Origin: a virus
IMG/VR virus record: IMGVR_UViG_3300031519_006967
Location: 1-64,000 of that record
Strand: one strand, 5' to 3'
DNA: 64,000 bases
Below are positions 1 through 64,000 of the stretch, piece by piece. The notes under the pieces are model-generated. The model saw nothing but the letters and a program-made list of their open reading frames with translations, was not told where the DNA came from and made no database searches. Every line of letters begins with the position of its first letter. The stretch's first letter is position 1. The translations under genes were made by a program, and so were the position numbers.

Positions 1-897
1 GAATCCTATGAGGATCGTGTCGGCACCAAGACTGATTATGTGGCACTCGGCCCCCACGTATTATATAGGTTGGAAGAATTTCCAAACTGTCGCTTTTTAT
101 TATTTCCTCCAGAGGTTGGGAAAATTGAAGAGACCTACCCAGAATTCGACACGCAACTACTGCGGGTAGCCCTGAGAATTAACACCAAAAAATACACCGC
201 AACTACAGGACTACATGTTGTAAATCACTTCAATACCCCCGAGTATGATTTATATATCCATGGGATGTTTGATGATGGTGTCAGCCATTACTGGAACACT
301 GAACACGAAATGACAAAACGTCACGACTTGGATATAGATAAGGAATATATTAAAAATTGGGGTATAAGGAAGCTTAGTGACCACTATGAGGGCGCTACCC
401 TAGATACTCGTAACGACTTTCCGGCATTATTAAATTCGTTGAAGTTAAATGAAAATTGGGTAGAGTTGGGTGTAGCTGCTGGTGGCTACACATCGCAACT
501 ATTAAAAAACCAAGGGGGTGAGACTGTGTGGAGTGTAGATAGGTGGGGGGACCACCATGACATGAAGGAATATTTAGTCGCCTTAAATAGAACCAAATGG
601 TATAAAAACTCACAAATAATTAGGGCTACCTTCGATGAGGCGTTAGATCAGTTTGAGGATAATTTTTTTGATTTTATCTACATTGATGGTTACGCTCACA
701 CTGGACAAGCAGCAGGGAAAACACTTAAAGATTGGTATCCAAAATTAAAGAATGGTGGTATATTCGCAGGTCACGATTACCATAATAAATGGAGTCCAAC
801 AATAGTAGCAGTCGATTTGTTTACTATTAAACAGTCCTTAAAGTTGAACATTACTTGTGGTGATGATATGTTTCCATCTTGGTGGGTTATTAAATGA
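1..897 (+). CDS. 5'-truncated protein with C-terminal class I SAM methyltransferase (Methyltransf_24-like)
   Basis: Frame open from base 1; motifs VELGVAAG, DFIYIDGYAH, LKNGGIFAGHDY. Confidence 0.75.
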   Translation, partial: ESYEDRVGTKTDYVALGPHVLYRLEEFPNCRFLLFPPEVGKIEETYPEFDTQLLRVALRINTKKYTATTGLHVVNHFNTPEYDLYIHGMFDDGVSHYWNTEHEMTKRHDLDIDKEYIKNWGIRKLSDHYEGATLDTRNDFPALLNSLKLNENWVELGVAAGGYTSQLLKNQGGETVWSVDRWGDHHDMKEYLVALNRTKWYKNSQIIRATFDEALDQFEDNFFDFIYIDGYAHTGQAAGKTLKDWYPKLKNGGIFAGHDYHNKWSPTIVAVDLFTIKQSLKLNITCGDDMFPSWWVIK

Positions 898-1608
898 TCA
901 TTCTTCCCATTTTAATTTTAACAACTCTATATCATATTTGGAGTAAAACGTAGTTATAATTGGATGTTCGTATAATTCGTTTAATATATCTCTGGGTAAT
1001 TTAAAGTCTTTTTTCATACGTAGGTAAGGTTCATGTTTTACTTCATTTGCGTGGTTTGGGGTGAAGTTATATCCTATCATCTCGAATGTTCCTGCCCAAT
1101 TTTTCATGTCCTCAAATTTTAACATTAATAGTTTAATTGCTTCAGTTTCAACGTAAACATCTGAACTACTTACATTAAAATACCTTGGCCATAGAGCAGA
1201 GTGACAACTAATAGTGTTATCAGCAAACCAATCTATGTCTTTAAATAGATCATACAACTCGTCGTATGTAGCTTCTTCGTTTTCGAAATGTGATTGTGAT
1301 ATTCGTCGGGCGATTGGATCGCGAATGGACTCCACAATTAGTGGTTTTTTATATACATTTTTATAAATTTCAGGAATAAACTCCAATATATTTCCATTGG
1401 GAATTGGTTCATGTTCATATATTTTACGGAAGTGGTCGGTTCCATGACAATGGATAGTGAAGGATTCTTTTAACCCTTCACATATGGTTCTGCTGCCAGT
1501 CTTGGCGGCACCAATGTAAAATACATCAGGAAACTCCCTATCTAATTTAATATTAATAACTTCTGTGGGTATGTTTGGGTTTCTAAAATTCATGATATGT
1601 GTTCGCAT
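898..1608 (-). CDS. Sulfotransferase-like protein
   Basis: PAPS-binding-like YIGAAKTGS, IRDPIARRIS, LKFED. Confidence 0.6.
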   Translation of the reverse strand: MRTHIMNFRNPNIPTEVINIKLDREFPDVFYIGAAKTGSRTICEGLKESFTIHCHGTDHFRKIYEHEPIPNGNILEFIPEIYKNVYKKPLIVESIRDPIARRISQSHFENEEATYDELYDLFKDIDWFADNTISCHSALWPRYFNVSSSDVYVETEAIKLLMLKFEDMKNWAGTFEMIGYNFTPNHANEVKHEPYLRMKKDFKLPRDILNELYEHPIITTFYSKYDIELLKLKWEE

Positions 1609-3041
1609 ACAATATCCGTGTGCAGTAAAATTTTGTGTCCATTTTCTATCAACTTACGACTTAGATACCAATCCCATCCCTCAACAACAGTGGGCGACGT
1701 TCTCGTAAATTTAACCGGAAACGATTCCTCTATTGCTTCATTTCTCCATAGAGTTAACCCGCCCCCTGTGCGTAATCCACCCACAGTTCCATAATTTTGC
1801 AATAGACTTAGGGGTAGCCTTTCAGTGGAATATTTAGTTATACAACAAGCTAATTCTGGCTCGTCTTTTGATTTATAGATGGCGGATGATGCCCCCGCAG
1901 TGGGTTCAAAATATAACGAATTATAGAGCTTGACCAGTGACCCTTTCGGTGGTATCATATCATCCTCAAGGGTAAGGATGAACGTATCGGATATGTTAGG
2001 GAGAAGATCGGCATATTTTGACGACACGTATTCATGCCTAAAATCATAATAATTATCGGTTAACTCTAAAGTCTCCATATTAGTAATAACTCTAATATCG
2101 TTGAAGTCTTCTGCGTATTTAGCGGCACATTCTTTAAAATTTTGATCTGGTGTATTCAGCACCCAAGTTATTCTCACATCGCACGGGAAGTATTCTCTAT
2201 GTAGATAGTATCTAATGTTTTCTAAATATTCATAATTCCCCCTAAACATAGTTAATATATTTAGGGTTGGCTCATCTTGAAGAAATGCTTGTATATTTTT
2301 CTCGGTTTGGGTTAGTTCTATGTTGCTTAACTTAGATTCAAAATATACCTGATTTCTAGCAGCTAATTCTTTATTATTATATATTGCTGGTTCATGCCAC
2401 AAATGCAGCCCAATACATTTAATAATTTTAAAGTTAGGGATGTCGCTAAACACCCTACAGCAAAATTCGTTGTCTTCGTATCCCCAACCTACGAATGCTT
2501 CGTCCATTCCTCCAATCTCTATAAATGCATCTTTCCTTGCAATAAACGACAATGCTCCATATAAATTTATAAAGTTATGTTTAGGGGAAGCCTTTTCATC
2601 TTCTACATCTTCTACATCTTCAGTGGTTATTTCAATATCTCCTCCCGCTCGCAACTCTTTGGATCGTGCGTTATCTAATTTCTCAGATGTGATGAATGGT
2701 TGGATAAAATCATGCGTCCATTCCTCACTCATAATATATTTAAAATTTTGAAACGAGTCTCCATCATTTATCCAAACATATTCAGTAGTTGCGGTTTCAA
2801 CCCCAAAGTTCATAAGGGCAGACTTGTGTATTTGGTCTCCCTCAAATACCTTAGATATATATTTAACCCCCATCCGTTTGCAATATTCGCTAACGGGAGT
2901 TGGCTCATCTCTTCTAACTTGTTCCACCACCAATACTGGCACTTTCATTACACTGAGTATAGTATCCAACACAAATCGGAAATTTAGCCACCTATCGCTC
3001 TTTAGGTCAAATACTGGAATAATAATGGTTACGTCGTTCAC
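1590..3041 (-). CDS. Two-domain GT-A glycosyltransferase (GT2/GT7-like)
   Basis: VTIIIP, NDGD, GGMDEAFVGWGYED, HLWH; second domain has LEDD and WDW. Confidence 0.8.
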   Translation of the reverse strand: MNDVTIIIPVFDLKSDRWLNFRFVLDTILSVMKVPVLVVEQVRRDEPTPVSEYCKRMGVKYISKVFEGDQIHKSALMNFGVETATTEYVWINDGDSFQNFKYIMSEEWTHDFIQPFITSEKLDNARSKELRAGGDIEITTEDVEDVEDEKASPKHNFINLYGALSFIARKDAFIEIGGMDEAFVGWGYEDNEFCCRVFSDIPNFKIIKCIGLHLWHEPAIYNNKELAARNQVYFESKLSNIELTQTEKNIQAFLQDEPTLNILTMFRGNYEYLENIRYYLHREYFPCDVRITWVLNTPDQNFKECAAKYAEDFNDIRVITNMETLELTDNYYDFRHEYVSSKYADLLPNISDTFILTLEDDMIPPKGSLVKLYNSLYFEPTAGASSAIYKSKDEPELACCITKYSTERLPLSLLQNYGTVGGLRTGGGLTLWRNEAIEESFPVKFTRTSPTVVEGWDWYLSRKLIENGHKILLHTDIVCEHIS

Positions 3042-3087
3042 TATAACAATTTACACTATAATATCATTATATTCAATAAGTAATTTT

Positions 3088-3327
3088 ATGACAAAGGAAG
3101 ATGTTAAAAATTATACTCAAATGGGGGTTACTGCAATCCTAACTGGAGCGGTCGTAACAGGGTTTTTTATGGGTCTCATTGACCCTGCGGCGTTCATGGC
3201 GGTTGCTGGTGGTGCAATAGCATACTACTTCAATGACCGTAAGAACTCTAAAGAACTCACTGCTACAGTGGAAGCATTAAGAGCAGGACAACCAAAAATA
3301 ATTGACTTAAATGGCAAAGAAATTTAA
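3088..3327 (+). CDS. Small two-TM membrane protein (holin-like)
   Basis: ATG 5 nt after ATAAGTA box; two hydrophobic segments and a charged tail. Confidence 0.5.
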   Translation: MTKEDVKNYTQMGVTAILTGAVVTGFFMGLIDPAAFMAVAGGAIAYYFNDRKNSKELTATVEALRAGQPKIIDLNGKEI

Positions 3328-3778
3328 AGAGTTTAAGCAGGGAATATTCAAACCTATTAATCCTGATAAATGTTTAAATAAAGGCCCAATAACATACCGA
3401 TCACATCTAGAATTTCGCTTAATGAAAATGTGCGATAAGAATTCAGTAGTGGTGGAGTGGTCCTCTGAGCAGGTTATCGTGCCATACGCACATCCAATTA
3501 AAGGTAGGATGGCTAGATACTACATTGACGCGTATATCCAAATGGAGACCCCTAACGGGCCTAAGAAGTTTTTAATAGAGATCAAGCCCGATAAACAGAC
3601 TCGCGCTCCTACCCCATCTAAGAGGAAGAAGAAAACTACCATTCTCTATGAAAATGCAATGTTCGCAGTGAACACTAAAAAATGGGAAGCGGCTACCCAA
3701 TTTGCTAAGAATAAGGGAATGCAGTTTATGATTATAACGGAAAAGGATTTAGATAAGATGGAGGGTAAACGCTCTTAA
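3311..3778 (+). CDS. gp4: T4 gp4-like head completion nuclease (TnsA-like)
   Basis: ITYRSHLE, WSSEQVIVPY, RYYIDA, IEIKP, KWEAA. Confidence 0.85.
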   Translation: MAKKFKEFKQGIFKPINPDKCLNKGPITYRSHLEFRLMKMCDKNSVVVEWSSEQVIVPYAHPIKGRMARYYIDAYIQMETPNGPKKFLIEIKPDKQTRAPTPSKRKKKTTILYENAMFAVNTKKWEAATQFAKNKGMQFMIITEKDLDKMEGKRS

Positions 3779-3780
3779 TT

Positions 3781-4560
3781 TTATCTAGTTGCGACCTTCA
3801 TCGTTATATCAGTATTAGTTCGGTCTAATCCATAGAACTCACCCTCCTCAAACACGCCAACCCATGTGTGGCAGCAATCAATATTCCACATAGTTCCACC
3901 TGACTCATTAGTAGTTACTATGGGATGTCCATCGTTAGGCCCATCAGTGTCCATAGTATATTGCCAAGTCGGGGTATGCCCCACGACTTGAGTGACGTTA
4001 GGGATCAATTTAAAGCCTTCTGGTCTAATCCACGTAATACCCGAAGCTCCAACCACATTTGATATAAATTCAGGATTTGTGTTCAACCCTTCTAATGTAT
4101 CGGTTATTGTTTTCTCATAATCTACTAGATTGGGGCCATTTATGGGGCAGCACTTGAATATATCTTCTGATAATCCCGCGTGGGAGAAAATGAAATTATT
4201 GTCATGGTCGAAGTGGGCTAATTTTATTTGGTCCCAAACCTTACCTAGTCCCAGAGTATCAATCAAGCCAAATTCCTTATTAATTATATTTAATTTTTCA
4301 ATGGAGAACCCAGGACACCCTTGCCTAATATTATTAGAAAATCGATACGGCATATCGTGATTACCCATCAGGTGGATTCGATTTTCTTTAAATACCGATC
4401 CCGCCAACCATTTAGAAGTTTTTTTAGCAATTTTAGCATTATCGCGAAAGCTATCGAAATAATCTCCAAGAAAAATAACAGAATCGTGGGGATAACTTTC
4501 CAAGAATGGCTCAATCCAGTCTACGTGGTTGTGTATGTCTCCTATTACAATGGTTTTCAT
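3781..4560 (-). CDS. Calcineurin-like metallophosphoesterase
   Basis: GDIH, GDYFD, GNHD, SHAG, GHT; start reassigned to MKTIVIGD. Confidence 0.85.
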   Translation of the reverse strand: MKTIVIGDIHNHVDWIEPFLESYPHDSVIFLGDYFDSFRDNAKIAKKTSKWLAGSVFKENRIHLMGNHDMPYRFSNNIRQGCPGFSIEKLNIINKEFGLIDTLGLGKVWDQIKLAHFDHDNNFIFSHAGLSEDIFKCCPINGPNLVDYEKTITDTLEGLNTNPEFISNVVGASGITWIRPEGFKLIPNVTQVVGHTPTWQYTMDTDGPNDGHPIVTTNESGGTMWNIDCCHTWVGVFEEGEFYGLDRTNTDITMKVATR

Positions 4561-4638
4561 ATTTTCTTTCTGATTTCGATAAAATATAGCACCCTTTGAG
4601 ATATATGTCAATGAGTAATAATAAGTATAGGTAAGCTT

Positions 4639-5442
4639 ATGCCTAAAAAGACGACCACCCAAGTCGGCGGTAAGTACGCTTACCGAAAACCAAATGTTAA
4701 GTTCGATTTCTCTATTGCGGAGTTACCTTGGACGAAGAAACAACAGACGCTTATTAAGTTACTCCAAAGTAGGAATACTAAATGTGCCTTAATTAAGGGA
4801 TGTGCAGGAACATCTAAGACCATTGTGGCTATCTATGCTGGTCTACAACTACTGAAACAGAAGAAAATAAGTGATATCACATATGTTCGATCAGCGGTAG
4901 AAAGTAGCTCAGTGAAACTTGGTTTTTTACCAGGTGATATTACAGATAAATTCGCAGTATATGCTGCGCCACTACAAGATAAATTAGATGAATTATTGAC
5001 CCCCAATATTATTAAATCTTTGGTAGACGCTGATCACGTTCAAGCAATGCCCGTAAACTATATGCGAGGATTAAACTTCTCGGGTAGATTAGTAATATTG
5101 GATGAATCACAGAATTTTACTGAAGATGAATTAATTACTACCATAACTAGAATGGGGGAACACTCTCGTTTATGGATTTTAGGCGATCCTAATCAGAGCG
5201 ATCTTAAGGGTAGATGTAGAACGGATTTTGTTAATTTTTGTTATAAACTACGGGACGACGAATGTGTAGATAATGGAATCGAATCTTTTGAATTCGGAGT
5301 GGACGATATAATTCGTTCTGAATTCTGTAAGTTCGTAGTTAAGAAGTTGGGTATATATGAACACGCGGAGGATTTTGGTAAGCTGGAAATCCCTGAACGC
5401 GAACCACTATTACCCCCTAGTGTTTGGAGTCCTTCCGAATAA
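4639..5442 (+). CDS. phoH: PhoH-family ATPase
   Basis: GCAGTSKT, LGFLPGD, YMRG, LDESQN, TRMG, GDPNQSD. Confidence 0.92.
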   Translation: MPKKTTTQVGGKYAYRKPNVKFDFSIAELPWTKKQQTLIKLLQSRNTKCALIKGCAGTSKTIVAIYAGLQLLKQKKISDITYVRSAVESSSVKLGFLPGDITDKFAVYAAPLQDKLDELLTPNIIKSLVDADHVQAMPVNYMRGLNFSGRLVILDESQNFTEDELITTITRMGEHSRLWILGDPNQSDLKGRCRTDFVNFCYKLRDDECVDNGIESFEFGVDDIIRSEFCKFVVKKLGIYEHAEDFGKLEIPEREPLLPPSVWSPSE

Positions 5443-5445
5443 CAG

Positions 5446-5477
5446 AAGGGGGACATTTAAATGTCCCCCTTTTTTTT
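5446..5477. terminator. Intrinsic terminator between convergent genes
   Basis: Perfect palindrome AAGGGGGACATTTAAATGTCCCCCTT followed by a T-run. Confidence 0.85.
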
Positions 5478-5482
5478 GTATA

Positions 5483-5671
5483 TTAATCTGTACTTGGTGA
5501 TTCTTGAGACTGTAGATGCTCAATTAACATCTTCGCTTCATCGGCAGTTATCTGAACTTTCCCATTGTAATCATCGGTAATGGTGTATCCGTCCTTAGTA
5601 TTGGTTACTACTGGGCAGCAACCAGTTCCCCTGCGACATAAAACCACTGTATCTTTATCAACTCTTCTCAT
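5483..5671 (-). CDS. Hypothetical protein (C-x5-CCP motif)
   Basis: 62 aa ORF; ATAAATA 5 nt before ATG. Confidence 0.6.
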   Translation of the reverse strand: MRRVDKDTVVLCRRGTGCCPVVTNTKDGYTITDDYNGKVQITADEAKMLIEHLQSQESPSTD

Positions 5672-5679
5672 ATTATTAT

Positions 5680-5931
5680 TTATTCCAACATAGTAAAATA
5701 ATCAATATGTTTTGGTTCCAAAACGAAATCTTCCTTAAGTTCTTGCATGTTATAACTAATGCAATATGGGCAAGCATTAAGTGTGTGATAAATCAAACAC
5801 TCACACCCGTTACATAATCGAAATTGATCTATTCGGGGTGTTACATATGCTTCTCTCTCCTCCATGGTAGCCGTATCTAGGTTCATGGAATTTGAGTTAA
5901 GTAACGAATTTATTAATTTTGATATGTCCAT
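5680..5931 (-). CDS. Hypothetical zinc-ribbon protein
   Basis: CNGC and CPYC pairs. Confidence 0.55.
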   Translation of the reverse strand: MDISKLINSLLNSNSMNLDTATMEEREAYVTPRIDQFRLCNGCECLIYHTLNACPYCISYNMQELKEDFVLEPKHIDYFTMLE

Positions 5932-6629
5932 TATTCTACGCTCAGTTGGCTTAGGAGTGCTTGCTCCAGTGCTTCATTTTCAGCGGCATGTTCAATAGTC
6001 TTCAGTAATGATTCGTCAGTGGATTTAAAGTCACCACCATCTTGAATATATAATCCAGCCATCGCTGTTTTCTCTCCGTTGTCCTCGTCTCCAAAGATTT
6101 CTATAAACGCGGGTGAGTTCTCAAGTGGGAATATTAATCCCTCCCTGTTTTTATAGGATTGCTGTGCTTCTAAAAATAAAGTATTAATACTTTTTCTATA
6201 ATTTAAATCTAATTCTCTATCATCTCTCTCTTCTAAGTTTACGGGTGATAATTTAGATAGCGGTAGGAAGAAAATAACATCATACATTTTTAGAACTTCT
6301 CGGGTAATATGAAACGACTCTCCGATAAATTCATCATCATCGATTTTTCCCGTCTCTGCTAGATATAGAGTATACATCAGATTATCTAGGATACACCTAT
6401 CGTGAATGCATTGCTCCTCGTCTGAGTTCTCCATGGCTTGATCTGAAAGTGCATCTCTAATAATACGCTGACTCTCTACCGTTCCGTCCATGTTAAGGGA
6501 CAGTCCTTTAGACTCTATAAAATCTCTATAAGTGTTTTTCGGTTGGGTATACGTTGGCCACTGTTTAAGGAAAGATTTTATGAATGATGTTTTGCCATTA
6601 CAGGCGGTTGAACTAATTGCGATTCTCAT
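5931..6629 (-). CDS. P-loop nucleotide kinase (AAA_28/dNK-like)
   Basis: MRIAISSTACNGKTS, HDRCILD, YDVIFFLP; start reassigned. Confidence 0.7.
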   Translation of the reverse strand: MRIAISSTACNGKTSFIKSFLKQWPTYTQPKNTYRDFIESKGLSLNMDGTVESQRIIRDALSDQAMENSDEEQCIHDRCILDNLMYTLYLAETGKIDDDEFIGESFHITREVLKMYDVIFFLPLSKLSPVNLEERDDRELDLNYRKSINTLFLEAQQSYKNREGLIFPLENSPAFIEIFGDEDNGEKTAMAGLYIQDGGDFKSTDESLLKTIEHAAENEALEQALLSQLSVE

Positions 6630-6737
6630 TGTGTTATAATAACATATACTTACCGCGTTTTCAATGATTATTACCAAAATTCTACATACATAGACTCTCC
6701 TCCAAACTCTGCCACCAAAAACCCAAGAATTATACAA

Positions 6738-7214
6738 CTAAATATGGAGGTCGTCAAATGCTTTTATTAGATGTTTGCATAGTTTTTTGTTGTATTCTGG
6801 GTTGGTCTCGTCGGACGGATCGCCAGTATATGGTGCATTTGTTTCAATGGCATCGTATTCAGGATAAGTTTCCTTTGAGGCCATATCACCGTTTGACAGT
6901 GCGTATCTCCATAAAAATTGGAAATCTGCGCAAGAACAGTAAACGTCTCTAACGTTGTTATTCCCGTCTAACGCAATGTAAAGTTTATGCGTTCTACCTT
7001 CAGTTTTTTCGGCTGATTCCACCTCAGCCTCATATAATTTCCAACCTTTAAGTAGGGGTTTGTCTGGTGGGGCAGTGCTGGGTGTATATTTTTTAAGAGA
7101 TAATATTTTAACATTATCCCCCCTGCTCTTACGCTTCTCTTCAGAATTTGATTTTAAATTCCTAGTGTGTCGGTTTTTTTCTAAAATTAATTCTGTAAGT
7201 TGGGTAAAGTCCAC
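6738..7214 (-). CDS. SWIM zinc-finger protein
   Basis: CSCADF ... LCKH; GTG 5 nt after ATAAGTA. Confidence 0.65.
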   Translation of the reverse strand: MDFTQLTELILEKNRHTRNLKSNSEEKRKSRGDNVKILSLKKYTPSTAPPDKPLLKGWKLYEAEVESAEKTEGRTHKLYIALDGNNNVRDVYCSCADFQFLWRYALSNGDMASKETYPEYDAIETNAPYTGDPSDETNPEYNKKLCKHLIKAFDDLHI

Positions 7215-7436
7215 CTAACTACTTATTCTAGCCTTCACATCATTCAGATTTAAAACACGTCGATTATTCAATATCATTTCGGCGGCGATTGCCATCAGGT
7301 TTAAATCCTTATCAAAGTTTTGTACAAATGTTTCGTTGCTAATCAATACCTCCCATTGTTTGGGGGTGTATGATTTGGCCATGTTTACCATTTCTGCTGC
7401 GGTTGGTTCTTTACCCTTTTGGTAATTAGTTTTCAT
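7215..7436 (-). CDS. Hypothetical protein
   Basis: 73 aa ORF tightly packed in operon. Confidence 0.5.
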   Translation of the reverse strand: MKTNYQKGKEPTAAEMVNMAKSYTPKQWEVLISNETFVQNFDKDLNLMAIAAEMILNNRRVLNLNDVKARISS

Positions 7437-7439
7437 ATG

Positions 7440-7892
7440 TTATGATAATGCATCTTTTAGCAATTGTCTAGGACCATTATATTGTTTTATTAAATACGCT
7501 AAAAGTGTTTTAGACTTCTTTTTATATTTTTTAGTTAACTTACCCTTACTAACCCTTTTATTATAATTATCCTTCCTATCCGCAATTTTAATTAAAATTA
7601 AAAAGTTGGATAGTTGGGTTGTTATATCTCCAGACTTTAAAGTTTTTTTAATATGTTCTATTACTGAGGTGTCATCAGTAATAGTTAATAATTTTATAAG
7701 ATCGATTGTTTTCGGCGGTAATACCTTTTCTATTTTTGATAGACTTCCTCCACTCTCTAAATAATCATGGAACAACGCGGCGTATTTTACATCACTTGGA
7801 AGTCCGTCTAATTTATTAAACACTCGATTGGAGTGTTTAATTTTAGATTTAGGCATTGTTGCTTTAAGGATTTTATTAAATCTTAGATTCAT
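7440..7892 (-). CDS. HD-domain protein, RelA/SpoT hydrolase (Mesh1/SAH)-like
   Basis: HSNRV, AALFHDYLES, IKLLT, IKIADRKDN. Confidence 0.65.
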   Translation of the reverse strand: MNLRFNKILKATMPKSKIKHSNRVFNKLDGLPSDVKYAALFHDYLESGGSLSKIEKVLPPKTIDLIKLLTITDDTSVIEHIKKTLKSGDITTQLSNFLILIKIADRKDNYNKRVSKGKLTKKYKKKSKTLLAYLIKQYNGPRQLLKDALS

Positions 7893-8584
7893 TAGAACAC
7901 ACCTGGGCCTGAAATTGACGATCCATTTACGGTATCGTCCACTAATGAGTTAAACATTCCACGGACATCATAGTTAAAATCTATTTTCAGTTTGTCTAAT
8001 ATTACTCCTATATTACCTGAACTTAAGCTGCCTATGTTATAATCTCCTCCATCGTATTTTAATGCATTTAATATTATTCTTGTCCAATTATCTACATCAT
8101 TGTCAGCCATTCCTACTAACTTTTGATCGTAGTATGATAATTTATCAGATATTGATTTTCCTTTAACTATACTTGGGTCCGCCTCTCCACCTAGAGTAGA
8201 AATAAGTTCATCTACAACAGCATCAACTTCCCCTAATCCACCTAATTTCGCTTGGACATAGTTCAATACTTGAGCAGAGTTTCGATTTTCTTCAAAATCA
8301 TCATAAATTTTTGGATTTATTTTACCTGTGAAATTCACTGCTTTAAGTGCCAATCGACCAAGCTCGAATTCTTGAGGCGTATTAGATGACTCTGATTGTG
8401 ATTCTGCTGGTCCGCCTTCACCGAACTCCCCCTCACCTTCTACTGGTAAGTCTTGATTTAGGGCGGCTTCTGGTGCTTCGTCATCAAGGTTAATAACACC
8501 TCCATCCTCTTCTTCTTCTGGTGGTGGTGGTGGTGATGCTTCCTGTAAAAGAATACTATAATATTTATCAAATTTTCTGATCAT
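7892..8584 (-). CDS. Hypothetical acidic protein, possible internal head protein
   Basis: N-terminus MIRKFDKYYSILLQE, then Pro/Glu-rich linker. Confidence 0.55.
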   Translation of the reverse strand: MIRKFDKYYSILLQEASPPPPPEEEEDGGVINLDDEAPEAALNQDLPVEGEGEFGEGGPAESQSESSNTPQEFELGRLALKAVNFTGKINPKIYDDFEENRNSAQVLNYVQAKLGGLGEVDAVVDELISTLGGEADPSIVKGKSISDKLSYYDQKLVGMADNDVDNWTRIILNALKYDGGDYNIGSLSSGNIGVILDKLKIDFNYDVRGMFNSLVDDTVNGSSISGPGVF

Positions 8585-8940
8585 TATAAATTACCCCCTC
8601 CAAAGAATTTTCCTAGATTCCCTTTAACAATCGGGTCTTCTAAATCTATACCCAAATTGGTGAAATACTGTCCCAATTCTCCGTTTATTCCCTCATCATC
8701 GTCTGGTGCATCTGTCATCCTAGACATAAGGTCAGCGAAGTCTACTTCGGGTGCATCCCCATTACTGGTCGGTGCGCCTGTATTGCTTGTAGTTTGTGGA
8801 TTTGGGTTCAATGAGTTTCCGCTGACGGGGTTTTGGCCCTTATTATTACCGCCGCCCGAAAACTTCATTTTAACCGATCCTTGCATTTCTTGCGTTAAAT
8901 AACTATCAGCAATTTGTTCTACCTTATCGTCAAAATTCAT
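8584..8940 (-). CDS. Hypothetical protein
   Basis: GTAAATA 5 nt before ATG (MNFDDKV). Confidence 0.55.
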   Translation of the reverse strand: MNFDDKVEQIADSYLTQEMQGSVKMKFSGGGNNKGQNPVSGNSLNPNPQTTSNTGAPTSNGDAPEVDFADLMSRMTDAPDDDEGINGELGQYFTNLGIDLEDPIVKGNLGKFFGGGNL

Positions 8941-8967
8941 GCTAATATTTACCAATTGTTATGCGTA

Positions 8968-10509
8968 TTACCACCTAGAATATTTCCCAGCCATTTGCGT
9001 AATGATTGAACCCTGATTGTCTCCATCGTTGCAAATCTCAGCGGAGTGGTAATCATTATACCTATGTGCTAGATGATTACCAAGATTCGTACCCTCTCTG
9101 TAGTTATCCATCTCTCCCAACTCAATAATGGTCCTTTCATATTCCATGTTCCGCCGACCTCGATTCAACCCATGAATGCGGTGAAATCCGCCATCATTAA
9201 TAGATTCTATAACATCCATTGAGCATACCCTGTAAGGGCTACCAACTTCAAATATTTTTGACATGTTGCGGTAGACAGGGATAAGAAGATCGTCCAGCTT
9301 ATCATTTAAATCCTCAGTTTCGTAGGATAACGACAACTCGGAAAGTCGCAAGAAATGGTAGTGCGACCCATTATCCGCGAATTTGTTTAGTGACCATAAC
9401 CACGACTCCGCACTTGTTCGAGTATTGGAGATATACATCCAATAATGAGTATTCACTTCATCTGAGGTGTTACACCTTTCATTAATCTTATTGAAAATAA
9501 ATTCAGAATATATTCTTTTTCCATAACCAGAAGTAGATAGTGTTTCTCTAATATTGTAAAAATTATCCCATACCGTTTGTGGGATTTCCCCCATTATCCT
9601 TTTCCATTTTCCGAAATGTAAAATGTCTTGGAATGCAGACGCGGGAATTGTTAACCCACATGATTCAACGTCAGTGAACGCTGCTTCCAATTTTTTCTTC
9701 ATTTCCATATTTTTAATGTCTAGACGGCGAGCCATTTCAATGTTTTGTGCATTTTTAATGTCTTCGCTTCTAGTATCAATAGTCCTTTGGTCTCTATCGT
9801 CGTAGAAGTAATCTGCATCAAATGTATACACGCTTGGTGGAGATGTAACGTTCAACGACTCGATGATTTTTCTTAGACTACCTCTAAAGAATGTGTTCGA
9901 TAAACCATATGCAACTGACGCTGGGGCATAATGATGGTTTCCTTTAGTATCCTCAAATTTCTTAATTAGAAGGCGAGCCATTGGGTTATTTAGGTTCTTA
10001 TCCTTTTTGGACGTGAGATATGCTACCAATGTTCCACCGAGAACATCTCGACGGACGTAGTATCTATTGCATCCATCTCCACCGGAATCAAACGTCATAC
10101 ATGATTTCCACTCACGCCCCGTAGACATCCCCACAATATCATATGGATGCCGTGACACTACAATCATTAGCTCTTTCCATGCCCTACAACTATCGACTTT
10201 AAATTCATCTAATAGCGTTTGTTCTTCAAGCCCCTGTAGAATTTTTCCGATTTTCATTGGCTGTTTCACTCCACTTGTGGTGGCGGTTCCTGACATATAG
10301 TCAACCACCTCATACCCAAAAGCACCCAAACACCGTTTGATTTTTGGATATGTGGATGATTTTTTTAATGCCTTCCGTTGGTCTTCTGCTGAAGGTTCCA
10401 CTGGAAAATACTTCCGATGGGAATCCCCAAAGAAGTGAGGACTGTTATGTTGATAGACCCCTCTGGCCATTTTCGTGAATTGTTTTCCTAATGATAATGG
10501 GATAGCCAT
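8968..10509 (-). CDS. Hypothetical phage protein (SRHPYDIxGMSTxRxWxSCM motif)
   Basis: 513 aa ORF with its own sigma70-type promoter. Confidence 0.6.
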   Translation of the reverse strand: MAIPLSLGKQFTKMARGVYQHNSPHFFGDSHRKYFPVEPSAEDQRKALKKSSTYPKIKRCLGAFGYEVVDYMSGTATTSGVKQPMKIGKILQGLEEQTLLDEFKVDSCRAWKELMIVVSRHPYDIVGMSTGREWKSCMTFDSGGDGCNRYYVRRDVLGGTLVAYLTSKKDKNLNNPMARLLIKKFEDTKGNHHYAPASVAYGLSNTFFRGSLRKIIESLNVTSPPSVYTFDADYFYDDRDQRTIDTRSEDIKNAQNIEMARRLDIKNMEMKKKLEAAFTDVESCGLTIPASAFQDILHFGKWKRIMGEIPQTVWDNFYNIRETLSTSGYGKRIYSEFIFNKINERCNTSDEVNTHYWMYISNTRTSAESWLWSLNKFADNGSHYHFLRLSELSLSYETEDLNDKLDDLLIPVYRNMSKIFEVGSPYRVCSMDVIESINDGGFHRIHGLNRGRRNMEYERTIIELGEMDNYREGTNLGNHLAHRYNDYHSAEICNDGDNQGSIITQMAGKYSRW

Positions 10510-10514
10510 TCCAG

Positions 10515-10542
10515 ATTATAGCCCAGAAAAAAACATTTTCAA
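10515..10542 (-). promoter_or_regulatory. Sigma70-type promoter
   Basis: TTGAAA-N16-TATAAT, 5 nt before ATG at 10509. Confidence 0.65.
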
Positions 10543-10570
10543 GTTTTATTCCACTTTTTTTCGGGAATCC

Positions 10571-10599
10571 TTGCATTTCGGTATTTGGGGCTGTATAGT
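10571..10599 (+). promoter_or_regulatory. Sigma70-type promoter (divergent)
   Basis: TTGCAT-N17-TATAGT. Confidence 0.6.
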
Positions 10600-10648
10600 A
10601 AGGCATCGCCGTTCGAAAGAAATACTAAACACATTATTATGAAAGTAC

Positions 10649-10704
10649 AGAATTTCTAAATTATTAGAAGTAATAGAATTTCTAAAAGTAATAGAATTTC
10701 TAAA
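10649..10704. repeat. Three copies of AGAATTTCTAAA
   Basis: Copies at 10649, 10675 and 10693; last two have an 18-bp period. Confidence 0.85.
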
Positions 10705-10752
10705 TTTACTGGAATATTTTGTGACATGTATGATGTTATGGTAAGTATATTC

Positions 10753-11211
10753 ATGACTCCAAAGTTCGAAAGCGCAGTCTTTCCGTTAACAAAGCAACGA
10801 AATGCTGATCAAGCCCAAGTTTTGATTTTAGCTGAAAATACGGGTCGTTTACTTTTAGCCAACCAGTCCCCATTAGTAGGAACGGGAACTTGGGGGATGT
10901 GGGATAGTGTTAGAGATGATGCGGGATATCAAGGAAAAATGAAGCTCATTAAGAAATCTCAAATGAAATACGATATTGGTAGATATAATTTTATTAGTAT
11001 AATTGGGGTGGTTCCATCAGAATTTATTCCAACTCTGGGAGAAAAGGTTGAAAATTATCAATGGGTGTTGGGTTCACAGTTGTCGGATTTAAAAATGCAT
11101 GAGAGTCTTAGAATTTACTCTAAAGCAGTTGGAAGTAGCTTGGAAAATTATTATAAAGAATTTATTAACGAGTATTCCCAAAGTGGCGACCTATATACAA
11201 CAGGTGACTAA
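10753..11211 (+). CDS. Degenerate NUDIX-fold protein
   Basis: AQVLILAENTGRLLL...GTWG and ENYQWV present; Nudix box collapsed. Confidence 0.45.
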   Translation: MTPKFESAVFPLTKQRNADQAQVLILAENTGRLLLANQSPLVGTGTWGMWDSVRDDAGYQGKMKLIKKSQMKYDIGRYNFISIIGVVPSEFIPTLGEKVENYQWVLGSQLSDLKMHESLRIYSKAVGSSLENYYKEFINEYSQSGDLYTTGD

Positions 11212-11229
11212 AAAAAGAAAATCATATAG

Positions 11230-11258
11230 TTGATATCCTGAAATTAGTGTGGTATATT
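11230..11258 (+). promoter_or_regulatory. Sigma70-type promoter of dda
   Basis: TTGATA-N17-TATATT with TG at extended -10 position, 8 nt before ATG. Confidence 0.55.
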
Positions 11259-11266
11259 CAAAACAT

Positions 11267-12610
11267 ATGACTCTTACTGATGAACAAGAAGACGGACTTT
11301 TACTATTGAAAGAATTTATTGGCGCTCCTACCCATTATAATAAATATTTCCTACTTAAAGGATATGCAGGTACGGGTAAAACTACCCTAGTTAATGCATT
11401 CATCAATTGGTATAATACCGCCAAGGGTAAATCTTTAGATGATTTGGTGGTCACCGCTCCTACAAATAAGGCAGTTAGAGTTCTGCGAAGAATGTCAGAT
11501 ATTGGTGGGGTGGAATATAAGACACTACACTCTCTATTAGGACTTAAACACACAATCAATGATAAGGGACAAGAGGTTTACCAAAAGGATAAGTCAGTGA
11601 ACCCGTCGATCTATTTGTATGGGTGTGTAATTGTCGATGAGGCGTCTATGATCGATGATGAAATTTTTGAAACCCTCATTAATGATGCTAGAGATTGTAA
11701 GATTATTTTCGTGGGCGACCCGTGCCAAATCCCACCAGTTAATCACTTCCATTCCAAACCAATGATTAAAGATGTTCAAGAGGAATTAGGAATTGAAAAG
11801 TTTGAATTATCTACAATCATTCGACAAGCTGAAACTAATCCCATTATTACGACATCTCTAGGTATCCGAAAGGGTACATTCGAGCGGGGTGTATCTGATG
11901 ATCGCGATGCGGATGGACACGGAGTAGTTCAACTAGATATTAAAGATAAAGAGCGAGTATATGATTTAATTAAAGAGAATTTCTGTGGTCCTGAATTTGC
12001 AAATAATCCAGATTTTGCTAAAGTGATAGCTTGGAGAAATAAAACAGTAGACTCGTTTAATGAGGTCATTCGTTCGTTTCTATACTATCGCGGAGTTAAC
12101 CGAGTAGTCCAAGGAGAAAAATTAATTTTAAATAGACCGATAATGGAGGGGAGCGGTAAAAAAGCAAAACCAGTATTATTTGTAAATGATGATTTAGTGG
12201 TAACTAAGGTCTCTGTAGGAGAATCAAACTACTTTGCAAAGAAATTAAAATATTATGATTGCACAGTAGAGCGAGTATATGACGATGCTGCCGCAGAATT
12301 TAATATTAGAATTTTACATGAAGATTCTGACAAGAGATATCAGATGCTTTTAAATCAATTGAAGAACATGGCTCTATCAACTAAGAAGGCTAAGAAAGGT
12401 ATGGCATGGAAAGCATACTATGATTTTATGTCTAACTTCGCTCAGACTTCATATAATTATGCAATAACTTGCCACAAATCACAGGGAAGTACTTATAATA
12501 ATGCTTTTGTGTGCTATACTGATATAGCAGCAAACACTAAAATTGTAGAAATGCAGAGAATCCTTTACACTGCCGTAACACGACCTAGCGATACATTATT
12601 TATATTATGA
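11267..12610 (+). CDS. dda: Dda/RecD-like SF1B DNA helicase
   Basis: GYAGTGKTT, APTNKA, VDEASM, GDPCQIPPV, HKSQGST, YTAVTR. Confidence 0.88.
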   Translation: MTLTDEQEDGLLLLKEFIGAPTHYNKYFLLKGYAGTGKTTLVNAFINWYNTAKGKSLDDLVVTAPTNKAVRVLRRMSDIGGVEYKTLHSLLGLKHTINDKGQEVYQKDKSVNPSIYLYGCVIVDEASMIDDEIFETLINDARDCKIIFVGDPCQIPPVNHFHSKPMIKDVQEELGIEKFELSTIIRQAETNPIITTSLGIRKGTFERGVSDDRDADGHGVVQLDIKDKERVYDLIKENFCGPEFANNPDFAKVIAWRNKTVDSFNEVIRSFLYYRGVNRVVQGEKLILNRPIMEGSGKKAKPVLFVNDDLVVTKVSVGESNYFAKKLKYYDCTVERVYDDAAAEFNIRILHEDSDKRYQMLLNQLKNMALSTKKAKKGMAWKAYYDFMSNFAQTSYNYAITCHKSQGSTYNNAFVCYTDIAANTKIVEMQRILYTAVTRPSDTLFIL

Positions 12611-12678
12611 AGAAATACATCTGGCAGGACGAAATCTGCGGGGAATTTATTTGGATTAAAGAAAAAGATTATGAGTAA
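12607..12678 (+). CDS. Putative 23 aa microprotein MKKYIWQDEICGEFIWIKEKDYE
   Basis: ATGA overlap with dda stop; overlaps next start codon. Confidence 0.35.
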   Translation: MKKYIWQDEICGEFIWIKEKDYE

Positions 12679-13378
12679 ACAATTAAAATATAAACTGCTT
12701 GGCCTCGCTGGTATTTCTAGGGTTGGTAAAGATACTATGTGCGAACATATTATAAATGTGTGTAATAAACACGGCATAAAAGCTAAGAGATTTGCAATAG
12801 CAGATGAAATTAAGCGACAACTCCACCTATTTATAAAAACCCAATTTGGTGTTGATATTTATAACTGCACTGATGCTGAAAAAACTATGGTTCGACCTAT
12901 CATGGTCGATTGGGGATTAATTAAGCGTGAGAAATCTCAAGGTCAATATTTAACAAATTTACTGCAAGCTGATATTGATGAAGCATTTCGCCCTCATGAT
13001 TGGCCAATGCTTAATGGGCGAGGTCATATACATTCGGGAGGTAATATACCTAAAGAGGTAATAGATTTGGCGATAGTTACGGATATTAGGTATAGTCAAT
13101 ATCCAGAAGATGAAGTGTATTGGGTGCAAGAGAAAAATGATGGAGCATTAGTTCATATTAAAAAGAAAGTTGGGGAAGATGAAATTGGGGAACCAGTATT
13201 TACTCTACCACCAAATGAACAAGAGATGTTAAATGATCCAATCCTACAAGAGTGTGCGGATTATCACGTAGAGTGGGATATGATGGAAGGGCAGGGAGTG
13301 GATAGGGTTATACACGACCTACCCAAATATTATGATGCAGTTGCAGAAGAATTGTTGAAAAGACTTGAAATTATATAA
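12671..13378 (+). CDS. Deoxynucleoside monophosphate kinase (T4 gp1-like)
   Basis: GLAGISRVGKDT, FAIADEIK, VTDIRY..DE. Confidence 0.75.
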   Translation: MSKQLKYKLLGLAGISRVGKDTMCEHIINVCNKHGIKAKRFAIADEIKRQLHLFIKTQFGVDIYNCTDAEKTMVRPIMVDWGLIKREKSQGQYLTNLLQADIDEAFRPHDWPMLNGRGHIHSGGNIPKEVIDLAIVTDIRYSQYPEDEVYWVQEKNDGALVHIKKKVGEDEIGEPVFTLPPNEQEMLNDPILQECADYHVEWDMMEGQGVDRVIHDLPKYYDAVAEELLKRLEII

Positions 13379-13398
13379 TTTGTAGTGTAAACTATAGT

Positions 13399-14262
13399 AT
13401 GCTTTTAAAGTTTAAAACATATTCGGTGGGGACTCCAGCAAAGACTGGTCCTGAACCTTGGAAACAGGAGTTTCCATTTAATGAAGAGGACGAGCGGAAA
13501 TCAATTCTACTGATGCTAGGTATTGATTCTAGTCTTACTGATGAGGAACTTGTGGATTATAAAACCACATTCTCCATGTCGTTTACAGACATCTTAGATG
13601 ATGATAGTGATGGCGTGACTGAGTATAGTGTCCTTGATTATATGAAGACTGAATTGGATTCTAAACGCGATGAGATCATTAGTATTAATAATACCCTATC
13701 TTCTGATTATGACGAAGCTCGTAAAGGTTGGCTTGAAGGCGGAACTACCCGCAAAACAATTGAAATTCCATTGGATGATGGTGATGCTGAAAAGCTAATA
13801 TCTGAAACTGAGGAATTGGCTGGATTTGTTGAATGGGTTGATGAGTATAATATCGAGCAAGTGGACCCCCAACTCTATAATTTAAAAAAGGAGGATGTTG
13901 AGTTGGAGGCATATGAGGTTGGTGATAAAGTGGTTCTTCTACCTAAGAAAAATTCCGAACTAGATGCCAAACAAATTGAGCTTTTAGCTAGTGAGAACTC
14001 CCTAGCTTGTACAAAAATTGATATTAATGATGTGCCGATTGACGCACCAAACGTATTATCAATATACCAATTCTACGAATACATTGACTCTAATAGAGGA
14101 AACATGGATGAGGTATTGTCCATGGTTATAGATAGAGATGAAACAGATGCGGAGAATAAAGAGTTAGTCCCAGATATGGGGCATCTCCCGACCTTCGCGT
14201 CTAAAGCAACCGTTGAGAAATTTAGAGAAGACGATATTTTAGGACTACTTGGAGATATATAA
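13399..14262 (+). CDS. Hypothetical acidic protein
   Basis: 287 aa ORF; TTGAAA-N17-TAAACT 5 nt upstream. Confidence 0.6.
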   Translation: MLLKFKTYSVGTPAKTGPEPWKQEFPFNEEDERKSILLMLGIDSSLTDEELVDYKTTFSMSFTDILDDDSDGVTEYSVLDYMKTELDSKRDEIISINNTLSSDYDEARKGWLEGGTTRKTIEIPLDDGDAEKLISETEELAGFVEWVDEYNIEQVDPQLYNLKKEDVELEAYEVGDKVVLLPKKNSELDAKQIELLASENSLACTKIDINDVPIDAPNVLSIYQFYEYIDSNRGNMDEVLSMVIDRDETDAENKELVPDMGHLPTFASKATVEKFREDDILGLLGDI

Positions 14263-14516
14263 TGAAAACATCAGATAATACTATTAATGAATTAGACGAT
14301 CTCCGTCGAGACGCTAACGAACACGCAGCAGGTATAATGTATACTGCGTATTGTGAAGCTGTTGGGGGTATTGCATATAATAATGATCCTCTACCGACAT
14401 GGGATGAATTTTACAAGGATTCTAACAAAACAAAACAAAGTGAAGCTTGGATTGAATCGGCGAATGCCATTTTACAATTCTTTGTTAGCACGTATATTGA
14501 AGTTACTACAGAATAA
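14262..14516 (+). CDS. Hypothetical protein
   Basis: Translationally coupled ORF. Confidence 0.55.
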   Translation: MKTSDNTINELDDLRRDANEHAAGIMYTAYCEAVGGIAYNNDPLPTWDEFYKDSNKTKQSEAWIESANAILQFFVSTYIEVTTE

Positions 14517-15322
14517 TGATAACAGGAATACAATTTAAAACTGGGTTCGCCACCCAACTAGATAATATTGGCGATAGAATTTTCAAATTCAATGACGGAT
14601 TTAACGTATTGTTTGGGACAAATGGCGTTGGTAAAAGTGTAATTCTACACACCCTAAAGTCTTATTGTGGCATACCAAATGATACGGGCGGCTGGTCTCG
14701 CGTAAGCGATCCAGCCGTGTTAGGTACATCAGTTCCTGAACATTTTCCCTTTTCATATCGCGCTTACTCACCAGGTAATTGTGACGCTTGGGTTGGGTGG
14801 GATGGTGTACCTTCATTTTTCAATGATGGTGATATTAAAGTGGATTCAACATTCTTCTTCGATAAGGAAAGACAGACTGCTGATGGCATTACCACTGAGG
14901 CAGAGCAGATGGAAGCGTTAGCAACTAAACCATCATCAGGTCAATATAGAATCCAGAGGATTAATAAAGTCATGGAGTTAATTAAGACTCCCCCTGATAT
15001 TTCAGTAATCCCTGAGCATATTGCTAACAAGCAACACGCTCAAGCTGAGGTAACTTATTTTGAATCTAAGGAGAGGAATGGTAAACCGACTCTATTATTT
15101 GATGAGCCGGAACGAGCGTTAGCCCTTCCTAAACAAAAGGAACTATTTGGAATACTTGCGGAACTATCTAAAAATTATCAAGTTATTATTGCTACTCATA
15201 GTCCATTTGTTTTTGGGGTAAAGAGTGCAAATATTATTGATGTGGTGGATGGATACGCCCTAACATGTAAAACAATTGTAAAGGAAACTGCTAAGGCGAT
15301 ACGACTCCCTAGAAAAAAATGA
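14516..15322 (+). CDS. ABC-family ATPase (AAA_21-like)
   Basis: GTNGVGKS, SSGQ, LLFDEPE, ATHSP. Confidence 0.8.
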   Translation: MITGIQFKTGFATQLDNIGDRIFKFNDGFNVLFGTNGVGKSVILHTLKSYCGIPNDTGGWSRVSDPAVLGTSVPEHFPFSYRAYSPGNCDAWVGWDGVPSFFNDGDIKVDSTFFFDKERQTADGITTEAEQMEALATKPSSGQYRIQRINKVMELIKTPPDISVIPEHIANKQHAQAEVTYFESKERNGKPTLLFDEPERALALPKQKELFGILAELSKNYQVIIATHSPFVFGVKSANIIDVVDGYALTCKTIVKETAKAIRLPRKK

Positions 15323-15726
15323 ACTATAAAGAAATCATAAATGATGCTAATGGTGTTTTGAACTCAAACGAGGCTACAAATATTAATATTATTGAGTGGG
15401 TTAAAACCGCAAGGTCGCTGGCATACTCTGCACTGGGTGTTGAACCAGATGAGTATCTTAGAATATCCACTAAAAAATTAGGCAACGGTATTTGGGTTGC
15501 ATATGATATTCAATCTACTTGTAGTTGTCTTGCAACAGATGAGCAATCAGCAATGGTTGAGGTTGCTGGTATGATCAGAATGTATGGGAATAATACTACT
15601 ACTGCCCCGTCGTTAACTGGTCGGTGTGAAGAACCTGATTGGTGTGAAGAACATCGTCGGGTAAGCCATTATAGTGGAATATGGGACTGCTCTAGTGAGA
15701 ATATAATGTCTCAAGTGTCAGTATAA
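15319..15726 (+). CDS. Hypothetical protein
   Basis: ATGA overlap with upstream gene. Confidence 0.5.
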   Translation: MNYKEIINDANGVLNSNEATNINIIEWVKTARSLAYSALGVEPDEYLRISTKKLGNGIWVAYDIQSTCSCLATDEQSAMVEVAGMIRMYGNNTTTAPSLTGRCEEPDWCEEHRRVSHYSGIWDCSSENIMSQVSV

Positions 15727-15816
15727 ATAATATTATTAACAGCCCATATATTATGTTAACCAACAATGGTAGCCATAGATATGGATTTGTTGATCATCTC
15801 GCCGGAAATGGATTTC

Positions 15817-16389
15817 CTAACTCGTAATTTTACGAAGTTTGAGTTCATCTAAATCAACACTATAACGAGAAGCTACTTCCTGAATTCGTTTCAGGGGTAG
15901 CTTTTTTTGTTGTACGTGCTGTAAGAGTATTTGTTTCTTAAGCTCTAACTCTGCTGGCGTTGTTGTTATCTCCCCCATACTAATATTTTTAACTTGATTG
16001 TAAGGGAACTCACATTTTATAATTTTATAATTTGTAACTTGGTTTATGTCTCTAACTAAGTCCTTAAAGAAAGAAACAAACTCATTGTATGAGTAATATT
16101 CTAAAATTTCTTTATCTCTAGTGATTTTAGATTCGTCTAAATAGAACACCACGAATGGGTATCTAGTCGTGCTGAGATATGTAAACAAACCATCTTTTGT
16201 ATTATCAAAATCTATGGAACATGTTGTGATTTTACGCAACACATACTTCATCATGATTTTTCCTATTAGTATTTTAGCGTCTTTGTCTAGAGCGCCTAGA
16301 CATCCATATTCTAGTAGAATATCAATTACTTTATATTCCATTTTATTCCATGCATCATCAAAACTAATAAATTGTATGGACTTCTTCAC
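15817..16389 (-). CDS. Hypothetical protein
   Basis: 190 aa ORF; TATATT 5 nt before GTG. Confidence 0.55.
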   Translation of the reverse strand: MKKSIQFISFDDAWNKMEYKVIDILLEYGCLGALDKDAKILIGKIMMKYVLRKITTCSIDFDNTKDGLFTYLSTTRYPFVVFYLDESKITRDKEILEYYSYNEFVSFFKDLVRDINQVTNYKIIKCEFPYNQVKNISMGEITTTPAELELKKQILLQHVQQKKLPLKRIQEVASRYSVDLDELKLRKITS

Positions 16390-16431
16390 TCCTTAATATA
16401 TCATAGTTTTAATATACTTTCAGTAATTAAT

Positions 16432-16899
16432 TTATATTTGTCTCGTTTTGCTACGGGAATCTTTTAATATTTCTTCAGTTATTAGGGATTGATTTTTAAT
16501 AATTCCTTTGGGGCATTTGTTTATTCTAGTTGATATGATCCCATTATAGCTATTTTCTGTTAATAACACCCCTCGCGCCACCTGCTCAACCATTTCAATG
16601 AAATTCATGCTCCATTTATCTTCACATAAATGAAGTATAGTTTTTGTTATGTGGTCTCCTGATGATATATCTTCGTTTAGTGAATTGCTACTTCCTGTGT
16701 AAGTTAGCCAATCGCTTTCAACTAAGCTTCTTCTTTTTCTCTTTTTACCCTTTAATGGTGGTAATGTCTTTTTAAACCAGAATTTCTTCTGACCTATATA
16801 GAATCGCGGTTTACCGTCGTCCCCCAACTTAGAGTTGTTTTCAATAATATAAACAAAGCCTAGATAGTCATTAATGTCTTTTGGTATATTTTTCCACAT
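16432..16899 (-). CDS. GIY-YIG-like endonuclease
   Basis: GFVYIIEN...FYIGQK, ESDWLTYTGS, SYN. Confidence 0.75.
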   Translation of the reverse strand: MWKNIPKDINDYLGFVYIIENNSKLGDDGKPRFYIGQKKFWFKKTLPPLKGKKRKRRSLVESDWLTYTGSSNSLNEDISSGDHITKTILHLCEDKWSMNFIEMVEQVARGVLLTENSYNGIISTRINKCPKGIIKNQSLITEEILKDSRSKTRQI

Positions 16900-16907
16900 G
16901 TGTATAC

Positions 16908-17276
16908 TTAGGAACTCCAACCGTCAATATCATCGGTTAATGATGGTATATTACCACCCATAGATTTGGCAAATTCGTCTCCGTCTTTACTTCTACGTGA
17001 TGAGTGTTCTGGTGGTAGCTCTTGGTTCTCTTCCGCCCATTCTTCCGCAGTGTCCCATATATATGTGCCAACCCCGTTTCTTCTAATTTTATCACCTACA
17101 TATATTTTCTCCACTTCCCCACTATCCCTATCCCATTCTATGAAACCGATTGCCCCACTGTTATTAAAAAAATCTAATCTGTGGGTAAATTCATCACCAT
17201 TGTATTTATGGTTTAGACTTTCCCAATCTATGGATTCTTTCAACCATCTCTTAAATGTAGGTATTCCTGTCTTCAT
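16908..17276 (-). CDS. GNAT-fold protein with capsid-targeting-like N-terminus
   Basis: IYVGDKIRRNGVGT acetyl-CoA motif; N-terminus MKTGIPTFKRWLKE. Confidence 0.6.
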   Translation of the reverse strand: MKTGIPTFKRWLKESIDWESLNHKYNGDEFTHRLDFFNNSGAIGFIEWDRDSGEVEKIYVGDKIRRNGVGTYIWDTAEEWAEENQELPPEHSSRRSKDGDEFAKSMGGNIPSLTDDIDGWSS

Positions 17277-18498
17277 ATTAATATTTGTAAACGTGTTCCC
17301 CGTCTCCTTCCTCTTCGAATCCGTATCTAGATATTAAAATTTGGTATAATCTTGGGTTAACTACCCAACTCCTAATTCCCGCGTTTTTCACGCCGTATGC
17401 CTCTTTTAGTTCTTCTCGTTGCGATTCGTATTCATCTATTCCAGCTTTTACTAATTTCATCCCACCACCAGCAGTCCCCTTATCTACGGCTATATCCATA
17501 GAAAACATTACAGCATCAAAATCGCGGTCTACTGACCAATTTGATGCCAACCCACCAACTACATTATTATCATCATCTAATAATATCATGGTTATTTCTT
17601 TATCTCTACCGTAATTGATATTGTTGTTAGAAAATATTATATGGGCAATATCGGCTTCTTCCCAATCTTGTTCATCATCAACATCCTTCACAGTAAATTT
17701 GTCTCCTCCAAATGATTCTTTTAACCACCTTTTAGATTCTAAATTATTAGATATGGTTTTGTATTCTTTTGGGATTTTATCCCATCTTTCAACTCTGTTA
17801 AAATTTGTAAGTTCTCTGTCTATATCGAACTTCCACTTATTGTCATCATAATCTAAATTAGCAATTAACCTATTGGTTCCTCCAAATACAGCAGAATCAA
17901 AATCTGAAGTCTGAAGTCCAAAATCATCATCAGCTATTCCCATTAATTTAAATAATTCGTATGCTCTTTTGACAACTGATTTAGGGATGTCTTCATCAAT
18001 ATGTTTCATTACATAATCCAAATTACTAGATTCGTTTTTCAACCATCTCTTAAACGTAGGTATTACTGTCTTCATATTATTATTTATAGTTAACATGAAG
18101 TCCACTCTTTTATTTTTCTTTCGGCTTCTTCACCCCAAAGCTCGGATAGGTTTACTACTTCGGCGGAATTATAATCTTCGGCATCGAAGTCCCAAATTTC
18201 ACCACTATCATCGCCTTCTGGTATTTTCCCCCACTCCTTCAATTCTTCTTCAGTTATTTCTCCAGTAATGTCATATATTTTTCCATCTATTTTCAACCCT
18301 ACATGGCTCAACCAATATTCCCCTAAATCCCAAATTCTTGAATTAATACCCGCCCAATATTCCCCTCTATAGTTTAATTTTTCGTTTAGGAAAATGGAGA
18401 ATAATCCACAATCACCATCCAGCCCAGTTCGACTATATTCATTTTTGATCGCTTCTATGTTCGTGGATTCTTTCAACCACCTTTTAAACGTAGGTATT
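17231..18498 (-). repeat. Dispersed repeat AATACCTACRTTTAARAGRTGGTTGAAA (3 full copies, 1 partial)
   Basis: Copies near 17231-17278, 17714-17734 (partial), 18029-18078 and 18464-18498. Confidence 0.85.
17278..18075 (-). CDS. Two-module protein, C-terminal GNAT-like
   Basis: N-terminal and internal KRWLK(N)ES; VVGG, DIAVDKGTAGGG, RYGF. Confidence 0.55.
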   Translation of the reverse strand: MKTVIPTFKRWLKNESSNLDYVMKHIDEDIPKSVVKRAYELFKLMGIADDDFGLQTSDFDSAVFGGTNRLIANLDYDDNKWKFDIDRELTNFNRVERWDKIPKEYKTISNNLESKRWLKESFGGDKFTVKDVDDEQDWEEADIAHIIFSNNNINYGRDKEITMILLDDDNNVVGGLASNWSVDRDFDAVMFSMDIAVDKGTAGGGMKLVKAGIDEYESQREELKEAYGVKNAGIRSWVVNPRLYQILISRYGFEEEGDGEHVYKY

Positions 18499-18620
18499 TT
18501 CTTCTTTTTTTTCTTTCCTATAACTTTAGGAACTCTAGCATCTCCTTTAGCATAGAAATCACCCTCATCTGGAGTATCTTCAGTTCCTGATGTTCCTATG
18601 CCTACGTCTCCAGTTTCCAT
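18090..18620 (-). CDS. Hypothetical protein with internal IPTFKRWLKES
   Basis: TATAAATA 5 nt before ATG; GDC...SHV...YDI could be a papain-like triad. Confidence 0.55.
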   Translation of the reverse strand: METGDVGIGTSGTEDTPDEGDFYAKGDARVPKVIGKKKKKKIPTFKRWLKESTNIEAIKNEYSRTGLDGDCGLFSIFLNEKLNYRGEYWAGINSRIWDLGEYWLSHVGLKIDGKIYDITGEITEEELKEWGKIPEGDDSGEIWDFDAEDYNSAEVVNLSELWGEEAERKIKEWTSC

Positions 18621-18686
18621 ATAATTATTTATATTTAAAACTTGCATTATACTATTATTAATGTTATATTAGTATTAATAAATACT

Positions 18687-19082
18687 ATGATTATAGACCC
18701 ATATGCAAGAGAATTTGAGATTGATGTAGAGCTTGATATTAAAAATATGGCGAGCAAGACTCTAAGTCATCCTAACCTACATCACAAATGGCACTACCGC
18801 TTGATGCAGCATAAGAAAAAAATCCATGAGCTTAAAGCGGAATTGGAGGTATTTATTCGGGACGAGTCAGTGAAGGAGAAACAATTAGCCAAAGTGTCTA
18901 TGGCTAAGCTCAACACTAAAATAAATAATACTACAACCGCCTTAGACATTACTAGAAGAATTAAAGATGAAGAATTCATCGTAGATTATCTTGATGGATG
19001 CATGAAAATATTAACTAATATGGCATTCAATTATAAAACTCTAGCTGAGTGGAATGCTACTGAGTCTTTCGGCTTGCGTTAA
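18687..19082 (+). CDS. uvsY: UvsY-like recombination mediator
   Basis: Helical ~130 aa protein (PNLHHKW, VDYLD) directly before uvsW, as in T4-like synteny. Confidence 0.6.
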   Translation: MIIDPYAREFEIDVELDIKNMASKTLSHPNLHHKWHYRLMQHKKKIHELKAELEVFIRDESVKEKQLAKVSMAKLNTKINNTTTALDITRRIKDEEFIVDYLDGCMKILTNMAFNYKTLAEWNATESFGLR

Positions 19083-20533
19083 TGAAGGTCAATATTTATT
19101 TGGATGGTAAAGACGGTGTATACGATTCTCCCGAATCGTTTAAAGAAATGCGTTCAAATTTTAAATTTGAGAACCCTAACCCCAACGCTTCCATTTTTAA
19201 TAAATATACTTACCCTATTACCGTTCAAGGTAGATTTGATGTGGGTCTATATGGCGAAATCCATAATTTTTTGAATGACACTTACGGCGATGATTTTGAA
19301 CTTAACATCGATCCTGATTTTAAATCTAAATTTACCCCATCAATAATTTATGGTAATGTAGAGACTATTGATGGGTTTGATTATTATTATTATCAACTGG
19401 AAGCAATAGAGAAATCTTTAGCATTTGGTCGTGGAGTAATATCGCTTCCAACAGCAAGCGGTAAAACGCTCGTAGTGGCAGGACTATGTAAGACCTTTTT
19501 GGCTGAGTATCCTGATTCAAAAATATTGATAATGGTACCGAGCATATCACTATTAACACAAACCTATAATGAATTTGTGAATGAATTTGATTTTCATGAT
19601 GTTACTCGTTGGACGGGGGATAAGAAAGTCCCTTCCCCCGACTTCAGTAAAAGTGTAGTAATATCCAACGCTCAGTATCTCACAAAAGACGTTACAAGGG
19701 CATTAATACAGGTCAAAGATTATGATATGTTAATAATGGACGAAGTTCACACTTTAAAAAAAGGAAATAAAACTAATAAAATTGTTCATAATATGACCAC
19801 TCCAAATAGATTTGGACTTACTGGTACCGTACCAAAGAACCTACCAGACATGTGGAATGTTTATGGAAAAATCGGCCCATTAATTTATAAAAAGAAATCG
19901 TCGGAATTGCGTGAGACGGTTGGCTCTATAGCCGAGGTGGAGGTCAAGATAATTAAACTAACCCATAAGAAAGCAGTTCCAAAATATAGGAAGAAGGTTA
20001 ATGAGGCATTCCGACCTACTGGGCAATATATCAAAGAGATGGATTTCCTCTATACGAGTAAGTGGAGGAATGATTTCATATCTAAAATCACTAACAAATT
20101 AAATGGAAATGTTTTAATATTAGTGGATAGAATAGCTCATGGGGAGGAGATGGTGCAGTTGCTAAATTCTTCAGGGAAGAAAGATGTTCGGTGGGTATGT
20201 GGAGATATCCCAGATGAGGAACGCCAAGTTATTTTTGCAGACATGGAAATTAATGATGATCTAGCTGTAGTTGCAATGGATACTGTGTTCTCCACAGGTA
20301 TCTCAGTTAAAAATTTAAAATATGTTGTGTTTGTGTGTATTGGGAAATCTTACACTAAATTATTACAATCCATTGGTAGATCCCTTCGACTACACGCAAA
20401 CAAAAAGAGAGCTACCATATTCGACATTAGTGACCACACAAAATACAGTTCTGATCATCTATTGGAACGATTAGAATTTTACAAAGAAGAAGAAATTAAT
20501 TATGAAATTAAAGACATCAAAGAAAACCGCTAA
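19082..20533 (+). CDS. uvsW: UvsW SF2 helicase
   Basis: PTASGKT, MDEVH, GLTGT, FSTGIS, QSIGRSLR. Confidence 0.92.
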   Translation: MKVNIYLDGKDGVYDSPESFKEMRSNFKFENPNPNASIFNKYTYPITVQGRFDVGLYGEIHNFLNDTYGDDFELNIDPDFKSKFTPSIIYGNVETIDGFDYYYYQLEAIEKSLAFGRGVISLPTASGKTLVVAGLCKTFLAEYPDSKILIMVPSISLLTQTYNEFVNEFDFHDVTRWTGDKKVPSPDFSKSVVISNAQYLTKDVTRALIQVKDYDMLIMDEVHTLKKGNKTNKIVHNMTTPNRFGLTGTVPKNLPDMWNVYGKIGPLIYKKKSSELRETVGSIAEVEVKIIKLTHKKAVPKYRKKVNEAFRPTGQYIKEMDFLYTSKWRNDFISKITNKLNGNVLILVDRIAHGEEMVQLLNSSGKKDVRWVCGDIPDEERQVIFADMEINDDLAVVAMDTVFSTGISVKNLKYVVFVCIGKSYTKLLQSIGRSLRLHANKKRATIFDISDHTKYSSDHLLERLEFYKEEEINYEIKDIKENR

Positions 20534-21341
20534 AGATTATTATGTTGATCCAGATGCAATGTGGACAGAGTTAGATAATTTCTACACTCTACACGCTGAA
20601 TCGGATGATCCTAAAGAAGAAGTTATGTCTCCTGAATTAGGGAGAATGATAGATGATATAGCCACTAAACTAGGTTTTATGTCTAAATTCATTAACTACT
20701 CGTATAAAGAGGAGATGCAGGGAGATGCCCGATTGAAAATGGTGAAAGCTGTATATGACGTAAACTTTACGTTATGGAGAACCTTACCCTGCACTGAGCT
20801 TCGGGTTGAGGGCGGAAGAGATTATGTTATTCTTCATGTTGTTAGAATTAATAAAGAAGAGAAATCCAAGTATTACATGTGGGATGATAAGAAGACATAT
20901 CTAAAACCTTGGGATTCTTATGAGACATATCCCAACCGAGTGTTGGTAGATGACTTAACATGGGTTAAGCCATTCTGTTCCATGGAAGTTCCATGCACTG
21001 GAAAGTGTAAGTGTAATGTACCAATCCCACAGCTATATGATGTAGTTACTTTGGAAGATAACCCAGTCATGAACACTCTTACTTTTAGGAATAATCCTTT
21101 TTCATATTTTACTAAGATTGCATATCATGCATTTGTTAATAGAATTAAGAAGGAGAAGAAAGTTGGTGAAGTTCTCCATGCGTATCAGGAGAAAATATAT
21201 GAAGACATATATGCTTCGGGTAATGGATGGGAAAACGTCAAACGCCAGAAGATCGAGGATGAGGAAGATTATTACAATTCATTGGGGATTGATAGTTGTG
21301 CATTCTATAATGAAGAGAATGAGCAAGAATTTGACGAATAA
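20502..21341 (+). CDS. gp55: gp55 late sigma factor with internal insertion
   Basis: YYVD, FINYSYKEEMQGDA, NPFSYFTKIAYHAFVNRIKKEK. Confidence 0.85.
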   Translation: MKLKTSKKTAKDYYVDPDAMWTELDNFYTLHAESDDPKEEVMSPELGRMIDDIATKLGFMSKFINYSYKEEMQGDARLKMVKAVYDVNFTLWRTLPCTELRVEGGRDYVILHVVRINKEEKSKYYMWDDKKTYLKPWDSYETYPNRVLVDDLTWVKPFCSMEVPCTGKCKCNVPIPQLYDVVTLEDNPVMNTLTFRNNPFSYFTKIAYHAFVNRIKKEKKVGEVLHAYQEKIYEDIYASGNGWENVKRQKIEDEEDYYNSLGIDSCAFYNEENEQEFDE

Positions 21342-21379
21342 ACTTGAATATACTTAATTGGTGGTCTATATTTCATATA

Positions 21380-22369
21380 GTGAAAGCAATTTTATTCTCA
21401 GATATCCACTTGGGGTTGTCTCAAGATAACCCACTCTTCCATCAAACCACTCTAGATTTTGCTAGTTGGATGGCGGCAGAGGCAACTGCCAGAGGCGTAG
21501 ACACCTTAATATGTGGAGGCGATGTTTTCCATTCTAGGAAAGCTATAGCACTATCTACAATTGATGTAGCATATAAATTCTTTGAAATTTTGAAGGATTT
21601 CAACGTAAGAATTATTACAGGAAACCACGATTGTTTATATCTAGATAATTCAAATGTTCACTCAATCTCGTTACTTAAGCAGTGGGAAAACATATCCGTT
21701 TATGATGAACCTCATTATGAAAATATAGGAGGTAAGATGGTTGGATTCATCCCATGGGGAACCAACGTATCAGAGATGCTTAAATGCGACGTGATGTTCG
21801 GTCACTATGAAATTACCGGATTCCAAATGGGTCCAGCCGCCTTCTGTAAGGAAGGAATGACTGCTACTGATTTGCTTAAAAAGAGTCCTCTTATTTTCTC
21901 TGGACATTTCCACAAACCACAGAAAAACACATATAAGGCTGGAGAGATTATCTATATGGGATCGCCATACCAACATAATTGGGGGGAGAAGGGTCAAGAG
22001 AAATACATATACGAATTGGATTTTAAAACTCTGGAGCTTATAGATATAGAGAACACTGAATCTCCAAAACATGTAGAAATTTCAGATGCTGCTGATATTG
22101 ATTTAGTTGATGGGAACATTGTTAGAATATTCGCGGATGATAAGGACTCTGATTTGATTGAGTTGGTTAAGAGTAAGGATACCGCTACAGTTGAAGCCAT
22201 TGTGGAAGATAAGCAGATCAAAAAGGCGGCAGAAACCATCGCGGATTTTAAGGGAGTAGACTTTAAGTCTGGTTTCGTGGAGGTAACAGAGAACATTGAG
22301 GGTCCATCCAAAACACTTAAAAAGAAAATCAATGCTAAGGTGATCGATTATTTGGAACAGGTAGGATAG
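21380..22369 (+). CDS. gp47: gp47 recombination nuclease subunit (Mre11/SbcD-like)
   Basis: SDIHLG, GDVFH, GNHD, GHY, SGHFH, YMGSP. Confidence 0.9.
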   Translation: MKAILFSDIHLGLSQDNPLFHQTTLDFASWMAAEATARGVDTLICGGDVFHSRKAIALSTIDVAYKFFEILKDFNVRIITGNHDCLYLDNSNVHSISLLKQWENISVYDEPHYENIGGKMVGFIPWGTNVSEMLKCDVMFGHYEITGFQMGPAAFCKEGMTATDLLKKSPLIFSGHFHKPQKNTYKAGEIIYMGSPYQHNWGEKGQEKYIYELDFKTLELIDIENTESPKHVEISDAADIDLVDGNIVRIFADDKDSDLIELVKSKDTATVEAIVEDKQIKKAAETIADFKGVDFKSGFVEVTENIEGPSKTLKKKINAKVIDYLEQVG

Positions 22370-22376
22370 TCCCACA

Positions 22377-23474
22377 ATGAAAATAACAAATGAAAATAAC
22401 GAAATAGAAATTTCGGAATCGGAGTGGATTGATTTAAATGCAACACACTCTAAGGAGTATATCAAGCAATTGATATCTGATACTATTGAAAAATCAAAAG
22501 TGGCCCTACCATTCAGAAAAATAACAACGGATGACAGGGACGAGGCATTTAAAACGCTTCAGGAGTTTGACGCAACCTCCCTAATAGAAAAATCAGATTT
22601 CTATTCGAGATATGAATATGATTATGATTTTGGAAACACCATCATAAAAATGTCAAATGTAGGTAATAAAGCATCTGATTACTTTCATCAAAAGTTGAGG
22701 TGGAATTGTGATAGTATCAACGCGCCATCCCCATATAGAACTTGGGCGAGTGAGAAGTTTAGACTTACTTTATTGAATGGCTTATGGACTCTCAAGGTAA
22801 CTAAGGTTAATTCTACGGTTTTACGTACGACCATTTCCCTAAGAAAGTATATAGCGTCTCAATTCAAGCCATCAGTCGCCAAATGTATATATCAACACTT
22901 TAACCCCACCAATATTTTAGATTTTTCAACTGGGTGGGGTGACAGACTATTAGCATATCAATCATGGTCAGGCTCAAATAATCATTATACTGGAATTGAT
23001 CCTAATATTAATTTAAAGGAAACCTATTCAAAGCAACTTAAATGTTTTGGCACTAAGGGGAGTTATAATTTTGATTTTAAACCTGCCGAGACTTCGAATT
23101 TAATTGAAAAGGAATTTTATGATTTAGTATTTACCTCTCCACCATATTATAATATTGAGAGATATACTCAAGAGGAAAATCAATCATGGAAAAAATATAG
23201 AAAGATTGACCAGTGGTTGACGCAGTTCCTATTCCCAACTTTAAAGAAGTCCTATATCGCCTTACGTAAGGGTGGTCATATGGTTATAAATATATCTGAC
23301 GTGTATTCTAATCATACCGTTAATAAAATATGTGATCCCATGAATGATTACCTAACAAGTTTAGGTGCTACTTACGTGGATTGTTGGGGTATGAAAATGG
23401 CAAAACGGCCAAATAGTAAGGCAACAAAGCAGGATGGAGTATTTGCCGAACCAGTTTGGATTTGGGAGAAATGA
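22377..23474 (+). CDS. DNA amino-methyltransferase (N4-C/N6-A)
   Basis: LDFSTGWGDRL (motif I) and FTSPPYY (motif IV). Confidence 0.75.
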   Translation: MKITNENNEIEISESEWIDLNATHSKEYIKQLISDTIEKSKVALPFRKITTDDRDEAFKTLQEFDATSLIEKSDFYSRYEYDYDFGNTIIKMSNVGNKASDYFHQKLRWNCDSINAPSPYRTWASEKFRLTLLNGLWTLKVTKVNSTVLRTTISLRKYIASQFKPSVAKCIYQHFNPTNILDFSTGWGDRLLAYQSWSGSNNHYTGIDPNINLKETYSKQLKCFGTKGSYNFDFKPAETSNLIEKEFYDLVFTSPPYYNIERYTQEENQSWKKYRKIDQWLTQFLFPTLKKSYIALRKGGHMVINISDVYSNHTVNKICDPMNDYLTSLGATYVDCWGMKMAKRPNSKATKQDGVFAEPVWIWEK

Positions 23475-23510
23475 TGTTGAATTGGTTGAAAGTTACCAGT
23501 AAGTCTTATT

Positions 23511-24389
23511 ATGATTAATAGATTTTCAGATCAGACGGCAATTGGTATTATTACATGTAATCGTCCAGATTATGTTAAACAAGTGTTGGAGTCATTAGAC
23601 CCAATGGTAGGAACGGTATTCCTAATAAATGCAGGTGAACCACTCCAGAAAGAAGTAATTTCCTCCTTTAACGGAAATGATTTAGTCGTTATTGACGCGA
23701 GTGGACCCAAACCAGTAGCGGTTGGTAGAGCAAAGAACCAAGTTATGCGCAAAATGCGTCATGCTGGTTATGAGTATTTATTCTTGATTGAGGATGATGT
23801 TAGGATTAAAGATAATAAAGTATTTGAAAAGTATGTTGAGACTGCGGCAGAAACGGGATTATGGGCAGGTCAACTAAGCTATGGGACACATGGAGGCACC
23901 ACAGGAGGTAACGTTAACGCTGACGGAACATCCAAAGTTAAAGATACTGTTGATTATGACCACTGCTCCATTGATTTATATGGCCAGTCATTTCAGGCGT
24001 TTACATTATATCACGCAAATGTTATTAAAATTTTAGGATACTTTGATGAGTATTACGTTAATGCCGCTGAGCATTTAGATCACTATTATAATGCATTCAT
24101 TAAAGGGTTGGGTAGTTACTTTTGGTATTTTCCCGACATAGAAAATTCCTCACAATATTTAGAAGATATTGATGATGGTCACACTGGTTCAGTAATTAGA
24201 AAGAGTCCTGAGTGGAGAGAGAATATGCAAAGAGCATGGGGTTGGTTTAGAAAGAAGTGGCACTACTTTCCAGATAAAATACCACCATCCCCCCAAGAGC
24301 AAGTTCTAGAGCGGTTGAATTTTATTGAAGAAAACTACTCTAGAAAAGATTTATTAAAAGATGAGAAATCAGACGAACAAACCGAATAG
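23511..24389 (+). CDS. GT2-family glycosyltransferase
   Basis: IITCNRP, VGRAKN, LIEDD, GYFDE, EH. Confidence 0.8.
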   Translation: MINRFSDQTAIGIITCNRPDYVKQVLESLDPMVGTVFLINAGEPLQKEVISSFNGNDLVVIDASGPKPVAVGRAKNQVMRKMRHAGYEYLFLIEDDVRIKDNKVFEKYVETAAETGLWAGQLSYGTHGGTTGGNVNADGTSKVKDTVDYDHCSIDLYGQSFQAFTLYHANVIKILGYFDEYYVNAAEHLDHYYNAFIKGLGSYFWYFPDIENSSQYLEDIDDGHTGSVIRKSPEWRENMQRAWGWFRKKWHYFPDKIPPSPQEQVLERLNFIEENYSRKDLLKDEKSDEQTE

Positions 24390-24780
24390 AAGATGCGGAA
24401 TATTTATATTCAATAAGAAAAAGGAATTGCTAGTAATAGCAAGATACTCCCAAGATGATTGGGAGGTTCCCTCATGGGAGCATAAAAATAATGATGATTA
24501 TTTAGAGGTTGCGATGCAAGGCGTAATGGAGTTTACGGGAATAGACTTCTTTAATTATAAGGAAGAATACTTCAGCCCCCTTAAACATAACATATCGGGT
24601 AACAATGTTTTCGTTCCCTATGTTATAAAGGGGGAGGAGACTGCGGATAAATTTAAGTGTTGGGTTATGATGAGCGATGGACTTCCTGATTGTGAAGATT
24701 GGGAGTGGGTGTCAATTAAAGATGCGGAGTCTATGTTAAACCCCATTCAAAGAAATATACTGAAAGGTATCAGAGTGTAG
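24361..24780 (+). CDS. NUDIX-fold protein with degenerate box
   Basis: CGIFIFN, WEVP..., EFTGI, DWEWV. Confidence 0.5.
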   Translation: MRNQTNKPNRRCGIFIFNKKKELLVIARYSQDDWEVPSWEHKNNDDYLEVAMQGVMEFTGIDFFNYKEEYFSPLKHNISGNNVFVPYVIKGEETADKFKCWVMMSDGLPDCEDWEWVSIKDAESMLNPIQRNILKGIRV

Positions 24781-24822
24781 AAATGCTCTTGATTTGCTAT
24801 TATTTCAATAGTAAGTCGTTAC

Positions 24823-25596
24823 GTGAAGGATAAAGTATTAATAATAGTTACGTATAACCGAGAACCCTTATTAAAGCGGGTGCTAGAGTCAATTGACCCT
24901 ACCCAATTTGATGATATTATCATTGTTAGGGATGGAGGTGGACAACCATATGATCCAGCGGTGGAGAAGGTGGTATCTGAAAACTTCTCGTACCTTCCAC
25001 AAACAGAAAACATCGGAGTAGGACGCTGCAAACAAATTGGCATAGATCATGCATTGACCACTACTACCTCTGATCATATCTTTATCATTGAGGATGACAT
25101 TCTAATTAAAGATAATAAAGTGTGGGATTACTACGTTGACTTTTCATCTCGTTCAGGGGTGCATCACACTAACTGGAATGATTACCGTTATCATGGCTCA
25201 CGATTTGAGGTTGATTACGACGGCATTAAAGGCATTGTAACTAAGGATGTGGAGGGAGCATTTTCATACTTTCATAGAAATGTTTTTAAGTTTTGCGAGT
25301 TTCCCGTAACCATGAAAAATGCGTTTGAGCATATCTCAGTGGAGGTCCAATTAATAGAAAAGGATTTATTGCCACCATTTTGGTATTTCATTTGTCCTAA
25401 AGATAGTGGGGATTTTTTGGAACATATTGGAGAGGAATCCACCATAACAGGTAAGCCTAACTACACGGAAAATTATCAAGAGGCGCACACCGCATTTGTA
25501 TCTAAACATGGGTTTAATATTGGTCAAATTCCTGATGTTGGTGATGACGTTGTTTTAGAGCGACTTAAATTTTTAAAGGAGACCTACGCTAAATGA
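24823..25596 (+). CDS. GT2-family glycosyltransferase (paralog of 23511)
   Basis: VTYNRE, IGVGRCK, IEDDILIKDNKV, NAFEH. Confidence 0.8.
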   Translation: MKDKVLIIVTYNREPLLKRVLESIDPTQFDDIIIVRDGGGQPYDPAVEKVVSENFSYLPQTENIGVGRCKQIGIDHALTTTTSDHIFIIEDDILIKDNKVWDYYVDFSSRSGVHHTNWNDYRYHGSRFEVDYDGIKGIVTKDVEGAFSYFHRNVFKFCEFPVTMKNAFEHISVEVQLIEKDLLPPFWYFICPKDSGDFLEHIGEESTITGKPNYTENYQEAHTAFVSKHGFNIGQIPDVGDDVVLERLKFLKETYAK

Positions 25597-25694
25597 GTTT
25601 CTTCTTACCACCAAACGAATCCGACATAGTGCAACAAGCATCTTTTATTGCTTCTGGTATTGATATTAAGAAATATAAAAAAGTGAAAGGGTAA
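25593..25694 (+). CDS. Putative 33 aa microprotein
   Basis: ATGA overlap; fills the gap before 25699. Confidence 0.3.
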   Translation: MSFFLPPNESDIVQQASFIASGIDIKKYKKVKG

Positions 25695-25698
25695 AATT

Positions 25699-25911
25699 AT
25701 GAACGAAGAACAGAACGAACAAATTATATTAACTAGAGCCGCCGTTAAGGAGATTTATCGACACTTACCGTTGTGTGAAATTACGAGAGACCATCTTAAG
25801 GTGGTATTATCTGACGTTGAGGATTATATCCTCAAGGATGGTGATGAAGAGTGGGAACAGTTATTTCTTCCTGCTCCTAAACATACTACAGAATGGTCAT
25901 ATGAATTATAA
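25699..25911 (+). CDS. Hypothetical protein
   Basis: 70 aa ORF. Confidence 0.5.
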   Translation: MNEEQNEQIILTRAAVKEIYRHLPLCEITRDHLKVVLSDVEDYILKDGDEEWEQLFLPAPKHTTEWSYEL

Positions 25912-25917
25912 GTATTA

Positions 25918-26241
25918 TTGTACAATAATAAGACTACAATGCAAATGCTTACTGAAGCTTATCAGACTCAACGACTAGAGGAAGCAGCGGCATTTTACAG
26001 TGGAGGAGACTCTTCCAAAGATGACCCATTGGGGTTGGGTGATATTAGAATGGCCGAAAACGGCGAACCCCCATTTTTCGATTTAGATGAAGATGATGAA
26101 GATGAAGAAGATGAAGAACTTTCCGAATCTGAAATTCAAGATCAATTAGGTGACCTTTATGATATAGTTGATCCATTAAACAAAAAAATTAAACACTTAG
26201 AGTCTATGTTAATGGAAAGAGTATCAGCCAGAAGAAGGTAG
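25918..26241 (+). CDS. Hypothetical acidic protein (start may be 25939)
   Basis: ATAAGTA upstream; Asp/Glu tract. Confidence 0.5.
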   Translation: MYNNKTTMQMLTEAYQTQRLEEAAAFYSGGDSSKDDPLGLGDIRMAENGEPPFFDLDEDDEDEEDEELSESEIQDQLGDLYDIVDPLNKKIKHLESMLMERVSARRR

Positions 26242-26251
26242 TTGAATGGGT

Positions 26252-27115
26252 CTACACATGATCTAGAATCGAGGGGCGAATCTTAATTTCCCCTGAAACA
26301 ACTCGAAAGTTATCATGTAGCAGGTCTGAGTTTTTACTTAGACCTGCTGCTCTATGTACGTCTATAACGCCGTCTGTTCCGTCTTTAGTTTTAACGACGT
26401 TCATGATGTATCCGTTTTTACCAATACCTGTAGGGCTTTCAAATAGCTTGTAGCTAACCAACCCATAGATAATATCAGCAATGGATTCATGGACAATTAT
26501 GTCTGTGTTATCATTAGTCATTGGAATAAACACTCTACCCCTATGTTTAGCCATCTCTTTAAACTCCTCAGTGAGTGTAGTTAGTGTCTTTAGAACTGCC
26601 ACCAAACTGCCACGTTTATCAGCGTTGGTGATTTGATAAATGGCGGATAGTTCTGCAAATAAATGAATATTTGCTTTGATGGCATCTTCCAAATGCGAAG
26701 TGCTAAAATTTAACTCTGATTTAAAATCCTTGTTCATTAAATTGTAACAAGAAAATAAATTATTGACTATGTTCCTAGTTTTGATGTTATCTTTCCACTT
26801 ACCGAGTGTTAGATATCCTTTCGATATGTAAGATTTTACATCAATTTTATGATCCCCCACCATTAGGTCAATCTCTCCAGCGGGTTGTAATTTTCCACCA
26901 TACAACCAATATAAAGCAATCTCCCCGTAACCTATACATTGACTTCCCCCAGTGTGTTTATATAGAGTTTTAAATCTTTCCAAATCTTTTGTATCGACTT
27001 GTATAGTTTCCGATTTATCAGGAAATTGGTAATCTCCTTTAACTTTTAAGTTGTGATGACCTAATGTTTTATATATTAACTTATCATATTTTTCGGATTC
27101 GGCATTAACTGACAT
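26252..27115 (-). CDS. Hypothetical protein, possible PD-(D/E)XK nuclease
   Basis: GEI...IDL...IDVKS; TTGAAT-N17-TATATT 6 nt before ATG. Confidence 0.45.
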   Translation of the reverse strand: MSVNAESEKYDKLIYKTLGHHNLKVKGDYQFPDKSETIQVDTKDLERFKTLYKHTGGSQCIGYGEIALYWLYGGKLQPAGEIDLMVGDHKIDVKSYISKGYLTLGKWKDNIKTRNIVNNLFSCYNLMNKDFKSELNFSTSHLEDAIKANIHLFAELSAIYQITNADKRGSLVAVLKTLTTLTEEFKEMAKHRGRVFIPMTNDNTDIIVHESIADIIYGLVSYKLFESPTGIGKNGYIMNVVKTKDGTDGVIDVHRAAGLSKNSDLLHDNFRVVSGEIKIRPSILDHV

Positions 27116-27202
27116 TCCTATAATATACGACACACCAACCTAATATTCAATCACAGAAAGAATATTAAATTAGCTTGAATGTTCATTATATGAGTATTAA
27201 AT

Positions 27203-27514
27203 ATGAGCATGGACAGTAAAACAATTTGGGGTAACCATAAAACGTCTAGATGGGAATTTCAATCCAAAGACGATAACAATTCAGAGACTTTAGCGGATAC
27301 GTTACTTCCAGCTAAGGAGATCAAACGACCAGAGCCAGAGCCAGAGGCTACGGCACAAGCAACAACAGCAATAACTCAAGAGGATTTTAATTTCGATGAA
27401 GCTCTAACAGATTCTGATAAGTTGGGAATCGTTTTGGGTGCAATTAAAGATTATATAGCCCGAGATATTTCTACCATGGATTTAGAGAGTGTTCTCAAAT
27501 CAATTGAAGACTAA
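27203..27514 (+). CDS. Hypothetical protein
   Basis: 103 aa ORF coupled to next gene. Confidence 0.5.
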   Translation: MSMDSKTIWGNHKTSRWEFQSKDDNNSETLADTLLPAKEIKRPEPEPEATAQATTAITQEDFNFDEALTDSDKLGIVLGAIKDYIARDISTMDLESVLKSIED

Positions 27515-28266
27515 TGGATATAAGTATCATAGTATCGTCTTTTAACCAGAGACGAAGACTTCGGTTATGTTTAGATTCTTTATCTAAACAATTTACTAAT
27601 GACGGATCTAACCGAGGAGGGTTTGAATATGAGGTCATCCTAGCGGATGATCATTCAACGGATGGAACATTGGATTGGGTAGCACAGGAACACCCAAACG
27701 TTGTAGTCTCTCTAAACGATAGTCCTGAAGAAAACACATACACATTAGCGGACAATTGGAACACAGCAGCAAAGAAAGCAACAGGTAAACGATTAGTATT
27801 TTCAAATGCTGATATGATTTATTGTAGGGACTTTCTACGTTGTCATTTAGACGAAGTTATGCAAGATTCTATTATATTTGGTCCTGGTTATTCCACTGCC
27901 CCTCCAGTTGATGGGGTATTGGATTCCTTCGAGAGTGCTAAGGATGCAATGATTTGGCTTGAAAATAACAATCAAATTGGAACGGATAGACACTCCGAAC
28001 GCTCAGCCGACACATACAACATTGAGTGGAAATGGTGGTTTCCTTTCGGTTATAACTTCTCAGTTATACGAGAGCAATTCGAAGGTGTGGGCGGGTTCCC
28101 GTCGTTTAAAAAATGGGGTGAGGAAGAGACACAACTATGTAAGCGGATAGTTGACAAGTATGGAACTACGGTCAAGTCCAACAATAACACCTACGCTGTT
28201 CATCTATGGCACCCCAGAGTAAACAATGAAGACATGGTAGATCGTGTCGATGATATTAGATTTTAA
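27514..28266 (+). CDS. GT2-family glycosyltransferase
   Basis: ISIIV, ADDHSTDGT, NAD, GGF..WGEE, HLWH. Confidence 0.85.
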   Translation: MDISIIVSSFNQRRRLRLCLDSLSKQFTNDGSNRGGFEYEVILADDHSTDGTLDWVAQEHPNVVVSLNDSPEENTYTLADNWNTAAKKATGKRLVFSNADMIYCRDFLRCHLDEVMQDSIIFGPGYSTAPPVDGVLDSFESAKDAMIWLENNNQIGTDRHSERSADTYNIEWKWWFPFGYNFSVIREQFEGVGGFPSFKKWGEEETQLCKRIVDKYGTTVKSNNNTYAVHLWHPRVNNEDMVDRVDDIRF

Positions 28267-28267
28267 C

Positions 28268-28984
28268 ATGAAGGTTATAAATATAAATAAATCAGATATG
28301 GGCAACACGCCTCTGGTAGTTATGTGTAATGGTCCATCTTTGAAGGACATAGACTTAGATATTCTTAACGACCAAGATGTGTTTGGAATGAATGGGGCAT
28401 ATAGGTATTTTTATGAAAATGCATTTTGGCCAAAATATTTTGGGTGTTTTGATTATAGAGTTACGGTCAATCACAGAGACGATTATGCTAAATTAATTAA
28501 CTCAAGTCCAATTGAACATTTTTTCCTACTCAATGATTGTGGGGTGAGAGAATCTAAACGGTTAACCGTTTTACCAGAAAACCAAATGAGGGGACATATT
28601 GGACACTATTCGACAACCTTTGATGCTTTTGGGTTTGGGGGTAACACTGGAGCTAATTGCTGCCAAGTTGGAATCTGCCTTGGTTATAAAAAAATAATAC
28701 TAATAGGGGCTGATTGTAATTATAAAGAGATTGTGGATGGAGCATCCCCAAGTTCTGGTGGATTAGTTATGCATAAAACTCCCGCCGAAAATCCAAATTA
28801 TTTTTTTGATAGTTATCAGCGTGAGGGTGACGCATACAACTTTCCACAGTCCGATAAATACCACTTACCTGCATGGAATTACCTCTCTAAATTCGCAGTG
28901 AGTAATGATATTGATATTGTCAACTGTAGCTCAATATCTACCTTGGAATGTTTTAGAAAATCAAATATTGAGGAGGAACTATAA
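28268..28984 (+). CDS. MptE/DUF115 (Maf/sialyltransferase-like) protein
   Basis: CNGPSLK, FGMN, LGYKKIILIGADC, IVNCS. Confidence 0.7.
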   Translation: MKVININKSDMGNTPLVVMCNGPSLKDIDLDILNDQDVFGMNGAYRYFYENAFWPKYFGCFDYRVTVNHRDDYAKLINSSPIEHFFLLNDCGVRESKRLTVLPENQMRGHIGHYSTTFDAFGFGGNTGANCCQVGICLGYKKIILIGADCNYKEIVDGASPSSGGLVMHKTPAENPNYFFDSYQREGDAYNFPQSDKYHLPAWNYLSKFAVSNDIDIVNCSSISTLECFRKSNIEEEL

Positions 28985-28985
28985 C

Positions 28986-29657
28986 GTGAAAACACTATTC
29001 TTCACTGATTCTAGGGGAAAAATTAAAGATACATTTACTAATTTAAAAATCTTCTGGCAGAACTACGCAGAGACACATGATTGTGATTTTATGTTATGTC
29101 CCTACAAATGGACAACATCGTTAGATTTCATAAAGCTCATTGAGGAGAAGAAAATAAATATAGATAAATATGACAAAATAGTTTTATATACTGGTGTTGT
29201 GGAATTTTCCCCTAGACCAATGTCAAACTTTAAACAATGTTCAGCCAATAAGTTAGAATTTATGCGCGAGTTCTTGGGGGAGTATGTAGACCTAGATACA
29301 ACTTATAATTTCGATTATATGGGAGAAGACACAAAAAGCTTAATAACACTAGCCGCATATGAAAAGGTAGTTGTCCCGTATCTACAAACGCTTGGAGATA
29401 AATTAGTTCTTATAAACACTAACAGAACAGTTTCTGGTTGGGAGGGAAATTACCTACGTATTAATTCTTCAGGTCGCCCAAAAAATATAAATGTAGTTGC
29501 TGATTACTCCCAGAAAACAGTAGGAACTATTACAAATTTAGTAAATTTATTAGAATGGGATGATGACGATGTAAAGAAATTTACAGTGGACAATATGCAC
29601 TTAACCCATCTTGGTTCTGAATTTATATCCCAACGATTAGCACCATTTTTAGTATGA
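28986..29657 (+). CDS. SGNH/GDSL-like hydrolase
   Basis: FFTDSRG, G(V)VEFSPR, DNMHLT. Confidence 0.55.
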   Translation: MKTLFFTDSRGKIKDTFTNLKIFWQNYAETHDCDFMLCPYKWTTSLDFIKLIEEKKINIDKYDKIVLYTGVVEFSPRPMSNFKQCSANKLEFMREFLGEYVDLDTTYNFDYMGEDTKSLITLAAYEKVVVPYLQTLGDKLVLINTNRTVSGWEGNYLRINSSGRPKNINVVADYSQKTVGTITNLVNLLEWDDDDVKKFTVDNMHLTHLGSEFISQRLAPFLV

Positions 29658-30298
29658 TAATTTATATTCCAATTAAACAGAACTCTCAACGAGTTCCAAA
29701 TAAAAACTTTAGGCTTTTCAATGGTAAGCCCCTTTGGGAGCATACTGTAGATAAATTTAGTGATCCTAAATATAAGCTTTTCATTGACACGGACTCCGAG
29801 GAAATTATAGACCAGTGCCATAGTAAAAACGTTACAGCATTCAAGCGACCAACCCACCTACGCGGTGATACCGTCTCTGTTGTAGACCTATTAAAAAACT
29901 TTAGGGAATTCTTATCTAAGTTAAGTTTGTCGGGTAACATATGCCAAATACACGTAACGTCCCCATTCCTAGATATTACACACGTTGACTTTGCGTTTTC
30001 AAAGATGGAGAATGATGGATATGATTCTGTCTTTGCGGCAGATGTTATGCAAACTAGATTTTGGCGTAAGGAGGAGTATGGGTATTGTCCAGTTAACCAC
30101 AATCCAATGAAACTAGAGCAGACGCAAGATTTGCCTAAATATTATTGCGAAAATTCTTATTTATATGCATTTCAACAGAATGTTCTTGACATTAATAATA
30201 GAATAGGGTATAATCCATATATACTTGAAGTTGGTTACCCCCACAATTTAGATATTGATACTGAATCAGATTGGAATTACATAAAAAATATAAAATGA
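29654..30298 (+). CDS. neuA: CMP-sialic acid/ulosonate cytidylyltransferase (NeuA-like)
   Basis: IPIKQNSQRVPNKN, TSPF, TQDL, DIDTESDW. Confidence 0.8.
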   Translation: MIIYIPIKQNSQRVPNKNFRLFNGKPLWEHTVDKFSDPKYKLFIDTDSEEIIDQCHSKNVTAFKRPTHLRGDTVSVVDLLKNFREFLSKLSLSGNICQIHVTSPFLDITHVDFAFSKMENDGYDSVFAADVMQTRFWRKEEYGYCPVNHNPMKLEQTQDLPKYYCENSYLYAFQQNVLDINNRIGYNPYILEVGYPHNLDIDTESDWNYIKNIK

Positions 30299-31656
30299 GT
30301 ATAGAACTAATATTATTTGATTTAGATGGTGTTCTAGTCGATGCAAAAATCCTTCATTATAATGCTTTAAATGAAGCGTTGTCTGAGATTGATGGAGGGG
30401 ATTATACTATATCAGAACAAGAGCATCTAACTACTTACGATGGTCTAAAGACTAGGGCAAAATTAAATATACTCTCAGATCAAAAGGGATTACCTAGAGA
30501 GTTCCACGACCAAGTTTGGAATATAAAGCAAAAAATAACATCTCAAAAATTACAAGACCTTAAACCTAATCAAGAACTTATAAAGATATTCAAAACCTTA
30601 AGATCAAAAAACCTAAAAATTGCATGTTGCTCTAATTCAATTAGACGGTCTGTAATTTTAATGCTTTCGAAGGTCGGTATTATTGAATATTTTGATTTAA
30701 TACTTTCTAATGAAGATGTTAAAAATTCAAAACCTCACCCCCAAATATATTGGGATGCAATGTCTATTCTTGAAGTTATACCGGAGCGAGCATTAATCGT
30801 TGAGGATTCGCCAAACGGTCTATTGGCTGCACAGCGATCTGGGGCGAAGGTGATCAGAGTAAAAAATGCAAAAGATTTAACAATTGAAAAAATAGAAAGA
30901 AACATTTTAGAAACAAACAATATGAAAGCAAAATGGCAGGATAAAACCCTTAACGTATTAATTCCTATGGCTGGCGCAGGTAGTCGTTTTGAACAAGCTG
31001 GCTATACATTCCCTAAACCATTAATTGAAATTAATGGTAAGCCAATGATTCAAGTTGTAGTAGATAATTTAAATTTTGAAAGTAAATATACTTTTATTGT
31101 CCAGAAAAAACACAGAGAACAATACAATCTTGACTCTATGCTTGGTCTAATATCAAATAGACCAAATATTGTTGAAGTTGATGGTGTTACGGAGGGTGCA
31201 GCTTGCACTACACTATTAGCCAAAGACATTATCAATAACGACAGCCCTTTAATTATAGCAAATTCAGATCAGTTTGTTGATTGGGACACAAGTGAGTTCA
31301 TGTATAAGATGCAAGAACAGGATGTTGATTGCGGTATATTAACTTTTAAATCAACCCACCCTAAGTGGTCCTTTGCCAAAATTGACGAAAACGGCTTTGT
31401 TACTGAAGTCGCGGAAAAAAACCCCATATCAAACATAGCCACAGTAGGTATTTATTATTGGAAACGGGGTTCAGATTATGTTAAATATGCAGAACAAATG
31501 ATTAACCAAAACAAGAGATTTAACAACGAGTTTTATGTTTGTCCAGTTTTTAATGAGGCTATAAAAGACGGAAAAAAGATTAAAACTTTTAATATTGAAA
31601 AAATGTGGGGTCTCGGAACACCAGAGGACTTAACTATTTATTTAAATAAAAAATGA
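30295..31656 (+). CDS. HAD phosphatase fused to sugar-phosphate nucleotidyltransferase
   Basis: FDLDGVLVD, KPHP, VEDSPNG; IPMAGAGSRF, PKPLI, GLGTPEDL. Confidence 0.85.
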   Translation: MSIELILFDLDGVLVDAKILHYNALNEALSEIDGGDYTISEQEHLTTYDGLKTRAKLNILSDQKGLPREFHDQVWNIKQKITSQKLQDLKPNQELIKIFKTLRSKNLKIACCSNSIRRSVILMLSKVGIIEYFDLILSNEDVKNSKPHPQIYWDAMSILEVIPERALIVEDSPNGLLAAQRSGAKVIRVKNAKDLTIEKIERNILETNNMKAKWQDKTLNVLIPMAGAGSRFEQAGYTFPKPLIEINGKPMIQVVVDNLNFESKYTFIVQKKHREQYNLDSMLGLISNRPNIVEVDGVTEGAACTTLLAKDIINNDSPLIIANSDQFVDWDTSEFMYKMQEQDVDCGILTFKSTHPKWSFAKIDENGFVTEVAEKNPISNIATVGIYYWKRGSDYVKYAEQMINQNKRFNNEFYVCPVFNEAIKDGKKIKTFNIEKMWGLGTPEDLTIYLNKK

Positions 31657-32255
31657 AAATGAAAAAGATAATTTTTGATGTGGGAGCTAATAATGGTAGT
31701 TCTTGTTTGAGCTATTCTCGTAAAGGGGATACTGTTTATGCTTTTGAACCAACTCCATTTCTTTTAGAAAAATATCTTTATCCTAATAGGTCCGATAATT
31801 ATATTGTTGTGCCATGTGCTATCTCAGATTTTAATGGGACTGCAAACTTTAATATAGCGGGTCAGCGTGATTGGGGCTGTAGTTCTTTACATGATTTTAG
31901 TGAAAGTTTAGATAAGACTTGGCCAAATAGAACTGATTTTAAGGTTACTGATAGTATAGAGGTTGAGGTTATGAGACTTGATACCTTTATAAATAACAAT
32001 TTAATAGATGAGGTTGATTGGATGCATTGTGATACACAAGGTAATGATTTAAAGGTGCTACAGTCATTTGGAGACAAGATCAATATATTAAAAGGTGGAG
32101 TTGTAGAGGCATTTGAAAAAAATCCACTATATAAAGAATCTGACAATTCAAAAGAGAACGTTGTATCCTTTCTTGAAGACAATAATTTTAAAATATCATC
32201 AATTACGTCTAACGATCCTTTTAACAATGAATTGAATATTAAATTTACCAGATGA
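31653..32255 (+). CDS. FkbM-family methyltransferase
   Basis: FDVGANNG, YAFEP, RLD, DTQGND. Confidence 0.85.
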   Translation: MKMKKIIFDVGANNGSSCLSYSRKGDTVYAFEPTPFLLEKYLYPNRSDNYIVVPCAISDFNGTANFNIAGQRDWGCSSLHDFSESLDKTWPNRTDFKVTDSIEVEVMRLDTFINNNLIDEVDWMHCDTQGNDLKVLQSFGDKINILKGGVVEAFEKNPLYKESDNSKENVVSFLEDNNFKISSITSNDPFNNELNIKFTR

Positions 32256-32665
32256 TAATTATATCGCATAGAGCTAATTTAACAGGGCCGAGTAATAGAG
32301 AGAATCACCCAGATGAAATAGAAAGAGTTTTAAAGCTGGGAATTGATTGTGAGGTTGATTTGTGGTATACTGATAATAAATTTATACTTGGACACGATAA
32401 GCCCCAATATGAAATTGATTTAAATTTTATTAAAAAGGAAAAATTATGGATACATTGTAAAAATTTAGAGTGTCTAGAATCTATTGTAGACTTTACACAT
32501 TGTTTTTGGCATCAGGACGATGATTATACTTTAACATCAAAGGGACTAATATGGACATTTCCAACCAAAAAAACAGGCTAAAAGAGTATTATAGTTGATA
32601 ACAGTAAAGACTGGAGAGACAGTAATTATAATTGTTATGGAGTTTGCACTGATTGGGTTTTATGA
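32252..32665 (+). pseudogene. GDPD/PLC-like phosphodiesterase interrupted by in-frame TAA
   Basis: ISHRAN, EVD, LGHD, WIHCKN; TAA at 32579-32581; same frame continues KSII...CYGVCTDWVL to a TGA overlapping the next ATG. Confidence 0.7.
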
Positions 32666-33378
32666 AAAATATTGCAATATTAATAACTGGTTTAACTAGA
32701 ACGTATAAAGAAACTTTTAATAGTTTTAAAACAAATGTAATAGAGTCCAATGCTGATTGCGATATAGATATATATCTTAGTTTTTGGGACAAGACACACG
32801 ACAGAACGTTTAAAGCCGGTAGTGTTTATGATAGCTACGACCCCATTGATTCAATCAAAACAAGTAAAGATAATGTTATTGAAACGTATAATCCAAAAAA
32901 CTACGTAGAGTTAAATTTTGATAAATATTATAAATTACTAAAAACACAGTCTGAAAACCCAAATCTTAAAGATTTAAATTTTGTTAGAAATAAAAATTTT
33001 ACACTCAACTCGTTTTTTTGTCAGTTTTATTGCTGGAAAAGAGGAATAGAGATTATATCTACCGATATAAATTATGATCTTGTTTTAAAGATTAGATTTG
33101 ATTCCATCTTCAATACACCTATAATTTTTAGTGATTTTACTCCGTCAGTTTTCAGTAGTGGTGGATGGAATAATACTTTTATTAATGATTTTGTTTTTTG
33201 TTCAAATTATCAAAACATGTCTTTTTTAATGAGAGAGTTTTATGATAGCTTACTACGCGACGATATAGTAGAATTTAAAGATGAGTTTTTACCAGAAAAA
33301 TATATAACCTATACTATAAAAAAACACGGTATAGAAATAAACAACAAAACCATGACAACACACATTAAAAAATTATGA
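32662..33378 (+). CDS. Putative glycosyltransferase-like protein
   Basis: IAILITGLTR...YDLVLKIRFD...ND...PE pattern; glycan-cluster context. Confidence 0.5.
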   Translation: MKNIAILITGLTRTYKETFNSFKTNVIESNADCDIDIYLSFWDKTHDRTFKAGSVYDSYDPIDSIKTSKDNVIETYNPKNYVELNFDKYYKLLKTQSENPNLKDLNFVRNKNFTLNSFFCQFYCWKRGIEIISTDINYDLVLKIRFDSIFNTPIIFSDFTPSVFSSGGWNNTFINDFVFCSNYQNMSFLMREFYDSLLRDDIVEFKDEFLPEKYITYTIKKHGIEINNKTMTTHIKKL

Positions 33379-34076
33379 ACTTACATTGGCAACAGATACC
33401 ATCCACAGAGATAACTTTGATGAATTGCAGTAGTGACTTTGACGGAATTGTATTCGACGTTGAACACGGAAACTTCAATAATGAGACTCTATATTCGTTA
33501 ATCCAATTGACTATTGCTAGAGGCAAACTTGCCTTAGTTAGAATAACAACCATTGATAATTCTTACATTCGACGCATATTAGATGCTGGTGCCAGTGGAA
33601 TAATATTCTCTACTGTGGAGTCAATAGACCAACTAAACGATATAGAAAAATATTGTTTATATCCCCCTGCGGGAGGAAGGCGCGGCCAAGGATTAGTGGC
33701 TGAAAATCTATGGGGGAAGTTTGAACATAAACTACAACAGGTTACTCCCATACTCATACCTCAAATAGAAACGACTCTAGGTATTGACTTGTTATCACGG
33801 TTGGATTTGGACCATTACCCACATCTACATAGTTTCCTCATTGGCCCATACGACTTAAGTGCAGATTTAGGAGATGTGGGTAATATGAATAGCGAAGGCT
33901 TTCTACACTCCATTGATCGGTTTGAGTCTTATGTCCCAGAAAATAAAAGAGCAATCCATCTAGTTAACGACATTCCAAATCAATTAGGAAAATATGCAGG
34001 TTACGCAGTTACAGCAATGGGTATGGATACTTTAGCTATTTTAAATAATATTAAGGCACTGGAGGAATTGGTATAA
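33375..34076 (+). CDS. HpcH/HpaI class II aldolase
   Basis: DVEHG, LVR, LDAGASGI, YPP.G.RG, QIET, IGPYDLS. Confidence 0.88.
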   Translation: MNLHWQQIPSTEITLMNCSSDFDGIVFDVEHGNFNNETLYSLIQLTIARGKLALVRITTIDNSYIRRILDAGASGIIFSTVESIDQLNDIEKYCLYPPAGGRRGQGLVAENLWGKFEHKLQQVTPILIPQIETTLGIDLLSRLDLDHYPHLHSFLIGPYDLSADLGDVGNMNSEGFLHSIDRFESYVPENKRAIHLVNDIPNQLGKYAGYAVTAMGMDTLAILNNIKALEELV

Positions 34077-34643
34077 ATGCCTTACAGTGAAAAATTAAAC
34101 TTGGTATTCATCCCTATTCCTAAAAGTGGTGGTGAACTGGTTGATATTGCTATGCAGGGATATACCGACGTAACCAAAACTTGGAGAGATTATGACCTAT
34201 ATTCAATTAATATAAAATCCCCCAAGTCATTTTCCATCGTTAGAAATCCTTGGGATAGGGTATTTGCTTGTTATAATGATTGCCACTTGGATGAGAATTC
34301 TGATTATGACCTATTAAAAAATTATACTTTTAAAGATTGTGTTAAGATGCTTTATAATAATAGGGAATTGTTAGATTTGCCGGTTCTACACCGTCCCGCA
34401 TTTAAACATGGGTGGGGACACCAACACTCATATATATTTGATGGGCGTAAATTACAGGTGGACCAAATAATGCGGTTTGAGTTTATGGATGAGGTTGATG
34501 AATATTTGAAGGATGTGTATGGAATAGATGTTTCCCATACTGATACTACAACCAATTATAAAGATCACTACGATGATGAAATGATTCGGATAGTGTCTGA
34601 GATATATAAAGACGATATTGCGCTTCTAGGTTACGTATATTGA
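34077..34643 (+). CDS. Sulfotransferase family 2
   Basis: FIPIPKSGG, VRNPWDRV, RFE, IYKDDIALLGY. Confidence 0.8.
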   Translation: MPYSEKLNLVFIPIPKSGGELVDIAMQGYTDVTKTWRDYDLYSINIKSPKSFSIVRNPWDRVFACYNDCHLDENSDYDLLKNYTFKDCVKMLYNNRELLDLPVLHRPAFKHGWGHQHSYIFDGRKLQVDQIMRFEFMDEVDEYLKDVYGIDVSHTDTTTNYKDHYDDEMIRIVSEIYKDDIALLGYVY

Positions 34644-34674
34644 CTTACCAGTATACCAACTCTAAGTTATCCTA

Positions 34675-35241
34675 ATGCAAGACTATACACAAGGCGCACT
34701 AGACTTTTATAATAGGAACAAGCGCGAAGATTTAGAATCTTTATCGGGTAATACTAGTTCACTCTTACAGACGTATCATTTAAGGGAGAATATGAAAACC
34801 ATCTTAGCTGATGTTAATAGCGTGGCAGATTGCCCTTGCGGTGACTGGAATTGGATGCGGTCAGTTAAATTAGACGGTATTGATTACACTGGATATGATA
34901 TTTTACCTGATGTTATAAACTCCAATAAAGAGAGGTTCCCGAAATATAACTTTGAATTGTTTGATGCAGTGACTGAGGTTTTGCCTAAAGTCGATTTAAT
35001 TATTTGTAAGGATTTTCTAAATCATTTACATGATGCTGTAATTGAACAAGTTATAGAAAATTTTAAAAAATCAAAGAGTACATATTTACTTGCCACATAT
35101 TACATTAAAAGCATAATTAATAATATGGGAGATAATTGGGGGTGGAAGGAATTGGACCCATCTAAATATGGTTTGAATGAACCCATTAACGTGTTCATGG
35201 ATACCCCTAAACGATCTCATGGTTTGTATAAAATTAACTAA
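34675..35241 (+). CDS. Class I SAM methyltransferase
   Basis: DCPCGDWNWM, YTGYDI, DLIICKDFLNHL. Confidence 0.8.
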   Translation: MQDYTQGALDFYNRNKREDLESLSGNTSSLLQTYHLRENMKTILADVNSVADCPCGDWNWMRSVKLDGIDYTGYDILPDVINSNKERFPKYNFELFDAVTEVLPKVDLIICKDFLNHLHDAVIEQVIENFKKSKSTYLLATYYIKSIINNMGDNWGWKELDPSKYGLNEPINVFMDTPKRSHGLYKIN

Positions 35242-35621
35242 TGGAGGAATTATCTAATTTGTTAAATAATAGCTTTGGGGATGAAGTAACTCCAAAGCGC
35301 ATTGAATATTGGTTTAATCTATTTAATGAAAAAATCTTTGGGGGTGTTTTAACCCCTCCATCTTTCACTGTTAAGAATACTGCTGGGTATGATGGTTGGT
35401 GTATTTGTTGGGAGTGGGACGATGACAGTGAGTATGAGTATGAAATTCAACTTCGAACTAGATTAAAGTTGAAGAATTTACTTGAAGTGGTGGGGCATGA
35501 GATGTTACACTTATACCAAGCACAAGTACAGAAAAATATAGACATGCCTGAGCCTACTAAATCGGATTTTCCAGAGTTTACTACGAAATTTGAGCAACTG
35601 GGGCTAAACGTAATAATATGA
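35241..35621 (+). CDS. SprT-like zinc metalloprotease
   Basis: FNEKIFGG, HEMLHLYQ. Confidence 0.75.
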   Translation: MEELSNLLNNSFGDEVTPKRIEYWFNLFNEKIFGGVLTPPSFTVKNTAGYDGWCICWEWDDDSEYEYEIQLRTRLKLKNLLEVVGHEMLHLYQAQVQKNIDMPEPTKSDFPEFTTKFEQLGLNVII

Positions 35622-37417
35622 AAGATATAAAATTTGAAAAGATGGTAATACAGGACTTTATGTCCGTGGGGGAACCAGCAATAGAGATTCCATTTAAGAC
35701 CGGATTGAACTTCCTAACGGGTTACAACGTTGATAATGGAACATATAATGGAGTGGGCAAAACCACAATTATCAATGCTTTCTTCTTTGCCTTATTTGGG
35801 ACATTGTATGGTGATAATTCGGGTAAACTTAAAAAGGCAGATATCATAAATAATGTAAAGGGTGGAACCCCTCTGGTAACACTATTCTTTGAAGTGGATG
35901 GTATTGAATATGAAGTATTACGATCAGTATCACCCTCCAGATGCGTATTAACCATAGATGGCGATGATACTAATCAAGAAGCCGGTTTAGCGCAAACCAA
36001 TGCTAAAATATGTAAGATAATTTCTGGTGATAGTGAAGTATATTCTAACACGGTTGTATTGGACACTGATACATCATCATTCTTACTTAAAAAACCTGAA
36101 CAGAAAAGAAAATTTATTGAGTCTGTATTTGGCATGGCTGTGTTTTCTGATATGCTAAAATTAGTAAAGGCGGACTACACCACTAAGAATAAGGAATATG
36201 TATTGGAGCAAGCAAAACTCGCTGAGATTAAGCGGTTTAAGGACGAAGCTAAACGCAGTGCCGCTGAATGGGAGACGAAACAGGGGACTAAGGTAACTGA
36301 AGTTGAGAGTAGAATAGAACAAATACGTTTAGATAAAGTGGAGTTGGAGGGAAAATCCCCCCAAGATCAGTCTTCTCGAATAGCTGAATTGGATATTTCC
36401 TTAGAGACAAACAATTCTCGCATACTGAAGGCAGAGTCTGTAAAATTAGAAACACAGAACGGGATTAATAATATTAAAGCAGAGATGTTAAGAGTTAAAA
36501 AGACTTTAATATCACCTGATGCTCTAATGTGTAATGCATGTAAACGACCATTTGATGATCATAGTCCAGAGGATATAGAAGCAGAAAATGATAAAATTAA
36601 TGAGAGTATTTTAGAGTTGAAAGATACTCTACCATCCGCTGAAGAAAAGCATAATAAAATATTAGTAGGAATCACTAAGCTTAATCAGATGTTGGTTAAG
36701 GATAAGGCGGAATTGAGAACCATTAAAACTCTTCAATCCGAGTTTGATAATTTAGAAACACAGATAGCTAATCTTAATAATAAGATCGATTCTTTCCGAG
36801 AGAAGATAATAGAGATTGGGGATGAGGAGAATCCATTTGAAGCTAGTATCGATACTAGGGACGATGAGATTTCTACCAAGACTGATTTAGTTTCTGCGTT
36901 GGAGGAAGAAGTTGAGATTTTAGATTACGTTAAATATCTGTGTTCACCCGAAGGCGTAAAGGCTCACATATTATCTAAGATAGTGGAGCTATTCAACGCT
37001 AAGCTGAATTATTATTTGAGTGTTTTAACCACCCCCTTCACGATTAAATTCGATCAATATTTTGACGAGACTATTACTAATGATAATGGTGCAGAGGTAT
37101 CATATCACTCATTATCTGGTGGTGAGAGGAAGCGTGTAGATTTATCTATGTTGTTTGCTTTCAAAGACTTACGTAGAATGCAATCTAATATCAACGTTAA
37201 TGTTACTATGTTTGATGAGATTCTAGACTCGGCAATATGCAATGTCGGAATTAATAAAGCTCTAGATATTTTACAGGAACACTCCGATGAAAATGACGAA
37301 TCTATTTTTATTATTACTCATAAATTAAGCCAAGTTGATGATCGAGGAGATGTTATTTATCTTGAAAAGGAAGATAGGTTAACTAAGAAAGTTGACGCAC
37401 TGGACTATCGCGGATAA
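35618..37417 (+). CDS. gp46: gp46 recombination ATPase (Rad50/SbcC-like)
   Basis: NGVGKTT, CNAC hook, LSGGE, FDEILD, ITH. Confidence 0.92.
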   Translation: MKDIKFEKMVIQDFMSVGEPAIEIPFKTGLNFLTGYNVDNGTYNGVGKTTIINAFFFALFGTLYGDNSGKLKKADIINNVKGGTPLVTLFFEVDGIEYEVLRSVSPSRCVLTIDGDDTNQEAGLAQTNAKICKIISGDSEVYSNTVVLDTDTSSFLLKKPEQKRKFIESVFGMAVFSDMLKLVKADYTTKNKEYVLEQAKLAEIKRFKDEAKRSAAEWETKQGTKVTEVESRIEQIRLDKVELEGKSPQDQSSRIAELDISLETNNSRILKAESVKLETQNGINNIKAEMLRVKKTLISPDALMCNACKRPFDDHSPEDIEAENDKINESILELKDTLPSAEEKHNKILVGITKLNQMLVKDKAELRTIKTLQSEFDNLETQIANLNNKIDSFREKIIEIGDEENPFEASIDTRDDEISTKTDLVSALEEEVEILDYVKYLCSPEGVKAHILSKIVELFNAKLNYYLSVLTTPFTIKFDQYFDETITNDNGAEVSYHSLSGGERKRVDLSMLFAFKDLRRMQSNINVNVTMFDEILDSAICNVGINKALDILQEHSDENDESIFIITHKLSQVDDRGDVIYLEKEDRLTKKVDALDYRG

Positions 37418-37425
37418 GTAAAGCC

Positions 37426-38709
37426 ATGGCTAATTTTAGAAAAGCGGGTAGTAATCCCAGCATAGATGATATTAAGGGGGGAGTAGGAAGTCTTGGTAAT
37501 TTACCAGTAGCCAAAAAGAGTGATAAATTACCATTACCTGGTGAAGGGTTATCTAGATATATTCACTTTAATGCTGACCAAAGTGGTTGTGGGTTTTGGC
37601 GAATGATTTGGCCATCAGAGCAATTATTAGTTCATAATCGCGCAGTGGTTTCTACCTGTTACCAAATGGTGTTAAATCCTCATTTCTATATGGGAGTAGA
37701 CGCCGTTAGATTACAACGACAATGCACGGAGCATCAATATGAATTCGTTAAGGCGTTGAGGCATTTTTCCACAATTAAAAAGGAGAAGACTGGAAAAGGA
37801 TTTAAATTAATTTGGGAGGTGGATGATGTCGTTGCACCAGTGGCAGACATACCAGAATACAATCGGTGTAGGGATGCTTTTACCAATCCCCAAATTGGAG
37901 ACACGGTAAAGAGAATTGTGCATCTTTGTGATGAGGTCTCCGTTGTATCTGAGAGAATGAGGAAACACTATTCTGATTTTTTGTCGTATGATAATATTAG
38001 TGTGCTTCCAAACTATTTCCCGCGTAATTGGGCGGATAGATTATATGATCCTGAGAAAATAGCCAAAAGGTTTGATCGGCAGAAAAATAAACCAACTATT
38101 GGATATGCTGGGTCTGCCACTCACTTTGATATTGCAAATAAAACTAAACAACGAGACGATTTTCATCACGTAATTCATGACATAATTAAATATGTTGATG
38201 ATTATAATTTTGTTTTCTTTGGTGGATATCCTTCTAACTTAACACCATACGTTAAGGACGGAAGGATTAAACATGTCCCTTGGGGAAACCTTGATAAATA
38301 TCCAACTATTTTGGAGAGTTTGGGGGTAGATGTTATGATAGCCCCATTAATGCAGAATTCGTTTTCCGATTCTAAATCAAGTATTAAATTTTTGGAAGGC
38401 GCTGCCATTGGAGTTCCTGTGGTGTGCCAAGACCTTCCGCCATATGAAATGTCACCTTGGAAGTTTAATACATCCGATGAGATGTTTGATCATATTAAAA
38501 TGATTACATATGATGAGTCAACTTATGAGTATGCATCTAAATTAGCACGTTCATTCATTGAAGATTTTTGGTTGGATGATCACCTAGACGAATTACAGTT
38601 AGTGTACGATACGCCATATGCGGACGAATCCCGTAAGAAAAATAAGGTCTTCTATGCCAATAATAAATCTCAGTTTGACAAAAAGAAAATTCCAGTGTAT
38701 AGTGTGTAA
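37426..38709 (+). CDS. GT-B glycosyltransferase-like protein
   Basis: SGCGFWRMIWP, EVDD, IGYAGSATH, APL, KSSIKFLE. Confidence 0.7.
   Translation: MANFRKAGSNPSIDDIKGGVGSLGNLPVAKKSDKLPLPGEGLSRYIHFNADQSGCGFWRMIWPSEQLLVHNRAVVSTCYQMVLNPHFYMGVDAVRLQRQCTEHQYEFVKALRHFSTIKKEKTGKGFKLIWEVDDVVAPVADIPEYNRCRDAFTNPQIGDTVKRIVHLCDEVSVVSERMRKHYSDFLSYDNISVLPNYFPRNWADRLYDPEKIAKRFDRQKNKPTIGYAGSATHFDIANKTKQRDDFHHVIHDIIKYVDDYNFVFFGGYPSNLTPYVKDGRIKHVPWGNLDKYPTILESLGVDVMIAPLMQNSFSDSKSSIKFLEGAAIGVPVVCQDLPPYEMSPWKFNTSDEMFDHIKMITYDESTYEYASKLARSFIEDFWLDDHLDELQLVYDTPYADESRKKNKVFYANNKSQFDKKKIPVYSV
38675..38703 (+). promoter_or_regulatory. Sigma70-type promoter of gp43
   Basis: TTGACA-N17-TATAGT. Confidence 0.7.
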
Positions 38710-38716
38710 TTGAGAT

Positions 38717-41281
38717 ATGTATAGAAACATTCATTACAACAACCGAGAGAGTATAATAACTGAGTGGACGTGGGACGACGTAGGAAACCATGTGGAAAGA
38801 CGTGAGACCTTCTTACCCTTCTTATATGTAGAAACTTCTGAACCAGACCCTGATGCTATGAGTATTTTTGATACTCCATTGCGTAAATTGGAGTTTGATA
38901 AAGAGTGGGAGCGCCGTAAGTTCGCAGAGAAAACAAACAAGCGCGTCTTCTTTAATATTCCCGTTAAGCAGCAATATCTATTGGAGAAGTATGCAAATAC
39001 ATCTATGGATGATATGGTGCAATTTCCACTTAAGACTTACTATATTGACATTGAGGTATATTCACATGATACCTTCCCTGAAGCCGATGAAGCCGATTTC
39101 CCTATTAATGTCATCACATTTTTTGACACGGACTCCCAGTTGTTTTACTCTTGGGGATTGGAGAAAGAGTATGACCCATCCCAGCTTGATGAAATCGGGT
39201 TAGAGCCAGATCAGGTTAAATACGTATCTTGTAGTAGCGAGGTTGACCTCTTAGAGTGTTTCCTTAACTATTGGAGCAACAACTACCCTGATGTTGTAAC
39301 GGGATGGAACACTTCTACATTCGATATTCCTTACATCGTAAATAGAATTAGAAAACTTCTAGGCGAATCTGAAGTTAAGAAACTTTCTCCAGTGGGAAAC
39401 ATATATTCTAGACCAAGAAAAAATTACTGGGATCGTTACTATACACATTGGATTTTGGATGGGGTCGCAGATATTGATTACCTTGAACTATACGCTAAAT
39501 CAGAGATGAATGACAAGGAGTCACATACTCTAGATTACATTGCGAAGTTGGAAGGGGTTGATGGCAAGGTGGCATTCGAATCGGCAAACCTAGCAACGTT
39601 GGCAGATGAAGATTGGGACACGTTTGTCACATATAACATCCAAGATGTTAACATTATGGTTAAGCTTGAGGCTAAGAAGCGTTATTTGCGGGTTGCCCGT
39701 GGTAAGGCATATAGAGGGTTCTCTCCATTAGAGAAGGCACTAGACTCTGTACCAATTGTTACTGGCATGATTGCTAAGGCTGGATTAGACGATAATCAAA
39801 TTATTGTATCAGCTAAACCACCTGAAGAAAGCGCAGACTTTGTTGGTGGGTATGTGTTTAAGCCATCTGGTAAGGTACATAGAGGCATCGTATCATTTGA
39901 TGTGAACTCATTGTACCCAAATACAATGATTACGCTTAACACGTCACCAGAAACTAAGGTGGGTAGAGTCCACAGGATTAGTGATGATCAAGTTAGGCTT
40001 GAGTTAGTGTCAGGTAAAAGTAAAATTATATCTACGTCTGAGCTTAAAGCTACAATCAAAAAACATAATTTAATTATAACTAAGTCTAATGTATTATTCC
40101 ATCAGCGAAAGATGGGAATTTGTGCAAAGTTCTTGGACGATATGTATAAGGATCGTAAAGCCATACAGAAGCAGATGAGGGAAACTGATGATGAGGTTCT
40201 TAAGGATAAACTCGATATTGAGCAATATCTTTTAAAGATTCTTCTCAACTCAGTGTATGGAGTATTTGGTAATAAATATTTCCCACTATATGATTTAGAC
40301 ATTGCGGAGTCTGTTACTAAAACTGGTCAAGCCATGATTAGGAAGTCTACAGATATCATGAAGGATGAGGCATTGAAACGCGCTAACGTAACGGATGAAA
40401 TTACTGTTTATGGAGACACCGATTCAAACTTCTTTGATTTTGATAAAATATTAAAAAATATGGGAGTTGAGTTCTTTCGGGAAATTGATGGTGAAATGAA
40501 AGTTACTCCAGAAGCTCTTGTAGTTATTGATGAGTTTGAGGATAACTTAAATGATGAAATTAATGATTGGGCGATATCACAGTTAAATACCAACGATCCA
40601 AGATATCATTTCTCCCGAGAGAAGATATGTTTAATTGGCACGTTCTTAACTAAGAAGAATTATATTCTTAGGGTATTGAATAACGAGGGCGAGGATTGCG
40701 ATAAATTAGCAATGGCTGGTGTAGAACTTAAGAAATCTTCTCACTCAGACCCAGTTAAAGAGTTAATACTTAAGGTGTTGAAGTGTATTTTCTATGAGAC
40801 TGGTAAAGGCGAGGCTAATAAATTTTACAATGAAGCTCTTGATAATTTTAAGGGTTTGCCAGCACCCGATATTGCTTTACGTAAAAATATTAAAAATCAT
40901 GAGAAGTGGCTTGCCATGGCCAAAGGTAATGATTGCGGTAAGGGAACACCCCAACACCATAAGGGTGCCATCTATTATAATAGCTTGATTGATGAGCTTG
41001 GATTGGGGGGAAAATACCCGAAAATTTCTTCTGGACAAAAGGTAAAAATGGTGTATCTTGAGAAGAATAAGAGAGGAATGCGGTTCATTGCGTTCATTGA
41101 CGCGCTACCACCAGAGTTTGAATTGTCTCCAGATTACGACATTCAGTTCAAAAAAATGGTAACTCCTTTAATACAAAGGTGTTACATTGGTAGCGATTGG
41201 CGATTACCCAACATTGATAAACCTGTAACCTTAGACTTATTTGAATTTTTAGGAATTGAAGAAAATGATGAAACAAGTTAA
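38717..41281 (+). CDS. gp43: Family B DNA polymerase
   Basis: DIEV, GWN..FDIPY, SFDVNSLYP, KILLNSVYG, YGDTDS, KKNY. Confidence 0.95.
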   Translation: MYRNIHYNNRESIITEWTWDDVGNHVERRETFLPFLYVETSEPDPDAMSIFDTPLRKLEFDKEWERRKFAEKTNKRVFFNIPVKQQYLLEKYANTSMDDMVQFPLKTYYIDIEVYSHDTFPEADEADFPINVITFFDTDSQLFYSWGLEKEYDPSQLDEIGLEPDQVKYVSCSSEVDLLECFLNYWSNNYPDVVTGWNTSTFDIPYIVNRIRKLLGESEVKKLSPVGNIYSRPRKNYWDRYYTHWILDGVADIDYLELYAKSEMNDKESHTLDYIAKLEGVDGKVAFESANLATLADEDWDTFVTYNIQDVNIMVKLEAKKRYLRVARGKAYRGFSPLEKALDSVPIVTGMIAKAGLDDNQIIVSAKPPEESADFVGGYVFKPSGKVHRGIVSFDVNSLYPNTMITLNTSPETKVGRVHRISDDQVRLELVSGKSKIISTSELKATIKKHNLIITKSNVLFHQRKMGICAKFLDDMYKDRKAIQKQMRETDDEVLKDKLDIEQYLLKILLNSVYGVFGNKYFPLYDLDIAESVTKTGQAMIRKSTDIMKDEALKRANVTDEITVYGDTDSNFFDFDKILKNMGVEFFREIDGEMKVTPEALVVIDEFEDNLNDEINDWAISQLNTNDPRYHFSREKICLIGTFLTKKNYILRVLNNEGEDCDKLAMAGVELKKSSHSDPVKELILKVLKCIFYETGKGEANKFYNEALDNFKGLPAPDIALRKNIKNHEKWLAMAKGNDCGKGTPQHHKGAIYYNSLIDELGLGGKYPKISSGQKVKMVYLEKNKRGMRFIAFIDALPPEFELSPDYDIQFKKMVTPLIQRCYIGSDWRLPNIDKPVTLDLFEFLGIEENDETS

Positions 41282-41675
41282 ACAAGTAATAGTAGTTCGC
41301 CGAGATTTAAACATGACCACGGGTAAGTCCATCTCACAGGGATGTCATGCGTCCTTGTCGTTTCTAACTAAACCCTTCCATGTTTTTGGCTTTGGGGGGG
41401 TGTGGGTATATTATAATTTAATTCGAACCCTCCTCTCAAAACCAGTCCGATCTTGGATTGAGAATGGGTTTACTAAAATTTGCTTGGCGGCAGATACTGA
41501 GGATCAGATATATTTGATTGCTGCACATGCCAAACATTTAGGAATTGAGTGTAACGTAATTAAGGATTCGGGTAAAACTGAGTTTAAAGGTAAGCCCACT
41601 GTTACATGTCTGGCCTTGGGACCAGATTATTCTGATAGGATTGATGTGATTACAGGAAATTTAAAATTATTATGA
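41265..41675 (+). CDS. pth2: Peptidyl-tRNA hydrolase type 2
   Basis: KQVIVVRRDL, GK..SQGCHA, KICL, DSGKTE, LALGP, LKLL. Confidence 0.88.
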   Translation: MMKQVKQVIVVRRDLNMTTGKSISQGCHASLSFLTKPFHVFGFGGVWVYYNLIRTLLSKPVRSWIENGFTKICLAADTEDQIYLIAAHAKHLGIECNVIKDSGKTEFKGKPTVTCLALGPDYSDRIDVITGNLKLL

Positions 41676-41740
41676 GTCAAGTATAATTTTAGTAGACAAA
41701 AAACTGGAATGAGTCGTTTCCATGGTGTATATTATATACT

Positions 41741-42406
41741 ATGAAAGATGATTATACACATATTGCAATAATTCTAGATCGTTCTGGTTCTATGAAACAG
41801 ATTAAAGACGATACCATTGGAGGATTTAACCAGTTTCTTGAAGACCAACAAAAGGAAGAGGGATATGCTACTGTAACATTAGCACAATTCGACAGTAGTT
41901 ATGAACTGCTAGAAGATTTTACTGATATTGGAGAAGTCCCTCTACTGACAGAAGAGACATTCATACCACGAAGCATGACTGCTCTACAAGACGCCATTGG
42001 CCTGACGGTTAATAGTGTTGGACAGAAGTTAGCGGCTCTCGACGAGAAAGACAGACCATCAAAGGTCTTAATTTGCGTTATGACGGACGGTGATGAAAAC
42101 GCATCTAGAGAGTTTTCCCCTAGCGATATTAAAGAATTAGTTAAACTCCAAACGGAAGAATATAAGTGGGAATTTGTATTTATTGGAGCTAATCAAGACG
42201 CAGTTATTACTTCTGGAACGCTTGGGTTCGATGCAGGAAAAACAATGACATATGCTGCGAATTCTAGAGGAACTACAAGCGCATATCAAACTCTTAGTGA
42301 TAATGTTAAAACCTTACGTAATTCTAAAGGGGCTGACACATCAGAAGCCATGCTATTCTCTGATGATCAGAAGAAAGAACAAAAAGACGCTGGTGCAGTT
42401 GCATAA
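41741..42406 (+). CDS. vWA-domain protein
   Basis: MIDAS LDRSGSM, TALQDAIG, TDGDENAS, FIGAN. Confidence 0.85.
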   Translation: MKDDYTHIAIILDRSGSMKQIKDDTIGGFNQFLEDQQKEEGYATVTLAQFDSSYELLEDFTDIGEVPLLTEETFIPRSMTALQDAIGLTVNSVGQKLAALDEKDRPSKVLICVMTDGDENASREFSPSDIKELVKLQTEEYKWEFVFIGANQDAVITSGTLGFDAGKTMTYAANSRGTTSAYQTLSDNVKTLRNSKGADTSEAMLFSDDQKKEQKDAGAVA

Positions 42407-42432
42407 CCCATATTAAATTACTAAATTATATT

Positions 42433-42849
42433 ATGTCAGAAGAAATTCAATATAGAGCAATTTTACGAGATGTTGCCCAAGTCGTTATTGGCGAGTTGGT
42501 GAGCGAAGATGAAGATAAGGTGGTTCTTAAAAACCCATCCATTCTACATGTTCAAGCGCAGGGACAAAGCATTAGTTTACAATACATCCCATTAGGTTTA
42601 GTTAGCATGAATCCCCCAATTACCCTGAAGGTGTTGTGTAAGGAAGGCGCTGATCTAGATTTCGGGATTCCCTTTAGTAAACATGAGGTGCTTGTTGCGG
42701 ACGTGCCACTTAATGATGAAGTCCTTAATGGGTATAAGGAAGCACAAAACCCAAGTCCAATAGCCACGCCTAGCGGTGCTGGAGCATTGGTTGGGCCTGA
42801 TGGATCGGTGCTACCGACCACCACACCAAAAGCACAAAATCTATTTTAA
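42433..42849 (+). CDS. Hypothetical Sm-like protein
   Basis: VIGEL...VVLKNP beta pattern. Confidence 0.5.
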   Translation: MSEEIQYRAILRDVAQVVIGELVSEDEDKVVLKNPSILHVQAQGQSISLQYIPLGLVSMNPPITLKVLCKEGADLDFGIPFSKHEVLVADVPLNDEVLNGYKEAQNPSPIATPSGAGALVGPDGSVLPTTTPKAQNLF

Positions 42850-42877
42850 TAGACTCATAAAATAATAAAAAACTTTG

Positions 42878-42907
42878 AAGCCGCCCTTGAAATGGGGCGG
42901 CTTTTTT
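42878..42907 (+). terminator. Intrinsic terminator overlapping the uvsX promoter
   Basis: AAGCCGCCC-TTGAAATG-GGGCGGCTT followed by a T-run. Confidence 0.85.
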
Positions 42908-42920
42908 GTTATATTATATT

Positions 42921-44006
42921 ATGAGTAAACTATTAGAACGACTAAAGAAAAATTCTACGCTTGAATGCGAGATAATGAGCGATAGCAGATTTTACGGAAA
43001 CGATGTGTTTTATGATACTGGATACCCCCATTTAAATTTAGCATTGAGCGGAAGGCTTAACGGGGGTCTTAGTACTGGGGTGACCATGATTGCTGCTCCC
43101 TCCAAGCACTTCAAATCAAACTATTTATGTATTTGCATGAAGGCATTCCAAAGGGAAAAGCCAGATGGTGTTATTCTGTTCTATGATACTGAGGGCGGCA
43201 CTAAGCCTAGTTATCTGGAAACATTTGGGGTAGATGCTAGTAGACTACTACACATCCCTGTCATGAACTTAGAGGAGCTAAAATTTGATTTAGCTAAACA
43301 GTTGAACGATATGGATGCCGCCGACGATATTTTTGTTGCAGTAGATTCTTTAGGTAACATTGCATCTAAGAAAGAGGTGGTAGATGCTCAAACCGGAAAT
43401 GAGGCAGCAGATATGACTAGAGCTAAACAAATGAAGTCTTTAGGTAGAATTATAACTCCATATATTAATAAATTCAAAATATCGTTTGTTGGGATTGGTC
43501 ATACGTATCAGACTCAAGATAGATTTCCCACTACTGTTATGAGTGGTGGAACGGGTGTTATGTATATTAGTGACACTGTTTTATTAGTTGGTAAATCTCA
43601 GGAGAAGACCGGAAAGGTGTTGGATGGTTTTGATTTTAAATTAAATATTGATAAATCAAGATTTATCAAAGAAAAACTAACTATCCCGTTTCCTGTAATG
43701 TATAGTGGCGGACCTGACAAGTATGGAGCATTGTTTGATCTTTGTATGGCACATACTGATATTATTGAACAAAAGGGTGCTTGGTATGTTTACCCAGAAT
43801 CTGATAAAAATAAGAGAAAATCGGAAATTGTGCAGGACACAAAATGGATGGATTCTTTGTTGGAAAATGATGAATTTGTGGATGCAGTTGAGGGTTATTA
43901 TCGTCTCCCAGACCCCATTGACACGTCTCAGCCTTATGTTGCCCATGAGGAAGACCCTGATGAGGTAGATTTTGAGGCTATGGTTGCGGAAAATTCAGGG
44001 GAATAA
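42921..44006 (+). CDS. uvsX: UvsX/RecA-like recombinase
   Basis: LNLALSG, APSKHFKS, YDTE, VDSLGNIASKKE, ADMTRAK, SGGTG. Confidence 0.92.
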   Translation: MSKLLERLKKNSTLECEIMSDSRFYGNDVFYDTGYPHLNLALSGRLNGGLSTGVTMIAAPSKHFKSNYLCICMKAFQREKPDGVILFYDTEGGTKPSYLETFGVDASRLLHIPVMNLEELKFDLAKQLNDMDAADDIFVAVDSLGNIASKKEVVDAQTGNEAADMTRAKQMKSLGRIITPYINKFKISFVGIGHTYQTQDRFPTTVMSGGTGVMYISDTVLLVGKSQEKTGKVLDGFDFKLNIDKSRFIKEKLTIPFPVMYSGGPDKYGALFDLCMAHTDIIEQKGAWYVYPESDKNKRKSEIVQDTKWMDSLLENDEFVDAVEGYYRLPDPIDTSQPYVAHEEDPDEVDFEAMVAENSGE

Positions 44007-44022
44007 AACATTCAATTTATTC

Positions 44023-44051
44023 TTGACAATACTAAAGTCATGGGGTAATAT
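44023..44051 (+). promoter_or_regulatory. Sigma70-type promoter
   Basis: TTGACA-N17-TAATAT. Confidence 0.7.
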
Positions 44052-44061
44052 AAGTCTCACA

Positions 44062-44190
44062 GTTCAGAGATTACATTCAGCAACTAAAAATTGTAACGTA
44101 AACACAAAAAACACGTAATCTGAGTCTGAACACCATAATAGATTGAATACAGCAAACGTATTTTAAAATAAACAAATAAACAAATCAATC
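44062..44190 (+). ncRNA. Putative structured leader RNA with two CAGCAA stem-loops
   Basis: AGATTAC/GTAATCT and GATTGA/TCAATC stems, each followed by ATWCAGCAA and an A-rich loop; outer GTTCAGA/TCTGAAC stem. Confidence 0.5.
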
Positions 44191-44198
44191 AGAAAATT

Positions 44199-45650
44199 AT
44201 GAACACCCATAACGGAGCAAACGCAAATTATAGCACAGGACACCCACTAGTGGAGTTCTTCGGAAAAGCAGGATCACTCTTTGATAAAAAGAAGGCTAAC
44301 CAATCATATTACGGGAATGAGGCAACAGCCTTAGACTTGTTTTTAAACGCATGGGAAGTAGACAAGGAGAAGGCATTTAAACTCCTTCTTTGGTGTCGTG
44401 ACGTTCGTGGTGGTGCCGGAAATCGAAGTGGATCACGATCTATTCTAACTTGGCTCGCAGGAGTTGACGCGGATTGGATCAATCTTAATATTTCTAAAAT
44501 CCCTGAACTTGGTCGTTGGGATGACCTTATCGCATTGGTGGGAACTCCATGTGAGTCGTCTGCCCTTGAATTATGGGCATCTGCCATTAATAATAAAGAT
44601 GGTCTTGCATGTAAGTGGTCTCCTAGAGAGAATAAGGCAGGACGCACCGTAGCTAAGAAACTTCGTAAGCTTTTGGGGTTTACCCCAAAGGAATATCGTA
44701 AGTGGTTGACTGCTAATACCCAAGTTGTTGAGACTGCAATGTGCAACAAAAACTGGAACGAAATCAAGTTTGGGGCAGTTCCATCCGTGGCTATGTCACG
44801 GTATGGTAAGTCTTTCCGAAAGCATGATGAAACTCGGTTCACGCAGTATTTGGAAGATGTTAAGAACCCAGAATCTAAAGAGAAAATCAACGCGGGAGCA
44901 TTGTTTCCTCATGACATTATGAAGGCACTACCATCTACAGGTCGCGGTTGGTCCGACATTAAGTATGGTAAGTCTGACGTAGCTGACGCTCAATTTGAGG
45001 CTATGCCAGATTTTTTCGACACTGATATGCGGGTTATGCCTATTATCGATACTTCTGGTTCGATGTGTGTTAACGTTGCGGGGGATACCTCAGCATCCGA
45101 TGTTGCTATTTCACTAGCAATGTATGCATCAGATCGCCTTGGTGAGGACAACCCATTCTACAGAAAGTTTATTCCATTCTCCACTAAGGCTCAGTTCTTT
45201 GATTGGAAGAATGCTGATGGATTTTCTGACGGCGTGGGGCAATTCGCCGAATCTACTGGTTACGGTTGGATTGGATCAACTAACGTTGCTTCTGCTTTTC
45301 GCCTATTGCTAGATACTGGAAGCTTCCTAAATGTTACTTCTGAGCAGATGCCTAATACGCTTCTAATTATCTCTGACATGCAGTTTAATTCTGGAACTAG
45401 TGGAGATGGAACGGAGGTTAGAAATCTTATTAAAGAGTGGACAGATCGCGGCTTTGACGAGCCAAATGTAGTATATTGGAACACTTCAGGTTATGCTGGT
45501 GCGCCTGACTCCGCGTATAGTGATAAGACGGGCATGGTCTCAGGATTCAGCCCATCTATTTTGAACGCAGTATTTAATGGAACTGATTTCACCCCACTGG
45601 GGATTATGGAACAGGCTATCGAGAAGTATGAGGTAGTTATTCCTGATTAA
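44199..45650 (+). CDS. DUF2828 / TROVE(Ro60)-like protein with C-terminal vWA
   Basis: RDVRGGAGNR, GRWDDL, KWSPRE, VPSVAM, DTSGSM, ISDMQF, VYWN, VSGFSP. Confidence 0.8.
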   Translation: MNTHNGANANYSTGHPLVEFFGKAGSLFDKKKANQSYYGNEATALDLFLNAWEVDKEKAFKLLLWCRDVRGGAGNRSGSRSILTWLAGVDADWINLNISKIPELGRWDDLIALVGTPCESSALELWASAINNKDGLACKWSPRENKAGRTVAKKLRKLLGFTPKEYRKWLTANTQVVETAMCNKNWNEIKFGAVPSVAMSRYGKSFRKHDETRFTQYLEDVKNPESKEKINAGALFPHDIMKALPSTGRGWSDIKYGKSDVADAQFEAMPDFFDTDMRVMPIIDTSGSMCVNVAGDTSASDVAISLAMYASDRLGEDNPFYRKFIPFSTKAQFFDWKNADGFSDGVGQFAESTGYGWIGSTNVASAFRLLLDTGSFLNVTSEQMPNTLLIISDMQFNSGTSGDGTEVRNLIKEWTDRGFDEPNVVYWNTSGYAGAPDSAYSDKTGMVSGFSPSILNAVFNGTDFTPLGIMEQAIEKYEVVIPD

Positions 45651-45673
45651 TTTATCGTTGTATTTTTCATAAT

Positions 45674-45772
45674 AATCAACGCTAAAATCCAGCCATGACT
45701 ACCGCGCTTAAGAACTCCGATCTCGCCACTGACTCCGACGCGGTAGGCGTTGGCTGCGATGCCTTGTTCGGC
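45674..45772 (-). other. attC-like integron recombination site
   Basis: Minus strand: R'' GCCGAAC, 5 nt, L'' ATCGCAGC, CTACCGCG/CGCGGTAG stem, L' GCTGGAT, 6 nt, R' GTT; extra G in L''. Confidence 0.75.
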
Positions 45773-46071
45773 TTCTTATCTGGGACTACTAGCGAGCAGC
45801 GATGTGGGATAATGCCGCAACCCTCTCCTGTGTGCCTCGCTATCACGCCACCGCAAGAAAGAGTGATCGAGGCTCTAGCAATACTGGAACAACTTAAAGA
45901 ATGCACGTCTCCGATCTCATCCGTGCAACTAATGAATCAGATTACGGAGTGCCTTCGTCCTGTTGAATCTGAACTAGAGGAAGTGCGGCTCCAATGCTCT
46001 AAACTCCGCCAATGGGGTGAAGCGTGGAAAAAACGAACCAAGCTCGAAATAGAATTAAATTCTCTGCCGAA
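45680..46071 (-). mobile_element. Integron-type gene cassette
   Basis: Begins G/TTCGGC (46072-46066), the exact complement of R''; ends in attC; visibly GC-richer than flanks. Confidence 0.7.
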
Positions 46072-46078
46072 CAGATAA
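45695..46078 (+). CDS. Hypothetical cassette-borne protein (LEEVR..CSKLRQWG motif)
   Basis: 127 aa ORF; first ~26 codons are the attC bottom strand. Confidence 0.55.
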   Translation: MTTALKNSDLATDSDAVGVGCDALFGFLSGTTSEQRCGIMPQPSPVCLAITPPQERVIEALAILEQLKECTSPISSVQLMNQITECLRPVESELEEVRLQCSKLRQWGEAWKKRTKLEIELNSLPNR

Positions 46079-46082
46079 AAGA

Positions 46083-46118
46083 AAAACCCGCCCCTCTTAA
46101 TTGAGTTGCGGGTTTTTT
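46083..46118 (+). terminator. Intrinsic terminator
   Basis: AAAAACCCGC...GCGGGTTTTTT. Confidence 0.8.
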
Positions 46119-46134
46119 GCGTATAAGTATTACC

Positions 46135-46498
46135 ATGATAGTTAAATTTAAATTAGCAGGATTTTTCGTGGATAAACCAAAATACGCGACTATAGAAATA
46201 GACGCTGAGGCTGATGCTGTTCAGTTGGCGGACGGTAATATATTAAAAGTTAAACAGTTGGATGGACCTGCCCTAGACCAATATGTATTCGAAAAATATG
46301 TAGCCAACACTGGAATGGATGGTAGAGTGTTGGAAATGGTGATAAGTAGCTAGTGAGGAATATGAGGAATATGATTTCGAATTTGATAGAGACGATTGGG
46401 TTGAATTATCAGGCTACATCAATATAAGCCTACATGATGCCTATTATCATGCGGAATATGATAGAGACGCAGCAGAAGAACGATTTAACAATTCCTAG
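46135..46498 (+). CDS. Hypothetical protein, probably frameshifted at ~46351
   Basis: ATAAGTA-N5-ATG; TAG at 46351, then +1 frame open to 46498. Confidence 0.45.
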
Positions 46499-46533
46499 TT
46501 GAACTGATGGGTTGGCTGTGATACATTTATTTA

Positions 46534-47880
46534 ATGTCACAACTTAATCTAGACCTATATGAGAAAGTAATTGTATACAACTGCCTAAAAACAGGTAATG
46601 AGGAATACCTATCCTCAGTTGTAGAACATATAGACCCTGAACTATTCAACAATAGAGATGCTGCTTGCGTGGTGGAAGTCATACGAGATTTCTATCTGGA
46701 AAACGACACAATCCCAAATAGAACGGAAATCCGCGCTAGGATCAACAACAAGACACTATTAGAGTCGTTTAAACGCCTTTTAACGGACTTTAAAGACTTA
46801 GATAAGGATTATACCATATCGGAACTAGTTAAGAACACTGAGAACTTTATCAAGCAACGCTCCCTGCTTAAAAATATTGAGAGGTCGTTGGAAGAACACT
46901 CTTCAGAGAAAAGAATTGATGAGGAGCGAGTTCTTAAAGAGTTTGATAAAATTCAAAGCTTATCTCTAATAGATAATTTAGGTTTAGATTTACTTGCAGA
47001 TTCCCAACAATTTGTGGATAGACTTTTACAGGCGGATGAGTATATATCAACTGGTTATATTTGGTTAGATCGAGAATTGGGAGGTGGATTACATAAAGAA
47101 GGTAAAGCGATCTACGGCATTGCGGGTGAAACCAATGTTGGTAAATCAATTGTTTTAGGTAATATTGGTACTAATATTTTATTGCAAGGCTACAACGTAG
47201 TAGTTATATCATTGGAGATGTCTGAATTTAGATATGCTAAGCGATTAGCTTCTATGTTATCTGACATTAAGCAGGTGGATTTGGCGAATAAGACTGATGA
47301 ATATTTGGAGTTTGTTACCACGTTCCAAAGCAAAAATAATGGGCGACTAATAATTAAAGAATTCCCAACGAAACAGGTTAGTGCAAAACACGTTGCAGGT
47401 TATATCAAAAGGTTGAAGAGAAAGAAGAACTTTGAACCAGATGTTATTGTTTTAGATTACCATACACTTCTTAAGCCATCAATATCACAAGGTTCTAAAC
47501 ATGCTGATATGCAGTTTACCACACAAGAAAGTAGAGCATTGTCATATCTATTTGATGCTCCTGTGTTGTCTGCTGCTCAGCTTAATAGAGGTGAGGGGGC
47601 AGCTAGTGGGCCATCCCTAGATAGAATTGCAGGATCGTGGGATATGTTATCAGACATGGACTATCTTGTAAATATTTGGCAGTCTGATGAGGATCGGGAA
47701 GCTGAATTACTTCGCTGGGCAATTAAAAAGGCTAGAGATTCGGAGAGAAATAATGAACATTTTTGGCCTGTAGATTACTCAACGTTAAGACTATTAGATG
47801 ATGACGCGGGTGGTGAGGTTCAAGCAGTTGCCAACGCTAGTGTAATGACAGATATTGTTGGAGATTTATTTGGAGATTAA
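46534..47880 (+). CDS. gp41: gp41/DnaB-like replicative helicase
   Basis: GETNVGKS, SLEMSE, IKEFPT, VLDY, AQLNR. Confidence 0.9.
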   Translation: MSQLNLDLYEKVIVYNCLKTGNEEYLSSVVEHIDPELFNNRDAACVVEVIRDFYLENDTIPNRTEIRARINNKTLLESFKRLLTDFKDLDKDYTISELVKNTENFIKQRSLLKNIERSLEEHSSEKRIDEERVLKEFDKIQSLSLIDNLGLDLLADSQQFVDRLLQADEYISTGYIWLDRELGGGLHKEGKAIYGIAGETNVGKSIVLGNIGTNILLQGYNVVVISLEMSEFRYAKRLASMLSDIKQVDLANKTDEYLEFVTTFQSKNNGRLIIKEFPTKQVSAKHVAGYIKRLKRKKNFEPDVIVLDYHTLLKPSISQGSKHADMQFTTQESRALSYLFDAPVLSAAQLNRGEGAASGPSLDRIAGSWDMLSDMDYLVNIWQSDEDREAELLRWAIKKARDSERNNEHFWPVDYSTLRLLDDDAGGEVQAVANASVMTDIVGDLFGD

Positions 47881-47887
47881 TAAAATT

Positions 47888-48217
47888 ATGAAATATGTAA
47901 AATTAACTGTTAACGCCGATCCAGATGGTTGGTACGTTAAGGGAACTGAGGTTTGGTCATAGGATACCAATGTTAGACTAACTGAACGTGAATTTAAAGA
48001 GTGGTTAGATAAAGACGGTAATCTGTTTCAAATTTGCGTACAGGGAATTCGTAAATGTAATCCTCATTTTAAGTATGAAGAGGATTATATGGAGAAACAC
48101 GGCACACTATATAGGGTAGATGGTGAGTGTTGCTCTGGTTCAGAATTTGATGTGGAATATGTTGATGATGACGGAACGGAAGAAATTTTAAAATTATTAG
48201 AAAATTATGTCATATAG
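47888..48217 (+). pseudogene. 109-codon hypothetical gene with internal TAG at codon 25
   Basis: MKYVKLTV...GTEVWS*DTNVRL...LENYVI; not in ORF track. Confidence 0.6.
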
Positions 48218-48353
48218 AGCTATTAAATGTTATTTTGGATTCCACATATGGAAATGGGACATTATTGTCCATGGTAAGTGTAGTTACGGGCATGATATAT
48301 GTATCGGCCACTGTAAACATTGCGGAGCGCGTACTAAAAAATTCGAGATTTGA
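48207..48353 (+). CDS. 48 aa Cys/His protein (C..GFH.W...CKHCG)
   Basis: Overlaps upstream stop; zinc-finger-like spacing. Confidence 0.5.
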   Translation: MSYRAIKCYFGFHIWKWDIIVHGKCSYGHDICIGHCKHCGARTKKFEI

Positions 48354-48885
48354 ATTATGGAAATTATAAATAAGTGTATGACTCCTAGATTTAACAGAAG
48401 ATCACGAATATTATTAGAACAGTTGGAAGATAAGGATGAGCTAAATCCAGAATTTGACGGCAAAAAGATTGAAGATTATCTAATTTGGGAGCCAGAGGGT
48501 GACTTACGAGTTTATGCTGACTTCGTTAATGAGATTCCATCTAAATCTAATGAGACATATCGTGGTCTTTCCACTAAGGAATTTTCCCAATTACATACTC
48601 AGGGACACTTGAAATCAGATAGTCGAGATGTTGGTAAGGGACGAGAGGGAACCTACTCAGCAGGAGACTCCAAATTGGCAGGGCGGTTCGCCTTACGAAA
48701 TGCGAGAGATTTAGGGGCATCAGTATTTCTTGTGTTGGATAAAGACGCCTTGCCGAATTTAACATGGCGAAATGATTGGGATTTCTCCTCTGAGACCATT
48801 CCGAGGGACGCTATAAAACATGCATATCTGTTCCGAAATGGAAAGGTTAAGAAACTAATATAAACTTGAATTATGGAAATTATAA
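48350..48885 (+). repeat. 20-bp direct repeat flanking one gene
   Basis: TTGAATTATGGAAATTATAA at 48350-48369 and 48866-48885. Confidence 0.85.
48378..48863 (+). CDS. Possible ADP-ribosyltransferase-fold protein
   Basis: TYRGLS..EF, GTYS, AGRFA, IP..AI; N-terminus MTPRFNRRSRILLE. Confidence 0.45.
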   Translation: MTPRFNRRSRILLEQLEDKDELNPEFDGKKIEDYLIWEPEGDLRVYADFVNEIPSKSNETYRGLSTKEFSQLHTQGHLKSDSRDVGKGREGTYSAGDSKLAGRFALRNARDLGASVFLVLDKDALPNLTWRNDWDFSSETIPRDAIKHAYLFRNGKVKKLI

Positions 48886-48900
48886 TTATAAATAATTTTC

Positions 48901-49158
48901 ATGGCTGATTACGAATTAGAAGACGATATATACACTAGAGAATTAGATGATCTAGTAAACAAATATGGAGCATTTTGCGGAATACTCTTGAACAAGAACA
49001 TTTCATGTGTTACTTTCTTTTCACAACTACTACATGATGAAAAGCTGAGAAACAGTATGGCAAGCATTGGGCATTGCTCATGGTTTGATCTAGTGAAACA
49101 TATGACGTATAGATATCCCATATTACATAAATCTAAGAAAATTAACAAAATATTATAA
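48901..49158 (+). CDS. Hypothetical protein
   Basis: TATAAATA 6 nt before ATG. Confidence 0.55.
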   Translation: MADYELEDDIYTRELDDLVNKYGAFCGILLNKNISCVTFFSQLLHDEKLRNSMASIGHCSWFDLVKHMTYRYPILHKSKKINKIL

Positions 49159-49808
49159 TGGAAATAACAGAGTTTGATAAGCGAGTTTACAATCTATACC
49201 TTAGTTCGGTTAGATCTTGTCAAAATAAGCCATATACATTACGTAAAAATTTTGATGGGTTTGTGGACGATGATAAATTTGCCTACTTGAAAGCTTTGTC
49301 ATCAAGGTTCAGTAAAACGCCACATCTAATGTGTAAGGAATATTTCTCCGCGCCATTTACGCTGGGAGATGAAGGACATTTCGATTTAAAATATTATTCT
49401 TCCATGCGAGCAGTTGGTGCATTCTCGCGACTATCTAAGAGTTCCGAGAATAGACCACCTGATGAGCAGTTGGATTATTTAAAACAATCCTTCCTCTTTA
49501 TCTATAAGTTCTGTAAGGACCATGAGTTGAAGTTAAATGATTATGCATACCACAAGTCCGTAGCATTGGAAGATTGTTTGAGACATATTAAAGATCATAA
49601 AGTGTCTATATATGTTGCATTCTCCATTCCGTCAGTTTATACTGTGTTAGTGAATTTAGAGGCAGATGTATTCCACCTATATTTCGGTGATATTAGTATA
49701 GTCGAATTACAGAGGAAATATGAACGTAGTAAAGTAGCTAAACAATTTTGTCAAAATACAAGTGCGAAAATCGCAACTAGAGTTGACGAATTCCTTGCAA
49801 ACCTGTGA
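49158..49808 (+). CDS. Hypothetical protein, possible gp59-like helicase loader
   Basis: Size and position directly before gp32; weak N-terminal resemblance. Confidence 0.4.
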   Translation: MEITEFDKRVYNLYLSSVRSCQNKPYTLRKNFDGFVDDDKFAYLKALSSRFSKTPHLMCKEYFSAPFTLGDEGHFDLKYYSSMRAVGAFSRLSKSSENRPPDEQLDYLKQSFLFIYKFCKDHELKLNDYAYHKSVALEDCLRHIKDHKVSIYVAFSIPSVYTVLVNLEADVFHLYFGDISIVELQRKYERSKVAKQFCQNTSAKIATRVDEFLANL

Positions 49809-49916
49809 GGAAAACGATAAGTTATATTGCATAGATTCGAAAGGATTGTTGCATTATAAAAAGTAATAGAGATTGTAAAATCTGAATAAAATAGTAAAAA
49901 TAGTAAAAATAATAAT

Positions 49917-50840
49917 ATGAGTAATACACTAATCGATCTCGATTCGTTGATGAACACCGTCACCGAAAGCGAGATTAAGAAAAAAGAAAGAGAGAGTTCA
50001 TCATCATCATCGGATGAGAACTTTCTATCACTAAAAAAAGGAAACACTTACTTGGTAAGATTACTTCCTAATCGTGCTAACCCCGCAACCACCTTTGCAG
50101 ATTACGAGGAATACGGATTCACGTCTGTGACTGGTTCTGGTTACATCTATGCTGGTAGAACACCATCAAGTATGGGCCGCAAGGATATGGTTAAAGACCT
50201 TCAGTGGGCAACTTACTCTAAGGGTAAGGAAGCAAACGATGAAGCGTTGATGAAGCGTTCCTATACTCTCTTCCCACAGAAGAAAGAAATGGTAAATGTA
50301 TACGTCATTGACGATCCAACTAATCCAGATAATAATGGAACCGTTAAGGTTCTTCGTTATTCATCTAAAGTCAATAAAGATGGCGTTCCAACTTCTCCGC
50401 TATATGCGAAGATTCAGGATTCTATCTTCGGCGATGAGAAGGGTGACATTGGTAAGAAAGCGTTTGACCTTACGGGTAATGGCGTGAACTTCGCAATTAA
50501 GGTTGAGGAGAATCAGGGAGGGTGGAATGACTATTCTAAGTCTAACTTCAAATTCCCAAATGATATTGGTCTTAGCGAAGCAGAGATTTCTGAAATCTAC
50601 GAGTCCACCTTGGACTTGGAAACGTTCATCCCCGAGGCGCTTTCTGATGAAAAGCTTAAAGCCCTATTGGATCAACATTGGTATGGAAATGCCTCTGCGT
50701 CCGTGAACGAAGAAGTAGAATTGTCTGATGACACTGATGATATCCCTATGGATTTCGCCGACCCTGACGCTAAAGTTGAAGAGTTGAGCGATGATATGGA
50801 TGATTTTCTCGGAGAACTTGACGATCTAGATTCTAAGTAA
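49917..50840 (+). CDS. gp32: gp32-like single-stranded DNA-binding protein
   Basis: VRLLP, NVYVIDDPTNPDNNGTVKVLRY, FDL..GVNF, DYSKSNF, acidic tail. Confidence 0.85.
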   Translation: MSNTLIDLDSLMNTVTESEIKKKERESSSSSSDENFLSLKKGNTYLVRLLPNRANPATTFADYEEYGFTSVTGSGYIYAGRTPSSMGRKDMVKDLQWATYSKGKEANDEALMKRSYTLFPQKKEMVNVYVIDDPTNPDNNGTVKVLRYSSKVNKDGVPTSPLYAKIQDSIFGDEKGDIGKKAFDLTGNGVNFAIKVEENQGGWNDYSKSNFKFPNDIGLSEAEISEIYESTLDLETFIPEALSDEKLKALLDQHWYGNASASVNEEVELSDDTDDIPMDFADPDAKVEELSDDMDDFLGELDDLDSK

Positions 50841-50851
50841 TAAGTAAGTGT

Positions 50852-51500
<649 letters not shown>

Positions 51501-51508
<8 letters not shown>

Positions 51509-52244
51509 CTTCGTAGTATCAAAAGATAAGTTCGTTAATAATTTTGTAACCCCTTTAAGCCGATTCGATTTGACGGATAAACCTGCTCAGGTATTTATCA
51601 ATGATAATAATTTGACAGGTGTTACGCATTCTGACGATAGGTCCGTAATTTTAGAAGCAACTTTGAAGGACATTAAAGGCGACGACACCGACCCATTTGT
51701 TTTGAAAGATTTGAATAGACTTCTATCTGCTCTTGGGTTCGTTCAAGAAACTATGATGACATTTGACGTAGAACCAAATCATTTATTATATAAAGACGAT
51801 GCGATTCGCTTTAAGTCATTCTTCTTAGATAACAGATTCTTCGATGATAAGATCCCACTAAAGTTGGAAAAAATTAAAGAGCAAACATATGACCATAGCT
51901 TTACCCTGTCTCAAGATTCTTTAGCTAAGATACGAAAGTCCGCTCAATTTGTGGGGGCAGACACTAGTAAAGTTTATTTGTCGGGCAATTCAAAGGATGG
52001 TGTAGTTGCCAGCCGACACGACGCATCCAAGACCAGCATTGACACCATATCATTTAATATTGTTCCTGAGTATACTGGAACAGATTTTACCCCAATACCT
52101 TTACATATTGACCTGTTCTCCTTGATTTCAGAGAAGGATTGTGATATACTAGTAGAGATAAACGATAAGTTTGGTCTGTTTCTTCTAACAGTTGAAACCG
52201 ACGAATATAAGCTTCAATACATAACAACAGCACTGAGAAAATAA
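51501..52244 (+). CDS. gp45: gp45-like sliding clamp
   Basis: 247 aa clamp-like pattern (FVLKDLNRLLSAL, FTLSQDSLAKIRKS, C-terminal LQYIT). Confidence 0.6.
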
Positions 52245-52245
52245 T

Positions 52246-52524
52246 ATGAGATACGATGAATTTAGTAGCCAATTGAGGACAGAGTGTGGATTAACATCAG
52301 CAAAGTTAGACATTCATTATAATGAGTCTGACCACAGATGTTGGACTGCTCTAATAGGAAGGGACACTGCGAATGTGTTTGTGACCTTCAACGTAAATAG
52401 AGGAGATAGAGGTATTAAAAATTACGATATTTTGGGCGATGGAAGACAACTGGTGGAAGTTCACCCGTCTGACATTTTCGAGATTTTATCTGACATTTTA
52501 CCACCAGAGGAGGCATCAGAATAA
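52246..52524 (+). CDS. Hypothetical protein (paralog of next gene)
   Basis: KLDIHYNESDHRCWTALI...VFVT. Confidence 0.55.
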   Translation: MRYDEFSSQLRTECGLTSAKLDIHYNESDHRCWTALIGRDTANVFVTFNVNRGDRGIKNYDILGDGRQLVEVHPSDIFEILSDILPPEEASE

Positions 52525-52525
52525 T

Positions 52526-52837
52526 ATGGCAAACAATAAAATTACAACAAAATCATACTTCATCAAGAGACTACGAGACGGTGGTTACATTGTTGATAAA
52601 CTTCCAATCTCCTTCACTAAGGAGGATACCCGTAGATGGGTAGCACTAGTTGATAACGGGTGTGCATCAGTGTTAGTAACTTGCTACAATGATTCTAGCT
52701 TTTCTTTTTATGACGGCGAGCGATTCATTCCATGTAACCTGAAATTGGCTACAGATTCGATTGAAATAGTTGCAACCCATTTAAATAGTCGAGGTATCAT
52801 TAATAAGCACCCTCGCTACGGGAAAACTGATAAATAG
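52526..52837 (+). CDS. Hypothetical protein
   Basis: KLPISFTKEDTRRWVALV...VLVT. Confidence 0.6.
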   Translation: MANNKITTKSYFIKRLRDGGYIVDKLPISFTKEDTRRWVALVDNGCASVLVTCYNDSSFSFYDGERFIPCNLKLATDSIEIVATHLNSRGIINKHPRYGKTDK

Positions 52838-52841
52838 TCGC

Positions 52842-53150
52842 ATGGACCCAGACGAAGAAGAGAAAGTAGATGGGATTCCTTCACTATCCAGTGAGGAGTT
52901 AGAAGAATTAACTGAAGAACTTAAGCATACTGAAGAGTCTGCTATATTAGAGCCTTCCAAGAAGAAAAACTTTGATATGTTGAGCAATATACTATCCGAA
53001 TATTTAGATTCATTTATAATTTTAGGATATACTGCTGAAGGTGATGAGGTAGTGTTCAATAAAATGATTACACCTAGAGATTCCCGATCTTTACAATCAT
53101 TGTTGGATGAAATTTCACATTCTCCATTTCTCGATGATCCTGACGAGTAA
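52842..53150 (+). CDS. Hypothetical protein
   Basis: ATAAATA-N5-ATG. Confidence 0.6.
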   Translation: MDPDEEEKVDGIPSLSSEELEELTEELKHTEESAILEPSKKKNFDMLSNILSEYLDSFIILGYTAEGDEVVFNKMITPRDSRSLQSLLDEISHSPFLDDPDE

Positions 53151-53154
53151 GAGT

Positions 53155-53183
53155 AAAAATACCTCGCAATAGCGAGGTGTTTT
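53155..53183 (+). terminator. Intrinsic terminator
   Basis: AAAAATACCTCGC-AATA-GCGAGGTGTTTT. Confidence 0.75.
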
Positions 53184-53206
53184 CATTTACACTGGTAAGT
53201 AATTAT

Positions 53207-53968
53207 ATGGAACTTATCAAGTATGGATCACGCGGGAAGAATGTAATCACCATTCAATATTTTTTAAATGGTGAGGGATATCCTGTTGGCTCTGCTGACG
53301 GGATATTTGGCAATAACTCAGTATCAGCAACCAAACAGTATCAGCGCGATAAAGGACTCCTACCTGATGGGATTATAGGTAATGGGACATTATCAGTGAT
53401 GCTTAAAGACGGATTGGCGTTGATGCCAGAAGTTTCAGAGTTCCCCCCTAAGCCGACATTTAGCCCATTGGTCGGAAACGCCCAAAGAGAGGCTATATTT
53501 GGCAAATTTAAATATTCTAACGCCCCCACAAGCAATAACCCTGAAGGTATTAAAATTCACGGTAACTGGGAATCCCAAAATATTGTAAGTGTTGATCTGC
53601 CTCAGTTGTCTAAGGCTACTAGTGGTCAGTTTACTCGTATGCGCTTCCATAAGAAGGCAGCAGACCAGTTGCGGGAGTTGTGGCAAGCATGGGAGGATGA
53701 GGGGCTGTTAGAGCGCGTTATAAGCTATGAGGGTGCATTTTACCCTCGTTACGTGAGAGGCTCTAGGCGCACACTATCCAACCACTCTTGGGGAACTGCA
53801 TTCGATATCTGTTACTGGTACAACAAATTAGGGCGAGTTCCAGCAGCAAAGGGAACAAAGGGAAGTGTTAGGGAACTAATACCCTTAGCTAATAAATTCG
53901 GCTTTTATTGGGGAGGACATTTCAGTAGAAAAGATGGAATGCACATGGAAATAGCGAAGATTCTTTAA
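53207..53968 (+). CDS. Endolysin: PG-binding domain plus M15 peptidase
   Basis: DGIFG, PDGIIG; R..., SNHSWGTAFDI, YWGG, DGMHME. Confidence 0.88.
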   Translation: MELIKYGSRGKNVITIQYFLNGEGYPVGSADGIFGNNSVSATKQYQRDKGLLPDGIIGNGTLSVMLKDGLALMPEVSEFPPKPTFSPLVGNAQREAIFGKFKYSNAPTSNNPEGIKIHGNWESQNIVSVDLPQLSKATSGQFTRMRFHKKAADQLRELWQAWEDEGLLERVISYEGAFYPRYVRGSRRTLSNHSWGTAFDICYWYNKLGRVPAAKGTKGSVRELIPLANKFGFYWGGHFSRKDGMHMEIAKIL

Positions 53969-54071
53969 TTTGATTTGAATTATTGATATAAATTACTAAA
54001 TGGAGATACATTGACAATCATACTGTTCATGAGAGAGTTGCATTGTAACCCACGATTCCATAATTATAAAT

Positions 54072-54638
54072 ATGAAATTAACATTAGAAGACTTTAATAT
54101 TTTAGTAAACCAAGGAAGTGCCGAACTAGCAACAGATTTAGCTAATATGGGTAAACCGTCTTGTGAAGCGGATTCGGGGATGATTAGAAGCACTTTATTA
54201 GCAAACTCTGCGAGATATTGTGAGGCGAATGACCACCTAACACTAGAACAGAATTTAGATGTTATGACGCAAACTGTCAAGTGCCTATACAGTGAAGAGT
54301 TTGAGGAAATCTTAAACGATGACACAATATCTATACAACCAATGACTGGTCCAGTTGGTCTAGCTATTGGCGTCTACATTACTGCGTATGAAACAGCTAT
54401 CCAGAAAACTGCTGTAGAATCAGGAACTCGCCGATTTGAAAACGATTTCGATTTTGGGGAGATTGTTGATGAATTGCGATTACGCCAAAAACAAAAAGAA
54501 GAAAACGGCGAAAACTCCCATATTATTTACTGCCCATACATCATGGTTATGTATGTGGAGACAAGGGGTGATTCTTATTTTTCTAGATATGGGGTGATTG
54601 ATCACCTTATGGGTGAGAATATAATTATTGAAGGATAA
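54072..54638 (+). CDS. Miniature gp23 major-capsid paralog
   Basis: SIQPMTGPVGL, IIYCPYI, FSRYG. Confidence 0.6.
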   Translation: MKLTLEDFNILVNQGSAELATDLANMGKPSCEADSGMIRSTLLANSARYCEANDHLTLEQNLDVMTQTVKCLYSEEFEEILNDDTISIQPMTGPVGLAIGVYITAYETAIQKTAVESGTRRFENDFDFGEIVDELRLRQKQKEENGENSHIIYCPYIMVMYVETRGDSYFSRYGVIDHLMGENIIIEG

Positions 54639-55378
54639 TAGCATAAATATACCAGATGAGATCATTTAAACAATTTATAATAACCGAATCTGTAGATGGG
54701 TTCTTCGACGATTTAGAAAATTGGGGAGTTTTACACTTTGATGGCAGACTGTATTATAAGGCATATGCCAATTCCACGGTTACTGTCGAATTAGGTGGCT
54801 GGTCTGGAGGTCTGCGATTATCATACATTAAAGCAACCCCACATGGATCGGGTGCTGGGTCTATGTTCATGTCCGAGTTAGTTAAAAAGGCGGATGAACA
54901 TAATATCAAGATTACTGGATCGGTTCAGTCGGAGGAGGGTGGACCATCCGACCAAAAATTACGCGAATTTTATCGAAAATTCGATTTTGAAATAGATGGT
55001 GAAGATATAGAAAGAACTCCAAACGCTACCTCACCAGTTATTGTTTTACGTGGTTCAGGTTCACCCAAAAAGGCTAGAAGCCATATAGCAGAGTTATCTG
55101 AAAAATACGATTGGGTTGTTCATGGAGAACACGAATCTGGGTGGGAAAATTGGGAAGATGCTTTAGATTCGATTTGGGACAATGCCGAATTAGATGATGA
55201 TGTTGAGGATTTCAAAAATATGGTATATGGTGAATCTGGTGATGATTCCGATTTAGCCGAATTTATCAACGACGAATTAGAGAAGTTAAACTCACCATAT
55301 AGTGTATCATTTACTGGCGAAAGTGAAGATGATTATTAATAGCCTTAAAGGTGAGAATATAATTATTGAAGGATAATA
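54612..55378 (+). repeat. 29-bp direct repeat flanking one gene
   Basis: GGTGAGAATATAATTATTGAAGGATAATA at 54612-54640 and 55350-55378. Confidence 0.9.
54656..55339 (+). CDS. GNAT-like protein with capsid-targeting-like N-terminus
   Basis: MRSFKQFIITE; LSYI...GSGAGS...AD...LREFYRKFDF. Confidence 0.6.
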   Translation: MRSFKQFIITESVDGFFDDLENWGVLHFDGRLYYKAYANSTVTVELGGWSGGLRLSYIKATPHGSGAGSMFMSELVKKADEHNIKITGSVQSEEGGPSDQKLREFYRKFDFEIDGEDIERTPNATSPVIVLRGSGSPKKARSHIAELSEKYDWVVHGEHESGWENWEDALDSIWDNAELDDDVEDFKNMVYGESGDDSDLAEFINDELEKLNSPYSVSFTGESEDDY

Positions 55379-55381
55379 ATA

Positions 55382-56170
55382 TTAGCTTCTTAATTCATCT
55401 AAGAACTTTTTAACTTCGGGTATTCTATCAGTTATTCTTTGTTTCTCAGTGTTTTTAGTCATTCCGCCATGTTCCAATAGCGCGAATGATTCGTCACCAC
55501 CCCAAGCTAAGTCATCAATTTTATCAACCTCTAAGTCTAAATAGTCCGCTTGCTCCCGTGTATTCACCACTATAGCAGTTTTAAGTTTGTGTTTAAGTAT
55601 TAGTTTTTTCCCATATTCATTAGTATCATAACTAGCAGTTATAACGAAGTTTGATGGAAGTTTATCTAAGCGTTTAACCCATAATGGAATTGATGTGGTA
55701 TATGTGTAAAACAGTTTATTTGGCATTCTATTAGCTACTTCAATCCAAGCATCAAAATATGTCCCTGAGAAGAAATCCCCACCATTATGAAGGCGGAATA
55801 TTGAACTCCGTGCGGCTCGCCTCTCTGCCAATATGGACCGTTGTAGAAGATCAGCCATCTTTTTAGTAGTTTTCTCAGCTTCTACTAACTCCATATTATT
55901 TTTAGTTTTCTCGGCAACTCCTTCGGGGAATCTTGTTTCTATTTGGTTCTTAAAACAACTCTTTTTACAATCCCCTGAAAATGGGCAAGAGTCTATTGTT
56001 GCTAGAGACATTCCCCAATTTCCATGTTTGCTGGTTTTAGTCGGTTGGTCTAATTTTATTACTGTTTCACAGTCTTGTAGGTCGTCTGCGTTCTCCCCAC
56101 CATTCATCATAGCCTTAATATCGGCTGGAGATATTGCTTCTAATATCGTGTAAAGCTTACTGAACTTCAT
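55382..56170 (-). CDS. Gp88-like (radical-SAM-related) protein
   Basis: CPFSGDCKKSC (CX5CX3C), FRLHNGGDFFS, FYTYT. Confidence 0.7.
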   Translation of the reverse strand: MKFSKLYTILEAISPADIKAMMNGGENADDLQDCETVIKLDQPTKTSKHGNWGMSLATIDSCPFSGDCKKSCFKNQIETRFPEGVAEKTKNNMELVEAEKTTKKMADLLQRSILAERRAARSSIFRLHNGGDFFSGTYFDAWIEVANRMPNKLFYTYTTSIPLWVKRLDKLPSNFVITASYDTNEYGKKLILKHKLKTAIVVNTREQADYLDLEVDKIDDLAWGGDESFALLEHGGMTKNTEKQRITDRIPEVKKFLDELRS

Positions 56171-56214
56171 AATATTATTTATTGTTTAACCGTTAATATA
56201 GTATAAATACCAAT

Positions 56215-56757
56215 ATCGCAAGTTTTAAATTATTTTTAGAAGGAAAGAAAAAGGGAACTGGGTTTGGTTGCCTGATGTTATACTTCCCGTCAGAATTAAA
56301 GAAGGAGTTCATGAAACTCACTACGAAGATTGACGAGAATGATCTATACAAACCAGAAGATGGATTTGGGGTAGAGACTGACCCACACGTAACGGTTAAA
56401 TACGGACTACATGAGAACGACCACGATAAGGTGTTTACGACTTTGGGTAAAATATCCCCAGTCACAGTTAAATTTAAAACTAAAGTTAGTCTGTTTGAGA
56501 ATGAGAAATATGATGTTATTAAGATCAATCTATCAGGTCCAGATATCCGAGCATTAAACAAACGAGTTAGTGACATTTTTGAATGCACTGATGGCTACCC
56601 AGTGTATACTCCCCACTCAACCATTGCATACGTTAAACCAGGAACAGGTCATAAATATTTAAATTTAGATTCTGATTTTATGGGTAGTGAGTTTGACCTT
56701 ACTAGGCTAATATATTCCGATTCTAAGTCAGACAAGAAGTATAAATATTTAAAATAA
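56215..56757 (+). CDS. 2H phosphoesterase, T4 57B/Acb1-like; predicted ATC start
   Basis: PHVTVKYG and PHSTIAY HxT motifs; first ATG at 56275. Confidence 0.7.
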   Translation: MASFKLFLEGKKKGTGFGCLMLYFPSELKKEFMKLTTKIDENDLYKPEDGFGVETDPHVTVKYGLHENDHDKVFTTLGKISPVTVKFKTKVSLFENEKYDVIKINLSGPDIRALNKRVSDIFECTDGYPVYTPHSTIAYVKPGTGHKYLNLDSDFMGSEFDLTRLIYSDSKSDKKYKYLK

Positions 56758-56760
56758 ATT

Positions 56761-57348
56761 ATGAATACTTTTAACGACTATATACATATATTGGAAAATG
56801 AAATTAAAAATAATCTTCCCATTGATGAGATTATGAAATTTGCGGATTCACGGGGTGAAGTGTTTGCGGATACTGACACACATTTAGTTGTTCGCCCATC
56901 AAACCACAAATCATCTTGCAATTACGGGCAATATACTAGGTCCAATTTCTGCTTAGCGGAAGAGGATAATCCATCAGAGTGGGATCAAATAGATATGATT
57001 ACCCAGCAAATGGGTTCACCCGCCCACTTTTACTACGCATTTTCTAAGAAACTATCCCAGAAAAACAAGAATTCTATTTTTGGAATTATGGTATATCCCC
57101 GAGCGTGGAGCGATATGGCAGTTAATATGAGCGATGAAGAGTTAGTAGCGACTGGTAGACAACGATTCACAGATCAAGTGGGGGGAGAATTGGCATATTC
57201 GGATGAATTTCTTTTAGATTGGGTTAAACAGGTTAAACACCATAACAATTTATTTGAATCATACAACAGCAATAATAAAATTATTCTACCCAATGATTTG
57301 GAATCTCAGCTAGGGGTAAATCTTTTTAATATAATAATTAACGCTTAA
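56761..57348 (+). CDS. Hypothetical protein with capsid-targeting-like N-terminus
   Basis: MNTFNDYIHILE; SCNYG...FCL. Confidence 0.55.
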   Translation: MNTFNDYIHILENEIKNNLPIDEIMKFADSRGEVFADTDTHLVVRPSNHKSSCNYGQYTRSNFCLAEEDNPSEWDQIDMITQQMGSPAHFYYAFSKKLSQKNKNSIFGIMVYPRAWSDMAVNMSDEELVATGRQRFTDQVGGELAYSDEFLLDWVKQVKHHNNLFESYNSNNKIILPNDLESQLGVNLFNIIINA

Positions 57349-57365
57349 GTGGATAAATATTTTAA

Positions 57366-58256
57366 ATGATTTCTTTTAAGCGTTTCTTGTTTGAAGAGGG
57401 GATGACCCCATCTGATATATTGTTCAATCCTGAGAACAATGATACTACTTGGCGGGAGTTAGTTGAAAAATTTAAGGAGAGTGGTGGAACTATGGCAGAC
57501 GGTGGTAGAGCGCCAGTAATGATGCATCCCGATTGGGATCATGTGGTGAAGTTGTTTAACGACGATATGTCATATTTAAAATTTGTGAGGTGGGTAATGA
57601 AAAAGTCCAATCCAAATTCAGCTTTCCCGATTTTTAAGGATAAGCCCAGAAGCATAGTCCCCAACTACAAACGAGGGTATGAAGATGAGAAAATGTATGC
57701 TGCTAGAATTGAGGAACTATCCCCAATATCTAAAGAAGATTATTTAGACTTACTGGAGTTTTGTGACACGGTAGACGCAGACGGTAATAATAGGTGGTAT
57801 GAAATGAAAGATAAGCGAACGTTAGAATATGAGGAAGAACATGGCCCCAACCCCAGAACTGTATCACAAGACAAAATGATAGAGAGAGTTAAAAAACGTC
57901 ATCCAAACTGGAAAGATATAAAACCTGCAAAAACCGAGTTGGTTATGGCAGGATTGTGGAATGACGAAAAACAAACTAACGTTATGCTGAGAGACAATGG
58001 TGAAGTTGTATACATTGATCCAGTTTGGGATGGAGTGTCATTTGCAGAAATGCAGAGGGATGCTATGCGAGATCGTGACGGAGAATACCACGATTATGAT
58101 CCTGGTTATGATGACCCTGATTACAGTCCCCCTGAACCACCATCTTTACAAGGCGGCGAGAAAATAAAACGCAAAAGAATTAAAAAGAAGATGCCTACCC
58201 CTAAACCAGAAGCAAGTCCAACATGGGACGACACTGAATCGGAAATACCATTCTAA
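57366..58256 (+). CDS. Protein-kinase-like fold protein
   Basis: GGRAPV, VVKLF, IEEL, D...NVM, YIDP; N-terminus MISFKRFLFEE. Confidence 0.55.
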   Translation: MISFKRFLFEEGMTPSDILFNPENNDTTWRELVEKFKESGGTMADGGRAPVMMHPDWDHVVKLFNDDMSYLKFVRWVMKKSNPNSAFPIFKDKPRSIVPNYKRGYEDEKMYAARIEELSPISKEDYLDLLEFCDTVDADGNNRWYEMKDKRTLEYEEEHGPNPRTVSQDKMIERVKKRHPNWKDIKPAKTELVMAGLWNDEKQTNVMLRDNGEVVYIDPVWDGVSFAEMQRDAMRDRDGEYHDYDPGYDDPDYSPPEPPSLQGGEKIKRKRIKKKMPTPKPEASPTWDDTESEIPF

Positions 58257-58270
58257 GGATAAATATCCAT

Positions 58271-58858
58271 ATGGATACCAGCACTGAAATGGCACAATTC
58301 ATCATGGAGATGGAAGGAAGACGAGACGAAAACGGATGTTTAGAAGTTTATTATTTACCTGAAGGTGATGGCGGCGGTGACTATGAAGTTGCTGGAATTA
58401 ATAATAAATATCACCCCAAGCAAGCACTACATCTTAAAACTTTAGTTGAAAATGGTAATTGTGTCGCGTCGGAATTATACGCTATTAATTATATTAAGGA
58501 TTACACCTCTGTTGATCCTGAATGGCATTACGATGACCGAGTTAATGCCTACCTAATGGACTGTAGATTCAATCGCGGACCTACTGGAGCAGCATACATC
58601 TTCCAACACTCGTTAGAGGTCGCAGGGACGTATACGGGCGGATTAGATGGCGTGGTGGGGTCAGGAACTCGCGCAGCAGCAGCAAAGCACACAGCAGAAG
58701 ACCTATTACTAAGATTACACTTGTCTCGACAATGGTATGAGCGGGAAAGAGTTGGTAGAGATGAATCTAGCGACTTTTGGAGTGGCCTTACAAATAGGTG
58801 GGTAAATGCCATGCAAATTTGTCTATCTGTAGGTGACCCATACGAAGATTTAGTATAA
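58271..58858 (+). CDS. GH108-like lysozyme with PG-binding segment
   Basis: EG...GDGGG.EVAGIN, DCRFNRG, DGVVGSGT, GLTNRW. Confidence 0.7.
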   Translation: MDTSTEMAQFIMEMEGRRDENGCLEVYYLPEGDGGGDYEVAGINNKYHPKQALHLKTLVENGNCVASELYAINYIKDYTSVDPEWHYDDRVNAYLMDCRFNRGPTGAAYIFQHSLEVAGTYTGGLDGVVGSGTRAAAAKHTAEDLLLRLHLSRQWYERERVGRDESSDFWSGLTNRWVNAMQICLSVGDPYEDLV

Positions 58859-58866
58859 GTAGACTT

Positions 58867-60627
58867 ATGAGTTTTGATACCCGCTTGCAAAAGATATTAG
58901 ATGCTAATTCTATAGTATTAGAATCTAATAAAGACAAATACGCCGCCATGTTCACTTGGTTGGATAAATTCGATGATGAACTTAATTCTGATGTGTATAA
59001 AGATCGGGCATCTAAAGAAATTTCTAGGGCTAGGCAAGACTTAAAAAAAGAAAGAGTAATTACTTGGTGGTTGAAGCATGTTAGGATTGCTTTGGTTAAG
59101 GCGATATTTGGTTGGATTGACATGGAGGATAACCCCGACACCCCAGAATTATTAGCCAAAAAGAAGACACTCAACAAGATGATGTCTAAGTATGGTAGTG
59201 AATTTGGGAGTACTGATGATGTATATTATGATGGGTTAGATAACATGTACACTAAATTACAACATAGTATTTCAATGGCTAACGTTGTTACTGGTATTGA
59301 TAATTATGACTATAGTGGACAGGAGTTGACACCGACGTTGCGGGAGTTTTCCGAATTGGAGGATGAATGGGCTGAGTCCATTGGTGAGGGTATGGTGGAC
59401 ACTGCGGAGGATGATGAGGTTCTTATTGACCTTGGAGATGGGTGGAAATGGATAGATTTAAAAAAATATAAATGTACGAGGGAGGGTGGCTCTATGGGCC
59501 ATTGTGGTAATACCGCTGACGGTAAACCAGGACAAACCATATTATCGTTAAGGAAGGAGAAAGATGTGGGATCGGAGAGTCGCCCTAGAATTATGCAAAG
59601 ACCATCAGTAACCTTTATATATAATATTGCCGATAAAACTTTAGGGGAGATGAAAGGTAGGGCTAATAAAAAACCCAATAAAATCTATCACGATAGCATT
59701 ATTAAATTATTAACACATAAAGAAGATGGTGAGTTCTTCATTAAAGAGGTGGTTGGTGGTGGGTATGCTCCCAGTGGTAATTTCGCCCTGACCGATTTGT
59801 CCGACGAAGATAAGGACGCACTACTTAAAATCAGACCAGAGTGGAGATCAATATCAGACATATATAGAACTGACGGATTTACTGAGGACGTTAAAGAAAA
59901 ATTAATGAAGGCACACGGTAATGGATTGAAATTTGTGGATAAGGATGGGGAGGATTTCATCCATTATCAAATTGCAGACACTATGGAAGAGTTGATTGAG
60001 TTAGATAGCGGCAATCTTACTAATTTAAATAATTACCTTGGCTATATTCAGGGCGACAAAATTTTACTAACTAGGGATTTTGATGTGGAGCAAGATGTAA
60101 ATGGTTATTATGCAGACGACATATTACAACCAGAACTATCTAAAATTAAAAAATATATAAAAAAATCATATGATTATTATGATGGGACCGTGGAAGATTT
60201 TATTAAAAATGAGGAAGATGGCGTCGAATTTAAAAATGCATTAAGACGGTCTATGGCAGAGGGATATTCTCAGGGAGCAGAAAGAGAGATGACTGCTGCA
60301 TATAAATATGCAGTAGAAAATCTGCATGTCAATTTTGAAGTGGAGAATGGAGGCGGTTACCTGGAAAATGATAGCATTATTACTGATATGTATAAAACGG
60401 TGGCGGGGTATGGTTATTGGGGGGGTGCTGCGTATTCTGTGGAGATGTCCCTTAAAGAATTATTAAGATTGATGGAGGCAGCAGGAAGTGAATACGAGAT
60501 GTATGTATTTGATAATGTATCAGAAGCAGAAGAGGACATGGAAGTTCCCTATAATGGTTGGAGTGGGTTCAATGAATACTCCGCAAAAGAACTATTCGCT
60601 GATCTAGTTCACGACATTATTAACTAA
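58867..60627 (+). CDS. Hypothetical protein with PcfJ-like segment
   Basis: EGGSMGHCG, ILSLR, EMKGRANKKP. Confidence 0.6.
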   Translation: MSFDTRLQKILDANSIVLESNKDKYAAMFTWLDKFDDELNSDVYKDRASKEISRARQDLKKERVITWWLKHVRIALVKAIFGWIDMEDNPDTPELLAKKKTLNKMMSKYGSEFGSTDDVYYDGLDNMYTKLQHSISMANVVTGIDNYDYSGQELTPTLREFSELEDEWAESIGEGMVDTAEDDEVLIDLGDGWKWIDLKKYKCTREGGSMGHCGNTADGKPGQTILSLRKEKDVGSESRPRIMQRPSVTFIYNIADKTLGEMKGRANKKPNKIYHDSIIKLLTHKEDGEFFIKEVVGGGYAPSGNFALTDLSDEDKDALLKIRPEWRSISDIYRTDGFTEDVKEKLMKAHGNGLKFVDKDGEDFIHYQIADTMEELIELDSGNLTNLNNYLGYIQGDKILLTRDFDVEQDVNGYYADDILQPELSKIKKYIKKSYDYYDGTVEDFIKNEEDGVEFKNALRRSMAEGYSQGAEREMTAAYKYAVENLHVNFEVENGGGYLENDSIITDMYKTVAGYGYWGGAAYSVEMSLKELLRLMEAAGSEYEMYVFDNVSEAEEDMEVPYNGWSGFNEYSAKELFADLVHDIIN

Positions 60628-60635
60628 ATAACATT

Positions 60636-61496
60636 ATGGATTTTGATACACTGAGCCGTTTATTGGTAGAAATGCCCATCGCCAATTTTCAAAAAATAGG
60701 AGACGACTCTTCATGGGAAAAACGGGGCGCATATGATAAGAAATCGGCGGCAATGTTGCAAGATGAAAAATATGAATCAAGGGTTACGAACGCTTTCAAG
60801 GGTGTTGATTCTGATTTAAACTTCTATTTTTTAAATAATAAAGAAGTTGGTGATATTGACGGAGAGGAGTTTAATGGTGAAAACGGAAACGTCGGACCAA
60901 CGCATTCGTTTTGGGATGCAACGGGATTAGACTATGAAGACTATGAAGATAGTATGTCGATTTCGATTATATTTGTTGGAAATTTCGGAGACAAATTAGT
61001 TCCTCTAACACCATGGATTCTTGCCCATAGAATTTCTCACGTATTTGCATCTAGTAGGAAGATATATGGAATACAGCATAACTATAATGCTATGATAGAC
61101 TCAGTTGTAGAACTCCTAAATTTAGTGTCTGAGGGATATGGAATGCCAGTTGATCAATTTAATACTAGAAATTGGATAGGTGCTAACGATGCAGAGGCCA
61201 CAGCACTATTAAATAAAATTGGAACCTTCAAATCTGCCCGAGATGGCAATATTACGCGCCCATATGAATTCATCCATGAGATTTTTGCTCAGCAGGTAAT
61301 TAACGGAGAAGTAAAATTTAACACTGAACTCACTCCACTAATTATAGATGATCCTGACGAGCCATGGGAAGAACCATGGGAACGAAAATTCACCATGCCC
61401 GAAGGCTACGATGATTTTGGATCATATGAGAGAACCTTTGAATACTACCTAGATGAACTCTGGGGGCAAGCTGAGGGCAGCGTATTTATTATGTAA
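60636..61496 (+). CDS. Hypothetical protein, possible zincin-like
   Basis: TPWILAHRISH, EFIHEIFAQ; N-terminus MDFDTLSRLLVE. Confidence 0.55.
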   Translation: MDFDTLSRLLVEMPIANFQKIGDDSSWEKRGAYDKKSAAMLQDEKYESRVTNAFKGVDSDLNFYFLNNKEVGDIDGEEFNGENGNVGPTHSFWDATGLDYEDYEDSMSISIIFVGNFGDKLVPLTPWILAHRISHVFASSRKIYGIQHNYNAMIDSVVELLNLVSEGYGMPVDQFNTRNWIGANDAEATALLNKIGTFKSARDGNITRPYEFIHEIFAQQVINGEVKFNTELTPLIIDDPDEPWEEPWERKFTMPEGYDDFGSYERTFEYYLDELWGQAEGSVFIM

Positions 61497-61916
61497 TTAG
61501 CAATTATTATTTTCAGTTTGATTATTATCCCGTTCCTCTTTTTTTAGAGCTTCTATTTGTTCAGAAAGTTCCAACGCGTCTTTATCGGGTAGACCTACAA
61601 AAATATTAGATTTTCCCGCATACCCATCCCCAATTCCATCCCCAATAACACCTGGTCCAAATCTAGACCCAATAGTGTCTGCACCATCGTTAGGTGCGTT
61701 CATATCTACGGGTGGAGATTTCCTATTCGACTCATTTCCCAGTTGTTCCTTAAAGCATTTATATTTATTTTGTAGAAACGCCTCAATAAGTCCTTGGATT
61801 TTACGTAGTAGGTCGGGGTTATAGTTCTCCGTGTTACACCCCTCACCCCTATGCTTGGTATTGTTCTTGTTTTTGACGGCATTCCAATCACCGTTTTCTA
61901 TTTTTAATTTTCCCAT
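61497..61916 (-). CDS. Hypothetical protein
   Basis: Follows gp5-like gene on the same strand. Confidence 0.5.
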   Translation of the reverse strand: MGKLKIENGDWNAVKNKNNTKHRGEGCNTENYNPDLLRKIQGLIEAFLQNKYKCFKEQLGNESNRKSPPVDMNAPNDGADTIGSRFGPGVIGDGIGDGYAGKSNIFVGLPDKDALELSEQIEALKKEERDNNQTENNNC

Positions 61917-61917
61917 A

Positions 61918-63786
61918 TTAACATTCCTCAAATTTTTCAATAACTGTATTATTAGTTTTGGAGTTCTTCACTGGCATTGGTAAGTTCTTAATAGCGAAGT
62001 TGTTTCTTGCTCCCACTGATCTAACCACTGAATGTGGATCAACGGGAGTTGATGTTTCTACTCTATCCCCAACAGTTATTTCCAATTCAGTGTTATCTCT
62101 AATTAATTTAAGAGGTATATTTTTAAACCAGTGATGGTGAGGGTGGACTTGTACTGAATTTGGGGCGCAAATAGAAAACACATCCAATGCGTGGGAATCT
62201 CCATTTGAGTCAGTGCCAATCGCTACACCAATTTTACAATTTGGTAATATGTCAGCATATGTTGGACCCTTTTCAACATCTTCAATGCATTTTATTTCAT
62301 CTCCTGTGGGGTCTCCGCAGGGTGTTTGTATATTAACTTCAAAGTCGGTTTCAGTTATTTGGTATTCACAAGGAGCGGTTATATGTTGCACTGATAACTC
62401 ACCCTCTACGTGCGCACCACCAGCAATAATGACGTTCATACCAACATTCAAATTACCATCCACCAATACTTGTTGTTCGGGTTCAGTTGTAGTCTTTCCG
62501 TTCGCTTGGAATTCTTTATCATCCCCGTTACCATCCTCAATAGTTCTCTCCACTTTTTTAGGTCGTAATGTTATAACTTCTCCTGTTATGTCCACCCTTT
62601 CCCCGCCAATTATAACTTCAGATGTTCCATGAATCGTGGTTCTCTCAGATAAAATATTAGCTTGAATACCAAATAAATTAACATCACCGTTAGTCTTCAT
62701 GGAAATCCCGTTTGCGCCAACAGTTAGCGTGTATTTATCCGCAACGGTTTTATGGTATGATCCACCTGGAACGGGATCGACGTGAACCTTCTCTATCAAT
62801 GGGGTTTCTCTAAATTGTGGGTATATTCCAGCACCAAATGGGTCTATTTTTAATCCACTTGGAACTAATTTTCCTTTGGGGTCTTTTCGATAGGACTCCA
62901 TGGAGTTAAATACATTTCCCACATGCTCTACTACATTTTTATTACTGGTTCTGACTTCGGTTCCCCCCGCTGGGTGTTGATTGGTTCCAAAGTGTTTTTC
63001 TGACTCTGCTAGAGGGTCAGTAAGTTCCGCAATTTTTGCTTCAATTTCCTTTTTAATTTCATCCTTATTCCACTCACCATCTTGTGACGATGGGGATAGT
63101 CCATCACCCCAACATGTCATACATTCCCAACCTCCTTTGATTGCTTTTCCTTTTTCGCTCCCACGGGACTCATATTCATACTCACTATCTTTAAGTTCTG
63201 CTATAGTATGTCCGCATTTAGCCTTAATCGAAGGTGTCCAGTAGTCCTTCACGATTTTACCATAAATGTGTTTAGTTTTTATTTGTTCAGTGGGGCAATC
63301 TGCTGGTGTTCCATCCTTCTCTTGCCCTTCCGCCTGATCAATATCATTATGTTGTTTACATCTCTTCACCTCGAAACGTCGTTTCATATTATGCAATTCT
63401 TGCATATCTTTCAACCACTTCTCGCCGTGCTTCTGACATTTATCAACATCACCAGTGGTGGACATTTTATCCCCCAAGTGGGTTTCATCTATGGTTCCAT
63501 CTACATGGGTTACCTTGTCTTTGTTCACGGTCTCAAATGACGATCCATATACATGGGTTTGGTATGATGTGGGAACGAATAAATCCGTTGCAAATTTTTC
63601 AAAACGTAGGAATGCACCACCAGTATAATAAAAAGTGACCTGTTCTTCGTTTTTAGTATTAATAAACTCTATGCCACCAGAAGGTTGTCTTATATCAGAT
63701 TTACCTCTATAATTTTCCCCCGATGGTCCTTTAGGTAGGTCGTTCTGCCACGCCCCTGGGTCAGTTGTTGTATGTTGTCTTGGCAT
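61918..63786 (-). CDS. gp5-like baseplate hub/spike, C-terminal part
   Basis: Beta-helix-like V.G repeats; HPHHH near C-terminus; follows the gp5 OB-fold ORF. Confidence 0.55.
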   Translation of the reverse strand: MPRQHTTTDPGAWQNDLPKGPSGENYRGKSDIRQPSGGIEFINTKNEEQVTFYYTGGAFLRFEKFATDLFVPTSYQTHVYGSSFETVNKDKVTHVDGTIDETHLGDKMSTTGDVDKCQKHGEKWLKDMQELHNMKRRFEVKRCKQHNDIDQAEGQEKDGTPADCPTEQIKTKHIYGKIVKDYWTPSIKAKCGHTIAELKDSEYEYESRGSEKGKAIKGGWECMTCWGDGLSPSSQDGEWNKDEIKKEIEAKIAELTDPLAESEKHFGTNQHPAGGTEVRTSNKNVVEHVGNVFNSMESYRKDPKGKLVPSGLKIDPFGAGIYPQFRETPLIEKVHVDPVPGGSYHKTVADKYTLTVGANGISMKTNGDVNLFGIQANILSERTTIHGTSEVIIGGERVDITGEVITLRPKKVERTIEDGNGDDKEFQANGKTTTEPEQQVLVDGNLNVGMNVIIAGGAHVEGELSVQHITAPCEYQITETDFEVNIQTPCGDPTGDEIKCIEDVEKGPTYADILPNCKIGVAIGTDSNGDSHALDVFSICAPNSVQVHPHHHWFKNIPLKLIRDNTELEITVGDRVETSTPVDPHSVVRSVGARNNFAIKNLPMPVKNSKTNNTVIEKFEEC

Positions 63787-63799
63787 CAGTTATATTTAT

Positions 63800-64000
63800 T
63801 TATGCATTAGCTTGTCCACTATTCAAGAGGTGTGACTCTCTGCTGATAGCAACTGCCCCAGTTATTATCGGGCTAAGGGGGTGTCCACCCTCAAATCTTA
63901 CCCAAACGTGTCCACCCACGTCAGGAATTGATATAAATCCATTTGGTAGGTTTCCCTTAATTGCTCGCATCACTGGGTTAGTGTTAGCAATCATAGTATT
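63800..64000 (-). CDS. gp5/VgrG OB-fold domain (5'-truncated by window)
   Basis: SIPDVGGHVWVRFEGGHPLSPIITG. Confidence 0.7.
   Translation of the reverse strand, partial: NTMIANTNPVMRAIKGNLPNGFISIPDVGGHVWVRFEGGHPLSPIITGAVAISRESHLLNSGQANA

Follow-up and report, generated by a model that had tools for sequence, protein, structure and literature searches.

Integron-type attC sites and CALINs have been described in virulent marine phages that lack an integrase of their own, and in an assay with IntI1, recombination occurred at five of six such sites, P12002L_attC1 being the one of the six whose junction was not verified (PMC9892861). Since that survey required at least two attCs within 3 kb, single cassettes such as the one considered here (45680-46071) were missed by design (PMC9892861). 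In bacteria, SALINs as well as the IntI-driven insertion of cassettes at 5'-GWT-3' sites of the genome have been reported, and attG sites lacking the CRGM motif serve as targets as well, though less often (Loot et al., bioRxiv 10.1101/2022.09.11.507474). With attC sites in virulent phages (PMC9892861) and GWT-site insertion (bioRxiv 10.1101/2022.09.11.507474) both published, an earlier reading of the present locus (the sequence-only reading) had overstated how far it goes beyond precedent.

The locus lies in a window of 64 kb (the whole stretch of DNA that was analysed), i.e., the first part of a 100,827-bp IMG/VR virus record with a completeness estimate of 47%, whose source genome is a distant T4-like marine phage. 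The stretch 45680-46071 is in our view quite probably a single integrase-less integron-type cassette (SALIN) that was inserted at a secondary GTT site, in the interval separating the stop codon of a phage gene from the terminator of that same gene. The setting is as follows; here and below, a slash within a G/TT or longer sequence marks a junction.

42906-44006: UvsX/RecA-like gene
44023-44051, + strand: promoter-like site TTGACA-17-TAATAT, 5' of the DUF2828 gene (consensus match only)
44199-45650, + strand: upstream phage gene with DUF2828 and DUF7788 domains (ORF list and domain search)
45680-46071, - strand: candidate cassette, 392 bp, delimited by the attC model match, the 7/7 complementarity of R'' and R' and the GC step
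45695-46078, + strand: cargo gene on the attC bottom strand, encoding P0001 (127 aa), with its ATG between L' and the inner stem
46082-46117, + strand: phage terminator-like hairpin and T run, an inverted repeat with 15-nt arms that are 87% complementary, directly 3' of the insertion
46534-47880: gp41-type helicase

The top strand of the putative attC is the minus strand of the window and reads, in order, R'' GCCGAAC, the spacer AAGGC, L'' ATCGCAGC, a variable stem-loop, L' GCTGGAT, the spacer TTTAGC and R' G/TTGATT, with the last six bases of R' being phage DNA. Read on the + strand, the R' side consists of AAC (45678-45680), the spacer GCTAAA, ATCCAGC (45687-45693) and CTACCGCG (45699-45706), and the R'' side of CGCGGTAG (45739-45746), GCTGCGAT (45753-45760), the spacer GCCTT and GTTCGGC (45766-45772). 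The motifs, the stem, the spacers and the extra G of L'' were all found where the sequence-only reading had placed them. The parts are the following, together with the opposite end of the cassette.

45674-45772, - strand: attC site; the covariance model R1 described below matches at 45675-45772, and single-strand folds pair L' and L'' with one bulged base
45678-45680, - strand: R' core G/TT, which forms the right junction; the cassette ends with G (45680), and TT (45679-45678) belongs to the phage
45687-45693, - strand: L' box GCTGGAT
45699-45746: inner stem CTACCGCG with CGCGGTAG, 8 bp closing a loop of 32 nt; this variable portion of the attC encodes ORF residues 2-18
45753-45760, - strand: L'' box ATCGCAGC, in which one base is extrahelical (top strand G, bottom strand C45757)
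45766-45772, - strand: R'' box GCCGAAC; GTTCGGC on the + strand encodes part of the conserved LFG motif
46066-46072, - strand: left junction G/TTCGGC; G (46072) is phage DNA, and TTCGGC are the first six cassette bases; GCCGAAC on the + strand encodes LPN

The attC core-site consensus is RYYYAAC for R'' and G/TTRRRY for R'. With respect to this consensus, R'' GCCGAAC agrees at six of seven positions (G at the fourth position, where the consensus has Y), as befits a core site, and so does R' in its circular form GTTCGGC (6/7), the inserted form being GTTGATT. L'' and L' pair as ATC[G]CAGC with GCTGGAT, leaving one extra base, and this pairing together with the 5-nt spacer AAGGC and the 6-nt spacer TTTAGC is the arrangement that defines an attC. 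Likeness to genuine attCs extends to details: the R'' spacer AAGGC fits their AAnnC, the R' spacer TTTAGC followed by GTT fits their ...AGC-GTT, and ATCGCAGC with GCTGGAT resembles the blaIMP-1 pair GTTGCAGC with GCTGAAC, whose extra base stands at the same position. An extra G on the top strand is also present in the genuine attCs of blaIMP-1 (GTTGCAGC) and cmlA1 (GCTGCAGC). Folding, a check that had been proposed with the sequence-only reading, gave single strands in which L' and L'' pair with one bulged base, at a modest stability of 1.4 to 2.1 sd over shuffled sequence (z -1.4 to -2.1). Two other assignments of the hairpin were ruled out, namely, the + strand as the attC top strand (no R1 match on the + strand at that place) and a terminator of the upstream gene (no T run after the hairpin).

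In a script scan, the + strand of the window contains four instances of the minimal layout AAC-6-L'(7)-loop-L''(8, one bulge)-5-GTT, and these chance occurrences mean that the layout alone is not significant. They favor an alternative explanation, in which an ordinary accessory gene (a "moron") was acquired via illegitimate or homologous recombination and the hairpin is either a coincidence of the coding sequence or an mRNA structure that masks the start and regulates translation. An RNA fold of the region that places the ATG inside a stem (-37 kcal/mol, z = -2.1) speaks for the same explanation. Because the bare architecture was no better than chance, an independent test was built, i.e., a covariance model (R1) made from 17 different genuine class 1 attC sites with their R and L pairings, the candidate being left out of training. 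The sites come from R100 and ten further plasmids with class 1 integrons and include those of aadA1, aadA2, aadA16, aac(6')-IIa, aac(6')-Ib, arr-3, blaIMP-1, blaVIM-1, catB2, cmlA1, dfrA1, dfrA12, and qacL. Both strands of the 64-kb window (128 kb of strand) were searched with filters off; the model is home-made, and its E-values are rough.

Only one match had an E of <1, a full-length one with 23.3 bits (E of ~7e-4) on the minus strand at 45675-45772; it upholds the earlier claim of an integron-type attC with canonical geometry. The next best place in the window reached 11.1 bits, another 78 kb of phage sequence (the remainder of the genome and five other phage loci) gave 13.5 bits at most, and on 184 kb of plasmid DNA no place other than an attC was found at an E of 0.01, the sole extra row being the reverse strand of a genuine attC. 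The score of the candidate is below the range of genuine class 1 attCs (26.6-69.5 bits); P12002L_attC1, the published predicted phage attC, scored 15.3 bits. It is thus the whole pattern, as measured by R1, and not the bare layout that sets 45675-45772 apart and lifts the site above chance. This result weighs against the accessory gene explanation, since a model made independently of the candidate puts the site 12 bits above the rest of the window and the spacer motifs fit as well.

By default, IntegronFinder needs two attCs for a CALIN call, and single matches are the class most prone to false positives. R1 found no second attC in the genome. That no intI occurs in the window had been noted before, and this absence could be extended to the whole 100.8-kb record (estimated as 47% complete), in which searches with TIGR02249 and PF00589 found neither intI nor any other tyrosine recombinase. 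The locus has neither intI and attI nearby, as a complete integron would, nor the at least two attCs within 4 kb of a CALIN, and with no intI and no second attC the cassette fits only the single-site class (SALIN).

On its top strand, the cassette runs from TTCGGC... (46071 downwards) to ...TTTAGCG (45680), and the junctions read TTATCTG/TTCGGC and TTTAGCG/TTGATT, i.e., both ends are G/TT. R'' GCCGAAC is complementary at 7/7 positions to the G plus TTCGGC at 46072-46066, as the sequence-only reading had stated, and the inverted repeat extends to 8 nt (8/8) with one flanking base. The 7-mer GCCGAAC has only four copies on either strand of the 64 kb, two of which are R'' and the left junction. 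The 392-bp block is compositionally foreign. Its GC content of 51.0%, which is indeed above the 41% and 38% of its flanks, exceeds that of every other 392-bp stretch in the window (mean 37.2%, sd 3.6); both cassette ends coincide with the GC step, and GC3 is 0.51 in the cassette versus 0.32-0.39 in the neighboring genes. What argues against a gene acquired by ordinary recombination is that the R' of the model falls exactly on the GC step and that R'' pairs at 7/7 positions with the other end of the block. A T4-type mobile module flanked by repeats was ruled out, as the block has no flanking direct repeats. An additional 7-nt inverted repeat, TTATCTG and CAGATAA (45776-45782 and 46072-46078), links the cassette interior just past R'' with the phage DNA at the junction and may be due to chance.

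From the two junctions, the target before insertion would have been TTATCTG/TTGATTA, an attG-type secondary site that conforms to 5'-GWT-3'. The hotspot motif CRGM is absent at +6 to +9, where the putative target reads TATT. The empty site is predicted to be ...AATCAA/CAGATAA..., i.e., ...ATAATCAA/CAGATAAAAG..., and the junction of the 392-bp circle would be ...CTGCCGAA/CGCTAAAATCC.... The search for the empty site in related phages, which had been suggested as a check, was fruitless: scans with a 33-mer of the right flank revealed neither an empty nor an alternative site, and the read contigs of four runs show the insert form only.

The relation of the cargo gene to the attC is unusual. As the sequence-only reading had held, and as the ORF list and the strand of the R1 match show, the ORF opposes the canonical polarity, with a start codon that lies within the attC and a stop codon contributed by phage DNA. 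In a canonical cassette, a promoterless ORF on the top strand ends before or inside the attC; here the ORF runs along the bottom strand, the attC supplies the codons for residues 1-26, and phage DNA provides the final codon AGA (Arg127) as well as the stop TAA (46076-46078), the cassette itself containing no stop for the gene. In the circular form, the frame would close as ...NSLPNAKIQP and a stop, the TGA overlapping the gene's own ATG. Judging from this layout, attC sites may double as translation-start modules, as had been proposed. Since the cassette lies between the promoter-like site with its gene (44023-45650) and the terminator-like hairpin (46082-46117), expression of the cargo by read-through appears plausible from the arrangement of these elements, and a transcript entering the cassette would likely start from the promoter-like site at 44023-44051.

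P0001 has no Pfam or PHROG family. In its AlphaFold model (mean pLDDT of 84), the first 30 residues, which are the attC-encoded part, are disordered, and a three-helix bundle spans residues 47-122, so that the cargo protein is, as modeled, a small three-helix bundle with an attC-encoded disordered leader. Structure searches gave no usable ESM Atlas or Foldseek match and nothing specific with respect to the fold. Scans of viral contigs and of metagenome contigs found no relatives of the cargo gene; relatives of P0001 in metagenomes have 55-71% identity, and a profile search added 55 proteins that are more distantly related and ~90-120 aa long, the majority starting at ~residue 32 of P0001.

These relatives may bear on the boundaries. 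P0002 and P0059, which fall into one 90% cluster, differ at two residues up to ...NSLPN and have entirely different tails thereafter, i.e., I followed by a stop versus a tail of 18 residues. All six close relatives (6/6) diverge, at the protein level, directly after the junction Asn, whose AAC codon is the predicted crossover. The C-terminus of P0004 reads NAKSPSAP and a stop (...NSLPNAKSPSAP and a stop), as expected if the gene runs into a similar attC. At the other end, similarity to a homologue on a phage-like contig of a Phycisphaerales MAG (L002) and to a fused form (P0005) begins at the R'' codons, the N-termini being unrelated; both look, from their sequences, like copies after attC loss. 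An integrase search in this MAG gave only Xer-like matches, all of which are under the IntI cut-off.

The same family also supplies arguments for an ordinary acquired gene. Both R boxes lie within coding sequence for motifs conserved in the family (LFG and LPN), and in L002, which lacks an attC 5' of the gene, the same codons also read GTTCGGC. A distant member in the Vibrio phage vB_CoeS_P1 is encoded within a replication module by an ordinary gene that has a Shine-Dalgarno site and no attC; the family thus also exists outside cassettes. Moreover, no integrase, empty site or donor array was found. On the other hand, near-identical relatives break, at the protein level, exactly at the predicted crossover, and the probability that a single acquired gene combines all of these features by chance is roughly estimated at <1e-6. 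Taken together, we regard acquisition as an ordinary accessory gene as unlikely and prefer the insertion of an integron-type cassette.

Two side observations concern the genes just mentioned. The L002 homologue (79-450) is bracketed by a direct repeat, CTCCTAACACC[A/G]ATG, at 67-81 and 444-458 (~30 nt with flanks; two matches versus 0.03 expected), which contains the start codon of the next gene, encoding a DNA methylase, so that the inserted gene uses a duplicate of its neighbor's start region. In vB_CoeS_P1 (PV206818.1, L030), the distant relative of the cargo is the CDS annotated as "tRNA-His guanylyltransferase" (6001-6345), just upstream of which a long open frame is unannotated (about 5266-5990); the product name may be misplaced.

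With respect to the phage itself, no close relative was found in phage or viral-contig collections, and a megablast of the region against 50,697 phage records gave no match. A scan with the DUF2828 neighbor likewise had no matches, and relatives found via the helicase have 35-41% identity and no neighborhood in common. The phage sequence occurs in marine, seawater, and brine metagenomes; among the matches listed, 20 runs from 16 studies contain at least part of it. The insert-bearing form was identical in all four runs examined (four studies; marine, seawater, and brine), in which contigs bridge both junctions and no variant was seen. Over the region 44600-47200, the contigs of the four studies have zero differing letters relative to the window wherever it is covered. 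Marine and brine samples dated between 2017 and 2024 contain a very uniform phage population. In run X12, one contig starts exactly at 46070 (the junction AAC) and spans 46070-46394 at a depth of 9.4, the neighboring contigs having depths of 4.8 and 5.6; a second genome with a different left side may share this 325-bp stretch, a signal too weak to serve as evidence.

A loose Shine-Dalgarno match is present upstream of only 7 of the 44 long + strand genes in the window, which is a pointer to a host without Shine-Dalgarno-led initiation, such as a member of the Bacteroidota. Neither a host nor a donor array was found. Such a Bacteroidota-type host would also suit a second alternative, according to which the cassette belongs to a separate, phage-borne integron-like system with a small Xer-type recombinase instead of IntI, one unit of which was stranded without its enzyme, and the known contexts of the protein family, which are phage or phage-like, agree with it. 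Nevertheless, the site matches a model trained on IntI1-type attCs only and has AAC and GTT cores, 5- and 6-nt spacers and a bulged base; the record holds no recombinase of any kind, and no attC with the same L boxes was found in 2.9 million viral contigs. We consider such a system highly improbable, and an integron-type cassette at a secondary GTT site remains our preferred reading.

For this integron-type cassette, the following course of events is proposed. An integron integrase, which could come from the host or from another phage, would act on the folded bottom strand of the circular cassette and recombine it with a GTT of the phage DNA during replication, the target being TTATCTG/TTGATTA; we infer that it was such an integrase that made the insertion. 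The orientation that was kept would be the one in which the gene is read through from the upstream phage promoter and ends at the phage terminator. Given its backward build, the cassette probably stems from a pool that is adapted to phage operons and not to the bacterial Pc promoter. A further step is somewhat more doubtful than not: phages may have their own pool of backward cassettes, in which the attC bottom strand is the mRNA strand and, in rows of like cassettes, the hairpin would carry the start codon together with the stop of the previous gene (ATGA overlap), so that expression would be immediate upon insertion into an operon. The T4-like phage would then be a record of an integrase pasting one such cassette into virulent phage DNA at a bare GTT during infection.

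If the insertion of an integron-type cassette is confirmed, the locus represents a clean natural example of integron-type site-specific recombination at a secondary site on a virulent-type phage genome, and it joins two recently published and so far unconnected ideas, attC sites in phages and attG insertion. It would suggest that phages take single genes from the cassette pool without any integron machinery, and that cassette polarity may be adapted to the recipient, a backward cassette being silent in a bacterial integron and expressed from a phage operon. The host of this widespread marine and brine phage, or a co-infecting element, would have to supply the integron integrase.

In comparison with the cassettes of class 1 integrons (aadA1, blaIMP-1, cmlA1, and others), the locus shares the order R'', 5 nt, L'' (8 nt with one extra base), variable stem, L' (7 nt), 6 nt and R', the complementarity of R'' to the cassette start and a size of a few hundred bases. 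It is unlike them in that its gene runs antisense from a start within the attC and lacks an internal stop, that attI, the Pc promoter and intI are all missing, and that the attC score is below their 26.6-69.5 bits. The previously described virulent marine phages likewise have integron-type attCs and no integrase of their own (PMC9892861); here, one complete cassette with both G/TT junctions readable is found, and the phage is T4-like. Gene polarity relative to the attC was not discussed in that work (PMC9892861), and a literature search found no paper on backward cassettes in phages. Further counterparts are the SALINs of Loot et al. (bioRxiv 10.1101/2022.09.11.507474), which also consist of a single attC with one CDS at a 5'-GWT-3' site (G/TT in the present case), have no nearby integrase and depend for expression on a nearby resident promoter. 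They reside in bacterial chromosomes, whereas the present cassette is found in a virulent-type phage, lacks the CRGM motif at its target and carries its cargo on the bottom strand.
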